From: an uncultured Gammaproteobacteria bacterium
Lineage (GTDB): Bacteria; Patescibacteriota; Patescibacteriia; UBA2196; GWA2-42-15
Assembly: GCA_964573135.1 (NCBI GenBank)
Contig: CAZNIO010000003.1
Span: forward strand, 10,881-74,880
DNA: 64,000 nt
Reading direction: 5' to 3'
Part shown: in pieces, positions 1 to 64,000 of the stretch
Position numbering within the stretch: the first letter of the stretch is position 1
Layout: every line of letters begins with the position of its first letter
The notes under the pieces: generated by a model
Database searches by the model: none
What the model was told of the DNA's origin: nothing
The model's input: the letters and a program-made list of their open reading frames with translations, nothing else
Program-made: the position numbers and the translations under genes

Positions 1-684
1 TTTATCAACATTTTTAAGTTCTTTCTCCAGCCAATCAAGATCGCTTTGGACAAATGTTTCTCTGACTTTTCTTCGGCGAGATATATTAATAGCAACCTTT
101 AAAAAATCCCGTTCCTCTTTTTGTATAACGCTTATTTCACTGGGAGTAGATAGGTAAGTAAAAACTTCGGGGGTGGATAATTTTAAATTATTTTGCCTAA
201 TCTTATCTTGGACCATTTTAACAAGTGACTTAGTAACCCTCTCCTTATCGACATCAGCAATCCAGGTAACAGAGGGTCCAAGGCCGTGAGAAGCAGAATG
301 GTATTTTAGAGTTTTTTTAAATATTTTAACTAATTGTTGATTAGTCAACTTGGTTAGATTTAATTTTTTTAAGTACCTAGAATCCTTGAAGAACAGAGTG
401 GAGGTTGATTCTATTTTATCAATAACTTTTAGGGCCCAGGCTGGATTGGCTAACATTTTAGTAGCCATAAATTCTGATCCAGCATCTAACTCATGTCGCA
501 GAAAGCACATTTGAGAGAAGTCACCTTTGAATAGGGTGAAATATTGAGTGATTTTATCGCCAAAACCAAGTTTGCCCCATCGACGGAGCATATATATCAT
601 GGGCGGACCCATCATAAATAGGACATTTTGTGGTATGTCTTCAACGGCGACCCAACTGTTTTTTTGTCTTTGCTTGCTTGGCAT
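1..684 (-). CDS. PEP-utilising enzyme family protein (RPH/PpsA-like central-domain paralogue), N-terminal part only; C-terminus runs off the window start
   Basis: Minus-strand ORF with ATG at 682-684, open to position 1, so the track (complete ORFs only) omits it. N-terminus (MPSKQRQKNSWVAVEDIPQN...) parallels the N-terminus of the 511-aa protein at 1767..3302 (KYKWQVVAGDVNSP...). Separated from the upstream gene by an in-frame TAA plus one codon. Confidence 0.5.
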   Translation of the reverse strand, partial: MPSKQRQKNSWVAVEDIPQNVLFMMGPPMIYMLRRWGKLGFGDKITQYFTLFKGDFSQMCFLRHELDAGSEFMATKMLANPAWALKVIDKIESTSTLFFKDSRYLKKLNLTKLTNQQLVKIFKKTLKYHSASHGLGPSVTWIADVDKERVTKSLVKMVQDKIRQNNLKLSTPEVFTYLSTPSEISVIQKEERDFLKVAINISRRRKVRETFVQSDLDWLEKELKNVDK

Positions 685-687
685 AAA

Positions 688-1761
688 TTATATCTTCTTA
701 ACTATTCCCTTTTGCGCATCCACTTCTATTGTGTCGCCATCTTTAAAGACGCGAGTGGCAATTTTGGTACCAATAACACACGGGATATTGAGTTCACGAG
801 AAACAATGGCTGCATGACAAGTAATACCTCCTTCATCGGTAACAATGGCTTTGGCTTTTTTCATGGCTGGTAAAAAATCAGGTACGGTCATGGTAGTTAC
901 TAATATATTACCCTGGTTAAAGCTGGCTACTTCATCGGCATTAAATATGGCCTGCACTTGTCCTTGAATCTTTCCTCCTTGGCAAGCGACTTGCCCTTTA
1001 GCTTCTGAGATATCGATTTTAATTTCTAAATCATCATATTGAAAGTTATTTTCTCTTAAAAATTCGGCAAAATCTTTATCCTCCATTAAATCTCCTTGAA
1101 AGAAAAGATAACCACGCAACCTGGCCTTAAGCCGTTCAAGATCAATTGTCGTGTTGCCTGACATCATCGCTTTTAGCTCTTCAAACCCCACCACTCTGAC
1201 AAATTTCTTGTCTATATTATTCTGCTCCAGTAATATTTCAATTAAATTGCGCCAATAAGTGTCAATTATCTCAAATTTGCCTTCTGAAAAAACACGTGCT
1301 TGATACCACCTTTGGCACAATTCTTCTGCCACTTCGGGGTATAGTTTGAAAAACTCATCTCGCCATCTACTGGGTAGCATATTGGCGAAAACAACCCAGG
1401 GGAAAAATATTTTTAATAATCTAATTGATTCATCAAAGTTATCAATCATAGCCTGTAAGTTGCCCTGCTCTACTTTTTTAATCAAATTTACTACTTGGTC
1501 AGTAATAAGCTTAAATTGTTGCAAAGATTCCTTGGAAAAAATGGGGTCACTAAAGCCCTTCTTGGAAATATATTTTTTAACTTTTTCCATCTCATCAATA
1601 TCTCGATATATTTCGACGGCTCGACCGTTAAATCTGGTAATTTGCTTATGAATACCCATGCCAAACTCTCGCTCAAAATCCTCAGACACTAAAATATGCC
1701 AAAGACCGACCATGCTTAAAGTGACATCCCGAGTAAAGTATAGTTCAATTTTTTGATTCAT
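688..1761 (-). CDS. PEP-utilising enzyme mobile-domain (phosphohistidine swivel) protein, shorter paralogue lacking an ATP-binding domain
   Basis: C-terminal ...VTDEGGITCHAAIVSRELNIPCVIGTK... matches the PEP-utilizers swivel His motif. The central region parallels the C-terminal two-thirds of the 1767..3302 protein. Confidence 0.7.
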   Translation of the reverse strand: MNQKIELYFTRDVTLSMVGLWHILVSEDFEREFGMGIHKQITRFNGRAVEIYRDIDEMEKVKKYISKKGFSDPIFSKESLQQFKLITDQVVNLIKKVEQGNLQAMIDNFDESIRLLKIFFPWVVFANMLPSRWRDEFFKLYPEVAEELCQRWYQARVFSEGKFEIIDTYWRNLIEILLEQNNIDKKFVRVVGFEELKAMMSGNTTIDLERLKARLRGYLFFQGDLMEDKDFAEFLRENNFQYDDLEIKIDISEAKGQVACQGGKIQGQVQAIFNADEVASFNQGNILVTTMTVPDFLPAMKKAKAIVTDEGGITCHAAIVSRELNIPCVIGTKIATRVFKDGDTIEVDAQKGIVKKI

Positions 1762-1766
1762 ATATG

Positions 1767-3302
1767 CTAAATTAACTTTTTAACTAACCCCTGAGTAGCA
1801 TCGACTGCTACCTTGTCACCATCTTTGAGGACTTGGGTGGCGATTTTAGTACCAATCACACAAGGAATATTGAGCTCACGAGAGACAATTGAAGCATGGC
1901 AGGTTAGACCACCTTCATCGGTGACAATGGCAGAGGCCTTTTTCATGGCAGCTACTATTTGTGGAGTGGTGGCTTGAGAAACCAAAATATCACCATGCTT
2001 CATTTTAGACATATTAGAAGCCATATTAACAATTTTAACGGTGCCTTTGGCTTTGCCAGGGCAAGCAGAGTCCCCTTGGAGTTGTTTAATTTTTCTGGCA
2101 CCTGCGGTATTTTTTTCTTTGGTTACTTTTTTGTTATACCAGTCATGTGCTTCTTGTCCGGTTAAAATTGTAATGGTGCCATTGTCGTTGGGCAAACAGA
2201 TATGAAACTTATATATCTCATTTAAATAATGAATATCAAGATTATACTTATTAAGAAGAGCTTTTTCAATTAGATCAAAAGGAGTGGATCTAACTTGATT
2301 AAGTGAAAGATGCAAGCGTCTACCTATTTCACGCAAAAACTTTTCTGCATGATAATATGACTTACTTTGATAGTCTTTTCTTCTGGGTTTTCCCCAGACT
2401 AATTTACCGGCTAAAAGTAAGATTTTTCGATTAAAAATATCTGGTTTTAATTCTTTGAGATATTTCTGCTTGAGTTGCTTGGTTTTATCTCGCTTGGCTT
2501 TAAGGTTTTTGAGTTTTTTACTTGGAGAAAGATTGTCCTTTAAATGGTTTTGTACGAACTCAAGGTAGTTGCTTTCATCAAAGGCAGGGCCAGCATAGGC
2601 ATAATATACCCAGGCATATTTTTGAGTGTGTTTTTGTAGTTGTTTATAGAATACGGGGTATTGAATTTTTAAATTATGTATATCAATTTTTTTAAGATCC
2701 CTAATCAGCTTTTTATTGCTATATGATTTATCAATAAGCTTGAGTAATCCTTCTTCTTGCTCTGAGGCAAATGACTTGTGTAAAGGAGAAGTAAAAACTT
2801 CAAAGTATTTATGATAATCTTTTTTGGATGTATTTTTTTCTAAGAATTTTTTCAAATTCTTTTCAACAAATGAAAAGTCTTGAAAATCTAAGATAGGCAA
2901 AGCAACACCATAAGCGTATAAAGTGCTTTGTTTGTCACAAAAACTTCTAAGGATTGATATAAGCTGCTTGGGGGTGGATTTGGTTAAATCTTTGTTCCAT
3001 ATATTCTTATATGTCCAAGCATTAAACTCTTGGCCAATCTTTTCGGTTTTGTCAATGATATTTTCAATAAAGTCATTGTTTTTTTCAACCTTGCTTTTGA
3101 GTTGGTTGTAAGTATCAACCCAGGTTTTTAAATCAGTCAAATATTTCATATCTTTATCCCAAGCAACAGTAGCCATTAAGGGGCGCGATACTTTGAATAT
3201 CTGGTGATACTTAAAAAAAGCGCTAACCCAAATCTGGTTGCGGAAAAATGGTGAATTAACATCACCGGCAACAACTTGCCATTTGTATTTCTTGTAGGAC
3301 AT
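1767..3302 (-). CDS. Rifampin-phosphotransferase/PEP-synthase-like protein, central domain + C-terminal phosphohistidine swivel domain
   Basis: C-terminal ...TDEGGLTCHASIVSRELNIPCVIGTK... swivel motif, 511 aa. Lies in-frame with and 3 nt downstream of the ATP-binding-domain ORF. Confidence 0.75.
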   Translation of the reverse strand: MSYKKYKWQVVAGDVNSPFFRNQIWVSAFFKYHQIFKVSRPLMATVAWDKDMKYLTDLKTWVDTYNQLKSKVEKNNDFIENIIDKTEKIGQEFNAWTYKNIWNKDLTKSTPKQLISILRSFCDKQSTLYAYGVALPILDFQDFSFVEKNLKKFLEKNTSKKDYHKYFEVFTSPLHKSFASEQEEGLLKLIDKSYSNKKLIRDLKKIDIHNLKIQYPVFYKQLQKHTQKYAWVYYAYAGPAFDESNYLEFVQNHLKDNLSPSKKLKNLKAKRDKTKQLKQKYLKELKPDIFNRKILLLAGKLVWGKPRRKDYQSKSYYHAEKFLREIGRRLHLSLNQVRSTPFDLIEKALLNKYNLDIHYLNEIYKFHICLPNDNGTITILTGQEAHDWYNKKVTKEKNTAGARKIKQLQGDSACPGKAKGTVKIVNMASNMSKMKHGDILVSQATTPQIVAAMKKASAIVTDEGGLTCHASIVSRELNIPCVIGTKIATQVLKDGDKVAVDATQGLVKKLI

Positions 3303-3305
3303 GTG

Positions 3306-4244
3306 TTAAAGAGTGGTTATGGGTCGACTTTGGGTAATGTACAGTTTGCCTCCAACCTCAGCCCATTCAATATCACAGGGGAATTTATAGTGCTTCTCGA
3401 TGTGGCCACATAGCTGAGCGAGCTCAATAATTTTTTTACCCATCAATTTTTGCTGCTCTTGTTTACTTTTTGGGACATTTATAGTTTTGGTAGCTTTACC
3501 CACTTTGGTAATCATTTTTTCTTGCTTGGCAATATTAATATCCATGATAGACCAATCACGCTTGTCAATAACATAAGAGTCGGGGGTAACCTGGCCCGAA
3601 ACGATGGCCTCACCCAGCCCCCAGCCGGCCTCAATAATCATTTGATTTTTGTCTTGAGTGACCGGATGAACGGTAAAGGTAATACCGGAAACTTCAGACT
3701 GAATCATGGCCTGGATAACAACGGCTACTGATACATGTGACTTGAGCATTTTTTTTTCATGGCGATAGAAAATAGCGCGTGGAGTAAAAAGAGATGACCA
3801 GCATTTTTTGACATTGTTAATGAGTTCTTTTTCTGAAGTGTTTAAATATGTTTCCAGCTCCCCTGCCCAAGAGGCTGTGCTTGAATCTTCGGCAGTAGCT
3901 GAACTTCTAACAGCGACTAACGGTGTTTTTAATTTTTTAAACTCGCTGGTAATTTCTTGAGCTAAGTCCTCCGGGAATGCAGTTTTGTCAATCATGTCGC
4001 GAATAACATTCGAATACCTATCAACTGAATTGATATCTTGGTAATTGACATTAGCGAGTTGGGCGCTGATGTCTTGTTTTAAATCAGTTTCTTCTAAAAA
4101 TCTATCAAAGGCATGCGAGGTGAATACAAAGCCAGGCGGGACTGGGATTTTGGCGTTTGTCATTTCACCGAGTGACGCCCCTTTACCCCCAGCTAAGAGT
4201 ACATCTTTTTTGGTAATTTGCTTAAAAGTTCTAGTATATGACAT
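3306..4244 (-). CDS. PEP synthase/PPDK N-terminal ATP-binding (ATP-grasp) domain protein
   Basis: N-terminal ...KKDVLLAGGKGASLGEMTNAKIPVPPGFVFTSHAFDRF... is the classic PPDK_N nucleotide-binding signature. 312 aa equals the N-terminal module of RPH/PpsA. Confidence 0.75.
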   Translation of the reverse strand: MSYTRTFKQITKKDVLLAGGKGASLGEMTNAKIPVPPGFVFTSHAFDRFLEETDLKQDISAQLANVNYQDINSVDRYSNVIRDMIDKTAFPEDLAQEITSEFKKLKTPLVAVRSSATAEDSSTASWAGELETYLNTSEKELINNVKKCWSSLFTPRAIFYRHEKKMLKSHVSVAVVIQAMIQSEVSGITFTVHPVTQDKNQMIIEAGWGLGEAIVSGQVTPDSYVIDKRDWSIMDINIAKQEKMITKVGKATKTINVPKSKQEQQKLMGKKIIELAQLCGHIEKHYKFPCDIEWAEVGGKLYITQSRPITTL

Positions 4245-4305
4245 GCGATTATTAATTAATTGATTATGTATATAATTTTAGCAAATTTAGGTCTAAAAGT
4301 GAAAA

Positions 4306-4332
4306 AACCCAGTTCATTGTGAACTGGGTTTT
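4306..4332. terminator. Bidirectional intrinsic terminator hairpin (CCCAGTTCA/TGAACTGGG) flanked by A- and T-runs
   Basis: Perfect 9-bp stem with loop ttg and AAAAAA upstream/TTTT downstream. Sits between the lipoprotein gene end and the PPDK_N gene start. Confidence 0.6.
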
Positions 4333-4363
4333 GAGCTATATTAATAGAGAGTTATTAAACATG

Positions 4364-5899
4364 TTAGTTACATGAGCCAGCAGATACAGCGTCTCCAGTG
4401 GCTTGTGCTGATAGAGCATTTTCACAGCCAGCAACATCATTATATTGACAGAAGTTCGTTTTAACAGTTTCTGCATCAATACCATTAAACTTGTACTTAT
4501 TATTAACCATCCAAGTAGGACTGGCTCCTATGCCCAAAGATTCTGCAAGCTTTATACTTTCTGAATGTAACGCTTGCCCTTCACTTGAGTTAAAACAAGT
4601 TTTAACTTTTGGAAAATTAACTGCGCAAGATGAATAGTCTCCCTGAATATCTTTGTTCCTACACCAAATGTAGTCCATATAGTTAGTAGGGTAGTGCTTG
4701 ATAGCACAAAGCTCTCTGATATTTTCATCAACTTCAGGCTGACCATGCAAAGAATTGAAAGTACCATCTGGGTTTTCTGAAGCAATGTAATTTATATGAA
4801 AATCCATATTATTGCCAAAGTTGTCTAAAACTTCTTCCATGGCGTCTAAGGCTTTTGTACCATAAGGACATTGGCTCATTACAAATACATCAAGTTGCTT
4901 GGCTACTTCCTCTCGACAAATAAGGTTGCCTGTGCAATCAGTGTCATCACAATCAGTAAGACCATTGCCTGTATCATCAGTATTGTTATCGCAAATTTCC
5001 TTTGTGGGGTTGTGAGTTGCACCAATTGCGAGTGTAAACATACCATTAACTTCTTTGAGATAGCGTTCAACTTGTGAAAAATTATCTGTATCTTTAACAT
5101 CACTTTCTAAAAGAACTGCTGGGAGCTGAGTTAATTCATTTTCTTCATAAAATTTCTTGCCTTTCTTTGAAGTATAGTCTAATTCTTCAAATTCAATACC
5201 AGAAAAAGTATTTTTAAGTTGCTCTTGTAATTGAATTGTGTCACACTCTGGCTTGGTACAACGAGAGTCATTTACAATATATGCAGTAAACTTTTTATCT
5301 TGTGGTAAATCCTTACATTTCGCCGGCTTATCATCAGTAGCTTCACAAATCTTTCTTTGCAATCCAATTTCTGTACGCGGACCAGTATATAGCTCATCTG
5401 CCATGTAAAAAGTTGGGCTACCAGATGCTTGAACTTCATTTGATTTTAGAATGCTGGTGGAAAAGAGATTTTTGCCCTCGTCACCTTCGGCACAAGTTTT
5501 AATTGTGTTGTAATCAACTCCATTCTCATTGGAGCATGACTCAAAGCTTGATTTTAAATCTTGATAGTTCTTGTTTTGGCAACTTACATAATCCCAAAAT
5601 TTATCTGAAAAATGCTCTTTAACACAAAGCTGGTAGATATTACCCTCAACTTCTGGCTCGCCGTGGAGAGATTGAAAAGTGCCGTCATTATTGTCAGTAG
5701 CAATATATTCAACATTAAAATTAACATAGTCAGTGAAATCTCCCATTATCTTATAGACTAAATCTTCGGCCTGGGAACCATAAGGACATTGGCTCATAAC
5801 ATACAAGTCAAAATTAATAGGATCTCCAGATACTTTCTTGATACAACCGGTAGTTACAAAGGCTAATAAAAGCAGAGATAAAATAACAATTTTTTTCAT
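4364..5899 (-). CDS. Cys-rich secreted lipoprotein with two tandem thiol-reductase-like (GILT-like) repeats
   Basis: Lipoprotein signal MKKIVILSLLLLAFVTTGC. Two internal repeats (YVMSQCPYGSQAEDLVYKIMGDF... / VFVMSQCPYGTKALDAMEEVLDNF...), each with ...SLHG(E/Q)PEV(E/D)xNI..LC... resembling GILT-family signatures. More than 30 Cys. Confidence 0.55.
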   Translation of the reverse strand: MKKIVILSLLLLAFVTTGCIKKVSGDPINFDLYVMSQCPYGSQAEDLVYKIMGDFTDYVNFNVEYIATDNNDGTFQSLHGEPEVEGNIYQLCVKEHFSDKFWDYVSCQNKNYQDLKSSFESCSNENGVDYNTIKTCAEGDEGKNLFSTSILKSNEVQASGSPTFYMADELYTGPRTEIGLQRKICEATDDKPAKCKDLPQDKKFTAYIVNDSRCTKPECDTIQLQEQLKNTFSGIEFEELDYTSKKGKKFYEENELTQLPAVLLESDVKDTDNFSQVERYLKEVNGMFTLAIGATHNPTKEICDNNTDDTGNGLTDCDDTDCTGNLICREEVAKQLDVFVMSQCPYGTKALDAMEEVLDNFGNNMDFHINYIASENPDGTFNSLHGQPEVDENIRELCAIKHYPTNYMDYIWCRNKDIQGDYSSCAVNFPKVKTCFNSSEGQALHSESIKLAESLGIGASPTWMVNNKYKFNGIDAETVKTNFCQYNDVAGCENALSAQATGDAVSAGSCN

Positions 5900-6034
5900 A
5901 TTTATACAAGGTTAATTAATATATAGAGGTATTTAACATTTCTTTAGGTTAACATTTATGGTAAAAAATGGCAAATATAAGAGAGATGGGCTAAAAGCCA
6001 TCTCTATATAGCTAAATTGATACTAATTATTGCC

Positions 6035-7618
6035 CTAAGATTCGAGGATTTTATGTAAATCAATGCCAATCATTTTTTCTGACTTTTCCAAGCCAAGCAT
6101 AGATAGTACGGTGGGGGCAATATCAACTAAAGCGCCTTTTATTTTGGCGGTATGTAACTCTCGGTTTGTGTGAGGAGTAAATTTCCCCTTATATTCATCT
6201 TTGACAAGAATGGCAGGTACGGGAAAATTGCTGTGTTCTTTGTCAATTTGACCTGTTTCTACATTAATGACCTCTTCAACATTGCCGTGGTCGGCAGTAA
6301 TTAATACTTGACCACCTTTTCTAAGCGCAGCTTCAGTAATCTCTGATAAACATTTGTCGGTTGCTTCAAGGGCTTGCTTGCAAGCCTCAAGATTGCCAGT
6401 ATGGCCGACCATATCAGGGTTGGCAATATTGGCAACGATAAAATCAAATTCATTCTTACCTAAAACTGAAAGAATATTGTATTTAATATCTTCAACAGCC
6501 ATGGCCGGTTGCTGATCATAGCTTTCGACTGCAGGAGAAGGAATAAGCAGATGCTCTTCTCCTGGATAAGGATCCTCTTTAAGCCCATTTAAGAAAAAAG
6601 TGACATGAGCATATTTTTCGGTTTCAGCAATATGGAATTGTTTTAGATTATTATCTGAAAGTATTTTAGCCAAAGGGTTATCAATAACAAGCTTGGGGAA
6701 AGCGACTTCAATGGGCAAACTCTTTTCATAAAGAGAAAAGCCAGTAAATAGTAAATTATTAATCTTTTTACCTCGATCAAAATATTTGAAAGAATCTGCA
6801 ACAAAACTTTGAGTTAGCTGACGAGCGCGATCAGAACGGAAGTTGAAAAAAATTACGGCATCGTTGTCTTGAATTTTTCCAACTGGCTTGCCTTGGCGCA
6901 AAACAGCAACTGGTTTGAATTCTTCATCATATATCTTTTGGCTATATGAGCTTTGCAGGGTTTGAATGGGATTTTCACAATTAGCGGCGGCTTTGCCAGT
7001 CATAGCATCATATGACAATTTTACTCTATCCCAGTTGTTATTTCTGTCCATACCAAAATATCTGCCAGAAAGACTGGCTATTTGTCCACAGCCAAGTTTA
7101 TTTATCTCTTGTTCAAGCTTTTCTAAAAACTCGACTCCCTTGTCGCGCTTGGTATCACGTCCATCAAGAAAAAGGTGAAGGAAGGTATTATTATTAAGTT
7201 TATTTTGGGTAGATAGCTCAAGTAAGGCTGAGAGATGATTGGAGTGAGAATGCACACCACCGTCGCCAAGAAGACCCACAAGATGTAAATTTGATTTGTT
7301 GTTCTTAACGTGATTAATGGCTTTAAGAAAAGCAGGGTTTTCAAAAAAAGCTCCGCTGGATATTTGTTTATTTATTTTGTCTAGGCTTTGGAGAAAAATT
7401 TGACCAGAGCCGATGGTCAAATGACCAACTTCAGAATTGCCCATTTTGCCCCAAGGCAAACCAACGGCGGGGCCAGAGGCCTGCAGCAAAGTAGCGGGAT
7501 AATTTTGTAATAAATAATCCCAATATGGTAAATTGGCGCTGGTTATGGCGTTGCCGACAGTAGGGGCAGCGACTCCCCAACCGTCAAGGATAACCAGAAG
7601 AACTGGCTTAGAATTCAT
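6035..7618 (-). CDS. gpmI: 2,3-bisphosphoglycerate-independent phosphoglycerate mutase
   Basis: Motifs VILDGWG, GNSEVGHLTIGSG, HLVGLLGDGGVHSH, ADHGN. Start placed at the internal ATG 7616-7618 (MNSKPVLLVILDGWG) because the Ser-rich 42-aa extension of the track ORF (to 7744) is unlike iPGM N-termini. Alternative start 7744. Confidence 0.85.
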   Translation of the reverse strand: MNSKPVLLVILDGWGVAAPTVGNAITSANLPYWDYLLQNYPATLLQASGPAVGLPWGKMGNSEVGHLTIGSGQIFLQSLDKINKQISSGAFFENPAFLKAINHVKNNKSNLHLVGLLGDGGVHSHSNHLSALLELSTQNKLNNNTFLHLFLDGRDTKRDKGVEFLEKLEQEINKLGCGQIASLSGRYFGMDRNNNWDRVKLSYDAMTGKAAANCENPIQTLQSSYSQKIYDEEFKPVAVLRQGKPVGKIQDNDAVIFFNFRSDRARQLTQSFVADSFKYFDRGKKINNLLFTGFSLYEKSLPIEVAFPKLVIDNPLAKILSDNNLKQFHIAETEKYAHVTFFLNGLKEDPYPGEEHLLIPSPAVESYDQQPAMAVEDIKYNILSVLGKNEFDFIVANIANPDMVGHTGNLEACKQALEATDKCLSEITEAALRKGGQVLITADHGNVEEVINVETGQIDKEHSNFPVPAILVKDEYKGKFTPHTNRELHTAKIKGALVDIAPTVLSMLGLEKSEKMIGIDLHKILES

Positions 7619-7868
7619 AAGTATGGTCGATGGGTTGTCCGTCGATAATTTGCTTGACCTTATTATCCATAATGGCATCGTATTCTTGAATGGAGCGCAA
7701 ATATTGCTCAGACTTGATGTCGTCTTGCTTTTTTTCGAGTTCAATAACTTTCTGATTGCGCTGATAGAGAATATCGGTGATGGTCAGAATTACCTTTTCC
7801 TTGTTCTCTTCTGGAACTTGTTTTTCTTCCAAGTATTCTTCAATTGTTTTTTGGCTTGGATTGTCCAT
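7608..7868 (-). CDS. Hypothetical small charged protein (86 aa)
   Basis: ORF between the AMP phosphorylase and gpmI genes, same strand, 11-nt overlap with the gpmI start. Coiled-coil-like charged composition. No recognisable family. Confidence 0.4.
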   Translation of the reverse strand: MDNPSQKTIEEYLEEKQVPEENKEKVILTITDILYQRNQKVIELEKKQDDIKSEQYLRSIQEYDAIMDNKVKQIIDGQPIDHTYEF

Positions 7869-7883
7869 AAAAATATATGACCT

Positions 7884-9380
7884 TTATTTAATACAAATAA
7901 TAGTATTGTTTTTGGTGGCCAGGCGGCCTAAATCAAGGCGGCTCTGATTTTCTCCATAAAGCGTATAGAGTTTCTGCCCCTTGATGATTTTATCGCCAAG
8001 GCGACAGTGCATGTGAATGCCAGCCAACTTTTCATGAGGAGCACCAAGATTGAAGCAAATTTCCACAATAGCTTTATTATCAATATGTTTAACTTTACCA
8101 CTCTTTTTTGAATGAATTTCATAACGCAAAGCGCCTAAAGCAACGGCGTCTGCTTTAATTGTGCCCTTGCCACCTTGAGCACGGATAATTTCAGCCATTT
8201 TCTTGGCAGCAACACCAGCCTCAATTTGATGCCTGGCAATATTTGTACCCCGTCCTTTTGGACAAAAACCTTTAAGTTCTAAAAGTTGCCCTGCAAGATG
8301 AATGGCTTTTTCCTCAAGATCTTTTGGTCTAAGCTCGTGCCTTTGTAATACACGCAAGACATCCCTGGCTTCAAGGGCAGGGCCAACACCGGCGCCAACT
8401 GGCTGATCGGCCTTAGTGGTAACCACTTTAACCTTTATCTTAAACATTTTGCCAAGAGCGATAAATTTCTTGGCTATACTTTTGGCGGTTTTTAAACTGT
8501 GAACTTTGGCGGTTTCTCCGTAAGGTAAATCAATAATTAAGTAATCAACGCCCATGGCAACTTTCTTGGCCATAATGGAAACGATCATCTTATCATAGGT
8601 TTCTAAAGATAGGGGTTTTTCAACATGGATAATTTTGTCATCAGCCGGCGCCATATTGATTCCCCCTCCCCAGACAAGACAGGCGTGAGTTTTTTTAACT
8701 ATTTTATTAATCTTATCGACGGAATGTTCAACAGGTGCTAAAACTTCCATGGTATCGGCTGTGCCAGCTGGAGAGGTGATAGCGCGTGATGAAGTTTTGG
8801 GGATGTAGAGACCGAGAGAGGCAATAATAGGGATAACAATCATGGTGGTGCGATTGCCAGGAATACCACCAATTGAATGTTTATCAACTACCTTTATTTT
8901 CATATTCATTTTGTCGCCACATTCAGCCATGGCGCGAGTCATATAATAGAGTTCTTTTAAGGGATATGGTTTTATAAAACCAGAAGCAACATAATAAGTG
9001 GTTTCGATTTTACCCAATTTACCGGTAGAAATATCGTGCATGATAGAAAAAATTTCATCATAACTTAAATCATGACCCAATAGCTTTTTATTAATAGCTT
9101 TAACTGATTCGGGCCGGGATTGTAAGATAACTTCAACAATATCCTGATCATCAATTGATTTTTTTTGCCAAACTTCTTTAAAAAGACCAACTTGGCCAAA
9201 GTTAACTTTACTGTTGGTATATTGGACTATGGCGGTAATTGATTTTTTACGACTCCATTTCAGAAGGACTCGGTCGCCTGGCATAATACCCTGACTGTCA
9301 GCTTCCTTTTCGCGCAAAACTATGATGGGATCACCACCAGAAGAAAAGTCTAATTTTTTTGATTTATAAAAAATTTTCAT
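7884..9380 (-). CDS. AMP phosphorylase (thymidine phosphorylase family, archaeal-type)
   Basis: 498 aa with an N-terminal extension and glycosyltransferase family 3 / pyrimidine-nucleoside phosphorylase core (KVVDKHSIGGIPGNRTT...). Operonic with RuBisCO and R15P isomerase. Confidence 0.8.
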   Translation of the reverse strand: MKIFYKSKKLDFSSGGDPIIVLREKEADSQGIMPGDRVLLKWSRKKSITAIVQYTNSKVNFGQVGLFKEVWQKKSIDDQDIVEVILQSRPESVKAINKKLLGHDLSYDEIFSIMHDISTGKLGKIETTYYVASGFIKPYPLKELYYMTRAMAECGDKMNMKIKVVDKHSIGGIPGNRTTMIVIPIIASLGLYIPKTSSRAITSPAGTADTMEVLAPVEHSVDKINKIVKKTHACLVWGGGINMAPADDKIIHVEKPLSLETYDKMIVSIMAKKVAMGVDYLIIDLPYGETAKVHSLKTAKSIAKKFIALGKMFKIKVKVVTTKADQPVGAGVGPALEARDVLRVLQRHELRPKDLEEKAIHLAGQLLELKGFCPKGRGTNIARHQIEAGVAAKKMAEIIRAQGGKGTIKADAVALGALRYEIHSKKSGKVKHIDNKAIVEICFNLGAPHEKLAGIHMHCRLGDKIIKGQKLYTLYGENQSRLDLGRLATKNNTIICIK

Positions 9381-9811
9381 AAAATACTATTTAAAACAAG
9401 TGATATACACAATCCGAAAATAAATCCACTTATAATCTCAAAATATGTATGTCCACTAATATCCAATAATCTACCATCTTTAAAAACTCGCTTAACACCT
9501 TTAATACCACTTTTGACCCATGATTGCTGTTCTATTTCCTGTTTTTCTCTATCTTCTAAGAGATTGTAGATAAAAAGAAGCATAACAGTAAAACAAAAAC
9601 TAAAAATTGAGCTAAGGCCATAATCACACCAAATGAGATATAGAACGCCTGTCAATACAGCGGTGTGTGTACTGGGAGCACCACCAGCCCATTGATAAAC
9701 CCAAGTGGCTGTACGTAGCTTTTTCTTTCGTCGATTGGCTAATAATCTAACAATGAATTTCAATGATTGACTCAAAAACCAAATAATAACAGGAAATAGA
9801 ATAAACTTCAT
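9377..9811 (-). CDS. Divergent PAP2-family membrane protein
   Basis: Motifs WAGGAPSTHTA and SGHTYFE resemble divergent PAP2 (acid phosphatase/haloperoxidase-related). Four predicted TM segments. 4-nt overlap with the AMP phosphorylase start. Confidence 0.6.
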   Translation of the reverse strand: MKFILFPVIIWFLSQSLKFIVRLLANRRKKKLRTATWVYQWAGGAPSTHTAVLTGVLYLIWCDYGLSSIFSFCFTVMLLFIYNLLEDREKQEIEQQSWVKSGIKGVKRVFKDGRLLDISGHTYFEIISGFIFGLCISLVLNSIL

Positions 9812-9839
9812 AAATAGTTAGACTAAACTGATAATCATT

Positions 9840-11078
9840 TTATGACCAATATTTTAATGCTTGCTGTAGCTCTTTATGCTGGGTGGCATATTTTGAGAAA
9901 TTTTCTTGCTGGCTGACTGCTTCAACTGCTTGCTGACAGGCTTTAGCACCGGCAATTGGTCCGTCAGGGTGACCATGAAGTCCCCCGCCGAAGTTTATAA
10001 CAATATTTGGACCTAGAATTTTAACTAGATCAGGTACGAGTCCTGGATGCAAGCCGCCTGAAGCAATAGGTAAAGTGGGCTTAATTTTTCCCCAAGGAGT
10101 AGTCACGGCTTCGTTAATGGCATCAACTGTTTCCTTATCGCCTTCCATTTTACCGACTACGGTGCCGGTATGTAGTTGATCAATGCCACATAACCTGGCA
10201 AGCTTGGCTAAGAGGAGCATGGTCATGCCGTGGCGTGGATTTTTAGTAAACATGGAATGACCAGCGCGATGACCGTGTATGATCAAACCTAAATTTTGAT
10301 TTCTTAAAAATTGTACGTTATCTAAGCCACAAACCACCAGGTCAATCATAACTATTTTGCCACCATGCTTTTTAACTAATTTAGCACGCTTGAGCATGAT
10401 ATCAGCTGGACCAGTCACGTTGAAGACGTGTACTTTTTTGTGTCCGGTAACTTTTTGCGCTTGTTTTTTTAGTTTTAAAACTTGCTTAACACGATCTTCA
10501 AATTTATTGAATTTCATGTCGGTCAAATTTTCATCGTCCTTAACTAGATCAATGCCATTTGCCCAAATGTCATAGGTTAGTTGGGCGTGCTGTTTGGAGG
10601 AAAGCCCGAGCTTTGGCTTAATGATTGAGCCAATGATGGGCCTCTCCTTTATATCTAAGTAATTTCTGATGCCAACAATGCCAAAGGCGGGTCCTTGGAA
10701 AGAATTTAGATATTTGTCCGGGAAATGAATATCTAGAAGTCTTAAATTACTAATAATTTTCATGGAGAAAACATTGCCAGCTAAAGCGGAGAGAAGCTGA
10801 GTAATATTACCTAACTCAAAAAGATCTAGGGGATAGGCAATATGAGCAATTTTTTTATGATAATCAAGTTTAAAAATCTTTGGACCAAGGCGGCTAATTG
10901 TTTTTTTATCTAAAGTAGTTAGCTTAGTCCAAGTACCAATAGATGATTCCTGGGCAACTTTAACCGAAGCGGTTTTTAAACCCAAAGGACTTTCAATGTG
11001 ATAGATAGCAACAAGATGATCCTTCAAAGAGGGTTTAGTATTGAGTTTTAAATAAGGTGATTTCATGATTAAAGCCAA
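9840..11078 (-). CDS. rbcL: Ribulose-bisphosphate carboxylase large subunit, form II/III-like
   Basis: NGIDLVKDDENLTD (GxDFxKxDE-like active-site region) and GGGLHGHPDG near the C-terminus. 412 aa. Confidence 0.8.
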   Translation of the reverse strand: MALIMKSPYLKLNTKPSLKDHLVAIYHIESPLGLKTASVKVAQESSIGTWTKLTTLDKKTISRLGPKIFKLDYHKKIAHIAYPLDLFELGNITQLLSALAGNVFSMKIISNLRLLDIHFPDKYLNSFQGPAFGIVGIRNYLDIKERPIIGSIIKPKLGLSSKQHAQLTYDIWANGIDLVKDDENLTDMKFNKFEDRVKQVLKLKKQAQKVTGHKKVHVFNVTGPADIMLKRAKLVKKHGGKIVMIDLVVCGLDNVQFLRNQNLGLIIHGHRAGHSMFTKNPRHGMTMLLLAKLARLCGIDQLHTGTVVGKMEGDKETVDAINEAVTTPWGKIKPTLPIASGGLHPGLVPDLVKILGPNIVINFGGGLHGHPDGPIAGAKACQQAVEAVSQQENFSKYATQHKELQQALKYWS

Positions 11079-12001
11079 TTATATTGTTTTTTAAACTTAT
11101 TAATCTCACTTGGTTTAATAATTCCAAATTCAGTTATATAGCCTGTTATAAATTTGGCAGGAATTCTACCAAAAGCATAGTTTATTATCTTCAAGCCCTT
11201 AGGGGCTTTTGGCCAAATTTCTTTTTCATCCCTGATTTCTATTTTCATTTTCTTATCATGTGTACTTTTAAGCAGAGATCCGCACAGATAAAAAGGAATC
11301 TTTGATGTATGGGCTGCTAGAGCTATGCCAAAACTACCAATCTTATTCAAAGCCGATCCATCGGGTAAAATAACATCAAAACCTAAGAACACTTTGTTGA
11401 TTTTAATATTATCTCCCGAAATATCTGAGACCAAAAATGGAGCGGCTGAATCAACAACCATGGTATTATTAATTTTATGTTTGGCCAAATTAGTTGAAGT
11501 AGTCCTACCTTGGAATAGGGGTCGAGTTTCATCATTGTATACATGAAATTTCTTTTTATCTCTTTTGGCTTGGATCAAAATATTTTCTACAGTACGTGAA
11601 TGACAGTGAGTAAAGATGTTTTCTTTACTTTTTATTAGGCTCCCACCATGGGCGGTGATTTTTTGCCCATTACCATGTAGTAAGGCGGAAAAATCCTGTA
11701 CGTACTGGCGGGTTAATTTTTTTAAATCATTAACTTGAATAAGAGTAGCCTTGATTTTGGTGCTCTGTTTAAGTTCTGCATTCAAATATTTAAAAGCATT
11801 AACAGTCAGTGGCTCATTGGGTCTTGCTTGAGCTAGACTCTCCCCTACTCTTTTAGCTTCAGCTAAATACTTTTTGGTATCTTTCGTTTTGAAATTAATC
11901 AAATAATCTTGCCAAGCAGAAAGACTGGCACGACAAATGTTACTGGCGCCTTGAATTTTAATGGATTGAATATCTTTAATTGTTTGATTTAAGTTGGCCA
12001 T
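11069..12001 (-). CDS. Ribose-1,5-bisphosphate isomerase (eIF-2B alpha/beta/delta-like family)
   Basis: e2b2-like sequence (…GASNICRASLSAW…, …HSRTVENIL…, …CGSLLKS…). Sits upstream of RuBisCO as in the AMP-salvage pathway. Confidence 0.7.
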   Translation of the reverse strand: MANLNQTIKDIQSIKIQGASNICRASLSAWQDYLINFKTKDTKKYLAEAKRVGESLAQARPNEPLTVNAFKYLNAELKQSTKIKATLIQVNDLKKLTRQYVQDFSALLHGNGQKITAHGGSLIKSKENIFTHCHSRTVENILIQAKRDKKKFHVYNDETRPLFQGRTTSTNLAKHKINNTMVVDSAAPFLVSDISGDNIKINKVFLGFDVILPDGSALNKIGSFGIALAAHTSKIPFYLCGSLLKSTHDKKMKIEIRDEKEIWPKAPKGLKIINYAFGRIPAKFITGYITEFGIIKPSEINKFKKQYNWL

Positions 12002-12018
12002 AATAAAAACAAGAAAAA

Positions 12019-12390
12019 TTATATTTCTTGTACATTTAAATTCGTAATGTTTTTAAAATCACGCACATTGCGTGTTATAAGAGTACTACTTGTGAAAAGA
12101 GCCGTAGCAGCGATTACACTATCTGCTGTTTTGGTCCCATACATCTGACGAAGGAGTCCGGCCGTGCGTGCAATTCTTGAGTCAAGTGGAATAATAGCAA
12201 CTGTTTCAAGCAGTTTTTCTATTTCCATTGATTCCCATGGGGTGAGACCATGAAAACCGAAAAGCTCAACCTCGGTTATTGTGGATATATATAACGGAGC
12301 GTTCTTAACTAAAATACCACCTAAAACAGAAACGACCGCTGGGTCGTCTTTTAAATAATAGATAATCGCATTGGTGTCTAGGGTGTGCAC
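12019..12390 (-). CDS. vapC: PIN-domain protein (VapC-like toxin)
   Basis: 123 aa. N-terminal MHTLDTNAIIYYL (conserved Asp), later acidic residues typical of PIN. Confidence 0.65.
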   Translation of the reverse strand: MHTLDTNAIIYYLKDDPAVVSVLGGILVKNAPLYISTITEVELFGFHGLTPWESMEIEKLLETVAIIPLDSRIARTAGLLRQMYGTKTADSVIAATALFTSSTLITRNVRDFKNITNLNVQEI

Positions 12391-12406
12391 GGGTTTAAAA
12401 GTAGAA

Positions 12407-12577
12407 CTAATTACGATCCCATTCTTTTCTCATTTTGCCAAGCTCTTGTGCGGGATCAGGCTTGTGGTTCTTCCACATTCCTTTAATATGTTGCCATATT
12501 AAAAGACGCTCCTTATTTAGAAGAAGTGGGTAGACATTTCTTATTTTTTGATTTTTTATACTGGTCTGGGTTTGCAT
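12407..12577 (-). CDS. Putative antitoxin partner of VapC (56 aa, below the track size cutoff)
   Basis: Minus-strand ORF ATG 12575-12577 to TAG 12407-12409 (MQTQTSIKNQKIRNVYPLLLNKERLLIWQHIKGMWKNHKPDPAQELGKMRKEWDRN), 16 nt upstream of vapC. Position and size fit a type II antitoxin. No recognisable fold motif. Confidence 0.35.
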   Translation of the reverse strand: MQTQTSIKNQKIRNVYPLLLNKERLLIWQHIKGMWKNHKPDPAQELGKMRKEWDRN

Positions 12578-12645
12578 ATACTTAAATTATATCAATTGGC
12601 TTGAGAAAGTCAACAACAAATATACAAATTTGTATAAACAAAGCT

Positions 12646-13839
12646 TTAAATTATAACCCTATTTTTCTTCATTATCAAAATAACTGGAATACCAATTACA
12701 AGAGCACTAATGCCAATAATAGTTAAGGCATTTATTAAGGTGTACACATCAGCCACCCATCCAAAAATTGGGACAATTAACGCATATATTAAACGGCCAG
12801 ACATACTTTGGGCTGAAAGTATGGTGGCGCGTATGTCTGAATTGGCGAGCTTGTTGATATAGTCGGTAATAACAACCTTGGAAAAGCCACGCACAAACTG
12901 GTGTAAAAAGGCAAAAGAAAAACTGAAAAGTAAAACAAAATTACTCATAAGAAGATAACTGGCACTAACTAAAAAAATGAGCATAACAAGCGAATATTTT
13001 TCACCCAATTTTTGTTCAAGTGCATGAGCATATTTTGAGCTCAAGGCAGCTACTACCTGAAAAGAAGCAAAGATAATACCAAAATACATAATATCAACGC
13101 CTGAAATTAAAAAATATGGCTGATAGAACCAGAGGACTGATTGATTGAAGCTAAAAATAATACCAGAGTAGATAATGAGCCATTTCAATTTCTTATTTTT
13201 CAACATGGAATATTTTATGATAAATATCAATTCTTTAACATATCCTTTTTTTAAAATGGGTTTATGTCTTGCGGGCTCTTTCAAGCTCAATGCAATAAAG
13301 ATGGCAATAATGATAAAGGGGATCATGACCCAAAAGGTAAGGCGATAGCTAACCTGGCCCAAAAAGCCGCCAATGACATGGGCGACGGCCATGGCAATAA
13401 GACTATAGAAAAGAACATTACCCCAAATTTTTTTATACTTTTTTTCTTGTTTCAAGCTTTTCAAGGTGTCAAAAATGAAGGCAGAGTCACTACCGGATAT
13501 AAAAGAAATACTCAAGGCCCAGAAAGCCTCTGCTAGCAAAAAATGAGAGAAACTATAACCCTCAGCATAGACTATGGTGGCGCCAAGGATCATAAGGGAT
13601 CCAATAACTAAGCTTTTTTTGCGTCCAACAACATCGGCAAAATATCCGGTGGGTATCTCAAGCAATACAACCAGAATGGCAAAAATTGATTGGAGAACCA
13701 TAATTTGTGTGAGGCTCAAGCCGTTATCCTGCCAGAACAAAACAATAATTGGAGCAAAAAAAGACAAACTTGCCAGAATTTGAAACAAGTAGAATTTAAA
13801 AATGTTACTATTTAATTTAGTTTTAGATAACTGAGTCAT
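12646..13839 (-). CDS. MFS transporter
   Basis: 397 aa, about 12 hydrophobic segments, with a GxxADxxGRK-like loop (GYFADVVGRKKS). Confidence 0.7.
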   Translation of the reverse strand: MTQLSKTKLNSNIFKFYLFQILASLSFFAPIIVLFWQDNGLSLTQIMVLQSIFAILVVLLEIPTGYFADVVGRKKSLVIGSLMILGATIVYAEGYSFSHFLLAEAFWALSISFISGSDSAFIFDTLKSLKQEKKYKKIWGNVLFYSLIAMAVAHVIGGFLGQVSYRLTFWVMIPFIIIAIFIALSLKEPARHKPILKKGYVKELIFIIKYSMLKNKKLKWLIIYSGIIFSFNQSVLWFYQPYFLISGVDIMYFGIIFASFQVVAALSSKYAHALEQKLGEKYSLVMLIFLVSASYLLMSNFVLLFSFSFAFLHQFVRGFSKVVITDYINKLANSDIRATILSAQSMSGRLIYALIVPIFGWVADVYTLINALTIIGISALVIGIPVILIMKKNRVII

Positions 13840-13845
13840 TCAGTT

Positions 13846-15225
13846 TTATAACATAAATTGATCACCAAGCTCTGGTATATGAATTTTATCTATATGCTCT
13901 TTAGCTAATTTACTCGCCAAAGTATTAATACCTTTTTCTTCCCCATGAACAAAGAAGAGTTTTTTTAAGGGGGACGCATGACGAATAAATTCAATTAAAT
14001 CTTTTTGATCAGCATGAGCACTCAGAGAATTCAAAATAACAATATCTGATTTAACTTGAATTTTTTGATTCAAAATATTGACTTGCTTGGCTCCTTCAAC
14101 TAATCTGCGTCCCAAGGTGTGTTCAGCCATAAAACCAACAATAATGACGGTGTTTCTTGAGTCTCCCAGGTTGTTTCTCAGGTGGTGGCGAATGCGACCG
14201 AACTCACACATGCCAGAAGCTGAGATTATAATACAAGGGTCTTGGATAGTATTTAATTTTTTAGAATCTTCAGCTGATTCTATCATTCGTAATTTGGAAA
14301 ATATAAAGGGATCTTTGTTTTTAGATAAAAATGCCTCCCTGGTCTCTTTATCAACTAGATCAGGATAATCAGTAAAAACCTCTGATACCTTAACGGTTAA
14401 CGGGCTATCAATATATACAAAATGATTTGGAATCCTCTTGGTATTAATTAACTCATGAATTATATAGATTAACTCTTGAGCTCGCTCAAGAGCAAAAGAA
14501 GGGATAATTACCTTGCCTCCCCTATCATATGCTTTATTGATAGCATCAGCTAAAGACTTATATGAAGTCATGGCATCATCGTGTAAACGATCACCATAGG
14601 TGCTTTCTGATATAAGATAATCAACATCAGTGATTTGTCCTGGATCGCGTAAAATAGGCAGAAATTTTCTACCCAAATCTCCGGTAAAACCAAGTTTTTT
14701 CTTATTACCATTTTCTTCTAATTCCAAAGTAACTAAAGCAGAACCCAAAACATGGCCGGCGTCTTGCAAATAGGCACGCACACCAGGCATTACCTGAAAC
14801 CACTCATTATATTTCTTTCCCTCAAGGGCCGCTACAGCTGGAGCCACATCATCTGGAGTATAGATTGCTTCCAGCTTTTGACCTGATTTTCTGTTTAAAT
14901 ACTGTATATCATAAACTTGAATACGGGCAGAATCTTCAAGCATGACGGCTACCAGAGATTTAGTGGCATGGGTACAATAAATTTTACCTTTAAACCCTTG
15001 TTTAACAAGATTGGGAATATTACCACAATGGTCAATATGTGCGTGACTTAAAACACAAACATCAATACTTTTGGGGTCAAAAGGGAAATTTCTATTGACG
15101 CGCTCGGTGTCAGCACGCCGTCCCTGGTAGAAACCACATTCGAGAAGTATTTTCTTATCATTAACGGTAATAACATGTTGGGAGCCGGTAACGGTTTTAC
15201 AGGCTCCATGAAATTGAATATGCAT
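13846..15225 (-). CDS. Beta-CASP family metallo-beta-lactamase fold ribonuclease (RNase J/CPSF-like)
   Basis: HAHIDHCG (HxHxDH) zinc motif, 459 aa with C-terminal beta-CASP/RNA-specificity region. Confidence 0.75.
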   Translation of the reverse strand: MHIQFHGACKTVTGSQHVITVNDKKILLECGFYQGRRADTERVNRNFPFDPKSIDVCVLSHAHIDHCGNIPNLVKQGFKGKIYCTHATKSLVAVMLEDSARIQVYDIQYLNRKSGQKLEAIYTPDDVAPAVAALEGKKYNEWFQVMPGVRAYLQDAGHVLGSALVTLELEENGNKKKLGFTGDLGRKFLPILRDPGQITDVDYLISESTYGDRLHDDAMTSYKSLADAINKAYDRGGKVIIPSFALERAQELIYIIHELINTKRIPNHFVYIDSPLTVKVSEVFTDYPDLVDKETREAFLSKNKDPFIFSKLRMIESAEDSKKLNTIQDPCIIISASGMCEFGRIRHHLRNNLGDSRNTVIIVGFMAEHTLGRRLVEGAKQVNILNQKIQVKSDIVILNSLSAHADQKDLIEFIRHASPLKKLFFVHGEEKGINTLASKLAKEHIDKIHIPELGDQFML

Positions 15226-15362
15226 AGTTGTTTATTAGTTTTTGTTATCTTAATTTTACCAATTATGTGCTAATTGAGCAAAAAATAAAAGTACACACGC
15301 TGACAAACGGGTGTACTTTTTTCTCCATTTTAAAAATTTTACGATTTTAACCTTCTTCATTT

Positions 15363-16772
15363 TTATATTAACTCCACAGGACAAAGCGTGGTGGCAGCCT
15401 CTTTAAGATTAGAGAAAGTGTCGTCCCCAATTGCTGCATTTATTAACGCTCCCCGGGCAGTAGCTTCAAAAGCTATTGGCCCATCCAAAGCACTAATAAA
15501 TAATCGAATTTCATCATTAACATCGCGATGGATAAACTTTTTGAAACATTGCTGAAAATACTTTGACCGACAAATACCTCCAGTCAAAATAATTTTTTTA
15601 ATGGGCTGTCCATTAATAACCTCTATCACCATATCTCCAACATGTGAAGACAATATCAAGGCGATTGACTGTTGCACGCTAGCAATTTTATTGCCCAATG
15701 GCAATTGAGCAAAATCAGACGGGTAGTATACTCGGTCATTTTCCTGCGTAATGATGATATTTTTTTGATTACAACTACTAAGAGCAAGTTTGTTCATCTC
15801 TGGATGATCCATGCTAGTGCACCATGATTTCTTAAAATCATAATCATACCATGACCCACAGTGATGCATCATGATGAGTGATAATTTCTTCTGGTAATAC
15901 TCAAAACTAAGAGACTTACCTGCGAGTGCCATTGTTGGCTCGCATATCCGATTCACCGTACCACTAGTACCGGCAGACACTATGATGCTTGACTCATCAT
16001 ATAACCCGCACCCTACGGCGGCGCCATGGTTATCTCCCAAGGGGGAATATATCTCCCATCCTTCTAGAATTCCTCTGATTACTCGCCATGCTGGATCGTT
16101 TCCCTGACCGGTGATATTATCAACAAACTCCCCACTTTGTATTACAGATGGAAACCAAATATAATTAATACCGACTTTATTGAGAAGGGTCTTGGCTAAT
16201 GTTTTTGTTTTTTGATCCAACAATCCATTACTTAATCCATCTGACGTACTCAATGAATCGGTATCGGTTAACTTACCGCCGATCCAATCGCCGGTGGTCA
16301 TGACTTTATAAACCCTATTCTTGAGAGATGGACATTGATTCAAAACCCACATTAACTTAACTATAATAAATCGATTTTCTATGGGTCCCACAATTTTTTC
16401 CGCACCCAACTCTTTGATGATTTTAATTTCCTTGATCTCTGGCTTGCCAAATTTAAACCGCCAGCTTAAAGCTGGAATCACTGGCTGTTTATACTGATCG
16501 AGTAGGACCATATCGTGCTGACGAACGGAGAATGACATCGACCCTCCATAAGAAAAATCCCATCCTCTATCATGGAGCTTAAAGAGGGCCTCAAGAATCA
16601 TTTTGGGCACTTCAGACAAATCATGCGCTGATTCATTCTTCCAACTGGTAGAACCTCGCATGGGAATTGACGCTAAGTCAAATTCACCTGACTGGCTCAT
16701 AACGAAGAGCTTAAGTGCACTAGTACTTAAATCACCACCTGAGTGTCTTGCAATTTTTTTTGTCATTATCAA
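15363..16772 (-). CDS. FGGY-family carbohydrate kinase (divergent)
   Basis: GDNHGAAVGCGL, SAGTSGTV, ILTGGICRSKYFQQ…, EATARGALINAAIG match FGGY conserved blocks. Confidence 0.6.
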   Translation of the reverse strand: MIMTKKIARHSGGDLSTSALKLFVMSQSGEFDLASIPMRGSTSWKNESAHDLSEVPKMILEALFKLHDRGWDFSYGGSMSFSVRQHDMVLLDQYKQPVIPALSWRFKFGKPEIKEIKIIKELGAEKIVGPIENRFIIVKLMWVLNQCPSLKNRVYKVMTTGDWIGGKLTDTDSLSTSDGLSNGLLDQKTKTLAKTLLNKVGINYIWFPSVIQSGEFVDNITGQGNDPAWRVIRGILEGWEIYSPLGDNHGAAVGCGLYDESSIIVSAGTSGTVNRICEPTMALAGKSLSFEYYQKKLSLIMMHHCGSWYDYDFKKSWCTSMDHPEMNKLALSSCNQKNIIITQENDRVYYPSDFAQLPLGNKIASVQQSIALILSSHVGDMVIEVINGQPIKKIILTGGICRSKYFQQCFKKFIHRDVNDEIRLFISALDGPIAFEATARGALINAAIGDDTFSNLKEAATTLCPVELI

Positions 16773-16954
16773 TTTCTCCTTTTATAATGAAAGTTAATTT
16801 TAAATATTTATTGGTTTATTTTTATTACATTACTTTATTTTAGCCAGATTAATCCCCAACTGTCAAATACAGCTGCTTGCCAATCCTAAGTATTTTTGAT
16901 ATAATTTTTTTAGATGATAATGAAGGCTTGATGTCATCTATTTTTTAACATTAC

Positions 16955-17030
16955 GCGCTCATAGCTCAGCTGGTAGAGCAGCTCCCTTTTAAGGAGAAGG
17001 TCCTAGGTTCGAATCCTAGTGGGCGTACCA
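16955..17030 (+). tRNA. tRNA-Lys (anticodon TTT), CCA encoded
   Basis: Cloverleaf: acceptor GCGCTCA/TGGGCGT, D-arm GCTC/GAGC, anticodon loop CTTTTAA, T-arm CTAGG-TTCGAAT-CCTAG, 76 nt. Confidence 0.9.
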
Positions 17031-17062
17031 CAAAAAACATCTCGAGTAGAGGTGTTTTTTGG
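17031..17062 (+). terminator. Intrinsic terminator after tRNA-Lys (ACATCTC-gagta-GAGGTGT + T6)
   Basis: 7-bp hairpin followed by TTTTTT immediately after the CCA. Confidence 0.6.
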
Positions 17063-17090
17063 TTAAAGGGGATCTGCTAGTAGCTCCGTC
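17031..17090 (+). repeat. Direct repeat copy L (terminator + GGTTAAAGGGGATCTGCT module)
   Basis: About 55 of 60 nt are shared with 19180..19236 (aaaaa[a/g]cat[c]ctcg[a/c]g[t]agagg[g]tgtttttt[t]ggttaaa[g/a]gggatctgct[a/c]g[t/c]agctc). Confidence 0.7.
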
Positions 17091-17196
17091 TGGCGCGCCA
17101 CAGGTATTTTAGTGTTTTTTGATTCAAGCCCAAAGGTGCTGTATAATAACAGTGAAAGGTCGTGATTTAAATTATTAATCTTAAAATTATAATTTT

Positions 17197-17826
17197 ATGA
17201 AAAAATTAGGTTTTATTTTAATCTTAATGCTTTTGGTAGTCGGAGTTACGGTCACGGCCAATGCAGCTAGTAAGGCTCCGGGTAAAGGAGGTAGTGATAA
17301 ATGTACCACCATTCAAAGTGGTGAACTTTTAGCCTCTGATGGAACTGTAATCGAACTTGGCTTTGATGCTTGGGGATATAATTATCAAGGCCGTATGTTT
17401 AAAGGTGGTTATTGCGACGCTTATCGCGATGCAGCCTGGTGCCAAGAATGGACTGAGGATAAATTGGCCATGAAATGGAATGACGCTTGGTTATCAAATA
17501 AGGATTGTGACGGGGATGGTTTTCTTGATCGCCATTATGGCCATGATTCATATATTGGATCTGGCGCTTGGCTGACAAATCATCAATCAGGCGAATATGA
17601 AGAAGAAGGTGAAACATGTAAGTGGAATTACTTTGTCAAAATTGTGGCCGCTCCAGCTGACGCTTATGTTGAAGATGGTTATTGGCATACAGCAGAAGGT
17701 GCAGAAATTGGAGAGGTTATTTGGGGAGCTTTTGCTATTATTCAGGAAGTAGAAAATGATCCTTGCGCTGGAGCTCATGGCATGCAATATGTTTCTCCTG
17801 ATAGGGCGGGGCTAGGTAATTGGTAA
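17197..17826 (+). CDS. Secreted Cys/Trp-rich protein with a DxDxDG calcium-binding-like motif
   Basis: Signal peptide MKKLGFILILMLLVVGVTVTANA. Contains DCDGDGFLDRH. No known family. Confidence 0.6.
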   Translation: MKKLGFILILMLLVVGVTVTANAASKAPGKGGSDKCTTIQSGELLASDGTVIELGFDAWGYNYQGRMFKGGYCDAYRDAAWCQEWTEDKLAMKWNDAWLSNKDCDGDGFLDRHYGHDSYIGSGAWLTNHQSGEYEEEGETCKWNYFVKIVAAPADAYVEDGYWHTAEGAEIGEVIWGAFAIIQEVENDPCAGAHGMQYVSPDRAGLGNW

Positions 17827-17891
17827 AAAGGGATATATTAATAAGACCCACTCAAACAATTGAGTGGGTCTTTGACTACTTAAAAATGGCG

Positions 17892-17975
17892 TTAATAAAT
17901 CGTTTATGACACTGTAGGCATATAGATATATTCCTCACTTTTAGCAATTCTGGTTCTAACAGCGTCCACGACCCC
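17892..17975 (+). repeat. Repeat A copy 1 (conserved ~85-nt non-coding element; candidate sRNA)
   Basis: ttaataaa…tatgacactgtaggcatatagatatattcct… is shared with copies at 19091 and 20804. The 3' part differs in a 12-nt block. Confidence 0.7.
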
Positions 17976-17989
17976 ATAAAAATTATTAA

Positions 17990-18015
17990 ACCCCCTATTT
18001 TAGGGGGTTTTGAAG
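17990..18015. terminator. Bidirectional terminator (CCCCCT-atttt-AGGGGG + T-run)
   Basis: Perfect 6-bp GC stem with an A-run before and a T-run after. Serves Repeat A1/ORF 17197 (+) and the dehydrogenase gene (-). Confidence 0.65.
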
Positions 18016-18046
18016 TTGAGTAAAAGTACCTACAAGCTGGTGTGTC

Positions 18047-18997
18047 CTAGTTCACTTTATTTCTAGGCTTTTCCAAAATAAAAGACTGCAGATTCTCTAT
18101 AAGAATACCTTGTTGTTTTTCTATTGCCTCTTTGGTCTTTACTGCAATCGATGGATATAATATTACGTTTTTGGTTTTCATTAGCTTATTTTTATGTTCG
18201 CTTGGAATTGTGTCAAAATACGTTTGTATAAAGCAGAATCTATTTTCATTAAGATTCTTAATTAAGTTATCAAAATCAAAAACATCCGTATGGCTTATGG
18301 AAATTATTACTGAATTTTCTTTAATATTATTTAAGACAACCCCATTCATGATCGAATTTGTTGTTTTATCATCAGGAATAAACAATCCTATAATATCACT
18401 TTCCTTGCACAAATCATTAAGCTTACGAAATTGGATGCCTCCTTGCTCTAGATTTTCTTTTTTTGATTTGGAAAAATGTTTGACATTCATTCCTAAGCCC
18501 AGTGCAAGTTCAGCAACTCTTTTACCAATCCTGCCTAAACCAATAATGCCAAAGGTTTTGTTTTTTAATTCCCAGCCAAGATATTGGTCAACCCCAAAAT
18601 TATTCTTTTTAACATTGGCTCGCGCATTTTCTAGCTCTCTTGCACAGGAAAGCAAGGTAGCAAAAACAAATTCTGCAATACTATTATCACAATATCCCGC
18701 TGTGTTTGTCACAACAATATTTTTTGAAGCTGCATAATCAACATCAATTTTGCTAACTGAGATTGAATCAGTTCCTATATATTTTAAATTTAGAGCGAGG
18801 TCAATTATTTTTTTATTAATCTTAGTTAAGTATTTTATCAAAAGAACATCTGCATCTTTGACCTCTTTATATAAACTCTGTTTATTAGAACTGCTTACAA
18901 AAACCAAAAAAATTGATAGGGATTTTAATCTATCAAGAACATCATTTTTTAACGACTTTTTAGTGTAATCGATAAGGACAATTTTATTCACTTTCAT
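18047..18997 (-). CDS. D-isomer-specific 2-hydroxyacid dehydrogenase family protein (glycerate/phosphoglycerate dehydrogenase-like)
   Basis: Rossmann motif GIIGLGRIGKRVAELALGLGMNV. 316 aa is typical for the family. Confidence 0.75.
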   Translation of the reverse strand: MKVNKIVLIDYTKKSLKNDVLDRLKSLSIFLVFVSSSNKQSLYKEVKDADVLLIKYLTKINKKIIDLALNLKYIGTDSISVSKIDVDYAASKNIVVTNTAGYCDNSIAEFVFATLLSCARELENARANVKKNNFGVDQYLGWELKNKTFGIIGLGRIGKRVAELALGLGMNVKHFSKSKKENLEQGGIQFRKLNDLCKESDIIGLFIPDDKTTNSIMNGVVLNNIKENSVIISISHTDVFDFDNLIKNLNENRFCFIQTYFDTIPSEHKNKLMKTKNVILYPSIAVKTKEAIEKQQGILIENLQSFILEKPRNKVN

Positions 18998-19090
18998 TGG
19001 GTTACTGGCATTTAGTTGATGATTTAATTTTAGCTAAATTATGGGAAAGATGCAAAATTGTCAGGATCTACATTGTTTTTTGTATTGCAT

Positions 19091-19179
19091 AATTAATAAA
19101 GAAATTATGACACTGTAGGCATATAGATATATTCCTGACTTTCCTGGATTCTAGTTCTAACAGAGTCCACGACCCAGTA
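19091..19179 (+). repeat. Repeat A copy 2
   Basis: Identical to copy 3 over ~89 nt (aattaataaagaaattatgacactgtagg…gtccacgacccagta). Confidence 0.75.
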
Positions 19180-19236
19180 AAAAAGCATCCTCGCGAGAGG
19201 GTGTTTTTTTGGTTAAAAGGGATCTGCTCGCAGCTC
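19180..19236 (+). repeat. Direct repeat copy R (terminator CATCCTC-gcga-GAGGGTG + T7 + GGTTAAAAGGGATCTGCT)
   Basis: Near-copy of the tRNA-Lys 3' flank 17031..17090. The embedded hairpin + T-run is a terminator for Repeat A2. Confidence 0.7.
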
Positions 19237-19311
19237 AAAAAAATTGCCTAAACTTAATTTTTTATTTATACTTAAATGTATATATAATAATTAATTATCA
19301 ATAATAAAAGT

Positions 19312-20778
19312 ATGAAAAAATTTATTTTTATGGCCTTATGCATAATTTTGCCATTCAACAATATATCAGCTAATAACGAGGTTACATTAGAAATTATTAC
19401 TCCCAAAGAGGGGCAGTATCTTGCCGTAAACGACTCTATTACTTTTAGTTGGGTGCAAACAGGCTTAGATAAGCTAATGCTAGAAGCACAAATTTGTTGG
19501 CATGATGATATGCAGAGCTTATCCGCAGTAAAGGAAATACATTGTGCTGGAAATTCGGATATTACAAATGGGCTTATTGATGTCGACACTAATGCAAGCA
19601 ATAATTCATTTGAATGGCAACTCCCCAAAATGTTTAAGTCTGGTTTATATAAAATATGGGCTAAAGGTTATGCTAATACTGGGACAAGCGATTCTGTTTA
19701 TTTGGAAGATAAGATGAATCAATATGTAATAATAGATAAGGGAGACCAGAATTTTAGTTTAATTAATTCTACTAGTTTAAATAACATCAGTCAGAACAAG
19801 GTGATTGTTGATATTGGCACTAACAAGCTTTATGCAAATGCGTCAAGATATTTTGTTAGATGGAAAACTCCATGTAACGGCCAATACGCTAATGTCTGGC
19901 TGGTAGCAGAGGTTTTACAAGATGGAACCGAGATAGTTATTCCTATGACTTTTTATGAATGGCATTATGAAACGAATAAATTAAATTTAGATGTGTTCAA
20001 TAATAAGAATATATATTATGGATTAATTCCCGGTTCTGGAAGTACAGACAAAACTCAGCACCATCAATTACCTAGTGATCCCAGTTCGGGTAAGTTTAAT
20101 TTTGCACAAATTTTAATTAAAAGATCACCTGCGGGTGAATATTATACCGAACGAGTGTCTAGCAACTTATATACAAAAGGAAAAGAGCATTATAAGATAA
20201 GGGTTGATGTTCATGGTAACAATTGTTCAGCTACAGGATTAAGTAGATATATTTATCCTACTGCTGTTCTAGATGAACCTATACCATCGCTACCTTTGGA
20301 TAATGTTGTTAATGATTCCCCTGAGACAACCACTATCAGTGATAATAACAACACTTCGCCTAAACTAGTTGCAAAAAAAGCAACAATTGATAAAACATTG
20401 AGTAATAGGCTCAAAGGCAAACTCCTCCTCCAAGTCCAAAACCGTGGCCGTATTTGGTATGTAAATCCAGGTGACGCCAGGCGACATGAGGTAACATTCG
20501 CCAATGCTTTACCTTTATTCGAAAAGTTATCATTGGGTATTACTGATGCTGATTTAGATAAAATTCCAATGCACAATGATAATTGGACATCATCGATTGG
20601 TGATAGATTAAAAGGTAAAATACTCTTACAAGTACAAGATAGAGGAAGAATTTGGTACGTAGATTTCAATGGTAAAAAATGGGAAGTAACATGGAAAAAT
20701 TTAATGACGTTGTTTGAAAGTTTGGCTTTGGGTATCACTGATAGTGATTTGGATAAGATACAGATGGAGGGATTATAA
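19312..20778 (+). CDS. Secreted protein with two C-terminal ~55-aa tandem repeats
   Basis: Signal peptide MKKFIFMALCIILPFNNISA. C-terminal repeats LKGKLLLQVQNRGRIWYVNPGDARRHEVTFANALPLFEKLSLGITDADLDKI / LKGKILLQVQDRGRIWYVDFNGKKWEVTWKNLMTLFESLALGITDSDLDKI. Confidence 0.7.
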   Translation: MKKFIFMALCIILPFNNISANNEVTLEIITPKEGQYLAVNDSITFSWVQTGLDKLMLEAQICWHDDMQSLSAVKEIHCAGNSDITNGLIDVDTNASNNSFEWQLPKMFKSGLYKIWAKGYANTGTSDSVYLEDKMNQYVIIDKGDQNFSLINSTSLNNISQNKVIVDIGTNKLYANASRYFVRWKTPCNGQYANVWLVAEVLQDGTEIVIPMTFYEWHYETNKLNLDVFNNKNIYYGLIPGSGSTDKTQHHQLPSDPSSGKFNFAQILIKRSPAGEYYTERVSSNLYTKGKEHYKIRVDVHGNNCSATGLSRYIYPTAVLDEPIPSLPLDNVVNDSPETTTISDNNNTSPKLVAKKATIDKTLSNRLKGKLLLQVQNRGRIWYVNPGDARRHEVTFANALPLFEKLSLGITDADLDKIPMHNDNWTSSIGDRLKGKILLQVQDRGRIWYVDFNGKKWEVTWKNLMTLFESLALGITDSDLDKIQMEGL

Positions 20779-20803
20779 TTAAGAAATAATAGGATATTTT
20801 TTA

Positions 20804-20891
20804 ATTAATAAAGAAATTATGACACTGTAGGCATATAGATATATTCCTGACTTTCCTGGATTCTAGTTCTAACAGAGTCCACGACCCAGTA
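20804..20891 (+). repeat. Repeat A copy 3
   Basis: Identical to copy 2 through gacccagta. Followed by its own distinct terminator. Confidence 0.75.
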
Positions 20892-20894
20892 CCA

Positions 20895-20921
20895 AAAACC
20901 CCGACAAATGTCGGGGTTTTT
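20895..20921. terminator. Bidirectional terminator (CCCCGACA-aat-GTCGGGG, A-run/T-run)
   Basis: Perfect 8-bp stem. Downstream of Repeat A3 (+) and of hup (-). Confidence 0.7.
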
Positions 20922-20950
20922 ATATTATATACCGAATAGCTACACTCTTT

Positions 20951-21244
20951 CTAGAGTACTGCGTCCTTGGCAGCTTTAGCAACACGGAACTTAACTACAG
21001 TCTTAGCAGGGATCTGGATGGTTTCACCAGTAGCTGGATTTCTACCTTCGCGAGCTTTTCTGTCTACCTTAACTAATTTCCCAAGTCCAGGAAGAATGAA
21101 TTCGCCGCTGTTTACAACTTCGCTATAAGCTAGCTCAGTTAGATTCTCCATGAAAGAGATGATATCTTTCTTACTCATGTCGTTTTTCTCGGCAAGTGCC
21201 TGCATGAGTTGAGATTTTGTCAATTTGGCCATATTTTTTTTCAT
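20951..21244 (-). CDS. hup: DNA-binding protein HU
   Basis: …GFGKFEV-like core (ILPGLGKLVKVDRKAREGRNPATGETIQIPAKTVVKFRVAKAAKDAV). Possible start at the internal Met (21232). Confidence 0.85.
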   Translation of the reverse strand: MKKNMAKLTKSQLMQALAEKNDMSKKDIISFMENLTELAYSEVVNSGEFILPGLGKLVKVDRKAREGRNPATGETIQIPAKTVVKFRVAKAAKDAVL

Positions 21245-21282
21245 GTTAATTTATAAGCCGTTTATTAATAATATTTTAAAGA

Positions 21283-22512
21283 TTATCTCATTTTTCTTCG
21301 AATGAAGGCCGGGATTTCCAGGTCTTCTCCACTGTCATCAAAATTCTCTTCTTCCTCTTTGCTTTTAACTGTAATTTTACTTTTTTTCCTGGCAGTGCTT
21401 TTGGTGTCTTGAGGTGTTTCAGCTTGACCATCGTATGGAGCGTCTTTACCAACCTGAGGCATATATGCGGGACCGGATTTTACGCTTTGTGAAAAAGCAT
21501 TTAAGCCGTCAAACTTGGAATCTCTTTTTTTGGTTTCTTCACCAAAGCCGGTAGCAATAACAGTCACCGAAACTTCATCTTTAGCAGCTTCATTAACGGT
21601 GGATCCAAAAATGATTTTAGCTCCAGTATCAACAGATGCAGTAATTAATCTAGCAGCTTCATTAACTTCATTCATACTTAGATCTTTGGGACCGGAAATT
21701 GTAAAGAGTACTCCTTTTGCGCCTTCAATGGATAATTCAAGCAAAGGTGAATCAATAGCGATTTTAGCAGCGTCAACTGCTCTGTTTTCACCACTGGCGC
21801 GTCCCATGCCCATTAGGGCTGAACCTGAATCTTTCATAACAGCCTTTACATCAGCAAAGTCAACGTTGATCAATCCTGGCTGAGTAATTAATTCTGAAAT
21901 TCCCTGCACACCTTGAGATAGAACGTCATCAACTACAGCGAAGGCGTCAAGCAAAGATGTTTTTTTATCAATAATTTGTAAAATTCTATCATTGGGGATA
22001 CTTATAATAGTATCAACTTTTGAACTTATTTCTTCAAATCCTTTATCAGCAATGGTGCGGCGCTGAGCGCCTTCAAAAGCAAAGGGTCGGGTAACTACAG
22101 CAACTGTCAAACAACCTAGGTCACGGGCGATTTCTGCAATAGCTGGGGAAGCTCCAGTGCCTGTTCCGCCACCCAATCCACAAGTAATAAAAACCATGTC
22201 AGAACCTTTAAGATTTTCACGAATTTCACTGGAAGATTCTTCAGCTGATTTAGTACCAAGCTCTGGGTTCATGCCAGCTCCTAATCCGCGAGTTACAGTC
22301 CGGCCAATGTGTAATTTATTTTTAGCATAACTTTGGTGAAGTGCCTGAGCATCGGTATTAATAGCCACAAAATCGACTCCGCGCAGATTCCCAGAGACCA
22401 TGCGATTAACCGCCGATCCACCGCCACCACCAACACCGACTACCTTAATCTTAGCAAAAGTTTCGATATCTGGCTTAACTTCAATCGTTTTTTTATTCTT
22501 TTTAGTTGCCAT
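21283..22512 (-). CDS. ftsZ: Cell division protein FtsZ
   Basis: GVGGGGGSAVNRM (tubulin signature GGGTGSG-like), 409 aa with an acidic C-terminal tail. Confidence 0.9.
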   Translation of the reverse strand: MATKKNKKTIEVKPDIETFAKIKVVGVGGGGGSAVNRMVSGNLRGVDFVAINTDAQALHQSYAKNKLHIGRTVTRGLGAGMNPELGTKSAEESSSEIRENLKGSDMVFITCGLGGGTGTGASPAIAEIARDLGCLTVAVVTRPFAFEGAQRRTIADKGFEEISSKVDTIISIPNDRILQIIDKKTSLLDAFAVVDDVLSQGVQGISELITQPGLINVDFADVKAVMKDSGSALMGMGRASGENRAVDAAKIAIDSPLLELSIEGAKGVLFTISGPKDLSMNEVNEAARLITASVDTGAKIIFGSTVNEAAKDEVSVTVIATGFGEETKKRDSKFDGLNAFSQSVKSGPAYMPQVGKDAPYDGQAETPQDTKSTARKKSKITVKSKEEEENFDDSGEDLEIPAFIRRKMR

Positions 22513-22652
22513 AGCCTATTTATTAATACTTTAGCAAATCAACATTTGTGCGCTAGAGATCAATTTAAATGTTGATATACCAAAATACTTATACTGATTA
22601 CACCCTTATCTTATAGACTATTTAAAAATAGTCAAGGGGACAATTTTTTAAT

Positions 22653-23930
22653 TTATGGAATTAATGATTTAAACCATTTTTTAGCTTTAACGCTAATTTC
22701 GGTAATTGATTGAATTTTTGGTAACTTAAAGTTGATTAATTTCTTGCCTGAAGCACCAACCAGTTCCTTTCCCCAAAAAGCCAAACCAACAGCAGTGGTA
22801 AATTCAAGGCTATTAACCTTATCAATGGCTGTGTGTATATTTAGTGGGTGGCCCAAAGATGCTGGTAGACGAAATCTCTTTTTGGCAACATCAGTAACAC
22901 CTGGCAGCTGCGATCCACCGCCAGTAATAACCACACCAGCGGGTAAGAGGCCTGACCGATCAATTTTTATAAGCTCTTTATCAACTAGATCAAAAATCTC
23001 TTCCATACGAGCTTCAATGATTTCAGCTACATATTTTAGAGAAACACTGTCTTCTTCAGTATCTGAAAAATCAGATAGATCAATTTCATCTTTTTTATTA
23101 ATATCATCTGAAACGGCTTGGCCATATTCTAACTTAACATCTTCAGCAACGTCGAGTGAGGTTCTAAGGCCAATGGCAATATCAGCCGTGATATGATTTG
23201 AACCAACTGGCAAGACGCTGGTGGTTAGCAATTCACCTTCTTCAAAAACAGCTATAGAAGTTGTTGATTCGCCAATATTAACTAAAGCCACACCAAGTTC
23301 CTTTTGCCTTTTGGTCAAAACACTTTCAGCATTGGCTAAAATAGACAAGACTAAATCATCAATCTCAGCTCCTGTCCTATAAACGGCTTTGGTTAAATTC
23401 TTAATTTGAGACGAAAGACCAAGAATAATCTGAGCGGTAACTTCTAATCTAATGCCAGTCATGCCGATGGGATCTTTGACGCCACTTTGATTATCTATGG
23501 TGAAGCTCTTGGGAATGACGTGCAATATTTCATAGTTGGGCGGGGTGGCCACAGCTTGAGCAGCGGTGACGACACGCTCGACATCATCTTCTTTGATTTC
23601 ACCGTTAGCCCGAGAAACGGTAACTACACCTTTGGATTCTTGGGTAACAATGTGTGAACCTGAAATACCAACAAAAACATTCTCGACAGGAGAGCCGATC
23701 ATTCTTTCGGTTTGCTCAAGACAAGCGGTAACTGATGAAACCGCGTCTTCAATACTAACAATAGTGCTTTTAGATATACCGACAGAGGGTACTTCGCCAC
23801 AACCGACGATATAAAAATTACCGTCTTGCTCATTGAATTGACCAGTGACGGATCTGACGTAGGCGGTACCAATATCGAGGCCTGTAATGAATTTTTCTTT
23901 CATATATGTGTTGGTGTTTAAATTATCCAC
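22653..23930 (-). CDS. ftsA: Cell division protein FtsA
   Basis: Actin-like ATPase (GLDIGTAYVR…, …VITGGGSQLPGV…), directly upstream of ftsZ. Confidence 0.85.
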   Translation of the reverse strand: MDNLNTNTYMKEKFITGLDIGTAYVRSVTGQFNEQDGNFYIVGCGEVPSVGISKSTIVSIEDAVSSVTACLEQTERMIGSPVENVFVGISGSHIVTQESKGVVTVSRANGEIKEDDVERVVTAAQAVATPPNYEILHVIPKSFTIDNQSGVKDPIGMTGIRLEVTAQIILGLSSQIKNLTKAVYRTGAEIDDLVLSILANAESVLTKRQKELGVALVNIGESTTSIAVFEEGELLTTSVLPVGSNHITADIAIGLRTSLDVAEDVKLEYGQAVSDDINKKDEIDLSDFSDTEEDSVSLKYVAEIIEARMEEIFDLVDKELIKIDRSGLLPAGVVITGGGSQLPGVTDVAKKRFRLPASLGHPLNIHTAIDKVNSLEFTTAVGLAFWGKELVGASGKKLINFKLPKIQSITEISVKAKKWFKSLIP

Positions 23931-24035
23931 CTATGCTTTATTATAGACTAAAATATAATTTATGCCAAGTATTTGTCCACTACTAACCAGGGCAAGCTGA
24001 ACAATATTTGTAAACAGCTAAAAAATTGTCTCTTG

Positions 24036-24392
24036 TTAGCGAAAAATGTATGGCCAAAAGATCATTAAGCCAATGATTACCGCACCAAATGAGGCCAAGA
24101 GAACTGTGGCGGCCATAATGTCTTTTATAATTAAAATATAGTTGTGAATACGTGGTTTTAAAATATCTGAGAGATGTTCAAAAATTGTGTTCAGTGCCTC
24201 AAGAACTAAAACTGAGATAATAACGATTAAGAGAACTACTTTTTCAAGCTTGGCAAGACCGAGATAAAACATTAAAAAAATTATAACAACAGCGATGACA
24301 GATTGAATACGAAAATTTTGCTCTTGCCAAACAAATCTGAAGCCACGAATAGCATATTTGAAACTACGAATTAGTTTTCTAATTTTTAACAT
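24036..24392 (-). CDS. dgkA: Diacylglycerol/undecaprenol kinase DgkA family
   Basis: 118 aa, 3 TM, EALNTIFEHL motif. Confidence 0.7.
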   Translation of the reverse strand: MLKIRKLIRSFKYAIRGFRFVWQEQNFRIQSVIAVVIIFLMFYLGLAKLEKVVLLIVIISVLVLEALNTIFEHLSDILKPRIHNYILIIKDIMAATVLLASFGAVIIGLMIFWPYIFR

Positions 24393-24811
24393 AAAGTACG
24401 TTGTAGTAAGTTAGCGCCCAACTGCTCCTCTACTTTCTGCATTGCGTGCCTGTCTTTTTTCTTTTGATGATCATAGCCAACTAGATGCAACATGGCGTGT
24501 GTTAATAATATTGTTAATTCTTTTTTAATGGTGTGGTGGTAGAGGCTAGCTTGCTTTTTAGCAAGCGGGTAGCAAATAATAATTTCACCGTCAAGATGAG
24601 TGCCATCAAAATCATAGCTTAAACTCAAAACATCGGTAGGCTTATTTATTTTACGAAGATCTAGGTTGAGTTTTTTCATTTCGAGCTCGCCAACTAGGAC
24701 AACTGATATGTCTATCTTCTTAATTTTGAGCACTCGGCTAATTTTTTTTAAAGCTTGAGATATATATTTAGTATCTACGCTGGCTTTAACCTTGTTGTTT
24801 ATTCCAATCAT
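24386..24811 (-). CDS. ybeY: rRNA maturation endoribonuclease YbeY
   Basis: HAMLHLVGYDH zinc-binding motif (HxxxHxxGxxH). Confidence 0.85.
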   Translation of the reverse strand: MIGINNKVKASVDTKYISQALKKISRVLKIKKIDISVVLVGELEMKKLNLDLRKINKPTDVLSLSYDFDGTHLDGEIIICYPLAKKQASLYHHTIKKELTILLTHAMLHLVGYDHQKKKDRHAMQKVEEQLGANLLQRTLC

Positions 24812-24813
24812 AA

Positions 24814-26187
24814 TTAGTGCATCAACTTAAAACTTGAAATAATCATATTAAAGGTTGTTAAAAAATTGATATCTTGCCTAAGACCAGCATTGTAGATAAA
24901 GCTATAAATATTATCACCCAGCATGACATGAGCCCGCAAGTCATCTTCTGATTTAAGCCCAGGCATATTATCAATTTGAATTTCTTGATTTTGGCCTGCT
25001 GACTGGCCGTATTGATCAAAATACCAGTCTTCAATAGAGCCATGCTCGCCCTGGTTTGGTTCAACTATAACGGCAATAAATTCGTCAGTAGGGGCGTAGA
25101 AATATGCATTTTCTTCTGTTCCCCTTTTTTCCCAGGCAAGCGGGTAAAGTAAATTATATTTATACTTATTATTAATAAAGGTAGCCATGCGATTTGAATT
25201 AAACAGCTTGGCGTCACCGACAATTAGGGGGTCATACACATTGGTGACTTCAAGGCCATCAGCGTAGCTGTCACCATCTGTGTCAGCGTTGTTCTCGTCT
25301 GTACCAAAAAGATTTTCTTCTAAATCGCTTAAATCATCGTTATCCAGATCACTGGCTGGAAAAAATTCTTGTACATCATAGATGCCGTCATCTGGATATT
25401 CACCTATGTCATAAGATAAATTGTCTTCGCCTGTAAATTCAAAGTTGGCCAAAATTTGCGTATAGACTTGTGATAGCGTTTGGTTTTTGGGTTTAGTAAA
25501 GATCAAATTAAAAATATTTTCTCCTCGGCGACTGTAAATTGAATAGCCTCCAGCTTCTTCAATATATTTATAGGCTGAGACGTCTGCCAACTCAAAAATT
25601 TCTGACTGGTCGCTGTATGTGGAATTAGTATTAAGCCAGTCTTCAAGGCTTTCTTCTTCAGAAGTTGAGAAAACGGCGAAAGTTAGATGGATTGTATCGG
25701 ATATACCTTTTAAACTAAAAGCTTCTTTGGCAGTTGGATAATTAGATAAAATGTCTTCTTTTGTCCATTGAGATGGGTACTTGAATTTGTACCCATAAGG
25801 ATCATTTGAAATGTGTGTCCAAGTGTCAAGAATTAAAAGATCTTGATCACTATTATCCTCAACTGGCGGAGGGTTGTCCTCTGGCTCTCCTGTTGTGACT
25901 GGCTCTTCCACCTCGGCTATTGGCGTAATAGTTAGCGGTTGTTCATCTTCTTCGACACTACGCAAAAAAAGCCAGGCAGCTAAAATCATTAAAATGCCAA
26001 GAGCGACAACAATCGCAACTCCAATGACGACGGTTTTTTTTGTTCCTGTGAGCTTTATGTGATGACCTGCAGAAGATGGTCGAACAGATAAAAACTTTTG
26101 AGGTATAGTCTTAACTTCAAAGTCTTCAGTAATTATATCATGAGGCAAATTTACCTGGGCTATTTTTTCGTCTTTTTGTTTTTCCAT
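24814..26187 (-). CDS. Single-pass membrane protein with acidic extracellular domain and DxDxDG motifs (paralogue of 26187..27380)
   Basis: TM VVIGVAIVVALGILMILAAWLFL. Contains TDGDSYADGLEVTNVYDPL. C-terminal …IISSFKLMH parallels the neighbouring paralogue. Confidence 0.6.
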   Translation of the reverse strand: MEKQKDEKIAQVNLPHDIITEDFEVKTIPQKFLSVRPSSAGHHIKLTGTKKTVVIGVAIVVALGILMILAAWLFLRSVEEDEQPLTITPIAEVEEPVTTGEPEDNPPPVEDNSDQDLLILDTWTHISNDPYGYKFKYPSQWTKEDILSNYPTAKEAFSLKGISDTIHLTFAVFSTSEEESLEDWLNTNSTYSDQSEIFELADVSAYKYIEEAGGYSIYSRRGENIFNLIFTKPKNQTLSQVYTQILANFEFTGEDNLSYDIGEYPDDGIYDVQEFFPASDLDNDDLSDLEENLFGTDENNADTDGDSYADGLEVTNVYDPLIVGDAKLFNSNRMATFINNKYKYNLLYPLAWEKRGTEENAYFYAPTDEFIAVIVEPNQGEHGSIEDWYFDQYGQSAGQNQEIQIDNMPGLKSEDDLRAHVMLGDNIYSFIYNAGLRQDINFLTTFNMIISSFKLMH

Positions 26188-27380
26188 TAGGGTAAAAGCT
26201 TAAAACTACTAAGTATGTATTCAAAGTCTGCCTGGTGCTCAGTTGAGCGCTTTGTAGCAATGTAGCGGAACATATAAGTATGTCCGTTGCTTGATGTTAA
26301 ATAGTTAGTACCAAAAACGGTTGAAGTTGGGGTATTATCTGGCAACTTGCTTGTTTTATTAACTAATATATAGCCTTGGTCGCTTTCTGAGATGGTATAT
26401 GCAATATCTGGTGAAACTGGATCTGTTTCTTCAATATCTACGACAAGATAAAGCTTAAGCTGATTAATATTATCATTATATCTTAAAATGTTGCCGGACT
26501 CGCTTTCAAGCACCATGCCTTCTGGCAATTGAACTTCAAATTTGTGTGTAGTATTTTTATAATAACCCGGCTTACTATCAGCTTCTAGCGGATCACGATC
26601 ACTCAAAAGTTCCTCTTTGTCGTCCATGCTGTCACCATCAGTGTCGGCTTTGAGCGGATCAGTGTTGTATACTTCTACCTCTTCTCGATCAAATAAACCA
26701 TCACCATCAGTATCTGAACTACTGGTGCTGGTACCATAAATCATCTCATCTTCGTCAGATAATCCATCACCATCTGAATCTTTTGGTGAATCAGATGGAG
26801 GTATATAAAGGTCTTCAGCATCATCTACTGTATCACCCAAATTATCTGCTTCTGGGGTTTGCGTGTCATCAGTTTCTTCATCTAGATATTCGTAAGGATT
26901 AGTCAAATTAGGATTTTCTGATGGGGTATTGTCACCTCGCGACATAAACCACCAAATTGCAGCGGCTACAGCAACACAAACGAGTAGGATAATAACAACA
27001 AGGAAAACAATATTTTTACCTCCCTTGGGTCGCTGAGAGTGGTTTGGCGTGAGCTGAGAATCTGGAACAACTCCACTTTTAGGAGTAAAAACCGAGGGTG
27101 TAGCTTTTATAGCTGGCTCAATCGGAGCTTGCGGAACTTGAGCGCCTTCTGCCTGGGGCTGGACTGGAGCAGGAGTTGGTGTGGGGGCAAGACCGGTAGC
27201 CGTTTTTTGAGCCTCGGGCGTGGCACCTGGCGTAGCAAAAATATCATCTGGTTCTTTAGTTTGTGCTGGCTCGCCAGCGTTGGGCGCAAACTCTGGGGCT
27301 GGCTTAGTTCCTGGTGTAATTGGATCACTGGGAACACTGGCTGGGGCATTTTGTTGCGGGGCTACTTTGTCTTCAAACAT
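26187..27380 (-). CDS. Single-pass membrane protein, Pro/Ala-rich cytoplasmic N-terminus, extracellular domain with repeated DxDGDG motifs
   Basis: TM IVFLVVIILLVCVAVAAAIWWF. Contains DSDGDGLSDEDE, DTDGDGLFDREE, DTDGDSMDDKEE. C-terminal …ILSSFKLLP. TAATG overlap with the downstream paralogue. Confidence 0.6.
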   Translation of the reverse strand: MFEDKVAPQQNAPASVPSDPITPGTKPAPEFAPNAGEPAQTKEPDDIFATPGATPEAQKTATGLAPTPTPAPVQPQAEGAQVPQAPIEPAIKATPSVFTPKSGVVPDSQLTPNHSQRPKGGKNIVFLVVIILLVCVAVAAAIWWFMSRGDNTPSENPNLTNPYEYLDEETDDTQTPEADNLGDTVDDAEDLYIPPSDSPKDSDGDGLSDEDEMIYGTSTSSSDTDGDGLFDREEVEVYNTDPLKADTDGDSMDDKEELLSDRDPLEADSKPGYYKNTTHKFEVQLPEGMVLESESGNILRYNDNINQLKLYLVVDIEETDPVSPDIAYTISESDQGYILVNKTSKLPDNTPTSTVFGTNYLTSSNGHTYMFRYIATKRSTEHQADFEYILSSFKLLP

Positions 27381-27402
27381 AATATTTTGAATTTAATTTT
27401 AA

Positions 27403-30400
27403 TTAATAGGCTGATTGGATTGAATTATATATTAAATTATATGTACCAGGAGAACATGGCTGTACAAAGTTGGTGCGATAATGACTATTAGCGGGTTGCC
27501 AGCCGGTATTTGAATATTCCATATTAGCATAGAGATCATAACTATTGCCATTACTACCGGATTTGTAATGGAACATATGCGAACCTGGCTCACACTTAAA
27601 GTTTTTTGCTTCAAGATCCCAACATTCCTTATTATACACGTCATCTGGGCAGTTAGTGCCTTCATTTAATGGATCAAGTAGCAGACTGGCTTTAATTTCA
27701 GAAGACAAGGTGGATGGCCAAGAATCCCAAAGTGAAACACTTTGACCCTGCAAGTAACTACCGGCAGATAGGGTTGGATAGCTTGTGGCGCCTGAGGCAA
27801 CACAAATTTCACTGCGAGGATCGTCGAATATATATTCTGGACAATCAGAATCTGTGTGGCAAGCTAAGTTTTGACTGAGACTACAATGGCCACGATAAAG
27901 TTCAAGATGATATGACATTTCGCCAATACCGCCAATTCTCCTGGCATCACGAGCCAACTTGTCTTTGGGTGCCTGGCATGATCCAGTGCCACACTGACTG
28001 TCTTTAGTACACCAAGTATCACTATTAGTACATAAACGTAGATTTTCACCTAAATTAGCATTAAACACAAAATTTTTATAAAATCTTTGGAAAACTTCTC
28101 TTGTAATGGGGTTAGGGAGTTCATCTATTTTGTTTTCTTCACCCTTTTTAACAGAATATGAAATTCGAAAAATATTAGTAAATATATTATGACTACCAGT
28201 GGGATTAGTATCAACTGCAGTGGGATTAGTATCAACTGCAGTGCCAATAAATGTGTCTTGACTAACACTTAAGGCGTCGTAATTATCAACTTTTAGCATG
28301 GAGTGTCCCCCTGATTCACCCATATATTTCTTGTACCAAGCAGATGGTGACAGATGTTCTGAGTTACTATAAATTCTGATACCAACAACGTCGGTGTTAA
28401 GTTGACAACTGGTATTGGCAACACAATCTTGATTGGCCTGACAAGGAGTCAGGCTATTTTCACACCAATGAGTATTATTATCTTGACTTTGAGGGAAAGA
28501 AAAGAGGAATTCTTTCATAACTTTACGACAATATCCAAGTCCACAGCTACCGTACCCCGCACAAACTGCGCCATGGTTAGCCCCACCAATGCAAGTACCA
28601 TTTGTTTCTCCAAGAATGGTACCTGGAATTGCCAAAGCCGGCAGATCGTCAGTATCTGAACCAAGACATACACACTCCCCCCTTGGGCAATCAGAGTTGT
28701 CGGGACAATCACTGTCGTCAGCGCAAGCAAGTCCAGAATCTTGGCAATACTTTTCACTATTGCCAAAATCCCTGCAATAGAAAGCTGAAAATGTCATATC
28801 ATGGCAAAATCCAGATGCACAATTGGAGAGACTGTCGTTAAAGGGGAAAGCCTGGTCGAAAGAAGGCCATGGATTCTGACAAATAAAGTTAGTGATAGTA
28901 ATGGCTTGGCTGGCAGAGCCATAATTTGGATCGCCATCATCTGGATCAAAGCCTGTAACTATCAGAGTGGTATTACCGCTCTGATCAACTGGAGTGACCT
29001 CTACTTCTTCGGTGTCGGTGGCTGATAAGATAATAAGGCTTTGTGAGGAAGGATTTTCTTTCCAAGCAAAATCAGCTACCAGCAAGTTATCTGATATATC
29101 TCTGGCTGTAGCTAAATAACCATGCTGATTGTCGGCGACGCCTGGATTGACATCGTCTGGGCAGCCATTGAGGCGAGTAACGCAGGTAAAATAGTCATAG
29201 GCTGTATCCTCTTTGGTTGACTCGTCGCTACCTGCACCACTGGTTATATTAACATTGACATGATTTATATCGCAAACATTTTTACCTACGGTAAAGAGTC
29301 CGTCAGTATAGTCATTTTCCATAATGCCACCAAGAACGCTTTTGACTCCATTGCTCTTCCCAGCGACAAAAATACGATGTGTGACTGAGCTGTCTGGTTG
29401 CCCAAGTAAATCACTTGGCCTAAAATATGTGACTGTCTTGCCGTTTACGTTGTGGGCTGTAACCTTGCCATCAACTGGACAATAGGTACCGCTTTGAGCA
29501 AAACTCTCTTTAGATAATAGATTGCGGAAAAAAGCAATAACTCTATCTTTTAAGGTGGGGTTATAGACATTAGCGGGTGGCTGTCCATCACAACCACGCC
29601 CATCTGTACGCAAATATTCAAGTTTTAAGGTAGTTGAATTAATAGAATTTAAGTTCATCTCTCTATCAAAGGTGAGACTAACCATGGCATTACGGCAGGC
29701 GTCAGTACCTGTTGGCGAATAACTTAAAATTGAAGGACTTGGTGATTTTTGGCAGGTACAATTAGCATCGGGATCACACCAGAAACCTTGCCAGCACATA
29801 TTGTTATCAGCATCACAAACAGGCTGGTTACTCAAATTTGAATCACAGGGCGCTCCTTCGCCACCACCTGCAATTGTGAATTTAAGCCCATTGCTGGGAC
29901 AGCTTGCCACTGTAGCGATAACGTCGCCAGTGCTAGCGCTATCTGGAACTTGAGTAGATATGTTGGCGTCAAGCCAATTGGAAGTAGCAGCTGTAATATT
30001 GTTAAAAGTAACTAAATCTTTGGTAGTACCAAAATTACTACCTGAGATACCAACAGCATCGCCAGGCTGGCCTTGATATCTGCTAAGTGAGCAAATTCCA
30101 GGAATATTATCTGTAATGCCATTACAATTAGACGTTACTGTGAAATTCCCGTTACCATTATTACTTTGTACTGTATTCAATCCATAAGCATCTGTTAGTG
30201 TAACCACATGAGAACCTTGGCTGACCACTGGAACCTCAACAATGACCTGAGTGTCTGTCCAGGAAGAAGAGCATGGATAAAGACTAACCTGGGTACTGCC
30301 AAAATTAATACTACTGCTTTGCCCTTTTGATTTAAAATAGCAACCTTGGATGGTAGTCCAGCGACCAGCAGGGCCATTATCTGGACTTAGACTCTGAATA

Positions 30401-33400
30401 ACCGGGGTACACCTGTCGGCTTCAATATCACAAACGCTACCAGGACAATTTTGGTCACAAACACCTGGCGCAAGTCGGCAAGAATCAATATTAATATTTA
30501 ATGATCCACGAGCAAATTTATTTTCGTCCAAATTAGTGGCACGCACGTAAACAGAACCAGCTTGTGTACCAGAGGTTATAATAGCATGAGCGTCATCAGC
30601 ACCATCTTCTTGGGCGTCAACGCCTAAGTCTGGGTCATCAATGCCCCACTGCCAATCATATTCTTGGCTAATTAAGGCACAATTAGTTGAGGCTAAAGGA
30701 GCAACGGCATCAGCACGGTAGTTACCAGCCACATTCGCTCCGTTTATTATATAATGAGGTGGTTCAACGTAAACTCTTTCAATCGGACAGGGCGCTGCAT
30801 CATTTTTAGTCTTAAAGTGCCAGATATATGGGTTTTGCATTGGCACATTGTCAACAAGACTGCTAACTCCAGTGGTGATAGTTACCTGATAGGTAGTATT
30901 GATCGCTAAGTTGCTGTCTGGGTCCAATCGAAAACTTTTACTACCGGCAGTTGTTAGAGCGGTAGCTAGATGAGCGGAGTTAACATTTTGGCAAGTGTCA
31001 TCATCGCACTTCTGCATGAAAATATTTGACGAATTAACTGAGGCTGGATCAAGGTCGATGTTAAAGTTGGCTGAGACAATAGTGTTTAAGCAAGCGTCTC
31101 TTGAATTACGAAAAGGATTAGCACTTGGTATCACATCAATGACACACTGGCCATCAAGTGTTGGCGCCGTGCCTTGACAATCGCTGTCGCGAAAACAACG
31201 ATTACCATGGTTGTCACCACCATCACAAACCAAGAGACATTGACTATTTTCTACAACGCCAGGAGCGTTAGAACAGCTTGTGGTATCAAAATAGCAACTA
31301 ACATCCTGCCCGGTAATTGGATCTGTACTTCCCGAAGAGTAGCATAATAGATTACCACCAACAAAACCATGATCCTGGCATTCACCAGGAACATTATTTA
31401 AATCACATTCCTCGCCTGGATCAATAACATTGTCGCCACACTCCCACACATTAAAAAATATACCGTTGCTTTGTCCATGATCAGCGTTGATTATAGCTGG
31501 TCCGTCTTTTGCGCCATTTGGGACAATAACTCCTTTAATTAAATCATTGGTCCAATTATTAATATCTGTGACTTCGAATGGAACTCCAGGAGTGAAAACA
31601 ACTTGAGAAGTTGTCATACCATCTAAATCAGCAACATTAAGGGGTAATAGACGAGTGCCACCTAAGGTAAGATTTGTTCCCGGCGGGCCCTGATCGGGAT
31701 TGATTGACCAAAGACAGGGGCCAGTGGCTTCACCTGGAGTGATATAAAATTCTTTGGAATTGCTAGGTGGTACGTTATTACCACTGGAATAGTTAATAGC
31801 CAAACTGACTTGTGGCCGATCTCCCTGATTAAACTCCGCAGGAACGGTGGTACCAACAGCTCGGTTACTATAGCCTGCACCAACTTGAGCATCTTTTGAA
31901 TCAAAATTAATATATTCAATGGTGGCTGGCTGCTCTTGAGTTCCGGTGAAACAGTAGCCACTGAGAGTCAAGCAGTCTCCAATAGGACCCTGATCTTTGC
32001 TCAAATGGGTAATATATGGGGCACAGACGCAAGCTGATAGATCAGTGACGCCAAACTCCCATGACTTGGCAAGGGCTGTTCTATCGGCATTAATAATTTT
32101 ATTGGTGACAACATTGACATAGTAGCTGGTATTTTCAACTAAGCCACCAGTGGGTATAAACTCAAAAACACGATAATTATTACTAATATTATTTCCATCG
32201 ACATCCACAATACGAAATTCTCCAAGAATATTTTCAGAGGTACTACGATCAAAGGTTGTGCTTGTTTTACCATCTTGGTCAGGAGCTAATATATATGTAG
32301 AAGGTCCGTAACCCTCCACACCTATATTAAGAGTGACCTCATCATAATACATACTTGTATTAAATGTAATACTGGTGCGGGTGTCTGGGCAGGCGTTAGT
32401 TCCAGTCGGATAATATCCAGCTACTCCAGGAACTCTATCATTGGTGGTAAACCGCCAGGTGACGGGTTCCAGCATTTTGTTATTACATAGATCAGTTACG
32501 TCCTGGACGGTAACTTGATAGGCAGTAAAAGCATCAAGCAAATTAGGGTCTTCTAAATAGAATCTAAAGCCGTTGTTTTTAATAACAAGATGGATAAGAT
32601 TATTGGCAATTTGAGTTAAACTACCGTCGCTTTCAACTTTCTGAAAATAGAGTCGTCCTGGATATGGATTAATGCCATTAACGTCAAGTATGCTGGTAGC
32701 ATCTATATTTTCTGAAAAAGTAACGTCGACAACAGGATCACGAGAAACATTCATATCAGGGTTGGCGTCATCAATTCTTGGATAAGCGCTAACAATAAAT
32801 GGGTCAACCTCATCTCCTTCGTTACCAACAAAGAAATTCCATTGCACACCAGCTGATGAAGCTTCATCACAGTCTGCCCCTATGGAACAAGATCTTAAGA
32901 AAAGAGGTTCGGGAGAGGCATCTTCAATGCTTGAAGGCATATCATATTCGTGATTGTGTTTTTTGCCAATGGCAATAACTTCCCGGTTATCAAAAGTACT
33001 ACTCCCATCACTACCGAGCGGTGAATAAACTAAAACATTACTGCGAGCATCCCAGTTGCCCTGCTGAATGCCCTGAATGCCGGCAATGGCAGCTATTTTT
33101 AAATTGTCAGCGTTATGTGCATCAACAATGGTACTTATATCGACATTTCTATTAAAAATAGTTTGAACTTTACTACACCAATGTACGTTGCTTTTCTCTT
33201 CTGGCAAACCATTGCTAAGTGGTGCTCCATGAGAGGTATGAACGGCATCTACTACAAACTCTGACATACTGGGGCCAATGGAACACACACAAGGCGCGCT
33301 TGTGATACCACAACTCTCATCGCATAAATATCCGCTTCCATCATCAAGGCACCTTGAACAACCATAACACTGCTGGGCTTGGCAAATCGGCGCATTAGAG

Positions 33401-33792
33401 CCTTGACCGCCTTCAAGAACCTTAAAAATATATTGAATAATGGCAAAAGCCATAAAGATGATAATCAGGCCAATGACGGTATTGACCAGTATTTTTTTGG
33501 CTTTCTCAATTTTCTCAGAATTGCCACCAGCAGTCATCCAGACAAAACCACCGTATATAATGAGGCAAAGGGCCACAATGCCGAGAACCCCCAAGATAGC
33601 GCGGATAATTCTGACAACAGAGATACGAATATCGGTGGTAGACAGGCCCGTACCTTGACCGTAATTAACGCCAAACATATCATCGCTTTGAGCTAAAGTA
33701 GCTTCAGGCAACAAAAAAACAACGGAAAAAATAACAATAAAAATTGCCGTTGTGAGGATAATAAAACGTTTGGGTTTTAAAATCTCTAGCAT
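27403..33792 (-). CDS. Giant (2129 aa) Cys-rich cell-surface protein with N-terminal double-TM pilin-like (VirB2/TrbC-like) segment and at least four IPT/TIG domains
   Basis: N-terminal signal plus two closely spaced TM helices (…ILGVLGIVALCLIIYGGFVWMTAGG…/…VIGLIIIFMAFAIIQYIF). IPT/TIG-like blocks (PYITHLSKDQGPIGDCLTLSGYCF, PCLWSINPDQGPPGTNLTLGGTRL, PVIQSLSPDNGPAGRWTTIQGCYF, ICSLSRYQGQPGDAVGISGSNFG). Over 100 Cys in CxxC/CxDxxC arrangements. Confidence 0.75.
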   Translation of the reverse strand: MLEILKPKRFIILTTAIFIVIFSVVFLLPEATLAQSDDMFGVNYGQGTGLSTTDIRISVVRIIRAILGVLGIVALCLIIYGGFVWMTAGGNSEKIEKAKKILVNTVIGLIIIFMAFAIIQYIFKVLEGGQGSNAPICQAQQCYGCSRCLDDGSGYLCDESCGITSAPCVCSIGPSMSEFVVDAVHTSHGAPLSNGLPEEKSNVHWCSKVQTIFNRNVDISTIVDAHNADNLKIAAIAGIQGIQQGNWDARSNVLVYSPLGSDGSSTFDNREVIAIGKKHNHEYDMPSSIEDASPEPLFLRSCSIGADCDEASSAGVQWNFFVGNEGDEVDPFIVSAYPRIDDANPDMNVSRDPVVDVTFSENIDATSILDVNGINPYPGRLYFQKVESDGSLTQIANNLIHLVIKNNGFRFYLEDPNLLDAFTAYQVTVQDVTDLCNNKMLEPVTWRFTTNDRVPGVAGYYPTGTNACPDTRTSITFNTSMYYDEVTLNIGVEGYGPSTYILAPDQDGKTSTTFDRSTSENILGEFRIVDVDGNNISNNYRVFEFIPTGGLVENTSYYVNVVTNKIINADRTALAKSWEFGVTDLSACVCAPYITHLSKDQGPIGDCLTLSGYCFTGTQEQPATIEYINFDSKDAQVGAGYSNRAVGTTVPAEFNQGDRPQVSLAINYSSGNNVPPSNSKEFYITPGEATGPCLWSINPDQGPPGTNLTLGGTRLLPLNVADLDGMTTSQVVFTPGVPFEVTDINNWTNDLIKGVIVPNGAKDGPAIINADHGQSNGIFFNVWECGDNVIDPGEECDLNNVPGECQDHGFVGGNLLCYSSGSTDPITGQDVSCYFDTTSCSNAPGVVENSQCLLVCDGGDNHGNRCFRDSDCQGTAPTLDGQCVIDVIPSANPFRNSRDACLNTIVSANFNIDLDPASVNSSNIFMQKCDDDTCQNVNSAHLATALTTAGSKSFRLDPDSNLAINTTYQVTITTGVSSLVDNVPMQNPYIWHFKTKNDAAPCPIERVYVEPPHYIINGANVAGNYRADAVAPLASTNCALISQEYDWQWGIDDPDLGVDAQEDGADDAHAIITSGTQAGSVYVRATNLDENKFARGSLNINIDSCRLAPGVCDQNCPGSVCDIEADRCTPVIQSLSPDNGPAGRWTTIQGCYFKSKGQSSSINFGSTQVSLYPCSSSWTDTQVIVEVPVVSQGSHVVTLTDAYGLNTVQSNNGNGNFTVTSNCNGITDNIPGICSLSRYQGQPGDAVGISGSNFGTTKDLVTFNNITAATSNWLDANISTQVPDSASTGDVIATVASCPSNGLKFTIAGGGEGAPCDSNLSNQPVCDADNNMCWQGFWCDPDANCTCQKSPSPSILSYSPTGTDACRNAMVSLTFDREMNLNSINSTTLKLEYLRTDGRGCDGQPPANVYNPTLKDRVIAFFRNLLSKESFAQSGTYCPVDGKVTAHNVNGKTVTYFRPSDLLGQPDSSVTHRIFVAGKSNGVKSVLGGIMENDYTDGLFTVGKNVCDINHVNVNITSGAGSDESTKEDTAYDYFTCVTRLNGCPDDVNPGVADNQHGYLATARDISDNLLVADFAWKENPSSQSLIILSATDTEEVEVTPVDQSGNTTLIVTGFDPDDGDPNYGSASQAITITNFICQNPWPSFDQAFPFNDSLSNCASGFCHDMTFSAFYCRDFGNSEKYCQDSGLACADDSDCPDNSDCPRGECVCLGSDTDDLPALAIPGTILGETNGTCIGGANHGAVCAGYGSCGLGYCRKVMKEFLFSFPQSQDNNTHWCENSLTPCQANQDCVANTSCQLNTDVVGIRIYSNSEHLSPSAWYKKYMGESGGHSMLKVDNYDALSVSQDTFIGTAVDTNPTAVDTNPTGSHNIFTNIFRISYSVKKGEENKIDELPNPITREVFQRFYKNFVFNANLGENLRLCTNSDTWCTKDSQCGTGSCQAPKDKLARDARRIGGIGEMSYHLELYRGHCSLSQNLACHTDSDCPEYIFDDPRSEICVASGATSYPTLSAGSYLQGQSVSLWDSWPSTLSSEIKASLLLDPLNEGTNCPDDVYNKECWDLEAKNFKCEPGSHMFHYKSGSNGNSYDLYANMEYSNTGWQPANSHYRTNFVQPCSPGTYNLIYNSIQSAY
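28197..28242. repeat. Tandem 21-nt direct repeat (~2.2 copies) inside the giant gene
   Basis: gggattagtatcaactgcagt x2 plus a partial third copy. Encodes TAVDTNP TAVDTNP in frame. Confidence 0.8.
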
Positions 33793-33824
33793 GGGATGTG
33801 AATTGTTAAATTAACAATTTTGTG

Positions 33825-34274
33825 CTAACTGTTTAATTTTTCTTTAACAATCGTACTGACCAATTTACCGTCTGCTTGTCCCTTGGTTTTAGCCATAACG
33901 CTTTTTATAACTTGACCAAATTGGCTGGGGCCAACTTCGCCCATCTCGTCAATAACCTTTTGTGTAATTTTTTCAACTTCCTCTTGGTTAAGGGGGGCGG
34001 GTAAATATTTTTGGATTAATTCAATTTCTTGTTTTTCTTTGTCAGCTAGTTCTTTACGATTTCCTTTTGTATATAACTGAATTGCATCTTGTCTTTTCTT
34101 TTTTTCCTTATTTATAATACGAAGGGTCTCTTCATCTGACAATTCCTGTTTTTTGAGCTGAATCATCTCGTTTTGTAGGGCTGCTTTTAACAAACGCAAT
34201 AAATCAACCTCAGCTTGTTTTTTACCAAGCAGGGCCGTCTTCAGGTCAGATTCAATTGTTTGTGCTAGACTCAT
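33825..34274 (-). CDS. GatB/YqeY domain protein
   Basis: 149 aa. MSLAQTIESDLKTALLGKKQAEVDLLRLLKAALQN… is typical of the YqeY family. Confidence 0.7.
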   Translation of the reverse strand: MSLAQTIESDLKTALLGKKQAEVDLLRLLKAALQNEMIQLKKQELSDEETLRIINKEKKKRQDAIQLYTKGNRKELADKEKQEIELIQKYLPAPLNQEEVEKITQKVIDEMGEVGPSQFGQVIKSVMAKTKGQADGKLVSTIVKEKLNS

Positions 34275-34558
34275 CTCCTATTAGTTTGTGGGCTTGACCC
34301 TCGTTTGTAACCGCCTGAATTACCGAGAACATCGTCATCGCTTGGTAATTGACCAATTTTTTGCAAATATTCTCTTTTGGCTCTAACATATTGGCGACGA
34401 AGGGCTACCTCTTTAATTTGTCTTTTAGTCTTTGGTTTATTGCGATATTTAGTGGCTTTTGCACGAAAAATCACACGACTTTGTAAAACTCGCTTAGAAA
34501 AACGTCTGAGTAAGCCTTCAACTGATTCATTTTGCTTACGCTTAACTTCAACTGCCAT
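34271..34558 (-). CDS. rpsU: 30S ribosomal protein S21 (with basic C-terminal extension)
   Basis: MAVEVKRKQNESVEGLLRRFSKRV… aligns with the S21 N-terminus. Start moved to the internal Met (track ORF starts 34573). Confidence 0.75.
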   Translation of the reverse strand: MAVEVKRKQNESVEGLLRRFSKRVLQSRVIFRAKATKYRNKPKTKRQIKEVALRRQYVRAKREYLQKIGQLPSDDDVLGNSGGYKRGSSPQTNRR

Positions 34559-34699
34559 AAGGTGTATTAACACCTCCTTTCTTTAAGTAGGCCTGCATGG
34601 AGCAGGTAACTAAATATAGCCAAAAAATGAGCACTTATAAACAGGCTATTTGTAATTAAAATATACCAAAGAATGGCAAAATAGTCAAAAAAATATTGG

Positions 34700-35908
34700 T
34701 TAAAATATTAAATTACACAATTTGGCATTAATTTTTTGAATTTGACCTTTCAAATCCTGCGAAGAAGTGGCTTTTTTCTTTACTTTTATATAGTTATGAG
34801 TAAAGCCATACCAAGAGTTCTCTTTTTTCTCTTCCCAGAGGATTGGCATGCTTTTACCTATAAACTGTTCTTTAACTTGTTTTGCCCGAATATCAGCCAA
34901 ATTTTTTAAGGTTATACTACGTGCTTGCTTAACTTTATCTTTAACCTGGTTTTCAAGTAATATAGCCTTTGTTTGGGGACGTTTGGAATATTTAAAAATG
35001 TGGACTTTAGAAAAACCTATCTTATCCACTAATTGGCAAGTCTTTTTAAAATCGGTCTCCCCTTCTCCGGGGAAGCCGACGATAATATCAGAGGTAAAAT
35101 TAATCAACGGAATTTTTTTACGAGCGAGATTAACAATGGATAAGATATTTTGAGGAGTGTAGTAGCGACCCATGCTCTTTAAAATTTTTGGTGAGCCTGA
35201 TTGAATGCTTAAATGAAAGTGGGGGCAGAGCCTTTCTTCTTTTGATACAAGAGATATAAGGGAAGAAGTTACGTGTGTTGGCCACAAAGAGCCAAGACGA
35301 ATGCGCTCAATCTTTGTTTCTTTTAAAATAAGTTTTAAGAGGGGAACTAAATTGCCAATCCCCTTATCATTATATAAGCCGATATTAATACCAGTTAGAA
35401 CAACTTCTTGAAAACCTTGCTTTTCTTTGTTTAAAATTTCTTGAATAATTTTACCGGCAGGCAAACTTGTTGGTTTACCTCGCGTATATGGAACAATACA
35501 ATAGGTGCAAAAATTGTTGCAACCGGTTTGAATTTTAATTAAAGCTCGATTACGGAGAGAGGGTGGCCTGACTACTTTTGGGCCACTTTTAATGTGACTA
35601 CTAGCTATTTCGCCTATTTTACTTTTATCTTTATTAGTTACCCAGAAATCAACGCCGGGCCAATTCTTTTCATCCAGACAACCAGTGACTATAATTTTGG
35701 CGCGTGGATAATTTCTTTTAACAAAAGATGTTTTTTGTCTGCCCTGGCGCACAGCTTTGGCTGTAACGGCGCAAACATTAATAATAACAAAATTGGGTTT
35801 TTTATTGATTGGCACAGGATAAAAACCAGTGGAAATTAAATCAGCGGAAATCGTTTCAGATTCCGCCTGATTTAATTTACAACCAAAAGTAATTATCTTG
35901 AAATACAT
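34700..35908 (-). CDS. Radical-SAM methylthiotransferase, MiaB/MtaB family
   Basis: N-terminal MTTase Cys (…FGCKLNQAESE…, …NVCAVT…) and radical-SAM CxxxCxxC (GCNNFCTYCIVP). No obvious TRAM domain. Confidence 0.75.
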   Translation of the reverse strand: MYFKIITFGCKLNQAESETISADLISTGFYPVPINKKPNFVIINVCAVTAKAVRQGRQKTSFVKRNYPRAKIIVTGCLDEKNWPGVDFWVTNKDKSKIGEIASSHIKSGPKVVRPPSLRNRALIKIQTGCNNFCTYCIVPYTRGKPTSLPAGKIIQEILNKEKQGFQEVVLTGINIGLYNDKGIGNLVPLLKLILKETKIERIRLGSLWPTHVTSSLISLVSKEERLCPHFHLSIQSGSPKILKSMGRYYTPQNILSIVNLARKKIPLINFTSDIIVGFPGEGETDFKKTCQLVDKIGFSKVHIFKYSKRPQTKAILLENQVKDKVKQARSITLKNLADIRAKQVKEQFIGKSMPILWEEKKENSWYGFTHNYIKVKKKATSSQDLKGQIQKINAKLCNLIF

Positions 35909-35927
35909 AAAACCCAGTAACTAAATA

Positions 35928-37817
35928 TTAACCAGTCAAAACTATATCCAGCTCCGTTGCTGTTCTTTTAACAAAATCAATCATTGCTTGGTTGATTTTA
36001 ATTTGTTGGCTTACCTGCTCTCTTACTTCATGATTATTCCCCAGTTTATCCTTTTTGATTCCAATAGTTTTTGATAAACGAAAAATATTTCCGTCATCTT
36101 CCTTTATGGTTTTACGAGTGATAACTATAAGTGAGTCAATGCCTGCCTTCTCTTGCTCTTGATTATTTTTATTTTCTGCTAGTGCCTTAAATTGTAACAC
36201 ATCTGCCTTATCCTGATCCTGGGTACAATATTTATGTAATTTATCTAATTTTTCTTGTTGTGCCGGTTGCGCTAACCATTTTTTTAATCTAACAGATGGC
36301 GTAGCTACTGAAATTTTATTTTTTGTGTAAGTTAGTATCTTTTTTAATGGAGGACTACTATCTTTACGTTTTTCCAGATTTTCTTTATATAGCTTGGAGA
36401 TGTCAGCAAGTTCTTCAGCCAATGATTGAAATTCTAGCGAAGAAGTAAGGTACTTGTCTATTTTTCCTGCTAAGACTTGGGGCTCTTGCTGGTATAATTT
36501 TAACTCTCCTAATTGTGATTGATATCTTTTTAAGCCGCAGTTACTTAAAAAGTACTGTTTAAAAACTTTTTTAACATTATCGAAAATAGACTCATCAATA
36601 TCAACACCATTTTCTTTAAGCCTTGACTTGACCGCTGATATATCTTGAAGGATATTTTTCTTGGTTCTTTCTACGCCCATTATTTCGCTGTAATAATGAT
36701 AATGGCGGTCATTGTTTAACTTAACTTCATCGAGATCTATGTCTTTCCTTTGGGATGGGTCTTGAGGTATAATATCGTGATTACCGGGGTCAAGGCCGTC
36801 TCTAGTTATCTTAATAAAAAGAGCTAGTTTCTGGGCTTTTGATTCTTCGTCTTCTCCTTGCTGTGCGTCTAATAAGAGTTTTGTGGTTAGCTCTTCAGGA
36901 TAAAAGCAAAAAGTATCCTTGCACGAATTATAGGCTATGGTTTCTGTAAGCGGATATTTCTCACTTTCGGACTGTTCATTTTCTCCGGTGGCCACCAATT
37001 TAAATAAATCATAGGATAATCTTTGGCCGATAAAAAGACCTTTGCGATCTTTTTCCATCTTTTTTATTATGGATGAATAATATGCCGTGTGCTCATGGTT
37101 ATGATTCTCCCCTGAATAAAAGACGGTTGATTCCTCTTCCTCAAATTCTGGCTCGTCAGAATATTGGTAGAAAATAGCTTTATTAACAAGCATTGTAGAT
37201 AACTCACTAAAGTCATGCTTCTTTTCATGTGGAAACCAAGATACTACTATTTCTCTTGCTCTTTTTTCTATTTCTCCTTGATCATTTAAAGAAGAAAGTT
37301 TTTGGGCTTCTTGATTGATAAAATCAAAGAAACTTAAATTTTTTTCCTGACATTCACTTTGAGCTTCTGGAGGCATTTTGGGTAAAAAATTTTCATCAAT
37401 CATCTTGCGTGTGATTGTCCATTCCTCACTATATTTCTTTTCCCATTCTTTTTGGGGAATGTGCTCTACTGACTTATACCCAATCTCGGGCTGAGTGCCC
37501 TCGATTCTCTTCTTATCTAACTGTTCAACTAATGGTGCCTCGGCGGGTTGGTTTGATTTATTAATCTGTTGGTTGGCGTAAGTTAATAGTAACGCTAATT
37601 CTTCTTGCGTAATCTGCTGGCCGGGGATATGTAGCTTATTCATGAGAGGGGCAACTTCCTTTGGGCTTACTGTTGTTTCGTTGTTTGGCGCTAGATCAAG
37701 ACTATATTCTAATTCTTGTGCTTTTTGTAAAACAAGATCCTTAAGTTCCTGGTTGGGATCTCGTTCCTTGGGTGGAGGGTCCTTTTTTTCTGGCTGAGGA
37801 GATGCTGTTTCTATCAT
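35928..37817 (-). CDS. Hypothetical soluble protein (629 aa), acidic, no recognisable domain
   Basis: Long ORF in the same operon orientation as hisS and the MiaB-like gene. No TM, no motif I can name. Confidence 0.5.
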   Translation of the reverse strand: MIETASPQPEKKDPPPKERDPNQELKDLVLQKAQELEYSLDLAPNNETTVSPKEVAPLMNKLHIPGQQITQEELALLLTYANQQINKSNQPAEAPLVEQLDKKRIEGTQPEIGYKSVEHIPQKEWEKKYSEEWTITRKMIDENFLPKMPPEAQSECQEKNLSFFDFINQEAQKLSSLNDQGEIEKRAREIVVSWFPHEKKHDFSELSTMLVNKAIFYQYSDEPEFEEEESTVFYSGENHNHEHTAYYSSIIKKMEKDRKGLFIGQRLSYDLFKLVATGENEQSESEKYPLTETIAYNSCKDTFCFYPEELTTKLLLDAQQGEDEESKAQKLALFIKITRDGLDPGNHDIIPQDPSQRKDIDLDEVKLNNDRHYHYYSEIMGVERTKKNILQDISAVKSRLKENGVDIDESIFDNVKKVFKQYFLSNCGLKRYQSQLGELKLYQQEPQVLAGKIDKYLTSSLEFQSLAEELADISKLYKENLEKRKDSSPPLKKILTYTKNKISVATPSVRLKKWLAQPAQQEKLDKLHKYCTQDQDKADVLQFKALAENKNNQEQEKAGIDSLIVITRKTIKEDDGNIFRLSKTIGIKKDKLGNNHEVREQVSQQIKINQAMIDFVKRTATELDIVLTG

Positions 37818-37822
37818 AGAGA

Positions 37823-39322
37823 CTATAGCTTATTCATAATCTTCTCGTTGTCTTCAAGAGGGTCTAGCTTGTATTTGAACTGTTCGCCCTTTTTGGGCTT
37901 ATTTTTTTTTGGCTTGCCATCTTCCTGAGACTCTTCGCCCTCAAGATTGTCTTGTTTGTCAATAACATAACTTTTAACGGCTGAGCCAAGAGTGCCAATG
38001 CGTTTCTTAGCTTCAGAGACTACATTGTCATAGTTAATAATTTCCTGAATACCAGAATTCATATCCCGCAGAATAATGGTTTTATCAATTAGTTCACGCT
38101 GGCCTAGGATTAAAGCGAATTTTACTCCCATGGTATCTGCTTTTTCAAGTTGTTTTTTTAGCCCATCTTGTGAGAAACTTTCTGCTACTTTAACGTCTTC
38201 AGCAATCAGGCGTTCATAGAGATGGAAACATTCTTTGCGTGCTTCGCTACCAAGTTGGGCTACAAAAATATCAGGTTTATCAACCTCTGGTATAATGGCA
38301 CCTAAATCACGCATGCGTGAAATTACTCTTTCAACTCCAACGGCAAAGCCAATAGCTGGGGTTGGACGCCCGCCAAGTAGCTCTATTAAACCATCATAGC
38401 GCCCGCCACCAATGAGAGTTGATTGTGCTTTTGTGCCCTGCTCTCCTTGGTCTTTTAAAGCAATTTCAAAAGTAGTACGCGTATAGTAGTCTAGCCCGCG
38501 GACCAATTTAACATCTAGGGTGTAGGAAACCTCTGAATCATCCAGCTGTTCTAAAACGGCCATAAAATGTTTTTTGCATTCTTCACAAAGAGCATCAATG
38601 ATCTGAGGTGCGTCAGCTAGCACATTTTGACATTCTTCATTTTTGCAATCAAGAATACGTAAGGGATTTTTGGTATATCTCTCACGACAGTTTTCGCATA
38701 ATGCTTTTTTTCTACCACTAACCATAAGGTATTGCTTAAAAGTCGTTATATATTCCGGGCGACACTCCTGGCAACCAATACTATTAATATGAACTAGCGG
38801 TTTTAACCCAAGAGATTCAAGCAGCCTATAGCCGATAAGAATGAGCTGAGCATCGAGTACGGGGCTATCTGAGCCAATAACTTCTAAATCGAGTTGGTTG
38901 AACTGACGGAAACGACCGGCTTGCGGGTTATCGTGCCTAAAAACTGGGCCTACACAATAGAATTTTAAGGGTTGTGGCCTGTTTATCATGCCGTGCTCAA
39001 TATATGCGCGACAAATACCTGGAGTAAATTCTGGACGAAGTGCTACTCTTTCTCCATTTTTATCTTCAAATTCATAAAGCTCCTTGCTAACCACATCAGT
39101 ATGCTTGCCAGTGCCTTTTACAAAAAGTCTGGCTTCTTCAAGAACTGGCACATCTATATTTTGAAAATCATAGTGTTTAAGAATTTTTTTAGATTGAGAC
39201 ATGAAAAAATCCCAATGCTTGCGGTGCTCGGGTAAAATATCTTTAAAACCTTTGAGGAGCTGAACTGGTTTGTTCGAAATTCTTGACATAATTCGAATGT
39301 TTAATTTAGTATACTTTATCAT
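37823..39322 (-). CDS. hisS: Histidine--tRNA ligase (class II) with Cys-rich insertion
   Basis: Class II motifs (…ALRPEFTPGICRAY…, …FRHDNPQAGRFRQFNQLDLEVIG…, …GGGRYDGL…). Insertion carries CQEC…CENC…CKNEEC…CEEC. Possible start at the internal Met 39289. Confidence 0.85.
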   Translation of the reverse strand: MIKYTKLNIRIMSRISNKPVQLLKGFKDILPEHRKHWDFFMSQSKKILKHYDFQNIDVPVLEEARLFVKGTGKHTDVVSKELYEFEDKNGERVALRPEFTPGICRAYIEHGMINRPQPLKFYCVGPVFRHDNPQAGRFRQFNQLDLEVIGSDSPVLDAQLILIGYRLLESLGLKPLVHINSIGCQECRPEYITTFKQYLMVSGRKKALCENCRERYTKNPLRILDCKNEECQNVLADAPQIIDALCEECKKHFMAVLEQLDDSEVSYTLDVKLVRGLDYYTRTTFEIALKDQGEQGTKAQSTLIGGGRYDGLIELLGGRPTPAIGFAVGVERVISRMRDLGAIIPEVDKPDIFVAQLGSEARKECFHLYERLIAEDVKVAESFSQDGLKKQLEKADTMGVKFALILGQRELIDKTIILRDMNSGIQEIINYDNVVSEAKKRIGTLGSAVKSYVIDKQDNLEGEESQEDGKPKKNKPKKGEQFKYKLDPLEDNEKIMNKL

Positions 39323-39923
39323 TAAATACTTTAAGTCGACTTAACGGCCAGCCGCGGAGCCAGGTCTTGCCGATGATATCGCCGTCTTGGATGGAGCCAA
39401 ACATGCGTGAGTCAAGCGAAGCAGAGCGGTTATCTCCCATGATATAGTACTCATCGCTATCAAGCTCTAGACTTTCATTGCCTTGAGTGTAGGTATTTGG
39501 CAGATAGAGATCTTCATTTAAGGTAAACCCCTGGGGGTTATTGACATCGCTAATATTTATATGGCCATCTTTGACGGTAATGGTTTCACCGGGTAAACCG
39601 ATGATGCGTTTTATAAAATATTGTGAGCGGTCATAGGGATATTTGAAAACAATAACATCACCGCGCTCTGGCTCATTAAAGCGATATGAAATTTCATCGA
39701 TAATTAGATATTCATGATCATAGAAGTTGGGCTCCATGGAAGCGCCCTTAACATAGAAGGGCTGGATAACAAAGTAGCGGATGGGTATAATAATGACTAA
39801 AGAGATAATGATTACCTTTAGGGTCTCCCATATAAAATCCTTAAATTGCCCCTTAACTTTATCCTTATCGGTTTCGGGCTCGAAACTGGGCTCTTTTTCT
39901 TGGGGCTGTTGAATAAATGTCAT
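39306..39923 (-). CDS. lepB: Signal peptidase I
   Basis: TM anchor, catalytic GASMEPNF (Ser) and …GDNRSASLDSR… box. Confidence 0.85.
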   Translation of the reverse strand: MTFIQQPQEKEPSFEPETDKDKVKGQFKDFIWETLKVIIISLVIIIPIRYFVIQPFYVKGASMEPNFYDHEYLIIDEISYRFNEPERGDVIVFKYPYDRSQYFIKRIIGLPGETITVKDGHINISDVNNPQGFTLNEDLYLPNTYTQGNESLELDSDEYYIMGDNRSASLDSRMFGSIQDGDIIGKTWLRGWPLSRLKVFNDKVY

Positions 39924-40120
39924 AATAATAGATTAATAATTTGATAATTTAATGATACTTAGTTTTTCCAATAAATGGCATTTTTCCCCTAAAAAAAGGG
40001 TAATTTATACTCATACTAGCATATTTTTTTGATTGACGCAAGGCGCGAAATGGTGTATGGTGAAGTTAAAGATAAGCTAAAAAATTGCTTTATCGTAGAT
40101 TTTTGATAAAGTAAAAATTT

Positions 40121-41632
40121 ATGTATAATCATCATATTAATCTGGCCAAGAGCAACATAGTACATGTTAAGCGTAGAAAAAAAAGAAAAAGCCTACTATA
40201 CCGCGTGGGTCGGTTTTTATTAATAATAATCCTGGCGCTATTTGTTATCTCTTTTGCCTTGTCATACAAAGCAATCTTTTCACAAGAAACTCTGGGTAGA
40301 ACGATTGCCAAGCTACCAGTAGTCAGTCAGATAAGAACTTTGTTTTCCGGGGAAGACAAATTGGCCAAGGATGATGATCGAGTAAATTTCCTTTTGATGG
40401 GCATTGGTGGCGCAGGACACGATGGGGCGCTCTTGACTGATACGATGATGGTGGCCAGCGTTAAATTATCTACACGAGAAATTGCCTTGCTGTCTATCCC
40501 CCGTGACTTGTTGGTAAAAATTCCAGATAATGGTTGGCAAAGAATAAATCATGCAAATGCTTATGGAGAATTAAATGATTATCCGGGTGGCGGATCGGCA
40601 TTGGCGGCCAAAACAGTAGAACAAACCTTTGGTATCCCTATAAACTATTGGGTAAGAATTGATTTTTTGGGGTTTATGAAAGTAATTGATGATATTTCAG
40701 GTGTACAAGTCTTTGTAGAAAGAGAATTTACTGATGAAGAATACCCAACGGAGGATCATGAGGTTCAAACGATACGCTTTGATCAGGGGTTGCAGCGCAT
40801 GAGCGGAGAGAGGGCCTTGCAGTTTGCCAGATCACGACATGGCGACAATTTTGAGGGGTCTGACTTTGCACGCAGTAAACGCCAGCAAAAAATATTGATG
40901 GCAGTTAAGGATAAAATTCTAAATTGGAAAACATTTTTAAATCCTAATCGAGTTTACTCGATTTATGATAATGCCAAAAGCAATACTGAAACTAATATAG
41001 AAACCTGGCAGTTACCACAACTCCTTAACTTATTCAAAGATTTGAATTTTGATGAAATAGAACATTATATTATAGATGACTCTGCTGGCGGACTATTAAA
41101 GCCAATTATGACAGAGGAAGGGGCATCGGTGCTCGCGCCAAAGTCCGGAGACCTAAGTGAATTACAAGAATTTGTACAGAATATATTTGTGGTGAATGAG
41201 ATTGCTGAACAAAATTTAAGAGTAATCATTGCGAATGGTACGACCATCGAAGGCTTGGCTACCTATACGGGATCAACGTTGGAATCATGGGGATTTAAGA
41301 TAGCTAGATTAATTACTTCACCTCAACAAGACTTTGAAAAAACGGTAATTTACAGATTAGATGATGGCAATTATAAGGAAGCGTTGAAAATATTAAAATC
41401 AAGAATGGAAGCAAATGCGACTAACGATTTACCTGAGTTTTTGGAACCATTACTTTACCGAATGGATGATTATGGGGAAAAGCAAAAGATAGAGGCAGAG
41501 TTTTTAGTGGTGGTAGGACTTGATCAAGAAAGATCAATCAAGGCCATAGAGGAGTGGGAAATAGAGCAAGCCAGATTGGCGAGCTTAATAGATGAAGAGG
41601 AAACAGAAGAAGCTGAAAATAAAGAGGAATAA
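40121..41632 (+). CDS. LCP family (LytR-CpsA-Psr) cell-envelope protein
   Basis: N-terminal TM, then NFLLMGIGGAGHDGALLTDTMMVASV…LLSIPRDL… LCP core. Confidence 0.8.
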   Translation: MYNHHINLAKSNIVHVKRRKKRKSLLYRVGRFLLIIILALFVISFALSYKAIFSQETLGRTIAKLPVVSQIRTLFSGEDKLAKDDDRVNFLLMGIGGAGHDGALLTDTMMVASVKLSTREIALLSIPRDLLVKIPDNGWQRINHANAYGELNDYPGGGSALAAKTVEQTFGIPINYWVRIDFLGFMKVIDDISGVQVFVEREFTDEEYPTEDHEVQTIRFDQGLQRMSGERALQFARSRHGDNFEGSDFARSKRQQKILMAVKDKILNWKTFLNPNRVYSIYDNAKSNTETNIETWQLPQLLNLFKDLNFDEIEHYIIDDSAGGLLKPIMTEEGASVLAPKSGDLSELQEFVQNIFVVNEIAEQNLRVIIANGTTIEGLATYTGSTLESWGFKIARLITSPQQDFEKTVIYRLDDGNYKEALKILKSRMEANATNDLPEFLEPLLYRMDDYGEKQKIEAEFLVVVGLDQERSIKAIEEWEIEQARLASLIDEEETEEAENKEE

Positions 41633-41643
41633 TTTAAAAAATT

Positions 41644-43059
41644 ATGAAAAAAACAGTATCCATCATAGGCCGAGTAAATGTCGGCAAATCAACACTTTTT
41701 AATTGTTTGGCTGAAAAAAGACAAGCCATGGTTTCAGATACCCCGGGAACTACCAGAGATTTAAAATACGCTGCCATTAAATGGCAAGATAGAAATTTTA
41801 AATTAATTGATACTGGCGGATTTTTATCACAGCAAAAGCCTTTGCGAGACATGACAAAGAAAGAGCAAAAAAAGTTTCAAAAAGAAAAGGTGGGTGATAT
41901 TAATAAGCAGGTTGAAGCCATGGCTCGCAAGGCTTTAGCTGAAAGCCAGATAGTACTTTTCGTGGTTGACGCCAAAGAAGGGTTGAACCCGCAAGATCGT
42001 CAAATCGCTGATTACTTACGCAAAATTAAAGACAAGGAAGTTATACTTGTTGTTAGCAAATGTGATAATCCCAAAATTAGACAGACTACAGCTGAATTCC
42101 ATAAATTAGGGCTGGGTGAACCGATGCTTGTATCTGGAGTTAACGGTTCTGGTACAGGAGATTTACTTGACCAAATAATTTCAAAATTAGAGACAAAGAA
42201 AGAAGATGAGGGAGAGAAAGAAACAGATGGCTATATCAAAGTAAGTATTATGGGCAAACCGAACGTGGGCAAATCATCTTTATTAAATCAACTCCTAGGA
42301 GAAGAAAAAGCAATTGTCTCCCCTATCGCGCATACTACGCGCGAACCAAATGATACCTTAATTGAATTTGAGGGTAAAAAAATATTATTGATAGACACAG
42401 CCGGTATTCGGCGTAAAGCAAGAGTGGTTGAGAAAAGTTTAGAGAAGCTGGGAGTATCAATGTCAATTAGCTCATTAAAACATTGCGGGATAGCACTTTT
42501 AGTAATAGATATATCAATTGGCTTATCCAAACAAGATTTGGCTCTAGGTAGCCTGATAGCTGAGTCTGGGGCTGGGGTAATCATCGTAGCGAACAAGTAT
42601 GATTTGGTTGATACGGGTGAAGACAAGGATGTGGCCCAAAAAATGAAGGATCATATATATAAGAATTTTCCGCATCTATCTTTTGCTCCTATAATATTCA
42701 TCTCGGCCAAAACTGGCTTAAATACTAAAAAGATACTAAAATTAATATTAGAGGTTGAAAAAGAAAAAGAAATTACAATACCGGCCGGGGCATTGAGTAA
42801 ATTTTTGAAGAGTATTATACGCCATCAGCCACCACCAAGAAAGCAGATCGGAGATGGCAGTAAGAAAAAGATTAAACGAGCTTTTATAACAGAATTTAGC
42901 CAAATTGGTAGTCGCCCGCCTACTTTTGAGTGCACGGTGGGTAGCCAAGAGAAACTACCCGAGGAATACAGAAAGTATATTATTAATAATATTAGAAAAA
43001 AGTTTGGCTTTGAGGGTGTACCAATTAGATTGAAGGTTCAATGGAAAAAAGAAGAATAA
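41644..43059 (+). CDS. der: Ribosome-associated GTPase Der (EngA), two GTPase domains + KH-like domain
   Basis: Two Walker A motifs, GRVNVGKSTLFN and GKPNVGKSSLLN, each with DTGG/DTAG. Confidence 0.9.
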   Translation: MKKTVSIIGRVNVGKSTLFNCLAEKRQAMVSDTPGTTRDLKYAAIKWQDRNFKLIDTGGFLSQQKPLRDMTKKEQKKFQKEKVGDINKQVEAMARKALAESQIVLFVVDAKEGLNPQDRQIADYLRKIKDKEVILVVSKCDNPKIRQTTAEFHKLGLGEPMLVSGVNGSGTGDLLDQIISKLETKKEDEGEKETDGYIKVSIMGKPNVGKSSLLNQLLGEEKAIVSPIAHTTREPNDTLIEFEGKKILLIDTAGIRRKARVVEKSLEKLGVSMSISSLKHCGIALLVIDISIGLSKQDLALGSLIAESGAGVIIVANKYDLVDTGEDKDVAQKMKDHIYKNFPHLSFAPIIFISAKTGLNTKKILKLILEVEKEKEITIPAGALSKFLKSIIRHQPPPRKQIGDGSKKKIKRAFITEFSQIGSRPPTFECTVGSQEKLPEEYRKYIINNIRKKFGFEGVPIRLKVQWKKEE

Positions 43060-43063
43060 ATAT

Positions 43064-43600
43064 ATGCAATTAATTGTCGGCCTGGGGAACCCAGGCAAGA
43101 AATATGAGAAAACAAGACACAATACTGGCTTTATGGCAGTTGATTTTTTAGTAGATAAATTTGATTTTGACAAATTCAAAATGAAAGATAAGTTTAAAGC
43201 TGAAATTACGCAGGGTAATATTGAAAATGAAAAGGCTATAATAGCCAAACCGCAAACATATATGAATAATTCCGGGGAGGCGGTACAGGCGTTGAAGTCA
43301 TTTTATAAGATAAAAATCGAGGATATTATAGTGGTATACGATGAGCTTGATTTAATATTAGGAAAAATTAGAGTACGCGATGAAGGCTCATCAGCCGGAC
43401 ATAAAGGAATTGAGTCGATTATGGAAAAAGTTGGAGATGATAAATTTACAAGGGTGCGTATTGGGATAAGAAATGGAAAAGCCGACAGAATGCCGACTGA
43501 TAAATTTGTATTGTCTCGATTCAGTTTAAGTGAAAGATGGAAATTAAAAAAAGAAATTTTACCTAAAGCAATTGAAGAAATAACAAAAAGCAGACCTTAG
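43064..43600 (+). CDS. pth: Peptidyl-tRNA hydrolase
   Basis: MQLIVGLGNPGKKYEKTRHNTGF… is the canonical Pth N-terminus. Confidence 0.9.
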   Translation: MQLIVGLGNPGKKYEKTRHNTGFMAVDFLVDKFDFDKFKMKDKFKAEITQGNIENEKAIIAKPQTYMNNSGEAVQALKSFYKIKIEDIIVVYDELDLILGKIRVRDEGSSAGHKGIESIMEKVGDDKFTRVRIGIRNGKADRMPTDKFVLSRFSLSERWKLKKEILPKAIEEITKSRP

Positions 43601-43636
43601 AATTTTTTTAATTAAGAATTCTAAGGTCTGCTTTGG
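43588..43636 (+). terminator. Intrinsic terminator after pth (15-bp stem GCAGACCTTAGAATT/AATTCTAAGGTCTGC)
   Basis: Long perfect hairpin overlapping the pth stop codon, followed by TTT. Confidence 0.6.
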
Positions 43637-43911
43637 CTGGAAAATATTTCACCCATATTACCCTCCAATAGCGCAAGGATAATTAGGAAAACCTGACTAT
43701 CCTTAACTTGAGGCTACTCGATCCGGTTAGGAGGGGTTCCTTCACTTTCGCCACTATTAGAGGAAAATATAAGCAATATATATATTGATCAATTGTCAAA
43801 TTATATTAACATGAATTACAAAACTTGTCAAGTAGCGATAAACATGTTATATTAATTTATATTAAAAATGCTGTAAAAAGCGTTGTTTTTTAATAACTTT
43901 GACCCCGAAAA

Positions 43912-43986
43912 GGTCCCTTCGTCTAGTGGTTAGGACACTAGGTTTTCATCCTAGAAACAGGGGTTCGATTCCCCTAGGGACTACCA
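43912..43986 (+). tRNA. tRNA-Glu (anticodon TTC), CCA encoded
   Basis: Anticodon arm CTAGG-TTTTCAT-CCTAG, T-arm AGGGG-TTCGATT-CCCCT, acceptor GGTCCCT/AGGGACT (G1-U72). Confidence 0.85.
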
Positions 43987-43987
43987 A

Positions 43988-44020
43988 AGAGGACTCACTC
44001 GCAAGATTGGGTCTTTTTTG
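43988..44020 (+). terminator. Putative terminator after tRNA-Glu (imperfect hairpin + T6)
   Basis: aagaggactcactcgcaagattgggtctttttt is about 80% identical to the module after Repeat B2 (47088..47121). Confidence 0.4.
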
Positions 44021-44172
44021 ATTGGAATGTTAACGCAGGAAGTGATTTTCTAGCTTCAATTGAAATATAGATAAGTTGGTTGCAGAAAATATCTATGAAA
44101 TGTACACATTTGACAGATAAAAAAGTTTTATGTATACTTAAAATATATTGAATAATTAAAAAAGTTTTAAAT

Positions 44173-45378
44173 ATGATTAAAAAATACATCAAACGCCCTA
44201 TATACTTAGATCAAATTAAGCCCTTTATTGACAAGGATATTATTAAAGTTATCATCGGACAACGACGAGTTGGTAAAAGTTATTTGTTGTTCCAAATAAT
44301 GGATGAGATAAAAAAGAAAAATAAAACAGCTAATATTATTTATATCAACAAAGAATTAAATGAATTTGAAACAATAAAAAATGACAAAGACTTATTGGAT
44401 TATATTAAAAAAAATAATAAGAATAAGAAGAGTTATGTTTTTATTGATGAAATACAGGATATTCAAAATTTTGAAAAGGCCTTAAGAAGCTTGAAAGCTG
44501 AGGGGAAATATGATATCTACTGCACTGGCAGTAATGCTAATTTGCTATCAAGCGAAATAGCCACTTATCTTAGCGGTCGATATATTGAGATAAACGTTTT
44601 TGGATTAAGTTATGTTGAATTTTTACAATTTCATAATTTGAAGGAAGATACAGATTCATTTTTAAAATATATCAAATATGGTGGTTTGCCTTATTTAATA
44701 AATTTAGATTTAACTGACGAAATTGTTTATCATTATTTAAAAAGTATTTATAACACAATTCTATTGAAGGATGTTGTCAGCAGATTTAATATTCGTAATG
44801 TTTCATTTTTAGAAAGTTTAATTGACTACCTGGCTGATAATACTGGTAGCTTAGTTTCTTCTAAGAAAATTAGTGATTTTTTAAAATCACAAAAAATTAA
44901 TATTTCAACAAACATTGTCTTGGATTATTTATCTTTTTTAGCAAATGCATTCTTTATTTTCAAAGTCCAAAGATCTGAGGTACAGGGTAAAAAAATATTT
45001 GAAATTAATGATAAATATTACTTTGAAGATCTTGGGCTCAGACATTCCTTAATTGGTTATAAGCAGGTCGATATAAATAAGATTTTAGAAAATTTAGTTT
45101 TTTTACATTTACAAATTTTAGGCTACAAAGTAACAGTTGGGCAACTGAAAGAAAAAGAAATTGATTTTGTGTGTGAAAAAGAAAATAAAAAAATATATAT
45201 TCAAGTGGCTTACTTAATTAATGATAAAAATAAAGATAGGGAGTTTGGAAATTTATTACAAATCAAGGATAATTATCCTAAAATAGTTGTTTCAACTGAT
45301 GAATTAATAGACAACAGTGAATATAAAGGAGTAAAACATTTTAATATTAGAAATTTTTTAACCATAACATCTTTTTAA
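44173..45378 (+). CDS. AAA-family ATPase with DUF4143-like C-terminal domain
   Basis: Walker A GQRRVGKSY, Walker B …VFIDEIQ…. 401 aa, architecture typical of AAA_14+DUF4143 ATP-binding proteins. Confidence 0.7.
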   Translation: MIKKYIKRPIYLDQIKPFIDKDIIKVIIGQRRVGKSYLLFQIMDEIKKKNKTANIIYINKELNEFETIKNDKDLLDYIKKNNKNKKSYVFIDEIQDIQNFEKALRSLKAEGKYDIYCTGSNANLLSSEIATYLSGRYIEINVFGLSYVEFLQFHNLKEDTDSFLKYIKYGGLPYLINLDLTDEIVYHYLKSIYNTILLKDVVSRFNIRNVSFLESLIDYLADNTGSLVSSKKISDFLKSQKINISTNIVLDYLSFLANAFFIFKVQRSEVQGKKIFEINDKYYFEDLGLRHSLIGYKQVDINKILENLVFLHLQILGYKVTVGQLKEKEIDFVCEKENKKIYIQVAYLINDKNKDREFGNLLQIKDNYPKIVVSTDELIDNSEYKGVKHFNIRNFLTITSF

Positions 45379-45407
45379 GTTTGCTAAATTTTATACACTT
45401 TACAACC

Positions 45408-45479
45408 CTGGAATCACAAGATGCCACCTCCTAATATCCCCCACTATTTGTTTTAAATTCTTTAAACAATGGTCTACCA
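45408..45479 (+). repeat. Repeat B copy 1 (~72-nt conserved non-coding element)
   Basis: ctggaatcacaagatgccacctcctaatatcccccactatttgttttaaattctttaaacaatggtctacca. About 90% identity with copies at 47018 and 47989. Confidence 0.75.
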
Positions 45480-45500
45480 TTCCAGATTTCCCCTTAGATC

Positions 45501-45548
45501 GCCCGCCCCTTGGGCGGATGAATTCTCGGCGCTTCGCGCCGTTTTTTT
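45501..45548 (+). terminator. Tandem GC hairpins + T8 after Repeat B1
   Basis: CCGCC-ccttg-GGCGG followed by GGCGC-ttc-GCGCC, then gttttttt. Confidence 0.6.
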
Positions 45549-45807
45549 GTTTTATCTAATTTTTGAGAGTTGTTTGGTTTGAAAAGTTTTGTAAGTATGA
45601 AAATATAAGGTCGTCACTTGCTATTTACTTGGGACGACTTTTTTATTGTAAATTGGTTTAATCTTACGAAATTGCCCCTTATTTTAGAGGGTTTTGGGGT
45701 TGGGCAATGTGGACTTTTTCTATTGCATAATATATAATCAAGTCAGATAAAAATACATACAGACTCTAAGAAACAAGTAAGTAAATATCAATACAAATAA
45801 TACCCCT

Positions 45808-46803
45808 ATGATGATCAATAAAAGTACATATATTTTTGGTGGCGGAGATTCTGATGGATTGCTTGGCATTGCCACAATATTAAAAAAAGTAAATGATGCT
45901 TTTTTCTCTTTTACTTCCCCTAGAACCTTACATAGTCTAATCCATGATCTTGTAAAAGGAACTAACGGTAGTGTCTATATTGTAGATTTAGCAATAGATG
46001 CTTCAACATATAAAGATTTATTTAAAGAAATAGAAGGACGGCCTGGATTTGATAGTTATTTTTTTGACCAACATAATTTACCCGCTGGCGTATCCAAAGA
46101 GGACTTGCCGTTCACTGATTTATCAATTGATAGTGCGGTATCTAGCTGTGAAAATACATACGTTACAATTGGAAGCGATCTGGATCCTATAATTCCAGCC
46201 ATGGCTTCCTTAAATGACGGCATTTCTGATACTGAAAAAATAAGGGAAGCACAAAAAATTCATGGGGAGAAACTATATTCAAATGCTAAAATATTAAAAT
46301 TTGGTTTGGCATACAATATTAAAGATAATAAATTTAAACGTCAATTAGTGTATGATTTTAAAGAGGGCAAATATCCAGAATCTATTCCTGAATTAGTAGA
46401 TAGATACAAAAAAGGCCTTATACGGTGGGAAGAAATTAAAAAGATGGCTAATGAAAGGAAAAAAAGCCTTACACATCTAGCGTATGGTTTGTTCCCAAAT
46501 TTGAAAGGGGGGTTTACTAACTTACTAGCAGCATACCTAGCAGAAAGCACTGAAAAATTAGTTGGGGTTAGTATCCTTGAAACTGACCGCACCCTGCAAA
46601 AAATGAATATTATTTCAAATGATCCATCACTGAATATTGGTTTGTTTGTACATAAAGTAGCAAACAAATTTAATGGTTTTGGCGGGGGTAGTATTTCTAG
46701 CGCTGGGGCTACTTTACAGAAAAAGGAGACTACAAACTTTCTGCAAAACCTTAATAAAGAGATTGGAGATTATAAAAAATTATTAAAAAGCAATCAAGAC
46801 TAA
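45808..46803 (+). CDS. Hypothetical protein, possible DHH/DHHA1-like phosphoesterase
   Basis: N-terminal IFGGGDSDGLLG (DxD-like motif I), …VDLAID…, …FFDQHN… (degenerate DHH), C-terminal …FNGFGGGSIS… (DHHA1 GGGH-like). Weak assignment. Confidence 0.45.
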   Translation: MMINKSTYIFGGGDSDGLLGIATILKKVNDAFFSFTSPRTLHSLIHDLVKGTNGSVYIVDLAIDASTYKDLFKEIEGRPGFDSYFFDQHNLPAGVSKEDLPFTDLSIDSAVSSCENTYVTIGSDLDPIIPAMASLNDGISDTEKIREAQKIHGEKLYSNAKILKFGLAYNIKDNKFKRQLVYDFKEGKYPESIPELVDRYKKGLIRWEEIKKMANERKKSLTHLAYGLFPNLKGGFTNLLAAYLAESTEKLVGVSILETDRTLQKMNIISNDPSLNIGLFVHKVANKFNGFGGGSISSAGATLQKKETTNFLQNLNKEIGDYKKLLKSNQD

Positions 46804-46807
46804 AAAG

Positions 46808-46930
46808 ATGACCAGAAAAAACATTGAAATAATTTTACCAGAAGTATCGCAAGACACTATTAAGTACGACTTGCGCAAAATGAAAGAAAAAGGCTTAATT
46901 GTCCAAAGTGGTGAGTCTGTAAATACATAG
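46808..46930 (+). CDS. Small ORF (40 aa), possible winged-helix fragment or gene remnant
   Basis: MTRKNIEIILPEVSQDTIKYDLRKMKEKGLIVQSGESVNT starts 5 nt after the stop of the preceding gene and resembles the C-terminus of a wHTH regulator. Below the track cutoff. Confidence 0.25.
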   Translation: MTRKNIEIILPEVSQDTIKYDLRKMKEKGLIVQSGESVNT

Positions 46931-47017
46931 TATGAAGCTAATTTTTAGTTAAAAAAACTACCTAAAATTTAACCGCAATTAGAAGCGATCCCGAATAATT
47001 AATTAAGTATTTAATTC

Positions 47018-47087
47018 AGGAATCACAAAATACCATCTCCTAATATCCCCTACTATTTGTTTTAAATTCTTTAAACAGTGGTCTACC
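47018..47087 (+). repeat. Repeat B copy 2
   Basis: caggaatcacaaaataccatctcctaatatcccctactatttgttttaaattctttaaacagtggtctacca. Ends in CTACCA like a tRNA 3' end. Confidence 0.75.
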
Positions 47088-47093
47088 AAAGAA

Positions 47094-47121
47094 TACTCAC
47101 TCGTAAGAGTGGGTGTTTTTT
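47094..47121 (+). terminator. Intrinsic terminator after Repeat B2 (CACTC-gtaa-GAGTG + T6)
   Basis: Hairpin + T-run. The sequence resembles the tRNA-Glu flank. Confidence 0.5.
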
Positions 47122-47151
47122 GTTTAGGCTAATATTTATGCTATAATACAA

Positions 47152-47769
47152 ATGTTAACTAAATTAAACAGTATGAAAAAGTATTTTAAAAAATCTAATC
47201 CAAAAATAAAAATTAATACAATTTATGTTTTTATTGATGCTTCAAATGTCTGGAATGCGGTCAAGGCTGAAAAGAAATTTATTGAATACAAGAAGATTAA
47301 AAATTGGTTGAAAAAGAATTTTAATGCTACTAATGTTGAAATTTTTTATTATGATGCCTACCCCAAAGATGGGACAAGGGAATATAGCCTAGATGGTAAA
47401 CATAGATTTTTTACCTATCTAAAAAAAGGTCTCGGCTTCACGGTGCGTAAAAAAGAATTAAAAAGAATTACCATTACTAGTAAAGATGGGGAATCTATCA
47501 TGGAGAAAGGTAATATGGATATAGAGATGGTTATTGATGCGATCCATAATATGAATAAATATGATACTGCTGTTTTGTTTAGTGGAGATGCTGATTTTTT
47601 GGCACTAGTTAATTATTTAAAAAATGGTGGTAAAAAAGTCTATATTTTCTCCTCAAAAGATAATATATCTCGCGAACTTAAAACTGGCGGGAATGGATAT
47701 TTTGATGTAAGGGATATAAAAGAATTCTGGGGTAAGGATTTGAAATATCGTATAAATAAGCAAAAATAA
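47152..47769 (+). CDS. NYN-domain (LabA-like) putative ribonuclease
   Basis: …IYVFIDASNVWNA… and …VLFSGDADF… acidic residues, typical of the NYN/LabA-like PIN-related fold. 205 aa. Confidence 0.65.
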   Translation: MLTKLNSMKKYFKKSNPKIKINTIYVFIDASNVWNAVKAEKKFIEYKKIKNWLKKNFNATNVEIFYYDAYPKDGTREYSLDGKHRFFTYLKKGLGFTVRKKELKRITITSKDGESIMEKGNMDIEMVIDAIHNMNKYDTAVLFSGDADFLALVNYLKNGGKKVYIFSSKDNISRELKTGGNGYFDVRDIKEFWGKDLKYRINKQK

Positions 47770-47988
47770 AACCACCCTCAACTAAGAGGATGGCTCTAGG
47801 ATGTATAACCCTAACAGTTCTATGGAAGAACCGAAAGACATTATTAATATACACTTTTTTAATAAAAATGTCAAATTTCATCCACAGGGTGTCAAAATAG
47901 CATTATTATCAAATATTTATCTGATATATTAACTATATCAGATTATATCAATTTAAGGGATGTTAATGGTGAGCAATAGTCCGTAACT

Positions 47989-48059
47989 CAGGAATCACAA
48001 AATACCATCTCCTAACATCAGCCACTATTTGTTTTAAATTCTTTAAACAATAGTCTACC
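47989..48059 (+). repeat. Repeat B copy 3
   Basis: caggaatcacaaaataccatctcctaacatcagccactatttgttttaaattctttaaacaatagtctacc. Confidence 0.75.
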
Positions 48060-48249
48060 GAAGAAGACTTCTCCTCGCGAGTGGTCTTTTTTGATTTGTA
48101 GATTAGAAAAAAATAGAGTTTCTCAGTTTTTACGTGATTTATAGATTGAAATAAGGATTTGGTTTATTTCAATAAATGGCATATTATTACAACATAAATA
48201 ACGACATTGTAAAGATATAAATTATCAAGAAAAAACTATAAAATCTTTA

Positions 48250-48633
48250 GTGACAGCGATAAGTTATGTTGTTTCACTTATGGCTTTAGGTTTTATTTCA
48301 TTTCTTGTTTCCATCGGCTTATCTTGGAGTCGTTGTGATTTGAAATGCGAGGTATCTCACTTTTTATCTAGTGAGCTACTGGCTATATTTTTTTGGCCGG
48401 TGATGCTCATAGGCGACATTGATAACCTTGTTTTCGTATTGATTTTTTGTGCTCTTTTTAATATTCTTTTTGTTTATTTTATTTTGCGTTTAATTATAGC
48501 GAAGACGCGGTTGTCAAATAAACAAATTATTTTAATAATTATTATCGGTTCTTTGGTAATTGCTCCTATTTTACCGATTATTGGATTTAACAGTGAATTC
48601 TATCGCCAGTTTGTAATGGACTTCTGGTCTTAA
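48250..48633 (+). CDS. Small integral membrane protein (127 aa, GTG start)
   Basis: Four hydrophobic segments. No family assignable. Confidence 0.45.
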   Translation: MTAISYVVSLMALGFISFLVSIGLSWSRCDLKCEVSHFLSSELLAIFFWPVMLIGDIDNLVFVLIFCALFNILFVYFILRLIIAKTRLSNKQIILIIIIGSLVIAPILPIIGFNSEFYRQFVMDFWS

Positions 48634-48940
48634 AAGTCTTTTTTGATTTCGATTCAGTTGTGATTATTTTTTTACACACTATATCTAATTTTTAAATTGA
48701 CCTTATTTTTTATAATTGTCTGAAAAACTTCAATACCTCCTCCACCAAAGTTTTTCAAAGGAATAAGGCATATAAGCATCAGAGATTTTTTAAAAAGTAC
48801 TTCTTTTTAATATTGAGCAACCAAAACCCAATATCTGAAGCCATTTATGCAAGCCTATTGGCCTAACCCTATACACAACCTGCTTAGTCCTGCCAAGACC
48901 CTTGCAAAATACTATATTTATGCTAATGTTTAATCAATAG

Positions 48941-49008
48941 AAACAGTTTGTGATTCTGGTATTATAAAATACCGTTTTTTAATATCAGCGATTATTTGTT
49001 GCAAATTC
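48941..49008 (+). repeat. Partial/rearranged Repeat B-like segment immediately upstream of tRNA-Val
   Basis: …gattatttgttgcaaattctttaaataatgg matches the 3' half of Repeat B. Upstream tttgtgattctggtatt is the inverted form of the Repeat B 5' segment gaatcacaaa…atacc. Confidence 0.5.
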
Positions 49009-49009
49009 T

Positions 49010-49086
49010 TTAAATAATGGGGCACTTAGCTCAGTTGGCTAGAGCATCTCGTTTACACCGAGAGGGTCGGGGGTTCGAGTCCCTCA
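49010..49086 (+). tRNA. tRNA-Val (anticodon TAC), CCA encoded
   Basis: Acceptor GGGCACT/AGTGCCC, anticodon arm TCTCG-TTTACAC-CGAGA, T-arm GGGGG-TTCGAGT-CCCTC. Confidence 0.9.
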
Positions 49087-49117
49087 GTGCCCACCAGAAA
49101 AACTAACCCATGCTTAT

Positions 49118-49369
49118 ATGAAATATTTTTTTAGTTTTTTAGCTATTGTAGCTGGATTCTTTTTAGTTAAATATTCCAATAACATTGTGAATAGCTTTGG
49201 GCGTAGTGCCTGGGCTGAACATTATCTTGGATCCTACGGAGGTACCAGAGCATTAATTAAAATGATCGGCATTCTTTTTATAATAGGTGCATTGTTGGTT
49301 GTTAGTGGATTAATGAATACAATTCTTTACTCAATCTTTTCACCGACCATAAGTAGTATGTCATATTAG
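49118..49369 (+). CDS. Small membrane protein (83 aa) between tRNA-Val and tRNA-Ala
   Basis: Two hydrophobic helices. Position only. Confidence 0.4.
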   Translation: MKYFFSFLAIVAGFFLVKYSNNIVNSFGRSAWAEHYLGSYGGTRALIKMIGILFIIGALLVVSGLMNTILYSIFSPTISSMSY

Positions 49370-49378
49370 TATAAATAA

Positions 49379-49451
49379 GGGCCGCTAGCTCAGTTGGTAG
49401 AGCACCTGCTTTGCAAGCAGGGGGTCAGGAGTTCGAGTCTCCTGCGGTCCA
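49379..49451 (+). tRNA. tRNA-Ala (anticodon TGC), CCA not encoded
   Basis: Acceptor GGGCCGC/GCGGTCC with the G3:U70 Ala identity pair. Anticodon arm CCTGC-TTTGCAA-GCAGG. Confidence 0.9.
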
Positions 49452-49461
49452 AAAAAGACAT

Positions 49462-49881
49462 ATGATAAATAAGTATCAAAAATTCCACGTAGGCATAAAT
49501 GTAATTGTAGTCAAAAATAATCAATTGCTTTTGGGCAAAAGGAAAAATGTTTATGGAGCTGGAACTTGGGGTATGTCAGGTGGCCACTTAGAAGACATGG
49601 AAGGAATGAAAGATGCGGCAGCTCGTGAACTATTTGAAGAAACCGGTATAAAGGCCGAGGAATATATTTTTTCTGATATAGTCAATGATCGACGCGATAA
49701 TCATTATTTACAAATAGGTTTTGTGGCAAAAAATCATAAGGGTGAACCTCAGGTGAGAGAGCCTGATAGATGCGAGGAGCGGAAATGGTTTGATTTAGAT
49801 GATTTGCCAGAGAACATATTTCCGGGACACGTTGAGAATATAAGATTATATTTGGAGAATTCAAATTTTGGTGATAATTAG
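49462..49881 (+). CDS. NUDIX hydrolase
   Basis: Nudix box GGHLEDMEGMKDAAARELFEETG. Start moved to MINKYQ… because the track ORF start (49411) lies inside tRNA-Ala. Confidence 0.8.
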   Translation: MINKYQKFHVGINVIVVKNNQLLLGKRKNVYGAGTWGMSGGHLEDMEGMKDAAARELFEETGIKAEEYIFSDIVNDRRDNHYLQIGFVAKNHKGEPQVREPDRCEERKWFDLDDLPENIFPGHVENIRLYLENSNFGDN

Positions 49882-50674
49882 TTATATGAAACAAGATCCT
49901 CAATTTAAAAAGGTAGCAGTTGAATCAGCCAAACAAGCTGGTAAGGTTATATTAAAACATTTTGACAAGATAGCCAGGAAAAATTTAATGGTAAAGAATA
50001 AGTATGAGATTGTAACCCCGGCTGATTTAGCAGCAGAGAAGATAATTCTTAAGAATATTAAAAAGAATTTTCCAAGTCATAGAATTTTATCCGAAGAGGA
50101 AGGTAAAACTGGGGCTGAAAAATCAGAATACTTATGGGTGATAGACCCCTTAGATGGGACAACTAATTTTTCGATGGGTAATCCCCTATTCAATGTATCA
50201 ATTGCATTATTTAAAAATGATAAACCAATACTCGGGATAATTTACGTACCATTTTTAAATAACTTATATCTAGCGCAAAAAGGCAAAGGAGCTACTTTAA
50301 ATGGAAAGAAAATAAGAGTATCAACGGTAGGTAAAATAAAAGATGCATTTTTGACTTTTTGCCATGGGTATAATGAGAAGAGTGTTAAGAAAGCGATTAA
50401 GATATATAGTAAGTTAAAGTTTGAGGCAAGGGATCTAAGACAAATCGGAGCAGCGGCCATTGAATGTGCCTGGGTGGCACAAGGTAAAACTGAAGCAATT
50501 ATGATACCCGGAGTAAATGTGTGGGATGTGGCAGCCGGAGCTCTACTCATACGGGAAGCGGGTGGCATAGTAAGTGATATGATGGGACATGAATGGGATA
50601 TACATTCAGAAGGTATTATTGCAAGTAATAAGGTGATAAATGATCAGCTTATACGAAGAGTGAAGAATATATGA
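49868..50674 (+). CDS. suhB: Inositol monophosphatase family protein
   Basis: …WVIDPLDGTTNF… and …WDVAAGALLIREAGG… motifs. Confidence 0.8.
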   Translation: MVIISYMKQDPQFKKVAVESAKQAGKVILKHFDKIARKNLMVKNKYEIVTPADLAAEKIILKNIKKNFPSHRILSEEEGKTGAEKSEYLWVIDPLDGTTNFSMGNPLFNVSIALFKNDKPILGIIYVPFLNNLYLAQKGKGATLNGKKIRVSTVGKIKDAFLTFCHGYNEKSVKKAIKIYSKLKFEARDLRQIGAAAIECAWVAQGKTEAIMIPGVNVWDVAAGALLIREAGGIVSDMMGHEWDIHSEGIIASNKVINDQLIRRVKNI

Positions 50675-50892
50675 AGATTAAAGTGAAAGTAAATACTAAG
50701 GCCAAAGAGAACAAGGTAGAAAGAATAAGCAATGATGAATATGAGATAAATACCACTCAAATTCCAGAGAAAGGCAAGGCAAATGAAAAAATTCTAAAGA
50801 TGATGGCCAAAGAATTAAAAAAAGCGAAGAGTAACTTAAGAATTATTCAGGGAGGAAAAAGTAGATACAAAGTAATAGAGATTGACAATTAG
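50671..50892 (+). CDS. DUF167 (YggU/UPF0235) family protein
   Basis: 73 aa with …KGKANEKILKMMAKELK…IIQGGKSRYKVIEI… pattern. 4-nt overlap with the upstream gene. Confidence 0.6.
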   Translation: MKIKVKVNTKAKENKVERISNDEYEINTTQIPEKGKANEKILKMMAKELKKAKSNLRIIQGGKSRYKVIEIDN

Positions 50893-50922
50893 CTTTTTAA
50901 GATTTACTATATTAAATATCAT

Positions 50923-50997
50923 GCGGGTGTCGTATAATGGTTATTATATTGGGTTGCCAATCCAAAGATGGCGGTTCGATTCCGCTCACCCGCTCCA
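50923..50997 (+). tRNA. tRNA-Gly (anticodon GCC), CCA encoded
   Basis: Acceptor GCGGGTG/CACCCGC, anticodon arm TTGGG-TTGCCAA-TCCAA, T-arm GGCGG-TTCGATT-CCGCT. Track ORF 50919..51113(-) is spurious. Confidence 0.85.
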
Positions 50998-51395
50998 ACT
51001 AAAAGCTTCTTTAATAGCTCTAATATTAGGGGAGTTTTTAGTTGGAATTTAAGTGGCTGGTAATGGGAATCAAACTTTTGCCTTATTTTATAAACCGCGC
51101 AATTTGACATCAAAATAAAGTCTTCTGGTTATATTTATTAAAATTAAGCTAATATTAGCTAAATTATTACTTTATGCTAACCGCGCAATTTGACATATAA
51201 CTTTTGATCTAAAAAAAGCATACCCTAATTACTTTTTAGATACAAAGGAATTCATTGCTTATCTTAACAAAATTGTAGACAAAAAATAATAAATTTTACA
51301 AAATAAGCTAAGCTTCTCCCTGCATAACAAACTCTGGAGAACAAATCCCCCCATCGAATTGTACTGTCACAGTTCTAACATCATTGACTAAAGAG

Positions 51396-51440
51396 CTCCA
51401 TCCAAAAAACTCTAGAAATTCTAGAGTTTTTTGGATGAAT
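51396..51440. repeat. Palindromic element copy 1 (AAAAAACTCTAGAA-A-TTCTAGAGTTTTTT with CCATCC/GGATG extension); doubles as a bidirectional terminator
   Basis: Near-perfect palindrome of about 40 bp. A second copy at 53141 has the centre base flipped (A vs T). Confidence 0.75.
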
Positions 51441-51480
51441 TGACATTGCCATACCCAATAAAAAATGGTATAATTACAAT

Positions 51481-51705
51481 ATGAAACAAGCTAAAAAATA
51501 TATAAAGTCATCATCTTTCTGGGATTATAAGATTGAGAAAAGGGCACTTAAAAATGAAAAAGTGAAAAAGTTTTGGTTGGCTAGAAAAATCAATATGGCG
51601 GACTGGCAAGGGATCAAGAAAAAAGACCTAGAAAAATATTTACCCGAACTTGATATCAGGCCGGAAATGAAAAATTTGTTAACTTTATTTTTGGAACATG
51701 CTTAA
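51481..51705 (+). CDS. Small hypothetical protein (74 aa), candidate AbiEi-like/antitoxin partner
   Basis: 8-nt overlap with the downstream AbiEii-like gene. Basic/charged. No clear motif. Confidence 0.4.
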   Translation: MKQAKKYIKSSSFWDYKIEKRALKNEKVKKFWLARKINMADWQGIKKKDLEKYLPELDIRPEMKNLLTLFLEHA

Positions 51706-52375
51706 GAATATTTTAAATCCAACACAGATAAAAGCATTAACTGCTATTGGCCAAAGCGAACTGGCTAAAATTTATTATTGGACTGGTGGTACTGCTTTGG
51801 CGTATAAATACTTAAACAATAGATTATCAGTTGACCTGGATTTTTTTAGTTATGATTTAATAGCAGATGAAGAGCTGTTGGCTTTGGTAAATAATATCAA
51901 AAAGCAATTAGGGGTTAAAAGAATTAAATTTTATAAGAATTTAAATCGTCAACAATTTATCCTTGATTTTGGCAATAAAATCAGCTTGCAACTTGAGTTT
52001 GTATATTTCCCCTTTGATAATATATCAAAACCAAAATCAGACCAGGATTTTAAGATTAAAGTTGATTCATTAGTTGATATGGCGACTAATAAAACGCTAG
52101 CTACTTATCAGAGAAATGAACCTAAAGATATTTTTGATTTATATTCCCTTTTAGAAACTAAAAAATTTAAATTGCCTGGGTTAATAAAAAATGTTAATAA
52201 AAAATTTGAAATAGAAATTGATGAAGCAGATTTGGAAGCAAAAATTTTAAGTAATATTGATTTATTGGAGAATATAAGGCCATTGATATTGAATAAGAGG
52301 AATTTCAAAATTGGCAAGATAGAAGCTTTTTTTACCAAGAAATCTGTTAACTATTTAAAGACGGTTATTTTTTGA
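51698..52375 (+). CDS. Nucleotidyltransferase of the AbiEii/AbiGii (DUF1814) toxin family
   Basis: …YYWTGGTALAYKYLNNRLSVDLDFFS… matches the hGGTAL…R.S.DLDF signature of type IV TA / abortive-infection NTases. Confidence 0.6.
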   Translation: MLKNILNPTQIKALTAIGQSELAKIYYWTGGTALAYKYLNNRLSVDLDFFSYDLIADEELLALVNNIKKQLGVKRIKFYKNLNRQQFILDFGNKISLQLEFVYFPFDNISKPKSDQDFKIKVDSLVDMATNKTLATYQRNEPKDIFDLYSLLETKKFKLPGLIKNVNKKFEIEIDEADLEAKILSNIDLLENIRPLILNKRNFKIGKIEAFFTKKSVNYLKTVIF

Positions 52376-52439
52376 TACCAAACCCTGTGTTGAGAACTAA
52401 AAATTGAGATGGTAATATTAAAAGCAAAAGTGATATACA

Positions 52440-53069
52440 ATGAATAAAATTCAACAAGCCAATCAAGAGTCTAGACATGGTAATAATTTGAATGATAAGA
52501 ATTTTAAGAGTGTGGCAGGACTCTATGAGAAGAGTTTAAAGTTTCCAGCCCAAAAATACCAAAAGCAGCTAATTATTTGCCCGATCGGACTTGTTAGTTC
52601 AGGAAAAACCACAGTCGTCAAGATTTTGTGTAAAAAGTTACCACTTTTGCGCGTTTCAACTGATGAGATTAGATTACTATTAAAAGAAAAAGAGTACAAT
52701 TTTACTAGGACACGTGAATTGGCTTGGCATATAATTAATAAATATTTAAAGCAGGGGTTCAGTATTGCCATTGATGCAGATTGTATTTCCGAAGAGGCAC
52801 GCAAATATATAAAAGATTTGGAAAAACAAACTAAAACCAAAGTTTTTTGGATTCATATTAACCCACCCCGGAGTTTTATTTTAAATAATTTAAGTAAACC
52901 TAAAAAAATATTCAAAAATACTGAACATGCATTGCGGGTTTATAAAATGCACAAAGTATTACATAATAAGATAAATTTTCCTTTTATATATATTTTTGAT
53001 ACGGCCAAAAATAATGTGATAGAACAAACCAAGGAGTGCGTGTTACTAATTAAGAAGGAATTAAGTTAA
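52440..53069 (+). CDS. P-loop NTPase/kinase (AAA_33/zeta-toxin-like fold)
   Basis: Walker A CPIGLVSSGKTTVVKIL. 209 aa. No further family resolution. Confidence 0.55.
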   Translation: MNKIQQANQESRHGNNLNDKNFKSVAGLYEKSLKFPAQKYQKQLIICPIGLVSSGKTTVVKILCKKLPLLRVSTDEIRLLLKEKEYNFTRTRELAWHIINKYLKQGFSIAIDADCISEEARKYIKDLEKQTKTKVFWIHINPPRSFILNNLSKPKKIFKNTEHALRVYKMHKVLHNKINFPFIYIFDTAKNNVIEQTKECVLLIKKELS

Positions 53070-53140
53070 CCAATTCATATGATTGAATTGTGGGATATAA
53101 GAATTGTGCCCTAAGCGGAGTAATATTAGTTCTAGCGACC

Positions 53141-53180
53141 TCCGCCAAAAAACTCTAGAATTTCTAGAGTTTTTTGAATA
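53141..53180. repeat. Palindromic element copy 2 (AAAAAACTCTAGAA-T-TTCTAGAGTTTTTT)
   Basis: Same 30-bp core as 51396..51440 with the complementary centre base, consistent with inverted orientation. Between convergent genes. Confidence 0.75.
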
Positions 53181-53209
53181 GGCGAATAAAATCATTATAA
53201 CCTCATTTT

Positions 53210-53425
53210 CTATTTTTTAGATTTTCTCATTTTTGTCCTCTGAACATCAGATAAAGACGTAAGCCAGAAAACAAAAGGTCGACGAATTTTCTCAATTGAA
53301 TAGTCCCCGCTTATAAAGAGCGCGGGCTTTTTAATTTCAAAAAAAAGAAGCATCCCAAGAGTAGCTCTCATATTTAAAGGAGAGAGATTATTGTGTTCAA
53401 TTAAAAATTGTCCTCTGGTAGTCAT
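53210..53425 (-). CDS. Small hypothetical protein (71 aa)
   Basis: ORF only. Weak. Confidence 0.25.
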   Translation of the reverse strand: MTTRGQFLIEHNNLSPLNMRATLGMLLFFEIKKPALFISGDYSIEKIRRPFVFWLTSLSDVQRTKMRKSKK

Positions 53426-53599
53426 ATTTTCATAAAAAAAGCAACTCGAATAGCTTCTAGTTGCAGATAATACTTACATATTGATTTTCCTCGGGGAAAC
53501 AGAATATTGCAACCGTTGTTCCCTGTCTTAATAATACACTGGATAGCTTGAAAAGTCAATATTATGTATTTAATGTGATATAATAAGAGTATAAACTTT

Positions 53600-55792
53600 A
53601 TGCGTCACAAATTAATTTTTTCCATAAAATATACATTACTTATCCTGACATCTTGTCTGTTCTTTTTTTATATCTACCATAAGGGGTTGGGATTAGATTT
53701 TTCTATAAAGACCATGATCTTTATAGCCCTATTCCTTGTTGATCTGATTATATTAATGCATTTGCTAAAATCTCGTGTATTGGGCGCTATATTTTTATCC
53801 CTGTCTTTAATTGTCTTCACCTTTTATTCTTTAGTAAATTTCGCTTATTATGAAGTTTTTAATTCTTTCTTGAGAATAAGGCAAGAACAAGTGGCTCAGG
53901 TAAATAAACCGCTAATTGAGCTTTTGGGTAATTACTACATCCTTATCCCAACCTACCTATATGGTCTGGCTTTAATTTTACTTCTTGGGATAATAGCGGG
54001 GACGGTGGTCTATTGTAAAAAGCATAAAAAAATAAGTGTAGAGTATGAAATTGCAAACTTAAGAAAATTATACAATAAGATAAACTTTGTAGGATTGAAA
54101 AGAAAAAATAGAATATCCTTGTCTTTCATATCTCTCCTAATTTTATTTATAATAATAAATTCAATGCTTTACTTCGGGATTTATAATTATAAAAAACAAG
54201 CAAGTGCAGAAGGGTTTACGCGTGTGCGATATTTTTCTGATTTAGGAGTGCCTGGATATTTAATTAGCGGATTAACTGGCAACATAGCTGGATCAGTAAA
54301 ATATAAAGAGAACACCCCCTTAGAAACACCTAGCAAGCCAGCTGATATAAAAAGCATAATTGATACCTTAAAAGAAAATATAACCGAATTGTCTTGGCTA
54401 TCTAACCTAGAGAAAACGCCAGGCATTGAACTGGAAAAAACTGTAAATCCCCCACATATAATTATTTATCAACTGGAGTCGGTTGGTTCTTGGGCCCTAG
54501 AACAACAACCAACCCCAATGCCCTATTTATCTGAGTTAATAAACGAAACTGCAAGTGTAGAACATTTTTTTGCTAATAGCTGTACAACTATTAATGCTGA
54601 ATTTACATCAATGTGCAGTTTTTATTCTGAAACATGGGGACCAGTGAGCGACCTCTTCTCTCAGAATGAATATTATTGCCTACCCCAATTACTTAGAGAA
54701 AAACACAACTACAAGACAGCACTGCATCACGCCAATTCAGCAAATTTTTGGAATCGTAATATATTAGGGCCTAAGTGGGGTTTTGAGGATATGTATTTTA
54801 GTCCACACTATGAAAACAGGGAAGATGATGGCTCTTTGCTGAAAAATACCGTTTCACAGTTAAAAAAATCAGAACGGCCAATGTTGCAGTATGTTATAGG
54901 GTTTAGCACTCATGGTCCTCATAACCAAGCATTTATGGATAATTATTTTAGTACTAATAAGTCTAGAATAAAACCATATGAGCTTGAGCTGAATGACAAC
55001 GCCAAAACAGCAACTCAAGATGAGGAAACCACCCGTATATATTTTGGATTTCTGCAAAAGGCAGATATGGCCATTAAAAACCTATTTAAAGATCTTGAAG
55101 AAAATAATCTACTTGATAAAACAATAGTTATAATCTATGGAGATCACCGCTATTACGACTTTAAGTCTGATGACAAAATCAATGATTTCTATAACTACAA
55201 TAAAGTCCCCTTTGCAATGCATATACCGCAAAAATACCGCGGTCAAGTAAAAAAAATCGCCAGTCATGTTGACATTGCTCCAACGTTATTGAATATAGTC
55301 GAAGGAGAGGGATATGAGATGCCGGAACATTTTGTGGGTAGTAGCCTATTTAGCAGTAGCCACCCCAATAGCGCGATTAATAAATGTTTGGGTGAATCCT
55401 ACTATGTCGACCAGAATATTATTATCAATAACGACATGCTTTTGGGGGTAGAAAGTCCAATAGCCTTTTTGAGAGAATATGCTAAGGATAAATTTGATAA
55501 GTATGCCAGTCTCTTCAGGCAAGTACTAAAAAAAAGTGATGAAATAATGGTGGAGAATATTTTATTGGGAGATTATAGAACAAAAAGCAATCGACTACAA
55601 ACAAGCGATGTTAAGAAAGAGATGAAAATTGATTTTGTACAAGAAACAGACAGTGATCAAGACGGATTGTCTGATTTAAGAGAGAAAGCTATAGGTACAA
55701 ATAGAAAAAATCCCGACACTGATGGGGACGGGATACTTGATGGCATAGAAGTGATTGAAGGTAGCGACCCTTTGTGGCCTGGCCGGTTATAA
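53600..55792 (+). CDS. LtaS-like sulfatase-family membrane protein (phosphoglycerol/lipoteichoic-acid-synthase-like) with C-terminal DxDxDG motifs
   Basis: Five or more N-terminal TM helices, then an alkaline-phosphatase-superfamily sulfatase domain. C-terminal DSDQDGLSDLRE…DTDGDGILDGIE. Confidence 0.7.
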   Translation: MRHKLIFSIKYTLLILTSCLFFFYIYHKGLGLDFSIKTMIFIALFLVDLIILMHLLKSRVLGAIFLSLSLIVFTFYSLVNFAYYEVFNSFLRIRQEQVAQVNKPLIELLGNYYILIPTYLYGLALILLLGIIAGTVVYCKKHKKISVEYEIANLRKLYNKINFVGLKRKNRISLSFISLLILFIIINSMLYFGIYNYKKQASAEGFTRVRYFSDLGVPGYLISGLTGNIAGSVKYKENTPLETPSKPADIKSIIDTLKENITELSWLSNLEKTPGIELEKTVNPPHIIIYQLESVGSWALEQQPTPMPYLSELINETASVEHFFANSCTTINAEFTSMCSFYSETWGPVSDLFSQNEYYCLPQLLREKHNYKTALHHANSANFWNRNILGPKWGFEDMYFSPHYENREDDGSLLKNTVSQLKKSERPMLQYVIGFSTHGPHNQAFMDNYFSTNKSRIKPYELELNDNAKTATQDEETTRIYFGFLQKADMAIKNLFKDLEENNLLDKTIVIIYGDHRYYDFKSDDKINDFYNYNKVPFAMHIPQKYRGQVKKIASHVDIAPTLLNIVEGEGYEMPEHFVGSSLFSSSHPNSAINKCLGESYYVDQNIIINNDMLLGVESPIAFLREYAKDKFDKYASLFRQVLKKSDEIMVENILLGDYRTKSNRLQTSDVKKEMKIDFVQETDSDQDGLSDLREKAIGTNRKNPDTDGDGILDGIEVIEGSDPLWPGRL

Positions 55793-55795
55793 GAA

Positions 55796-56884
55796 TTATT
55801 GAAACTCTTGAATTCTGCCCCCTCCCAGGCAGATTTTGTTTTTATAAAAAACAACGTACTGACCAGGAGTGATTGATTTTACTGGTTTTCTGAAAATAAT
55901 CTTTAGCTTCCCCTTATGAATAGGATAAAGAATTGCTTTGGCTGCCTTGTGAGCGTAGCGAATCTTGGCCTTAATCCTAATAGGTTTGTCTAGTAGTTGA
56001 TTAGAAATAAAATTAAAGGGATAAAGAACCGCTTGTTGCGATTTAAGATCATCTTCGTTTTTACTGACGATTAGAACGTTTTTAATTATATTAAAACCAA
56101 CCACAAACCAGGGACCACCTGCTAATTTTATGCCTTTGCGTTGGCCCAAAGTATAGAAATGAAGACCTTGATGTTTACCCAGAATATTACCTTGTATATC
56201 TTGTATCCCCCCTACTTTCTCCCCAATAGCCTTACTCAAAAATTTAGGCATAGATTTACCGGCAACAAAGCAAAAATCTTGGCTTTGTTTTATTTTTTCA
56301 AAAAAATCAAAGCCATGCCTTTTGGCAATTTTATATACCTGTTGCTTGGTATATTTGTCAAGAGGGAAAACGACGTCTTTTAAATATTCTTGGGGTAGAA
56401 AGGACAAAGAATATGTCTGATCTTTGTGTTTATCTTTGGGCTTTAGAAGCTGATAACCTACCTTGCCTTTTTTGACTTGTGCAAAATGTCCAGTGGCTAC
56501 ATGCTGGATACCTTTATCTCTTGCCCAGGCAAACAGTTTTTTAAATTTTAAATTTGGATTACACATGATGCATGGATTGGGGGTTTTATTGTTCCTTAAT
56601 TCAGAAATGAAATAATCAATGACTTCTTGTTCAAATTCCTTTGAAACATCAAAGATATGATGTTCTACCCCTAGTTTTTGACAAACTTGCCTGGCAACAT
56701 CAAAAGACTCCTTTGAGCAACAGGCGTTTTCACGCAGGGAGTTATCTTTGTCTTGCCAAACAGCATATTTGAGTGAGAGGCCAATTGGTTGCCAGCCTTG
56801 TTTTTTGAGCAATATTAAAGCGACTGACGAATCAACTCCGCCAGACATGCCAACTACTATTTTTTTATCATTCTTATGTTTCAT
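55796..56884 (-). CDS. mnmA: tRNA-specific 2-thiouridylase MnmA
   Basis: PP-loop VVGMSGGVDSSVA and catalytic Cys region …NPCIMCN…. Confidence 0.85.
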   Translation of the reverse strand: MKHKNDKKIVVGMSGGVDSSVALILLKKQGWQPIGLSLKYAVWQDKDNSLRENACCSKESFDVARQVCQKLGVEHHIFDVSKEFEQEVIDYFISELRNNKTPNPCIMCNPNLKFKKLFAWARDKGIQHVATGHFAQVKKGKVGYQLLKPKDKHKDQTYSLSFLPQEYLKDVVFPLDKYTKQQVYKIAKRHGFDFFEKIKQSQDFCFVAGKSMPKFLSKAIGEKVGGIQDIQGNILGKHQGLHFYTLGQRKGIKLAGGPWFVVGFNIIKNVLIVSKNEDDLKSQQAVLYPFNFISNQLLDKPIRIKAKIRYAHKAAKAILYPIHKGKLKIIFRKPVKSITPGQYVVFYKNKICLGGGRIQEFQ

Positions 56885-57617
56885 GACGAATGATTAGCAT
56901 GAATAGAAGAGCAAGGATAAAAACCAGAAAAGAAAGTAACGATTTTTTTAAATTTTTCTCTTTGTGAAGTTCTGGGATTAAGTCCGAGGCAGCAATGTAT
57001 ATAAAACCACCAGCAGCAAAGGGTAGCAAAAACATATTAACGCCCTCTATCCGGTTAACAAGAAAATGGCCAATGATTACCCCAATAATTACCGTGCTGG
57101 CTGAAATAAAGTTATACAGCAAGGCCTTGCCTTTTTTAAAGCCAGAATATAAAAGTACGCCAAAATCACCAATTTCTTGAGGTATTTCATGTAGGGCAAT
57201 TGACAAGACTACAGGAATGCCAAGTGCAGGACTGACGGCAAAAGAAGAGGCAATTATAATACCATCAATTAAATTATGTACCCCATCACCAATAAGATTT
57301 AGGTGCCCCAAATGTTTATGGGTTTCGCAGCCCACTTCATGACAATGATGCCAGCGTAGTACTCGTTCTATTATAAAAAAGAAACAAATACCAAGGAGTG
57401 TATATTCAAAAATTCTGACTGGCTGTCCAAATTCTTCTATGGCCTCGGGCAAAAGATGGAAAAACGCACCACCCAAAAGAGCCCCAGCGGAAAAGCCGAC
57501 AAATAACATAATTATCTTGTTGATCACCTTTTCTTTGAGAGCTAAAACAATAACTCCTGTTATTGAAAGGAGGCTAATACCGATAGCGGCCAAAAGTGAA
57601 AGTGTAAAATTTGTCAT
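56874..57617 (-). CDS. zupT: ZIP family metal (zinc) transporter
   Basis: …HEIPQEIGDFGVLL… and His-rich TM signature. 247 aa. Confidence 0.75.
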   Translation of the reverse strand: MTNFTLSLLAAIGISLLSITGVIVLALKEKVINKIIMLFVGFSAGALLGGAFFHLLPEAIEEFGQPVRIFEYTLLGICFFFIIERVLRWHHCHEVGCETHKHLGHLNLIGDGVHNLIDGIIIASSFAVSPALGIPVVLSIALHEIPQEIGDFGVLLYSGFKKGKALLYNFISASTVIIGVIIGHFLVNRIEGVNMFLLPFAAGGFIYIAASDLIPELHKEKNLKKSLLSFLVFILALLFMLIIRHET

Positions 57618-57660
57618 AATTTAATAGTACTAGAATATGAGTATTTTTTCAAGGAACGCA

Positions 57661-57690
57661 AAAACCCGATTTTTGAAAAATCGGGTTTTA
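57661..57690. terminator. Bidirectional terminator (AAACCCGATTTTT-gaa-AAATCGGGTTT)
   Basis: Perfect 13-bp stem between the ZIP transporter start region and the upstream gene end. Confidence 0.6.
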
Positions 57691-57715
57691 TGGGAAAAGG
57701 TCAATTTATTATATT

Positions 57716-58177
57716 TTACTCTTTGAGATCAAGCCGATCGCAGACTCCGTCGCCGTTGCTATCAACGAATTGTCCACCATGCTGGAAGAATTTACCCATG
57801 CCTTTTTTAAATATTCTTCTTGGTTTGAGTCCAAGTTCATCGGCAATGGCTTTGGCACCTTCATGGTCGCCGTCTTGTTTAAGTTGATGCATGGCAACAA
57901 ACTGATCAAAATTGTCTTCAGTTATAATTTCAGTTAACTTCTCTGCACCAGGTCTGTCGCTAATAGCCTCAAGCCAAGCTTGGTAGTCATTATTTTCGAT
58001 GGCGTCCATAACAACTTGGTGTTGTGCCTTTTTCTCAGCGATTTGTTCTTCTGTTAATTGAGGCTTGTGAACCCGGTTGCCTTCGCCTTGAGGACTAAAG
58101 GCTAAAGTGGATAATACCCCTGCACCCAAGATAAGTCCTAAAGCTGCTAGGGTAATCAATGTTTTTTTGTGAAACAT
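57716..58177 (-). CDS. Secreted/membrane-anchored hypothetical protein with C-terminal DxNGDG motif
   Basis: N-terminal hydrophobic anchor TLITLAALGLILGAGVLSTLAF. Ends …DSNGDGVCDRLD. Confidence 0.5.
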   Translation of the reverse strand: MFHKKTLITLAALGLILGAGVLSTLAFSPQGEGNRVHKPQLTEEQIAEKKAQHQVVMDAIENNDYQAWLEAISDRPGAEKLTEIITEDNFDQFVAMHQLKQDGDHEGAKAIADELGLKPRRIFKKGMGKFFQHGGQFVDSNGDGVCDRLDLKE

Positions 58178-58251
58178 ATATTATTGGTTAGTTTATAATA
58201 GAAAGTGGCCTACTTTCCTACTCACTTATTAGTACGCAGTCTTTATATATT

Positions 58252-58995
58252 TTATTTCACATAGACCGGGGACTTTTGAAGCAGGCGCCTTTTGCCGCCC
58301 ATAAATGGCCTAATGTGTATGGCTTGGAACCTAGACTCTCCAATCTCTTTTCCAATAACTTTTATTCTCATATTCGGGGAAAGGGTCATATGAGGGGGTA
58401 AAATTTCTTGATTATAAATAACTATCCAGTGTCTATTATGTAAATCCTCTAAGTTTAATTCTTGCTGGTTTAATATATTAAGAATTCTACCGGCCAAAAT
58501 ACCACTATCTTTTGGCCTGTCCCACATTCTCATGCGGGTATCCATAAGGCGTCTATAAATAGGAAGTCTTTCATCAAATTGTCGCTCAAGCTTGGCACCC
58601 AGTCCTGTGGAGTAAAAAATAGTGCCAAGTAAAATGCTTAGAACGATGCTAAAGATAAATATTAGAACAATCCTGTGTTTATAGCCGGCTTTGGTTTGGC
58701 GGAAAATGTAATAAACAAGCAGGATAAAAATAGCAAGCAAAATAATCCAAAAATATGGCAGGCTGGCAAAGACAAAAGAGAAAAGACTGGGGCTAACTCT
58801 GTCGTATAAATCCCAATCATTGTTTTTAATCATATAGATAACAACAGCAAAGCCAAGACTGCCTATTATAAGGGAAATAGTAGCTAAAGCCCAGACAAAA
58901 TATTCTTTGAGTATAAATTCCCATTTAGGCTTAGGTTTGAGCTTGTGTTGCTCAATTTTTTCTATTATTTTTTGGGTGAGGTTTTTATCGCTCAT
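58252..58995 (-). CDS. Membrane protein, putative anti-sigma factor
   Basis: Overlaps the stop of the ECF sigma gene by 4 nt. Multiple TM segments. Confidence 0.45.
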   Translation of the reverse strand: MSDKNLTQKIIEKIEQHKLKPKPKWEFILKEYFVWALATISLIIGSLGFAVVIYMIKNNDWDLYDRVSPSLFSFVFASLPYFWIILLAIFILLVYYIFRQTKAGYKHRIVLIFIFSIVLSILLGTIFYSTGLGAKLERQFDERLPIYRRLMDTRMRMWDRPKDSGILAGRILNILNQQELNLEDLHNRHWIVIYNQEILPPHMTLSPNMRIKVIGKEIGESRFQAIHIRPFMGGKRRLLQKSPVYVK

Positions 58996-59591
58996 ATTTT
59001 TAAGTTTAATTCTTTAAGTTTTTCGAAAAAATTCTTTTTAGCACGATTGATAAGCGTACCGATGGTACTGGTTGGTTTTTTCAAGATATCTGACATTTCC
59101 TGATAACTCTTATCTTCAAAAAATTTAAGCACAAGGACTTCCCTGTATTTAATGTCCAATTTAGCAAGTACTTGGCTAATTTTTTCTCTACTTATTTTAG
59201 TATCAGTTTCCTTTTCTAAATTAAAGTCAGAGGCAATATTGTTAAAGATATCATCTTCATTATCAGAAGTCACTGTTTGAGGACGAGATTTTTGTTTACG
59301 AAAATGGCTAATTGTCTCATTGTGAGCAATGCGATAAATCCAAGAAGAAAATTTTAGAGAGTCATCAAAGGCGTTTAGATTTTTATATACCTTAATGAAT
59401 ATTTCTTGTAATAAATCTTCAATATCTTCTTGACTATAACTTGAAATACGTCTGATATATCGGGTGAGTTTGGCTTCGTAATTCTTAACTAAACAATAGA
59501 AAAAATCCTGGCTCTTAAGAGTCAGCTGGACTAATTCCTCATCGCTTTTATTATTACATTTATCCTGTGTCAGCATATCTATATTATACAC
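58992..59591 (-). CDS. RNA polymerase sigma-70 family, ECF subfamily
   Basis: Region 2 (…LLQEIFIKVYKNLNAFDD…SWIYRIAHN…) and region 4 HTH (…SYQEMSDILKKPTSTIGTLINRAKKNF…). Confidence 0.8.
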   Translation of the reverse strand: MYNIDMLTQDKCNNKSDEELVQLTLKSQDFFYCLVKNYEAKLTRYIRRISSYSQEDIEDLLQEIFIKVYKNLNAFDDSLKFSSWIYRIAHNETISHFRKQKSRPQTVTSDNEDDIFNNIASDFNLEKETDTKISREKISQVLAKLDIKYREVLVLKFFEDKSYQEMSDILKKPTSTIGTLINRAKKNFFEKLKELNLKI

Positions 59592-59756
59592 ATGTTATTA
59601 TATAATACGCAAAGAGGGATGGTTTTATTTCACTATCAAAGAAACTATCCCTCTAAGAACAGTTTGGCTATTAAGTATTATGGTCATTATAAAAATAGCT
59701 ATCTTTTAATTTCCACGCAGTTCACAGAAGTTAGGTGATTCTTGGTTGCAGAAATA

Positions 59757-59800
59757 GGACGGAATCTACAACAGTTGGTGATGGATATTGCGAATATGGC
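59757..59800. repeat. Repeat C copy 1 (GGACGGAATCTACA… ~45-nt motif)
   Basis: ggacggaatctacaacagttggtgatgg… shares the first ~27 nt with copies at 60860 and 61850. Lies about 170 nt upstream of the ECF sigma gene. Confidence 0.6.
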
Positions 59801-59902
59801 TAGCTTCCATTCTTATAGTCTTGAACCACTAAAGATAGAAAGCATATAGAGTACGATAACTATATTTTTATTCTATCGTACCTTGGATATATTTTATCAA
59901 GT

Positions 59903-60796
59903 TTATATAATTATTCTTTGTGCATGGTCGGGTTTATCTAAATCTAAAACTAATACTGCTAAATTTTCTCCAATATTATGGTTACCGGAGGTTAGGCATA
60001 ATGTGATTCCAATCTGATGCTTAAACTTCCCGGACTTCTCCACTGTTTCATGTACATGCCCATGTAGTGTAAGGAATGGCTGATACTTTTCTATAAATCG
60101 CCTGACTGCCATACTGCCGACATGCGTTATGCCTGAAGCAGAAAAAGGTGAAATTATATCTAAATTTGTACGGTCTGGAGGAACATGGGTTATATAGATT
60201 GCCTTGTCTGGGTTTTGAGTAAACAATTTATCTGATAAATCTTTTTGGATTGAGTCTTGCTTTTCAATTTCAGGAGTAAATTCAAAATTCTGCCAGCCGT
60301 CTTTAGTACTCTTTTTGGCTTTAAGTCTATAGTTTACTCTTTTTCTTTCTTCATAATATGCTTCCAAATTTTTAGGTATATTGCTAAAATCATATTTCTC
60401 CCAATCCTTAATTCCAAACGGCGTGATTGGCACACAACCATAACCGACTAAATCAAAATTGTCTGTTAATTTTATTCTTTTATTATGAATTAGATGATAT
60501 AAATTACCGTCCCCTTTTTCCAAAATATCCATGTTGGCCATAACATCGTCATTGCCCATCATTAAAAATAGTTTGCAATTTGGTAGTTTATTTTTTAAGG
60601 GGGATAATAATTCTGGTAATTTGTTTCTTAAAAACCTTCTTTGGCCTATTATAAATTCACCTTCATTAAAATCTTTAGGTGCTATATCTCCGCCGATAAT
60701 GATAAAATCGGCACGGACTTGGATAACATGACTAACTAACTTTTTATATTGAGTTTCATTTCCGTGTATATCGGAAGTATATATTACTTTACTCAT
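59903..60796 (-). CDS. Metallophosphoesterase (calcineurin-like)
   Basis: Motifs SDIHGN, GGDIAP, GNDD, HGHVHE. Confidence 0.75.
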   Translation of the reverse strand: MSKVIYTSDIHGNETQYKKLVSHVIQVRADFIIIGGDIAPKDFNEGEFIIGQRRFLRNKLPELLSPLKNKLPNCKLFLMMGNDDVMANMDILEKGDGNLYHLIHNKRIKLTDNFDLVGYGCVPITPFGIKDWEKYDFSNIPKNLEAYYEERKRVNYRLKAKKSTKDGWQNFEFTPEIEKQDSIQKDLSDKLFTQNPDKAIYITHVPPDRTNLDIISPFSASGITHVGSMAVRRFIEKYQPFLTLHGHVHETVEKSGKFKHQIGITLCLTSGNHNIGENLAVLVLDLDKPDHAQRIII

Positions 60797-60812
60797 ATTT
60801 TTATCTTAACAC

Positions 60813-60846
60813 AAAAGCCACCTAAATAAAATTTAAGTGGCTTTTG
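60813..60846. terminator. Hairpin AAAAGCCAC-(15-nt loop)-GTGGCTTTT
   Basis: 9-bp stem between Repeat C2 and the start of the metallophosphoesterase gene. Confidence 0.45.
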
Positions 60847-60859
60847 GTTTGCGGGATTA

Positions 60860-60905
60860 GGACGGAATCTACACCAATTGATAAGGGAAATCACGCAAAT
60901 TTCTA
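60860..60905. repeat. Repeat C copy 2
   Basis: ggacggaatctacaccaattgataagggaaatcacgcaaat. About 80% identical to copy 3 over 45 nt. Confidence 0.65.
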
Positions 60906-60980
60906 CTTATGCTTATACAATCTAAAAATTTTTGATATACTAAAGTATATAGACCTTATTATACATTACAAATTTTATTT

Positions 60981-61721
60981 ATGGAAAATGAATCACAATT
61001 TAAAAATCAGGAAAATGCTGTAATAAAGATATGGGATAAGCGTTATTCTGAGACGGAGACATATAGAAAGCAAAAGGTAAAGGACGGATCCGTATTTGAT
61101 TTTTTTGAAAAATACAATGATGAAGTAAAAGCTGGTCCATCTCTCGACTTGGGATGTGGTAATGGCCGTCACCTTCGACATATGGCCCGAATGGGGCTTG
61201 ATACCTATGGCATTGATATTTCATCGGAGTCCCTGAAACAGCTCAAGGAAGATTTCAAAGAAGAAGATCTTATGGCAAATATACAACAGTCAAGTTTTTA
61301 CAATCTTCCTTACAAAGATGAAAAATTTAATAGTATTGTCAGCCATAATAGCCTTCAGCATAACGATTGGGATGGAGCAAAAAAATCTTTTGCGGAAGTA
61401 GGGCGCGTATTAAAAGATAGTGGTTTATTTTCACTCACAGTAATATCAACGAATTGCGACAGGCCACAACAAGTGAATGATATATCAAGCAAGGAGGAAG
61501 GAACAACTTTTATTCCTTATGAGGGGCGCAAAGCAGGCATAAAAGTTCATCATTATTCAGAAGAAGAGCTGGAGGAATTGGCACAAGAAAATGGACTAAA
61601 AATAATTGAGAAGAGAGAGTATGTAAGAGAAGTTACGGATCCATACGACAACAAAAAAGTCCAAAAAGGGCATTGGATAGTAGTATTTAGAAAAAACAAA
61701 GATAATCAGCATAGTGCTTAA
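60981..61721 (+). CDS. Class I SAM-dependent methyltransferase
   Basis: Motif I LDLGCGNGRH. 246 aa. Confidence 0.75.
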   Translation: MENESQFKNQENAVIKIWDKRYSETETYRKQKVKDGSVFDFFEKYNDEVKAGPSLDLGCGNGRHLRHMARMGLDTYGIDISSESLKQLKEDFKEEDLMANIQQSSFYNLPYKDEKFNSIVSHNSLQHNDWDGAKKSFAEVGRVLKDSGLFSLTVISTNCDRPQQVNDISSKEEGTTFIPYEGRKAGIKVHHYSEEELEELAQENGLKIIEKREYVREVTDPYDNKKVQKGHWIVVFRKNKDNQHSA

Positions 61722-61742
61722 TAAAAAATACAACCATACAGT

Positions 61743-61771
61743 CCGCGGATTCCGTATCTGCGGGTTTTATT
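61743..61771 (+). terminator. Terminator after methyltransferase (CCGCGGAT-tccgt-ATCTGCGG + TTTT)
   Basis: 8-bp stem with one mismatch plus a T-run, 22 nt after the stop. Confidence 0.55.
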
Positions 61772-61802
61772 AATTATAGGGGCTTTAACTGAATTTTCCC
61801 AA

Positions 61803-61841
61803 CAAAAAATTCCCTTCAAATTAATTGAAAGGAATTTTTTG
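61803..61841. terminator. Bidirectional terminator (AATTCCCTTCAA-attaa-TTGAAAGGAATT, A-run/T-run)
   Basis: 12-bp stem with one mismatch. Lies immediately before Repeat C3 on the plus strand and after it on the minus strand. Confidence 0.55.
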
Positions 61842-61849
61842 CGAGAGGA

Positions 61850-61895
61850 GGACGGAATCTACACCGGTTGATTAATGAAATCATAAAAATCAAAG
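61850..61895. repeat. Repeat C copy 3
   Basis: ggacggaatctacaccggttgattaatgaaatcataaaaatc. Confidence 0.65.
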
Positions 61896-61968
61896 ATTTT
61901 TCTTGTAAATTTTAATAGTTCTTTGATAATTAAATTCTTATAACTAATATTATATAATACTTGATAAT

Positions 61969-64000
61969 TTATTGCTGAGGAAGTTTGCCTTCACCAAGCG
62001 GATTGTAGCCAGCCTGGATTTCCTGGCCATCGAAGTAACTATCACCATCGGTGTCTTTTTGCTGCGTATTTGTACCTAATATAAGCTCGACTTCATCGGG
62101 TAATTCATCACTGTCACTGTCAATATATTCAGTAACATGTTTGATGCCGTTTGGTGATGCGATATTAAGACCGGCCTTTAGTCCGCCAGTGTCAAGCCCC
62201 AAAGTAAAAAATAGGTAATATGTGTTTTTCCCGCCGCTAACGAAAACATACGGGGCAGTATTCATATTGGAACCACCAAAAACGGATCTCATATAAATTG
62301 TACTGCTACTGCAACTCGCATCATCCCAGCCAATACTACTCAAACAAGCCATACGATCTTTGCCGGTCACGCCATAACTTAAATTTTCGGGGTGGCTATT
62401 ATGATCTACATAATACAGTTCAAGAGCTGTCTGGAGTTGTTTAATCTCTGAAATGCTTTTGGCACCGTTTCCTATATCTTGGTCATTGGGGTTAACAAAT
62501 GTATTGCTGCCAATCTTATCAAGCACGATAATCTCCTGACTTAATTCTTCATCAGCTAATATGTCTTTTTCTGAAACAAAATAATCTTTAAATTTTTTGA
62601 ATAATTCCTGGTAGTGGTCTGACACTTGCAGTGGAATAGATTGCCTCTCCCACTCGCCAAGCATATATACAGGAGGGATAATAATACCAGATTCCATAGT
62701 AATACAAGGCGTAAAAACTTTAGGTTCTACATGCGTCCTTCGCTCATCTTTTATCCAGCCACTGATTAAGTTGGTATATCTTGTAAGAAGAATACCTTTG
62801 CGAATACCTGTATTGCCATAGAATTCTACATCTTTATCAATAACTATATCGGACTGCTCTCCATCTTGATTGCCCTGTCTGTCCTCATAACTTGTTTTTA
62901 AGATGAGTGTGGCAGATGATGATGTCTTTTTTAATTTTAAAAGTACCAGTCCGCCTCGAGTTTCGCCGCCCTTAGTCTTTGATGGAAATAGCGTGTTAAC
63001 TTTCATAATTTCACCAGTGGCTTCATTGGCTTCTGGCGATCCATAAACTTTTTCAATTTCATAGCCAGTGGCATCCAAGCTCAAAACAAGATTAAAAACT
63101 AAAGGGGTGACCATGTATTCAAATTCATCATCCATTCTTGTCTTAAATTCTTTAGGCGAGTGTACTGAATAATAGTTGGCACCACGCACTTTAGTAATTG
63201 CCTCAGTAAGCTCAGTATTAAAATCGACGCCAATACCGATAAAAGTTGTATAAGTTTTATTTTCAGCATTTAGACTGGTTTGACCAAGTAGCCCCTCCTG
63301 ACTGGTATCACCTAGGTTGGGCATAGCATCAGTCAAAAATATAATCCTATTTTCGTAGAGAGAGGAATCAACGTCTTCAAATTCAGCAAAAAGCTCGGTA
63401 CCCATTTTCATACCAGCCGACATTTGAGTTCCCCCGGCAGGTGCAAGTTCAAGAATATGATTTTTAATTTGTGACATGTCAGTATCTCCTACAAGATTTA
63501 GAGGTTTAGCGAGATAAGCGGTATCATCAAATAAAACCATGCCAAAACTATCGTCTTTTTCCAAATGATCTAAAAGAGCAACAACTGACTGTGCAGCAAC
63601 TTCCATTTTGCTTTTACTGCTATCTTTTTCCGTATAATCTTCTACTTCTATTTGTCTGCCAAATTGATCATAATAGTACCGATCAAAAGGAGAGCTCATA
63701 GAGCCCGAGATATCCAAAACAACAACTAGGTTCAATTTTTTTCTTTCAAAATCTGATTCTTTAATACCTGAATTTAAACCAACTGATAAATAATACTCAT
63801 CCTGTCCACTAAACGGATCTTTGGAAACAGCGTAGCTATATGACGGACAAAACAACTTTTCACATTTTGTGCTTTGGCCAGTATCAAAATAATAATCATA
63901 AAATAATCCTTCATATGTTATATCAGTAGGTAAGGGCAAATAGTCATTTGCTATATTTTGCCTAAAGTTATTAATGTCTTTGGCGCCACCAGTAGAAAAC
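61969..64000 (-). CDS. von Willebrand factor A domain protein with C-terminal pilin-like and DxDGD segments; N-terminus beyond window end
   Basis: MIDAS motif VVVLDISGSMSS. C-terminal …SEIKQLQTALELYYVDHNSHPE… resembles a type IV pilin/pseudopilin body. Ends …DTDGDSYFDGQE…. The reading frame stays open to position 64000, and the track start at 63939 is a TTG. Confidence 0.7.
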   Translation of the reverse strand, partial: FSTGGAKDINNFRQNIANDYLPLPTDITYEGLFYDYYFDTGQSTKCEKLFCPSYSYAVSKDPFSGQDEYYLSVGLNSGIKESDFERKKLNLVVVLDISGSMSSPFDRYYYDQFGRQIEVEDYTEKDSSKSKMEVAAQSVVALLDHLEKDDSFGMVLFDDTAYLAKPLNLVGDTDMSQIKNHILELAPAGGTQMSAGMKMGTELFAEFEDVDSSLYENRIIFLTDAMPNLGDTSQEGLLGQTSLNAENKTYTTFIGIGVDFNTELTEAITKVRGANYYSVHSPKEFKTRMDDEFEYMVTPLVFNLVLSLDATGYEIEKVYGSPEANEATGEIMKVNTLFPSKTKGGETRGGLVLLKLKKTSSSATLILKTSYEDRQGNQDGEQSDIVIDKDVEFYGNTGIRKGILLTRYTNLISGWIKDERRTHVEPKVFTPCITMESGIIIPPVYMLGEWERQSIPLQVSDHYQELFKKFKDYFVSEKDILADEELSQEIIVLDKIGSNTFVNPNDQDIGNGAKSISEIKQLQTALELYYVDHNSHPENLSYGVTGKDRMACLSSIGWDDASCSSSTIYMRSVFGGSNMNTAPYVFVSGGKNTYYLFFTLGLDTGGLKAGLNIASPNGIKHVTEYIDSDSDELPDEVELILGTNTQQKDTDGDSYFDGQEIQAGYNPLGEGKLPQQ

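Follow-up and report, generated by a model that had tools for sequence, protein, structure and literature searches.

The two palindromes lying 1.7 kb apart in the window analysed here (the whole stretch of 64,000 nucleotides) are probably direct copies of a single bidirectional terminator, flanking a low-GC 1.7-kb module that was either acquired in this genome or lost from its relative. The host of the module is a Kuenenbacteria-like (CPR) bacterium, and in an exact-protein look-up the window proteins matched the same strain alone (99.9–100% identity). The segment was compared with the locus of a Kuenenbacteria MAG (GCA_043823865.1, hereafter L053), which is the nearest syntenic relative and the only one found (n = 1) and has flanking genes about 75% identical, and with 12 independent contigs of the same population from several samples. 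The source samples are JGI 3300005915, 3300005932 and 3300025586 and SRR5581654/5, and contig breaks are located at 51277–51280 and 51550–51607.

The Two Palindromes

The palindromes and the flanks associated with them are the following:

51399–51437: palindrome copy 1, 39 bp, perfect, 19-nt arms, centre A, CATCCAAAAAACTCTAGAA-A-TTCTAGAGTTTTTTGGATG
53146–53176: palindrome copy 2, 31 bp, perfect, 15-nt arms, centre T, CAAAAAACTCTAGAA-T-TTCTAGAGTTTTTTG
51387–51437: terminator copy 1 with its flank, consisting of a conserved left flank of 12–17 nt (ACTAAAGAGCTCCATCC) and the 39-bp palindrome
53120–53176: terminator copy 2 with its flank, consisting of the left flank in a diverged form (TAATATTAGTTCTAGCGACCTCCGCC) and the 31-bp palindrome

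Both of the palindromes reported in the initial annotation (at 51401–51432 and 53147–53178) are present, copy 1 being longer than first described. The 29-nt palindrome pattern occurs exactly twice in the window with up to 3 mismatches allowed, and not once in 100 shuffles. Over the 35 nt that they share, the two copies differ at the centre (A vs. T), which had been taken to be the only difference, and also at one base located directly after the T-run (G/A). The identity amounts to 33/35 in the direct and 34/35 in the inverted orientation, and within the palindrome alone the two orientations cannot be told apart.

The core is composed of an A6 tract, an 8-bp stem in which two of the eight pairs are G-C, and a T6 tract, and it is readable on both strands. 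The RNA hairpins of copy 1 were calculated by RNA folding to have energies of -25.7 kcal/mol (+ strand) and -27.6 kcal/mol (- strand), with z around -7, and those of copy 2 energies of -20.6 and -22.2 kcal/mol, z ranging from -5 to -7 over both copies; copy 1 is also reported by a terminator consensus scan. Given these stable hairpins and the A6/T6 tracts on both strands, the two palindromes look like Rho-independent bidirectional intrinsic terminators, a function predicted here as it was originally. Copy 2 lies downstream of the kinase gene, opposite minus-strand sequence, while no confirmed gene ends at copy 1. The single L053 copy has the tRNA-Gly side on one side of it and on the other mnmA, a convergent gene on the minus strand, the stop codon of which lies inside the palindrome. 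The symmetry centre corresponds to the hairpin loop base: it is T in the L053 copy and A in copy 1, and A/T also varies between orthologous copies in unrelated bacteria. Since a loop position of this kind varies between orthologs, the flipped centre is no evidence for inverted copies.

Genes of the Module

The segment bracketed by the palindromes carries a strong promoter of its own and three genes:

51446–51474, + strand: module promoter, sigma-70-like, TTGCCA-17-TGgTATAAT, 11/12, the best in a 12-kb scan
51481–51705, + strand: partner ORF, putative antitoxin, 74 aa, overlapping the AbiEii start by 8 nt
51698–52375, + strand: AbiEii-family nucleotidyltransferase, putative toxin (PF08843, E = 6e-16)
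52440–53069, + strand: P-loop kinase (AAA_33, PF13671, E = 6e-9), Pnkp-kinase-like

The ORFs and their Pfam matches thus place the AbiEii-like nucleotidyltransferase and the P-loop kinase between the two palindromes, as had been proposed. The -10 element of the promoter and the ATG at 51481 are separated by 6 nt, and this spacing suggests that the module mRNA may be leaderless or may have a very short leader. The AbiEii protein scores 59.5 bits with PF08843 (cut-off 22.5), is matched by 16 PADLOC AbiEii models and shows the GGTAL and DLD motifs in its translation. The 74-aa protein gave no match in Pfam, NCBIfam, PADLOC or PDB, and its single-sequence AlphaFold model is helical with low confidence (pLDDT 65). 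Its homologs, which are 58–66% identical, were found directly upstream of AbiEii at four other Patescibacteria loci and, judging from these, the ORF family is conserved and Patescibacteria-specific. The two overlapping genes are a putative translationally coupled, AbiE-like toxin–antitoxin or abortive-infection pair. The kinase, the nearest solved structure of which is the Pnkp kinase domain of Clostridium thermocellum (4GP7/4JST, E = 0.004), is a separate gene with a weak promoter-like site of its own at 52390–52418. The GC content of AbiEii (27.4%) is 2.2 SD lower than the window gene mean (36.6%), and the accessory character attributed to these genes from the outset is supported, together with their low GC.

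The ORF–AbiEii pairs of the relatives are located within housekeeping operons, in the dciA/pheS/pheT neighbourhood, and have neither the kinase nor the palindromes. Related genomes carrying the module without the palindromes had been named in the initial annotation as a finding that would speak against its reading; this applies to the pair, in genomes lacking the kinase.

The end of copy 1 is separated from the -35 hexamer of the module promoter by only 8 nt, and AbiE antitoxins bind inverted repeats in their promoters. Copy 1 might therefore be an operator serving in the autoregulation of the toxin–antitoxin pair, copy 2 being a decoy or a second operator, but L053 has the palindrome without having the pair, and no such palindrome is present upstream of the homologous pairs at the four other loci, which makes this explanation extremely improbable.

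Comparison with the Syntenic Relative

The neighbourhood of the segment includes the following features:

50923–50997, + strand: tRNA-Gly(GCC) (ARAGORN, Rfam), a landmark and not an insertion target
50998–51386, no strand: non-coding hypervariable interval downstream of tRNA-Gly
53177–53216, no strand: mnmA-proximal relic, about 80% identical to L053 10067–10101 (p = 0.004)
53217–55804, + strand: second extra block as compared with L053, encoding a sulfatase-family protein of 730 aa (Pfam Sulfatase)

The L053 locus is syntenic (Pth, tRNA-Glu/Val/Ala, IMPase, DUF167, tRNA-Gly, mnmA) and carries one palindrome, without the toxin–antitoxin pair, the kinase or the sulfatase. Copy 1 and its flank are 92.6% identical to the single L053 copy over 54 nt, within otherwise unalignable intergenic DNA. 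The left flank of the L053 copy resembles that of copy 1, and its right flank resembles that of copy 2. In the anchored flank test, the left flank of copy 2 was found to be similar to that of L053 (p = 0.001) and to that of copy 1 (p = 0.013), and the right flank of copy 2 matched L053 in direct orientation (p = 0.004), whereas all the comparisons made between flanks in inverted orientation were at chance level. A one-copy empty site, of the kind that the initial annotation suggested looking for, is present in L053 and, because L053 has a single palindrome, no module and matching outer flanks, the segment can be described as a recombination-bounded insertion or deletion. Copy 1 and the L053 copy have an identical left flank over 17 nt, while in the more distal part of the left flank it is copy 2 that aligns slightly better with L053 (p ~0.05), and which of the two is orthologous to the L053 copy is ambiguous.

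The palindrome core shows no substitutions across copy 1, copy 2 and the L053 copy, although the flanking genes are so much less conserved, and the terminator following tRNA-Gly has been completely replaced between the window genome and L053. Judged from these three copies, the conservation of the core exceeds what simple terminator function predicts.

The tRNA-Gly gene lies 400 bp upstream of copy 1, and the adjacency to the module initially claimed does not exist. The interval following the tRNA contains a hairpin of its own (50994–51046), and a stretch of 18 bp found at 51093 recurs exactly, in direct orientation, at 51179. It has no ORF of at least 40 aa free of tRNA overlap and is not alignable to the corresponding intervals of loci L051, L053, and L062; when the gap between tRNA-Gly and the palindrome and the palindromes themselves were searched with Rfam, no RNA family was found, the only matches being chance-level miRNA ones. 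On the other side, homology with L053 ends at 53216 and is picked up again at 55805 within mnmA. The second extra block, which parts mnmA from the terminator, also includes a minus-strand ORF of 71 aa that is unconfirmed. The nearby tRNA-Glu/tRNA-Val island contains four accessory genes separated by repeated leader and terminator units lacking the tRNA body, and these repeated punctuation sequences are single-copy or absent in L053.

Among the more distant relatives, which were identified via IMPase and MnmA homologs, synteny is lost or a different terminator is used, and none of them could serve as an outgroup for polarity.

The Palindrome Core in Other Bacteria

Scanning metagenome, genome, and viral collections holding neither the source genome nor that of L053 yielded 5, 16, and 0 matches to the palindrome core, respectively, all of which were in unrelated low-GC bacteria. 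Further copies, which the initial annotation had recommended looking for, do exist, then, but only outside the lineage of the host in the collections covered. In one Gracilibacteria MAG the core is present at three loci, each time exactly between convergent ORFs, with only the core being shared, and at 20 other matches it stands in terminator-like contexts. The two copies studied here might accordingly be independent instances of a favoured, recurrent terminator, the position of which around the module is incidental. The identical core at 21 unrelated loci is consistent with this explanation, as is the fact that copies were counted over 64 kb of the source genome only. However, the similarity between the copies is not limited to the hairpin but, in direct orientation, also covers the left flank, and they are consecutive terminators; the four other A-run/stem/T-run palindromes of the window all have different stems; and L053 has exactly one copy with matching outer flanks. 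In view of these points, independent origins seem rather unlikely, and direct duplication of one terminator is the explanation we prefer.

The 1.7-kb module was not found together with the palindrome site elsewhere in the metagenome, genome, and viral collections scanned, nor were AbiEii or kinase relatives detected on viral contigs.

Mobile-Element Explanations

The initial annotation interpreted the palindromes as inverted copies comparable to terminal inverted repeats, and the segment as a MITE-like mobile cassette or a recombination-bounded insertion. The second of these two proposals, extended to include a deletion, is in line with the present data, while the transposon is not. The 35-nt repeat does have one mismatch when read inverted versus two when read directly, but flank homology is significant in the direct orientation only, and the centre also differs between orthologous single-copy terminators elsewhere. 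No target-site duplication is present, since the outer flanks (...GAGCTC followed by CATCC and ...TTTTTTG followed by AATAGG) share no short direct repeat. No transposase, integrase, invertase or other recombinase occurs in the precomputed Pfam calls between 42.7 and 60.4 kb (about 8 kb on each side), and there are only two copies in the window. In all the 12 independent contigs, those spanning the junctions showed one orientation of the segment and fixed palindrome centres, and no excised, empty or inverted form was detected among them. It is thus very unlikely that the palindromes serve as terminal inverted repeats, be it of a MITE-like or of a composite transposon, or as the sites at which an invertible segment crosses over, and the transposon/inverted-repeat interpretation is largely refuted.

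Several specific candidates were also rejected or fit poorly. Integration into tRNA-Gly was discarded because the 3' end of this tRNA has no second copy in the window (up to 3 mismatches) and integrase domains are absent from the 42.7–60.4 kb region. Integron attC sites are imperfect palindromes of 57–141 bp with R''/R' boxes (RYYYAAC ... GTTRRRY) and extrahelical bases, associated with promoterless cassettes; the present palindrome is perfect and ends in AAAAAAC/GTTTTTT, and the module has its own 11/12 promoter. The dif consensus consists of 11-bp recombinase-binding arms around a 6–8-bp centre, with a TTATG-type arm, while the centre here is 1 nt long, no TTATG-type arm is present and the flanks indicate direct orientation. 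An invertible segment does not fit the uniform orientation of the junction-spanning contigs or the annotation of the surroundings, from which recombinases are missing. Lastly, a replication terminus or dif locus was rejected since the GC skew follows gene orientation alone, with no chromosome-level signal.

The palindrome and its conserved 17-nt left flank might also be a sequence-specific recombination site, on which a recombinase encoded in another place acts in trans (Xer/dif-like in the style of IMEX or pdif modules, or some other hairpin-recognising enzyme), the block being a cassette that enters and leaves at this site. This would account for the clean one-copy site of L053 as against the two-copy, module-containing site of the window, for the full conservation of the core next to a terminator that has turned over completely, and for the 54-nt island of similarity; the second island nearby, with its accessory genes and repeated punctuation, is also compatible with it. 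Against this explanation, the annotation shows no recombinase for about 8 kb to the left and to the right, the 11-6-11 dif architecture is lacking, the combination of module and site did not turn up elsewhere in the collections scanned, the pair occurs in relatives without any such site, and the 12 contigs include no excised or empty form. We consider a site of this kind unlikely. A broader version, in which the terminator hairpin and the 17-nt flank form a dedicated, sequence-specific insertion site in Kuenenbacteria-like CPR genomes, where accessory blocks would be placed either by an enzyme acting in trans or through recombination coupled to uptake, with duplication of the punctuation, and with the tRNA-Glu/tRNA-Val island as a product of the same process, is likewise unlikely.

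Possible Origin of the Duplication

In L053 a lone terminator separates the tRNA-Gly-side unit from mnmA, which is convergent to it. If the palindromes are direct copies of one terminator, a recombination event at the terminator would have brought the segment into the present genome or, with lower probability, removed it from the relative; this polarity is suggested by the composition of the module and by the fact that other genomes have the pair at a different place. The event would have left about 45–55 nt (a short left flank and the hairpin) on each side of the segment. The duplication would most likely have originated either in a single-crossover (Campbell-type) integration of incoming DNA carrying a homologous terminator, or in an insertion at a long staggered break followed by fill-in. 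Copy 1 may now shield the module promoter from upstream read-through, copy 2 may end the module transcripts and those coming from the opposite strand, and the direct repeats would permit clean loss of the module.

The locus is a small, clean example of a reduced CPR genome gaining or losing defence-type genes, the block being lodged at a terminator between convergent units, with its own promoter and a terminator copy insulating it on each side. It also serves as a warning against taking a perfect palindrome repeated twice, with only its centre base changed, for inverted terminal repeats: the loop base is free to vary, and it is from the flanks that the orientation has to be judged. Should the unusual sequence conservation of the hairpin reflect a recognition site, this would point to an undescribed route of cassette insertion in Patescibacteria, which the present evidence does not require.

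Comparison with Known Systems

Literature searches yielded no account of a terminator duplicated around an insertion and, for this ORF–AbiEii pair in Patescibacteria, passing mentions only. As in MITEs and transposons with terminal inverted repeats, a short palindromic sequence occurs at both ends of a discrete segment, but there is no target-site duplication and no multi-copy family in the window, three intact genes lie inside, and both ends consist of whole palindromes, not of the single arms of an inverted pair. Modules of the pdif or IMEX type are also small, often contain toxin–antitoxin genes and lie between two palindromic sites of about 28–40 bp; however, their sites are inverted and have the 11-6-11 XerC/XerD structure, whereas the present ones are direct judging by their flanks, have a 1-nt centre and double as gene terminators.

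The pair resembles AbiE type IV toxin–antitoxin systems in that AbiEii (DUF1814), with intact nucleotidyltransferase motifs, overlaps a small upstream partner under one promoter. It differs from them in its partner, a protein of 74 aa in which no AbiEi domain (N-terminal winged-helix, DNA-binding, COG5340-type) is detectable, and in being followed, in this genome only, by an unrelated Pnkp-like kinase.

The locus shares with direct-repeat genomic islets (Campbell-type products and integrase-less, cis-mobilisable elements) a block free of recombinase genes, repeats of some tens of nt and a one-copy empty site in a relative. In this case, however, a terminator hairpin takes the place of the tRNA or att core as the repeat, no partner element bearing an integrase was observed, and mobility is at most predicted. 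Like Rho-independent bidirectional terminators, the palindromes have an A-tract, a hairpin and a T-tract on both strands, with strong predicted energies, and the L053 copy lies between convergent units. Unlike ordinary ones, they have a core stem with few G-C pairs, the three copies are identical in sequence and not just in structure, between genomes that have diverged by about 25%, and an accessory block is enclosed by two of them, the flanks of which are homologous.

Two palindromes around a three-gene module

Two perfect palindromes with different centre bases (copy 1 and copy 2, with a copy-to-copy period of 1743 bp) are present as described in the initial annotation, apart from small corrections to their coordinates and to their lengths, which are 39 bp and 31 bp. 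The tRNA-Gly gene said to be next to the module does belong to the same region, but a hairpin of its own follows it immediately, and several hundred bp separate it from copy 1. The features are as follows:

50923-50997, tRNA-Gly(GCC), 400 bp upstream of copy 1
51399-51437, copy 1, 39-bp perfect palindrome, CATCCAAAAAACTCTAGAA-A-TTCTAGAGTTTTTTGGATG
51481-51705, + strand, 74-aa ORF, no family match
51698-52375, + strand, AbiEii nucleotidyltransferase, 225 aa (PF08843, E = 6e-16; PADLOC AbiEii models)
52440-53069, + strand, AAA_33 P-loop kinase (Pfam family), 209 aa
53146-53176, copy 2, 31-bp perfect palindrome, CAAAAAACTCTAGAA-T-TTCTAGAGTTTTTTG

A search for the 29-nt palindrome pattern that tolerated up to three mismatches gave exactly two matches in the 64-kb window and none in shuffled sequence. 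The start of AbiEii overlaps the 74-aa ORF by 8 nt, and among solved structures the kinase is closest to the Pnkp kinase domain of Clostridium thermocellum (E = 0.004). The top sigma-70-like promoter in a 12-kb scan, TTGCCA-17-TGgTATAAT, lies between copy 1 and the 74-aa ORF, 8 nt from the end of the former and 6 nt from the first ATG of the latter, a spacing which suggests that the predicted module mRNA may be leaderless or nearly so. The GC contents of AbiEii and the kinase are 27.4% and 30.8%, the window mean being 36.6% (SD 4.2, 42 genes).

Terminator character and the centre base

The proposal that each palindrome serves as a bidirectional terminator agrees with the predicted structures: hairpins fold on either strand for each copy (-20.6 to -27.6 kcal/mol, z -5 to -7), with an A6 tract ahead of the hairpin and a T6 tract behind it. 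The order A-run, stem, loop, stem, T-run recurs in four further palindromes of the window, whose stems are different and richer in GC. The 21-nt core has 5 metagenome and 16 genome matches in public collections, from Bacilli, Tenericutes, Clostridium, Flavobacterium, Saccharibacteria, and Gracilibacteria; each match has a terminator-like context, and as a rough estimate this count is about that expected from chance reuse of an 8-bp stem in such a database. In the Gracilibacteria MAG McBI.71, with genetic code 25 ORFs, the hairpin core AACTCTAGAA(A/T)TTCTAGAGTT occurs at three unrelated loci (L028, 1693-1713; L029, 1855-1875; L033, 737-757), each time exactly between convergent ORF ends.

The flipped centre base had been taken as a sign of inverted copies. 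The same A/T variation occurs between orthologous loci among the core matches (A in L024 vs. T in L022 and L027; A in L031 vs. T in L039), and in gut Bacilli/Tenericutes MAGs it is the sole difference between such loci; the centre is the middle base of a 3-nt hairpin loop in every fold. Since orthologous loci vary there and the base sits mid-loop, the difference is a neutral loop change and not an orientation mark. In the source population the centres are fixed (A in 7/7 contigs covering copy 1, T in 8/8 covering copy 2), and the orientation is identical in every junction-spanning contig.

The related locus without the module

The contigs carrying exactly the proteins of the window all belong to the same strain. 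In the nearest different genome found, which is syntenic, at locus L053 of the Kuenenbacteria MAG GCA_043823865.1 (protein identity 74% for IMPase and 75% for MnmA; flanking DNA about 75% identical), the gene order matches that of the window: Pth, tRNA-Glu, tRNA-Val, an 83-aa ORF, tRNA-Ala, IMPase, DUF167, tRNA-Gly, and a convergent mnmA. From tRNA-Gly to mnmA it has just 716 bp plus one palindrome copy (10026-10066, centre T), and none of the small ORF, AbiEii, kinase, or sulfatase genes is found there; an empty site of the kind which the initial annotation had proposed to search for exists in this relative, with a single palindrome. The L053 mnmA ORF stops inside the palindrome and runs 14 codons further than that of the window. 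The 17 nt to the left of the L053 palindrome, ACTAAAGAGCTCCATCC, are identical to the left flank of copy 1, and on the other side 35-40 nt match the right flank of copy 2 at about 80% identity. Since the flanks match in this way, the segment running from copy to copy is that present in the window and absent in L053, and constitutes a classic insertion/deletion bounded by repeats.

A second block absent from L053 (window 53177-55840) carries an unconfirmed 71-aa minus-strand ORF and a 730-aa sulfatase/TSP3-repeat protein, and stands between mnmA and a 40-nt relic of what adjoins mnmA in L053. The sequence directly 3' of tRNA-Gly is a different, unrelated one in each of four related genomes: the window has 400 bp of non-coding DNA, L051 a 96-aa ORF, L053 a 78-aa ORF on the minus strand, and L062 another bidirectional terminator with a convergent gene; the spot is hypervariable. 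The non-coding gap in the window contains an 18-bp exact direct repeat, AACCGCGCAATTTGACAT (51093-51110 and 51179-51196, 86 bp apart), which is found nowhere else in the window. Otherwise identical assemblies show three alleles at position 51278 (G in the window, A in L003, C in L015); in addition, contigs break off at 51277-51280 in three independent assemblies and begin at 51550-51607 in four others. These irregularities hint that the population is heterogeneous, or the assembly problematic, around copy 1.

Orientation and extent of the repeat

Over the 35 nt shared by the two copies, the mismatches are the centre and one base after the T-run; identity is 33/35 in direct and 34/35 in inverted orientation, a gap which is too small to settle the orientation. 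The 26 nt adjoining the A6...T6 core were scored against random 26-mers of the window. The left flank of copy 2 resembled those of L053 (p = 0.001) and copy 1 (p = 0.013), and its right flank that of L053 (p = 0.004); the right flank of copy 1 was not significantly similar to that of copy 2 or L053, nor were any of the five comparisons in inverted orientation significant. Since the similarity is significant only in direct orientation, the repeat is direct; it consists of the palindrome and some 17-26 nt of its left flank (about 45-55 nt in total). Further out (-17 to -80), L053 aligns marginally to the copy-2 side (p ~0.05) and not to the copy-1 side, so that either copy may be the strict orthologue of the L053 palindrome and an origin of L053 by simple deletion between copies 1 and 2 is not confidently supported.

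Origin of the module genes

AbiEii homologs are common in Patescibacteria (up to 66% identity). In all three independent contexts inspected (GC 38%, 29%, and 30%), AbiEii is preceded by a 74-77-aa ORF which is 58-66% identical to the 74-aa ORF of the window; this small partner is lysine- and tryptophan-rich in Patescibacteria and had no match in Pfam, PDB, or the defence database. The surroundings of the pair in these relatives are of the housekeeping type: addA/uvrD, dciA, a 125-aa ORF, (pheS), the pair, and then pheT or a glycosyltransferase. At loci L040-L049 (e.g., L043, 4781-5681; L046, 4790-5681; L048, 3849-4749), the pair lies in housekeeping operons, between pheS and pheT or beside dciA, with intergenic gaps of at most 2 bp.

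No kinase adjoins the pair in the three contexts, and no comparable palindrome occurs within 1.5 kb of it in the relatives. The occurrence of the module without palindromes, named in the initial annotation as evidence against a mobile cassette, was thus observed for the pair, the kinase not being with it. Since the pair occurs without either, it is the conserved unit, with which the palindromes do not travel, and the kinase is a separate passenger in the window. These contexts and the low GC content favour a gain in the window lineage over a loss in L053.

Genes between tRNA-Glu and tRNA-Val

The interval from tRNA-Glu to tRNA-Val (window 43987-49019) contains four accessory genes of low GC content: an AAA_14/DUF4143 ATPase, a 331-aa ORF with a weak DHHA1 match, an NYN-domain protein, and a 127-aa ORF. 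The repeat units between them (about 45404-45479, 47006-47125, 47972-48096, and 48939-49020) consist, in order, of the tRNA-Val upstream leader, GGT, the last bases of tRNA-Glu (CTACCA), and the tRNA-Glu terminator, i.e., a tRNA gene without its body. The corresponding gap in L053 is only 175 nt. This island shares with the terminator module the theme of accessory genes placed between duplicated punctuation sequences. In L053, 24 nt of the tRNA-Glu 3' end, AATTCCCCTAGGGACTGCCATTCA, are present as an exact direct repeat (1243-1266 and 1410-1433) on both sides of a spacer of about 145 nt, rich in hairpins, which lies just before tRNA-Val; this arrangement resembles the scar left by an integrative element that targets tRNA genes.

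Possible mechanism

The repeats being direct and the palindrome pair showing no target-site duplication, the terminal inverted repeat or MITE-like reading is not supported. A recombination-bounded insertion is supported insofar as direct terminator repeats bound it, but not as regards the link with tRNA-Gly, no repeat of the tRNA-Gly end having been found in the window.

Sequence-specific recognition of the palindrome site is improbable. The 28 paired core positions are unchanged in 3/3 copies (copies 1 and 2 and L053) despite about 25% genome divergence, while the terminator directly after tRNA-Gly has been completely replaced from one of the two genomes to the other (AAAAAATCTTCATAAATATTTATGAAGATTTTTT in L053 vs. 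a different hairpin in the window), and 54 nt around copy 1 form an island of 92.6% identity to L053 amid otherwise unalignable DNA. However, no recombinase is annotated within about 8 kb of the module, the palindromes lack dif-like or attC-like architecture, no second cassette was found at such a site, and the population contigs showed neither excised nor empty forms.

The event probably involved recombination at the terminator. The 45-55-nt repeat is far longer than typical transposase target duplications, and two routes are compatible with it. Circularised incoming DNA with a homologous terminator may have been integrated by a single crossover, which would explain the greater divergence of the "new" halves compared to the orthologous ones; or insertion may have occurred at a long staggered break, followed by fill-in. 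Both routes would keep a working terminator on each side, which selection would favour, and the direct repeats would also permit precise loss of the module. The feature combines known kinds of elements, namely a bidirectional terminator of the intrinsic type, an islet with direct repeats at its ends, and an AbiE-like pair, whose small partner is unusual for such systems.

Follow-up and report, generated by a model that had tools for sequence, protein, structure and literature searches.

A DUF1814 (AbiEii-like) nucleotidyltransferase gene and a short, previously unannotated partner gene form a likely toxin-antitoxin-like module in an uncultured Patescibacteria bacterium

All characterised members of the nucleotidyltransferase family PF08843 (DUF1814, AbiEii) are toxins (PMC3985639, PMC7450476). 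The AbiE system was originally described as type IV (PMC3985639), and both AbiE and MenAT have been reclassified as type VII, where the antitoxin induces the toxin to auto-phosphorylate (PMC11375011; bioRxiv 10.64898/2026.01.19.700257), so that the label “type IV” used in a first-pass annotation of the locus described here is outdated. This auto-phosphorylation affects an equivalent Ser/Thr in MenT1, MenT3 and AbiEii (PMC11375011; 10.64898/2026.01.19.700257), namely T39, S78 and T65, respectively, in each case two residues before the first catalytic Asp, and AbiEi is now reported to bind AbiEii (10.64898/2026.01.19.700257). The catalytic residues of MenT1 are T39, D41, K137 and D152, and its antitoxin MenA1 is a helical protein of 68 aa without a DNA-binding domain (PMC10435456).

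The locus lies in a window of 64,000 nucleotides, the whole stretch of DNA that was analysed, and all positions refer to it. Its features are as follows.

51400..51437, no strand assigned: perfect 19+19-nt palindrome (hairpin), copy 1, directly 5' of the promoter; -25.7 kcal/mol, z = -9.3
51446..51474, plus strand: sigma-70-type promoter, TTGCCA-17 nt-TATAAT with TG extension; 11/12 matches, the best of the region
51481-51705, plus strand: ORF of 74 aa (partner, putative antitoxin)
51698-52375, plus strand: ORF of 225 aa, AbiEii-like nucleotidyltransferase (putative toxin)
52390-52418, plus strand: candidate kinase promoter, TTGAGA-17-TAATAT with TG; promoter-like site
52440-53069, plus strand: ORF of 209 aa, AAA_33 / polynucleotide-kinase-like P-loop kinase (PF13671); judged to lie outside the module
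53145..53179, no strand assigned: palindrome copy 2, 76 nt after the kinase stop; -19.3 and -20.9 kcal/mol on the two strands

We favour, with moderate confidence, the interpretation that 51481-52375 is a translationally coupled two-gene toxin-antitoxin-like module of the MenAT/AbiE kind, carried by an uncultured, ultra-small bacterium of the Patescibacteria/CPR. The partner and toxin ORFs overlap by 8 nt (51698-51705, ATGCTTAA), and the kinase ORF starts 64 nt downstream of the AbiEii stop on the same strand. The first-pass annotation had correctly described the three ORFs, the overlap, and the GGTAL…RLSVDLDFF and Walker A motifs, and a short overlapping gene upstream of a toxin is indeed the architecture of a toxin-antitoxin module. 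The pair has a tRNA-Gly gene as its neighbour, the sole family detected in an Rfam scan of the region. The GC content of the cassette is 0.28-0.31 as compared to 0.35-0.38 in the flanks, which is not decisive as evidence for an island because other nearby stretches are equally low. A search for an empty-site variant without the cassette found none, with exact-protein look-ups of two flanking small genes leading to the same strain only.

The 225-aa protein is a bona fide DUF1814/AbiEii nucleotidyltransferase, and here the profile search upheld what had been proposed from its motifs: PF08843 is matched with 59.5 bits (gathering cut-off 22.5; E 6e-16), and of the 19 rows obtained in a PADLOC search 18 were AbiEii models, with 17 AbiEii models at E < 0.01. 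Its nucleotidyltransferase motifs are G30-G31-T32-A-L (GGTAL) and R42-L-S44-V-D46-L-D48-F-F (RLSVDLDFF). Residues G30, G31, R42, S44, D46, D48, N131, K132, D147 and K169 are invariant in the toxin family, with S44, D46, K132 and D147 as well as G30, G31 and D48 being invariant across 112 sequences. The catalytic set is intact, and its spacings of 2 and 15 residues are those of T39/D41 and K137/D152 in MenT1 (PMC10435456). Ser44, likewise without exception in the 112 sequences, is at the phospho-acceptor position as judged by its place in the motif, not by a solved superposition. The AF2 model of the toxin (pLDDT 95.2, pTM 0.90) retrieves JHP933 (E 1e-8, TM 0.54-0.58) and MenT1 (8an4, E 3e-5) in Foldseek searches, which also show that the fold is common to RNA terminal transferases such as TENT5, TUTases and poly(A) polymerases.

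The 74-aa ORF is a real gene, neither a chance ORF nor a truncated AbiEi. A homologous gene is found immediately upstream, on the same strand, of 79 of 88 AbiEii-like genes in 80 genomes, and a profile of partner homologues detects such a gene in 77 of 80 related loci, with E-values down to ~1e-28. The 410 homologues are 65-115 aa long, and the 120 of them that were listed are all free of Pfam domains. The partner is under purifying selection, with dN/dS values of 0.04-0.20 where dS is estimable; in the remaining pairs, synonymous sites are saturated (pS 0.75-0.84) and pN is just 0.08-0.21. The first-pass annotation had left a choice between a minimal antitoxin and a truncated gene, of which the former is supported insofar as the ORF is a genuine, conserved partner of the toxin gene. 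Derivation from AbiEi by truncation is ruled out by the length of 65-83 aa, conserved in ~80 toxin loci, together with the absence of similarity to AbiEi.

The same annotation had called the partner AbiEi-like and had suggested that a structure prediction might reveal a winged HTH, neither of which was borne out. The AbiEi models of Pfam and PADLOC match none of 43 family members (the partner and 42 homologues), hhalign against the annotated AbiEi of Halobacterium plasmid PHS1 returns a probability of 0.1%, and a search against HTH/wHTH families gave no match. The AF2 model (pLDDT 86) is all-helical and compact, with four helices preceded by an extended N-terminal WDY segment, and has no beta wing and no winged HTH. 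More generally, the partner matches nothing in Pfam, PADLOC or NCBIfam at E up to 1, and its model has no structural match in Foldseek searches of the PDB (best E 5, no MenA1 chain) and BFVD (best E 0.8). When the partner profile was compared with all PDB chains at E up to 10, there were 7 weak chance matches and no MenA1 chain among them. The signature residues in the alignments are W14-D15-Y16 and W32-L33-x-R35-K36-I37-N38-x-x-D41-x-x-G44. One candidate family, DUF6922 (PF21956), matches 12 of the 43 partner homologues weakly over the WDY…RK region (best E 9e-4), but these matches are below threshold (12.7 bits, with a cut-off of 27, for the one member with a score listed), the family consensus sequences do not match it, and a literature search found no mention of DUF6922; the relationship is at most remote and we do not assign the partner to this family. 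The protein is strongly basic (pI 9.9) and its most conserved stretch, W-L-x-R-K-I-N, is located on a helix, features that would also fit nucleic-acid binding.

The coupling of the two genes is a general property of the related loci. In 68 of 70 pairs the partner gene runs into the toxin gene or ends right beside its start (gap -59 to +2 nt), usually with an overlap of 4-16 nt and with modes at -8, -14, -16 and -4 nt; fusion proteins of partner and toxin were not found in 80 loci. The genomic context varies, involving pheS/pheT, a GT4 gene, a Fic gene or, in the present case, tRNA-Gly, and some loci have multiple copies. From the varied contexts and the multi-copy loci, the pair is accessory and mobile in character. 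Its distribution is patchy, with 253 confirmed stretches among ~185,000 species genomes, and spans many CPR lineages. Relatives of the toxin clade were not found in IMG/VR viral contigs. The AbiEii genes on PLSDB plasmids are all distant (26-33% identity) and are paired with other partners, and the partner consensus has no match on plasmids.

The -10 box of the promoter ends only 6 nt 5' of the partner ATG (51481), which implies a leaderless or nearly leaderless mRNA that has no Shine-Dalgarno sequence. A comparable position, 4-8 nt 5' of the ATG, was found at 35 of 58 related loci as compared to 10.5% of control ATGs, and a TG-extended -10 box at 21 of 58 versus 1.4% in controls. The pair would be transcribed from a strong extended -10 promoter. 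Two near-identical palindrome copies, sharing 35 nt, flank the three genes; they are the only ones in the window, where none would be expected by chance. The copy at 51400..51437 is terminator-like on the minus strand and is probably a bidirectional terminator or an insulator, while that at 53145..53179 is a probable bidirectional terminator. In the same strain, several contigs end at or near the first palindrome.

The neighbouring kinase matches PF13671 (AAA_33) with 36.7 bits (cut-off 27) and has a Walker A motif, GLVSSGKTT, at residues 50-58. Residues G55, K56, D75 and D112 are invariant, while R78 shows no variation among the 12 closest homologues and at least 90% conservation among 44. 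The motif D75-x-x-R78, ~19 residues after Walker A, is presumably placed as D35/R38 of T4 Pnk. Profile comparison with the PDB gave weak matches to PSTK, the CthPnkp kinase domain, Trl1 and Pnkp1, and the scores against the NCBIfam models for Pnkp, APS kinase and other kinase families were far below their cut-offs. With 319 representatives at E up to 0.001 the family is a small one, and most of its members are stand-alone proteins; the best homologue is fused to a LigT/2H phosphoesterase of the RNA-repair type.

That this kinase is a third component of the system had been proposed in the first-pass annotation, and a P-loop kinase working with the pair might, for example, phosphorylate and so silence the toxin, or repair RNA that the toxin has damaged. 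Its position just behind the toxin gene on the same strand, with no terminator-like site found between the two genes, speaks for this, as do the 35-nt palindromes that bracket all three genes, the PNK-like Walker A and DxxR motifs with the fusion of the best homologue to a phosphoesterase, and the control of DUF1814 toxins by phosphorylation (PMC11375011). However, the known phosphorylation is an auto-phosphorylation that makes a separate kinase needless, and the kinase gene has a promoter-like site of its own. In the closest relatives of the pair (60-64% identity), the downstream position is taken by pheT or a GT4 gene and not by a kinase. A kinase gene adjoins the pair in 0 of 80 AbiEii loci, with a single weak match (E 8e-4) located 2.5 kb upstream in one of them. 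A metagenome scan for kinase relatives was queried with an alignment of the 12 closest sequences. In 80 kinase loci (382 kb), neither an AbiEii-like gene nor a partner was found (0/80), and the genes next to the kinase are housekeeping genes that vary from locus to locus. On the strength of this lack of linkage, seen from either side, we reject the kinase as a component of the system and judge it to be an independent gene and a chance neighbour; a three-component system is very improbable.

Other explanations retain the pair and assign it a different function. The nucleotidyltransferase might be a regulated housekeeping enzyme of CPR bacteria that modifies RNA or tRNA, with the 74-aa protein as its specificity or regulatory subunit, in which case there would be no toxin-antitoxin module at all. 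The kinship of its fold with TENT5, TUTases and poly(A) polymerases is consistent with this idea, as are the occurrence of the pair in many CPR lineages with tiny genomes, the proximity of its closest relatives to pheS/pheT and the lack of relatives in the viral contigs of IMG/VR. Its patchy distribution, its varying genomic position, the multi-copy loci and, in one case, a Fic gene as neighbour speak against it; furthermore, a bicistronic overlap with a small upstream gene is typical of toxin-antitoxin modules, and the PF08843 proteins characterised so far have all proved to be toxins (PMC3985639, PMC7450476). We regard the housekeeping explanation as unlikely, yet as the most serious of the alternatives. 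Somewhat less likely still is a partner that makes no contact with the toxin, being either purely a DNA-binding autorepressor or an antitoxin that protects the target in a type IV-like manner. Its basic character, the conserved R-K-I-N helix, the large palindrome abutting the promoter in the window and the first description of AbiE as type IV (PMC3985639) point in this direction. Against it stand the absence of any HTH/wHTH or PDB structural match and the report that AbiEi binds AbiEii (10.64898/2026.01.19.700257). A conserved palindromic operator was not evident either, as inverted repeats occur in 13.8% of the promoters of the 58 related loci and in 7.5% of controls, no clear enrichment, and those present are 42-61 nt upstream and resemble terminators of the preceding gene; the twin of the palindrome after the kinase gene also fits a terminator. 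Finally, the polarity could be reversed. Nucleotidyltransferases serve as antitoxins in HEPN-MNT systems, and by this precedent the small basic protein, from a family that has no characterised member, would be the toxin, modified by the nucleotidyltransferase acting as antitoxin. This is the least probable of all, as all DUF1814 enzymes tested so far are toxins, antitoxin genes typically come first, and the AF2 model of the small protein has no features of a nuclease or a membrane toxin.

Under the toxin-antitoxin interpretation that we favour, the product of the downstream gene would add nucleotides to the 3' ends of tRNAs and thereby block translation, as judged by its homology to MenT1, MenT3 and AbiEii. 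A partner from a previously unannotated family would take the place of AbiEi and most likely neutralise the toxin by direct binding, a putative role that is argued entirely from analogy and gene order, the protein itself having no detectable similarity to characterised antitoxins. By analogy with the unrelated MenA1, the partner may push the invariant Ser44 towards the bound NTP, so that the toxin would auto-phosphorylate and switch itself off. That the nucleotidyltransferase is toxic, that it acts on tRNA, that the partner contacts and neutralises it and that it becomes phosphorylated are all inferences. A more far-reaching proposal is that the ‘WDY…W-L-x-R-K-I-N’ proteins of 65-83 aa represent a fourth class of antitoxins for DUF1814 (MenT/AbiEii) toxins, one that differs in structure from those known, without a DNA-binding domain, CPR-wide and missed by Pfam, NCBIfam and PADLOC, whose docking triggers auto-phosphorylation of the active-site serine; we put this forward tentatively, as a possibility that we would not yet expect to hold in full.

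These AbiEii genes of CPR bacteria are nearly always accompanied by the conserved small partner, and a family profile would allow their annotation as modules. As PADLOC, Pfam and NCBIfam have no model for the partner, these genes are likely to be seen as unpaired, and pipelines that require a pair of AbiEi and AbiEii would probably treat them as orphans. In the current view, DUF1814 toxins are kept in check by an auto-phosphorylation that antitoxins of unrelated structure induce; a partner of ~70 aa that is unrelated to any of these, and of which there are hundreds of natural sequence variants, makes a compact system for testing the generality of this mechanism. If our suggestion of a fourth class is true, the recently proposed unifying ‘type VII’ mechanism would also cover a third antitoxin fold, unrelated to the others, and bacteria of a quite different branch. 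The gain is moderate, as antitoxin diversity is already documented for this toxin family. The kinase, in turn, illustrates that adjacency on the same strand is no evidence of membership in a system.

Among the described systems, AbiE (Streptococcus agalactiae, Lactococcus), MenAT3 and MenAT4 have a toxin of the same family (PF08843) with a conserved phospho-acceptor Ser/Thr, and their operons are bicistronic and overlapping with the antitoxin gene first, a layout that is the same here. They differ in their antitoxins: AbiEi, MenA3 and MenA4 belong to COG5340 and are two-domain proteins of ~200-300 aa, with a winged HTH at the N-terminus and the antitoxicity domain at the C-terminus, whereas the partner has 74 aa and no match to AbiEi. 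The nearest solved structure is that of JHP933 from Helicobacter pylori (4o8s, 4ok0), a protein of similar size, both by sequence (E 1e-8) and by fold (E 1e-8), with 17-19% identity to the toxin in Foldseek alignments.

The closest characterised toxin among the solved structures is MenT1, a distant relative with 12% identity in the Foldseek alignment. Its system, MenAT1 of M. tuberculosis (MenT1 Rv0078A, MenA1 Rv0078B), likewise combines a minimal DUF1814 nucleotidyltransferase (~200 aa) with a very short helical partner encoded upstream, and the catalytic layout is the same, with a Ser/Thr two residues before the first Asp and with Lys and Asp 15 residues apart. MenA1 (PDB 8AN5) shows no sequence or structural match to the partner, so that their similarity is a functional analogy only and not homology: MenA1 is formed by one long helix and a short one, while the partner is modelled as a compact four-helix protein. 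The hosts are also far apart, MenAT1 being found in Actinobacteria and the present pair in a lineage of the CPR.

The locus comprises three genes in an AT-rich genome:

51481-51705, + strand, partner ORF, 74 aa
51698-52375, + strand, AbiEii-like putative toxin ORF, 225 aa
52440-53069, + strand, kinase ORF, 209 aa

The reading frames of partner and toxin share 8 nt, ATGCTTAA. The first-pass annotation had described these genes as an AbiEi/AbiEii-like pair followed by a kinase. Its observation is confirmed, as coordinates, strand and overlap were all reproduced and the motifs are present (GGTAL at residues 30-34 and RLSVDLDFF at 42-50 of the toxin; Walker A, GLVSSGKTT, at residues 50-58 of the kinase); its interpretation is partly supported. 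A JGI metagenome contig, Ga0075122_10000042 (94.9 kb), corresponds to the window, and all three genes were found again on short contigs in ENA that stem from the same strain. Kuenenbacteria and other Patescibacteria/CPR lineages supply the best homologues.

The product of the 225-aa ORF belongs to the DUF1814/AbiEii nucleotidyltransferases. A search of Pfam, as proposed with the original AbiEii toxin call, gave a PF08843 match of 59.5 bits (gathering threshold 22.5), and the toxin assignment therefore stands; many PADLOC AbiEii models match as well. There are 357 homologues, nearly all of 210-230 aa among the matches listed, and an alignment of 112 sequences shows G30, G31, R42, S44, D46, D48, F49, F50, N131, K132, D147 and K169 to be invariant. 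AlphaFold2 predicts, with very high confidence (pLDDT 95.2, pTM 0.90), a DUF1814-like fold whose best PDB structure matches are JHP933 (DUF1814; E 1e-8) and MenT1 (E 3e-5), with RNA terminal transferases next. JHP933 was also the sole match of the sequence profile.

Whether the 74-aa ORF is conserved had been queried, and it proved to be a real conserved gene under selection. In 80 loci encoding toxin relatives, taken from GTDB genomes, tblastn with the 74-aa protein placed a same-strand homologue immediately upstream of the toxin relative in at least 54, and a profile HMM found a counterpart in 77, adjoining 79 of 88 AbiEii-like genes. Of the three remaining loci, one is truncated by a contig end, and the other two have a divergent ORF of matching size in the partner's place. 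Family members in related loci are 65-83 aa long. In 68 of 70 pairs the two genes overlap or abut, the commonest overlaps between partner stop and toxin start being 8, 14, 16 and 4 nt. Comparing the partner gene of the window with those of its four closest relatives shows synonymous sites to be largely saturated (pS 0.45-0.84) and non-synonymous change to be confined to 0.08-0.25, with dN/dS of 0.04-0.20 where computable. Searching a database with the alignment of the family brought up 410 proteins, of which the 120 listed span 65-115 aa, lack any Pfam domain and are nearly all unnamed or "hypothetical protein".

The signature of the partner family in alignments is W14-D15-Y16 … W32-L33-x-R35-K36-I37-N38-x-x-D41-x-x-G44. 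Pfam and PADLOC gave no match to the 74-aa protein, and its NCBIfam match (E 0.016) does not rise above chance level. DUF6922 gave weak sub-threshold matches in 12 of 43 family members and none with the family consensus. The partner had been termed "AbiEi-like", a description that holds for its putative role; the homology implied by it fell away, as AbiEi models matched none of the 43 members and hhalign against one annotated AbiEi gave a probability of 0.1%. A truncated AbiEi is ruled out by these results and by the conserved length, and a MenA1 homologue likewise, since a profile search of PDB sequences with the partner did not find MenA1. The AlphaFold2 model (pLDDT 86, pTM 0.72) consists of four helices preceded by an extended N-terminal stretch and contains no beta hairpin, so the suggested wHTH was not borne out; Foldseek found no match to it in PDB or BFVD. 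With neither AbiEi nor MenA1 similarity and no recognisable structure, the partner therefore constitutes a separate short family. Two loci (L053, 1268-1468; L078, about 3816-4019) carry a divergent short partner (MYNWS…INFGL…), upstream of and overlapping AbiEii-like genes, the position of the main family, to which it is weakly similar (hhalign probability 31%). The profile used here thus captures only part of a wider partner superfamily.

Immediately upstream of the partner gene lies the site that best matches a promoter in this region:

51446-51474, TTGCCA-17 nt-TATAAT with TG extension

Only 6 nt separate the end of its -10 box from the partner ATG, and a Shine-Dalgarno sequence is absent. 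A -10 box 4-8 nt before the partner ATG occurs in 35 of 58 related loci (about 60%), compared to 10.5% of control ATGs, and a TG-extended one in 21 of 58, compared to 1.4%, so the partner gene appears, from these signals, to be transcribed as a leaderless mRNA.

Two near-identical copies of a 35-nt perfect palindrome, CCAAAAAACTCTAGAA[A/T]TTCTAGAGTTTTTTG, flank the three genes (51400-51437 and 53145-53179), with no further copies in the 64-kb window or in more than 160 other loci. Both fold as strong hairpins, and several short contigs of the same strain break off at the first copy or close to it. The two palindromes may be a pair of bidirectional terminators, or an insertion scar or boundary. 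An exact 18-nt direct repeat, AACCGCGCAATTTGACAT, occurs at 51093-51110 and 51179-51196, 86 nt apart (about 0.04 copies expected by chance), in the gene-free stretch of about 480 nt between tRNA-Gly (50923-50997) and the three genes. Each copy contains a TTGACA hexamer; Rfam gave no match.

The kinase belongs to AAA_33 (36.7 bits, cut-off 27) and is weakly similar to polynucleotide kinase-phosphatase, APS kinase and other kinases, with scores far below their cut-offs. An exhaustive HMMER search (E up to 0.001) yielded 319 cluster representatives, mostly stand-alone proteins of about 200-220 aa; rare fusions are to LigT/2H phosphoesterase, shikimate kinase or NUDIX domains (proteins P0243, P0255, P0263). 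The best homologue is a LigT/2H fusion, and RNA end-healing enzymes combine the same two domains. G55 and K56 (Walker A), D75 and D112 are invariant, D114 and R78 are so in the 12 closest homologues, and R78 is at least 90% conserved in 44. We take the D-x-x-R about 19 residues past the P-loop lysine to resemble D35/R38 of T4 Pnk. PDB profile matches include PSTK, the CthPnkp kinase domain, Trl1 and Pnkp1, and also adenylate and shikimate kinases. A nucleotide or polynucleotide substrate is plausible, and this small family may represent RNA or nucleotide kinases not yet characterised.

Comparative genomics refutes the proposal that the kinase is a third component. Its adjacency to the pair is specific to the window's genome: a kinase homologue adjoins the pair in none of the 80 AbiEii loci, the single weak match being 2.5 kb upstream, and the closest relatives have pheT or a family-4 glycosyltransferase gene downstream. 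Conversely, 80 metagenome kinase loci (382 kb) contain no AbiEii-like gene or partner, their neighbours being variable housekeeping genes, e.g. DnaA-, DnaN- and RnpA-like, as judged by eye from sequence. A three-gene system is thus highly improbable. Distinctly unlikely is a partner that binds DNA only; inverted repeats are not clearly enriched in related-locus promoters, and thus there is no sign of a conserved operator. A reversed polarity of the two proteins we consider barely credible. The further alternative, a housekeeping enzyme with a regulatory subunit, is also unlikely, as the module is patchily and variably distributed, which suggests that it is accessory and mobile. Its sites include those in the closest relatives and in the window:

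L001 (1134-5707), between pheS and pheT
L002 and L004, just downstream of pheS, ahead of a GT4 gene; in L004 also adjoining a Fic/DOC gene
the window, about 480 nt after tRNA-Gly

The pheS-linked sites suggest a hotspot at which small toxin modules have inserted repeatedly. On some CPR contigs, a stretch of 8 kb contains two or three AbiEii-like genes (three in L066; also L035, L039, L057, L075), and those copies without a short partner presumably have other partner types. IMG/VR viral contigs yielded no toxin relatives, and plasmids only distant AbiEii genes with other partners. Upstream in the window (about 43900-51000), a tRNA cluster (Glu, Val, Ala, Gly) lies amid accessory-looking genes, among them an AAA_14/DUF4143 ATPase, an NYN-domain protein (47152-47769), NUDIX and several family-less ORFs, and may be a variable genome region.

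We favour a toxin-antitoxin pair. The DUF1814 toxins MenT1, MenT3 and AbiEii block translation by adding nucleotides to the acceptor ends of tRNAs; their antitoxins are diverse, forming three families, of which the 68-aa helical MenA1 and the unrelated COG5340 antitoxins both induce toxin auto-phosphorylation at an active-site Ser/Thr (PMC10435456, PMC11375011, bioRxiv 10.64898/2026.01.19.700257). The 74-aa protein would be the putative antitoxin of a minimal DUF1814 toxin, acting by direct contact, and may set off auto-phosphorylation of the invariant Ser44. The catalytic residues of MenT1, established by test, are T39, D41, K137 and D152 (PMC10435456), with the same 2-residue and 15-residue spacings as S44, D46, K132 and D147 of the toxin. 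The toxin type itself is already known, and the unannotated short partner family occurs across many CPR lineages; the locus is a putative module of the MenAT/AbiE type equipped with this family.
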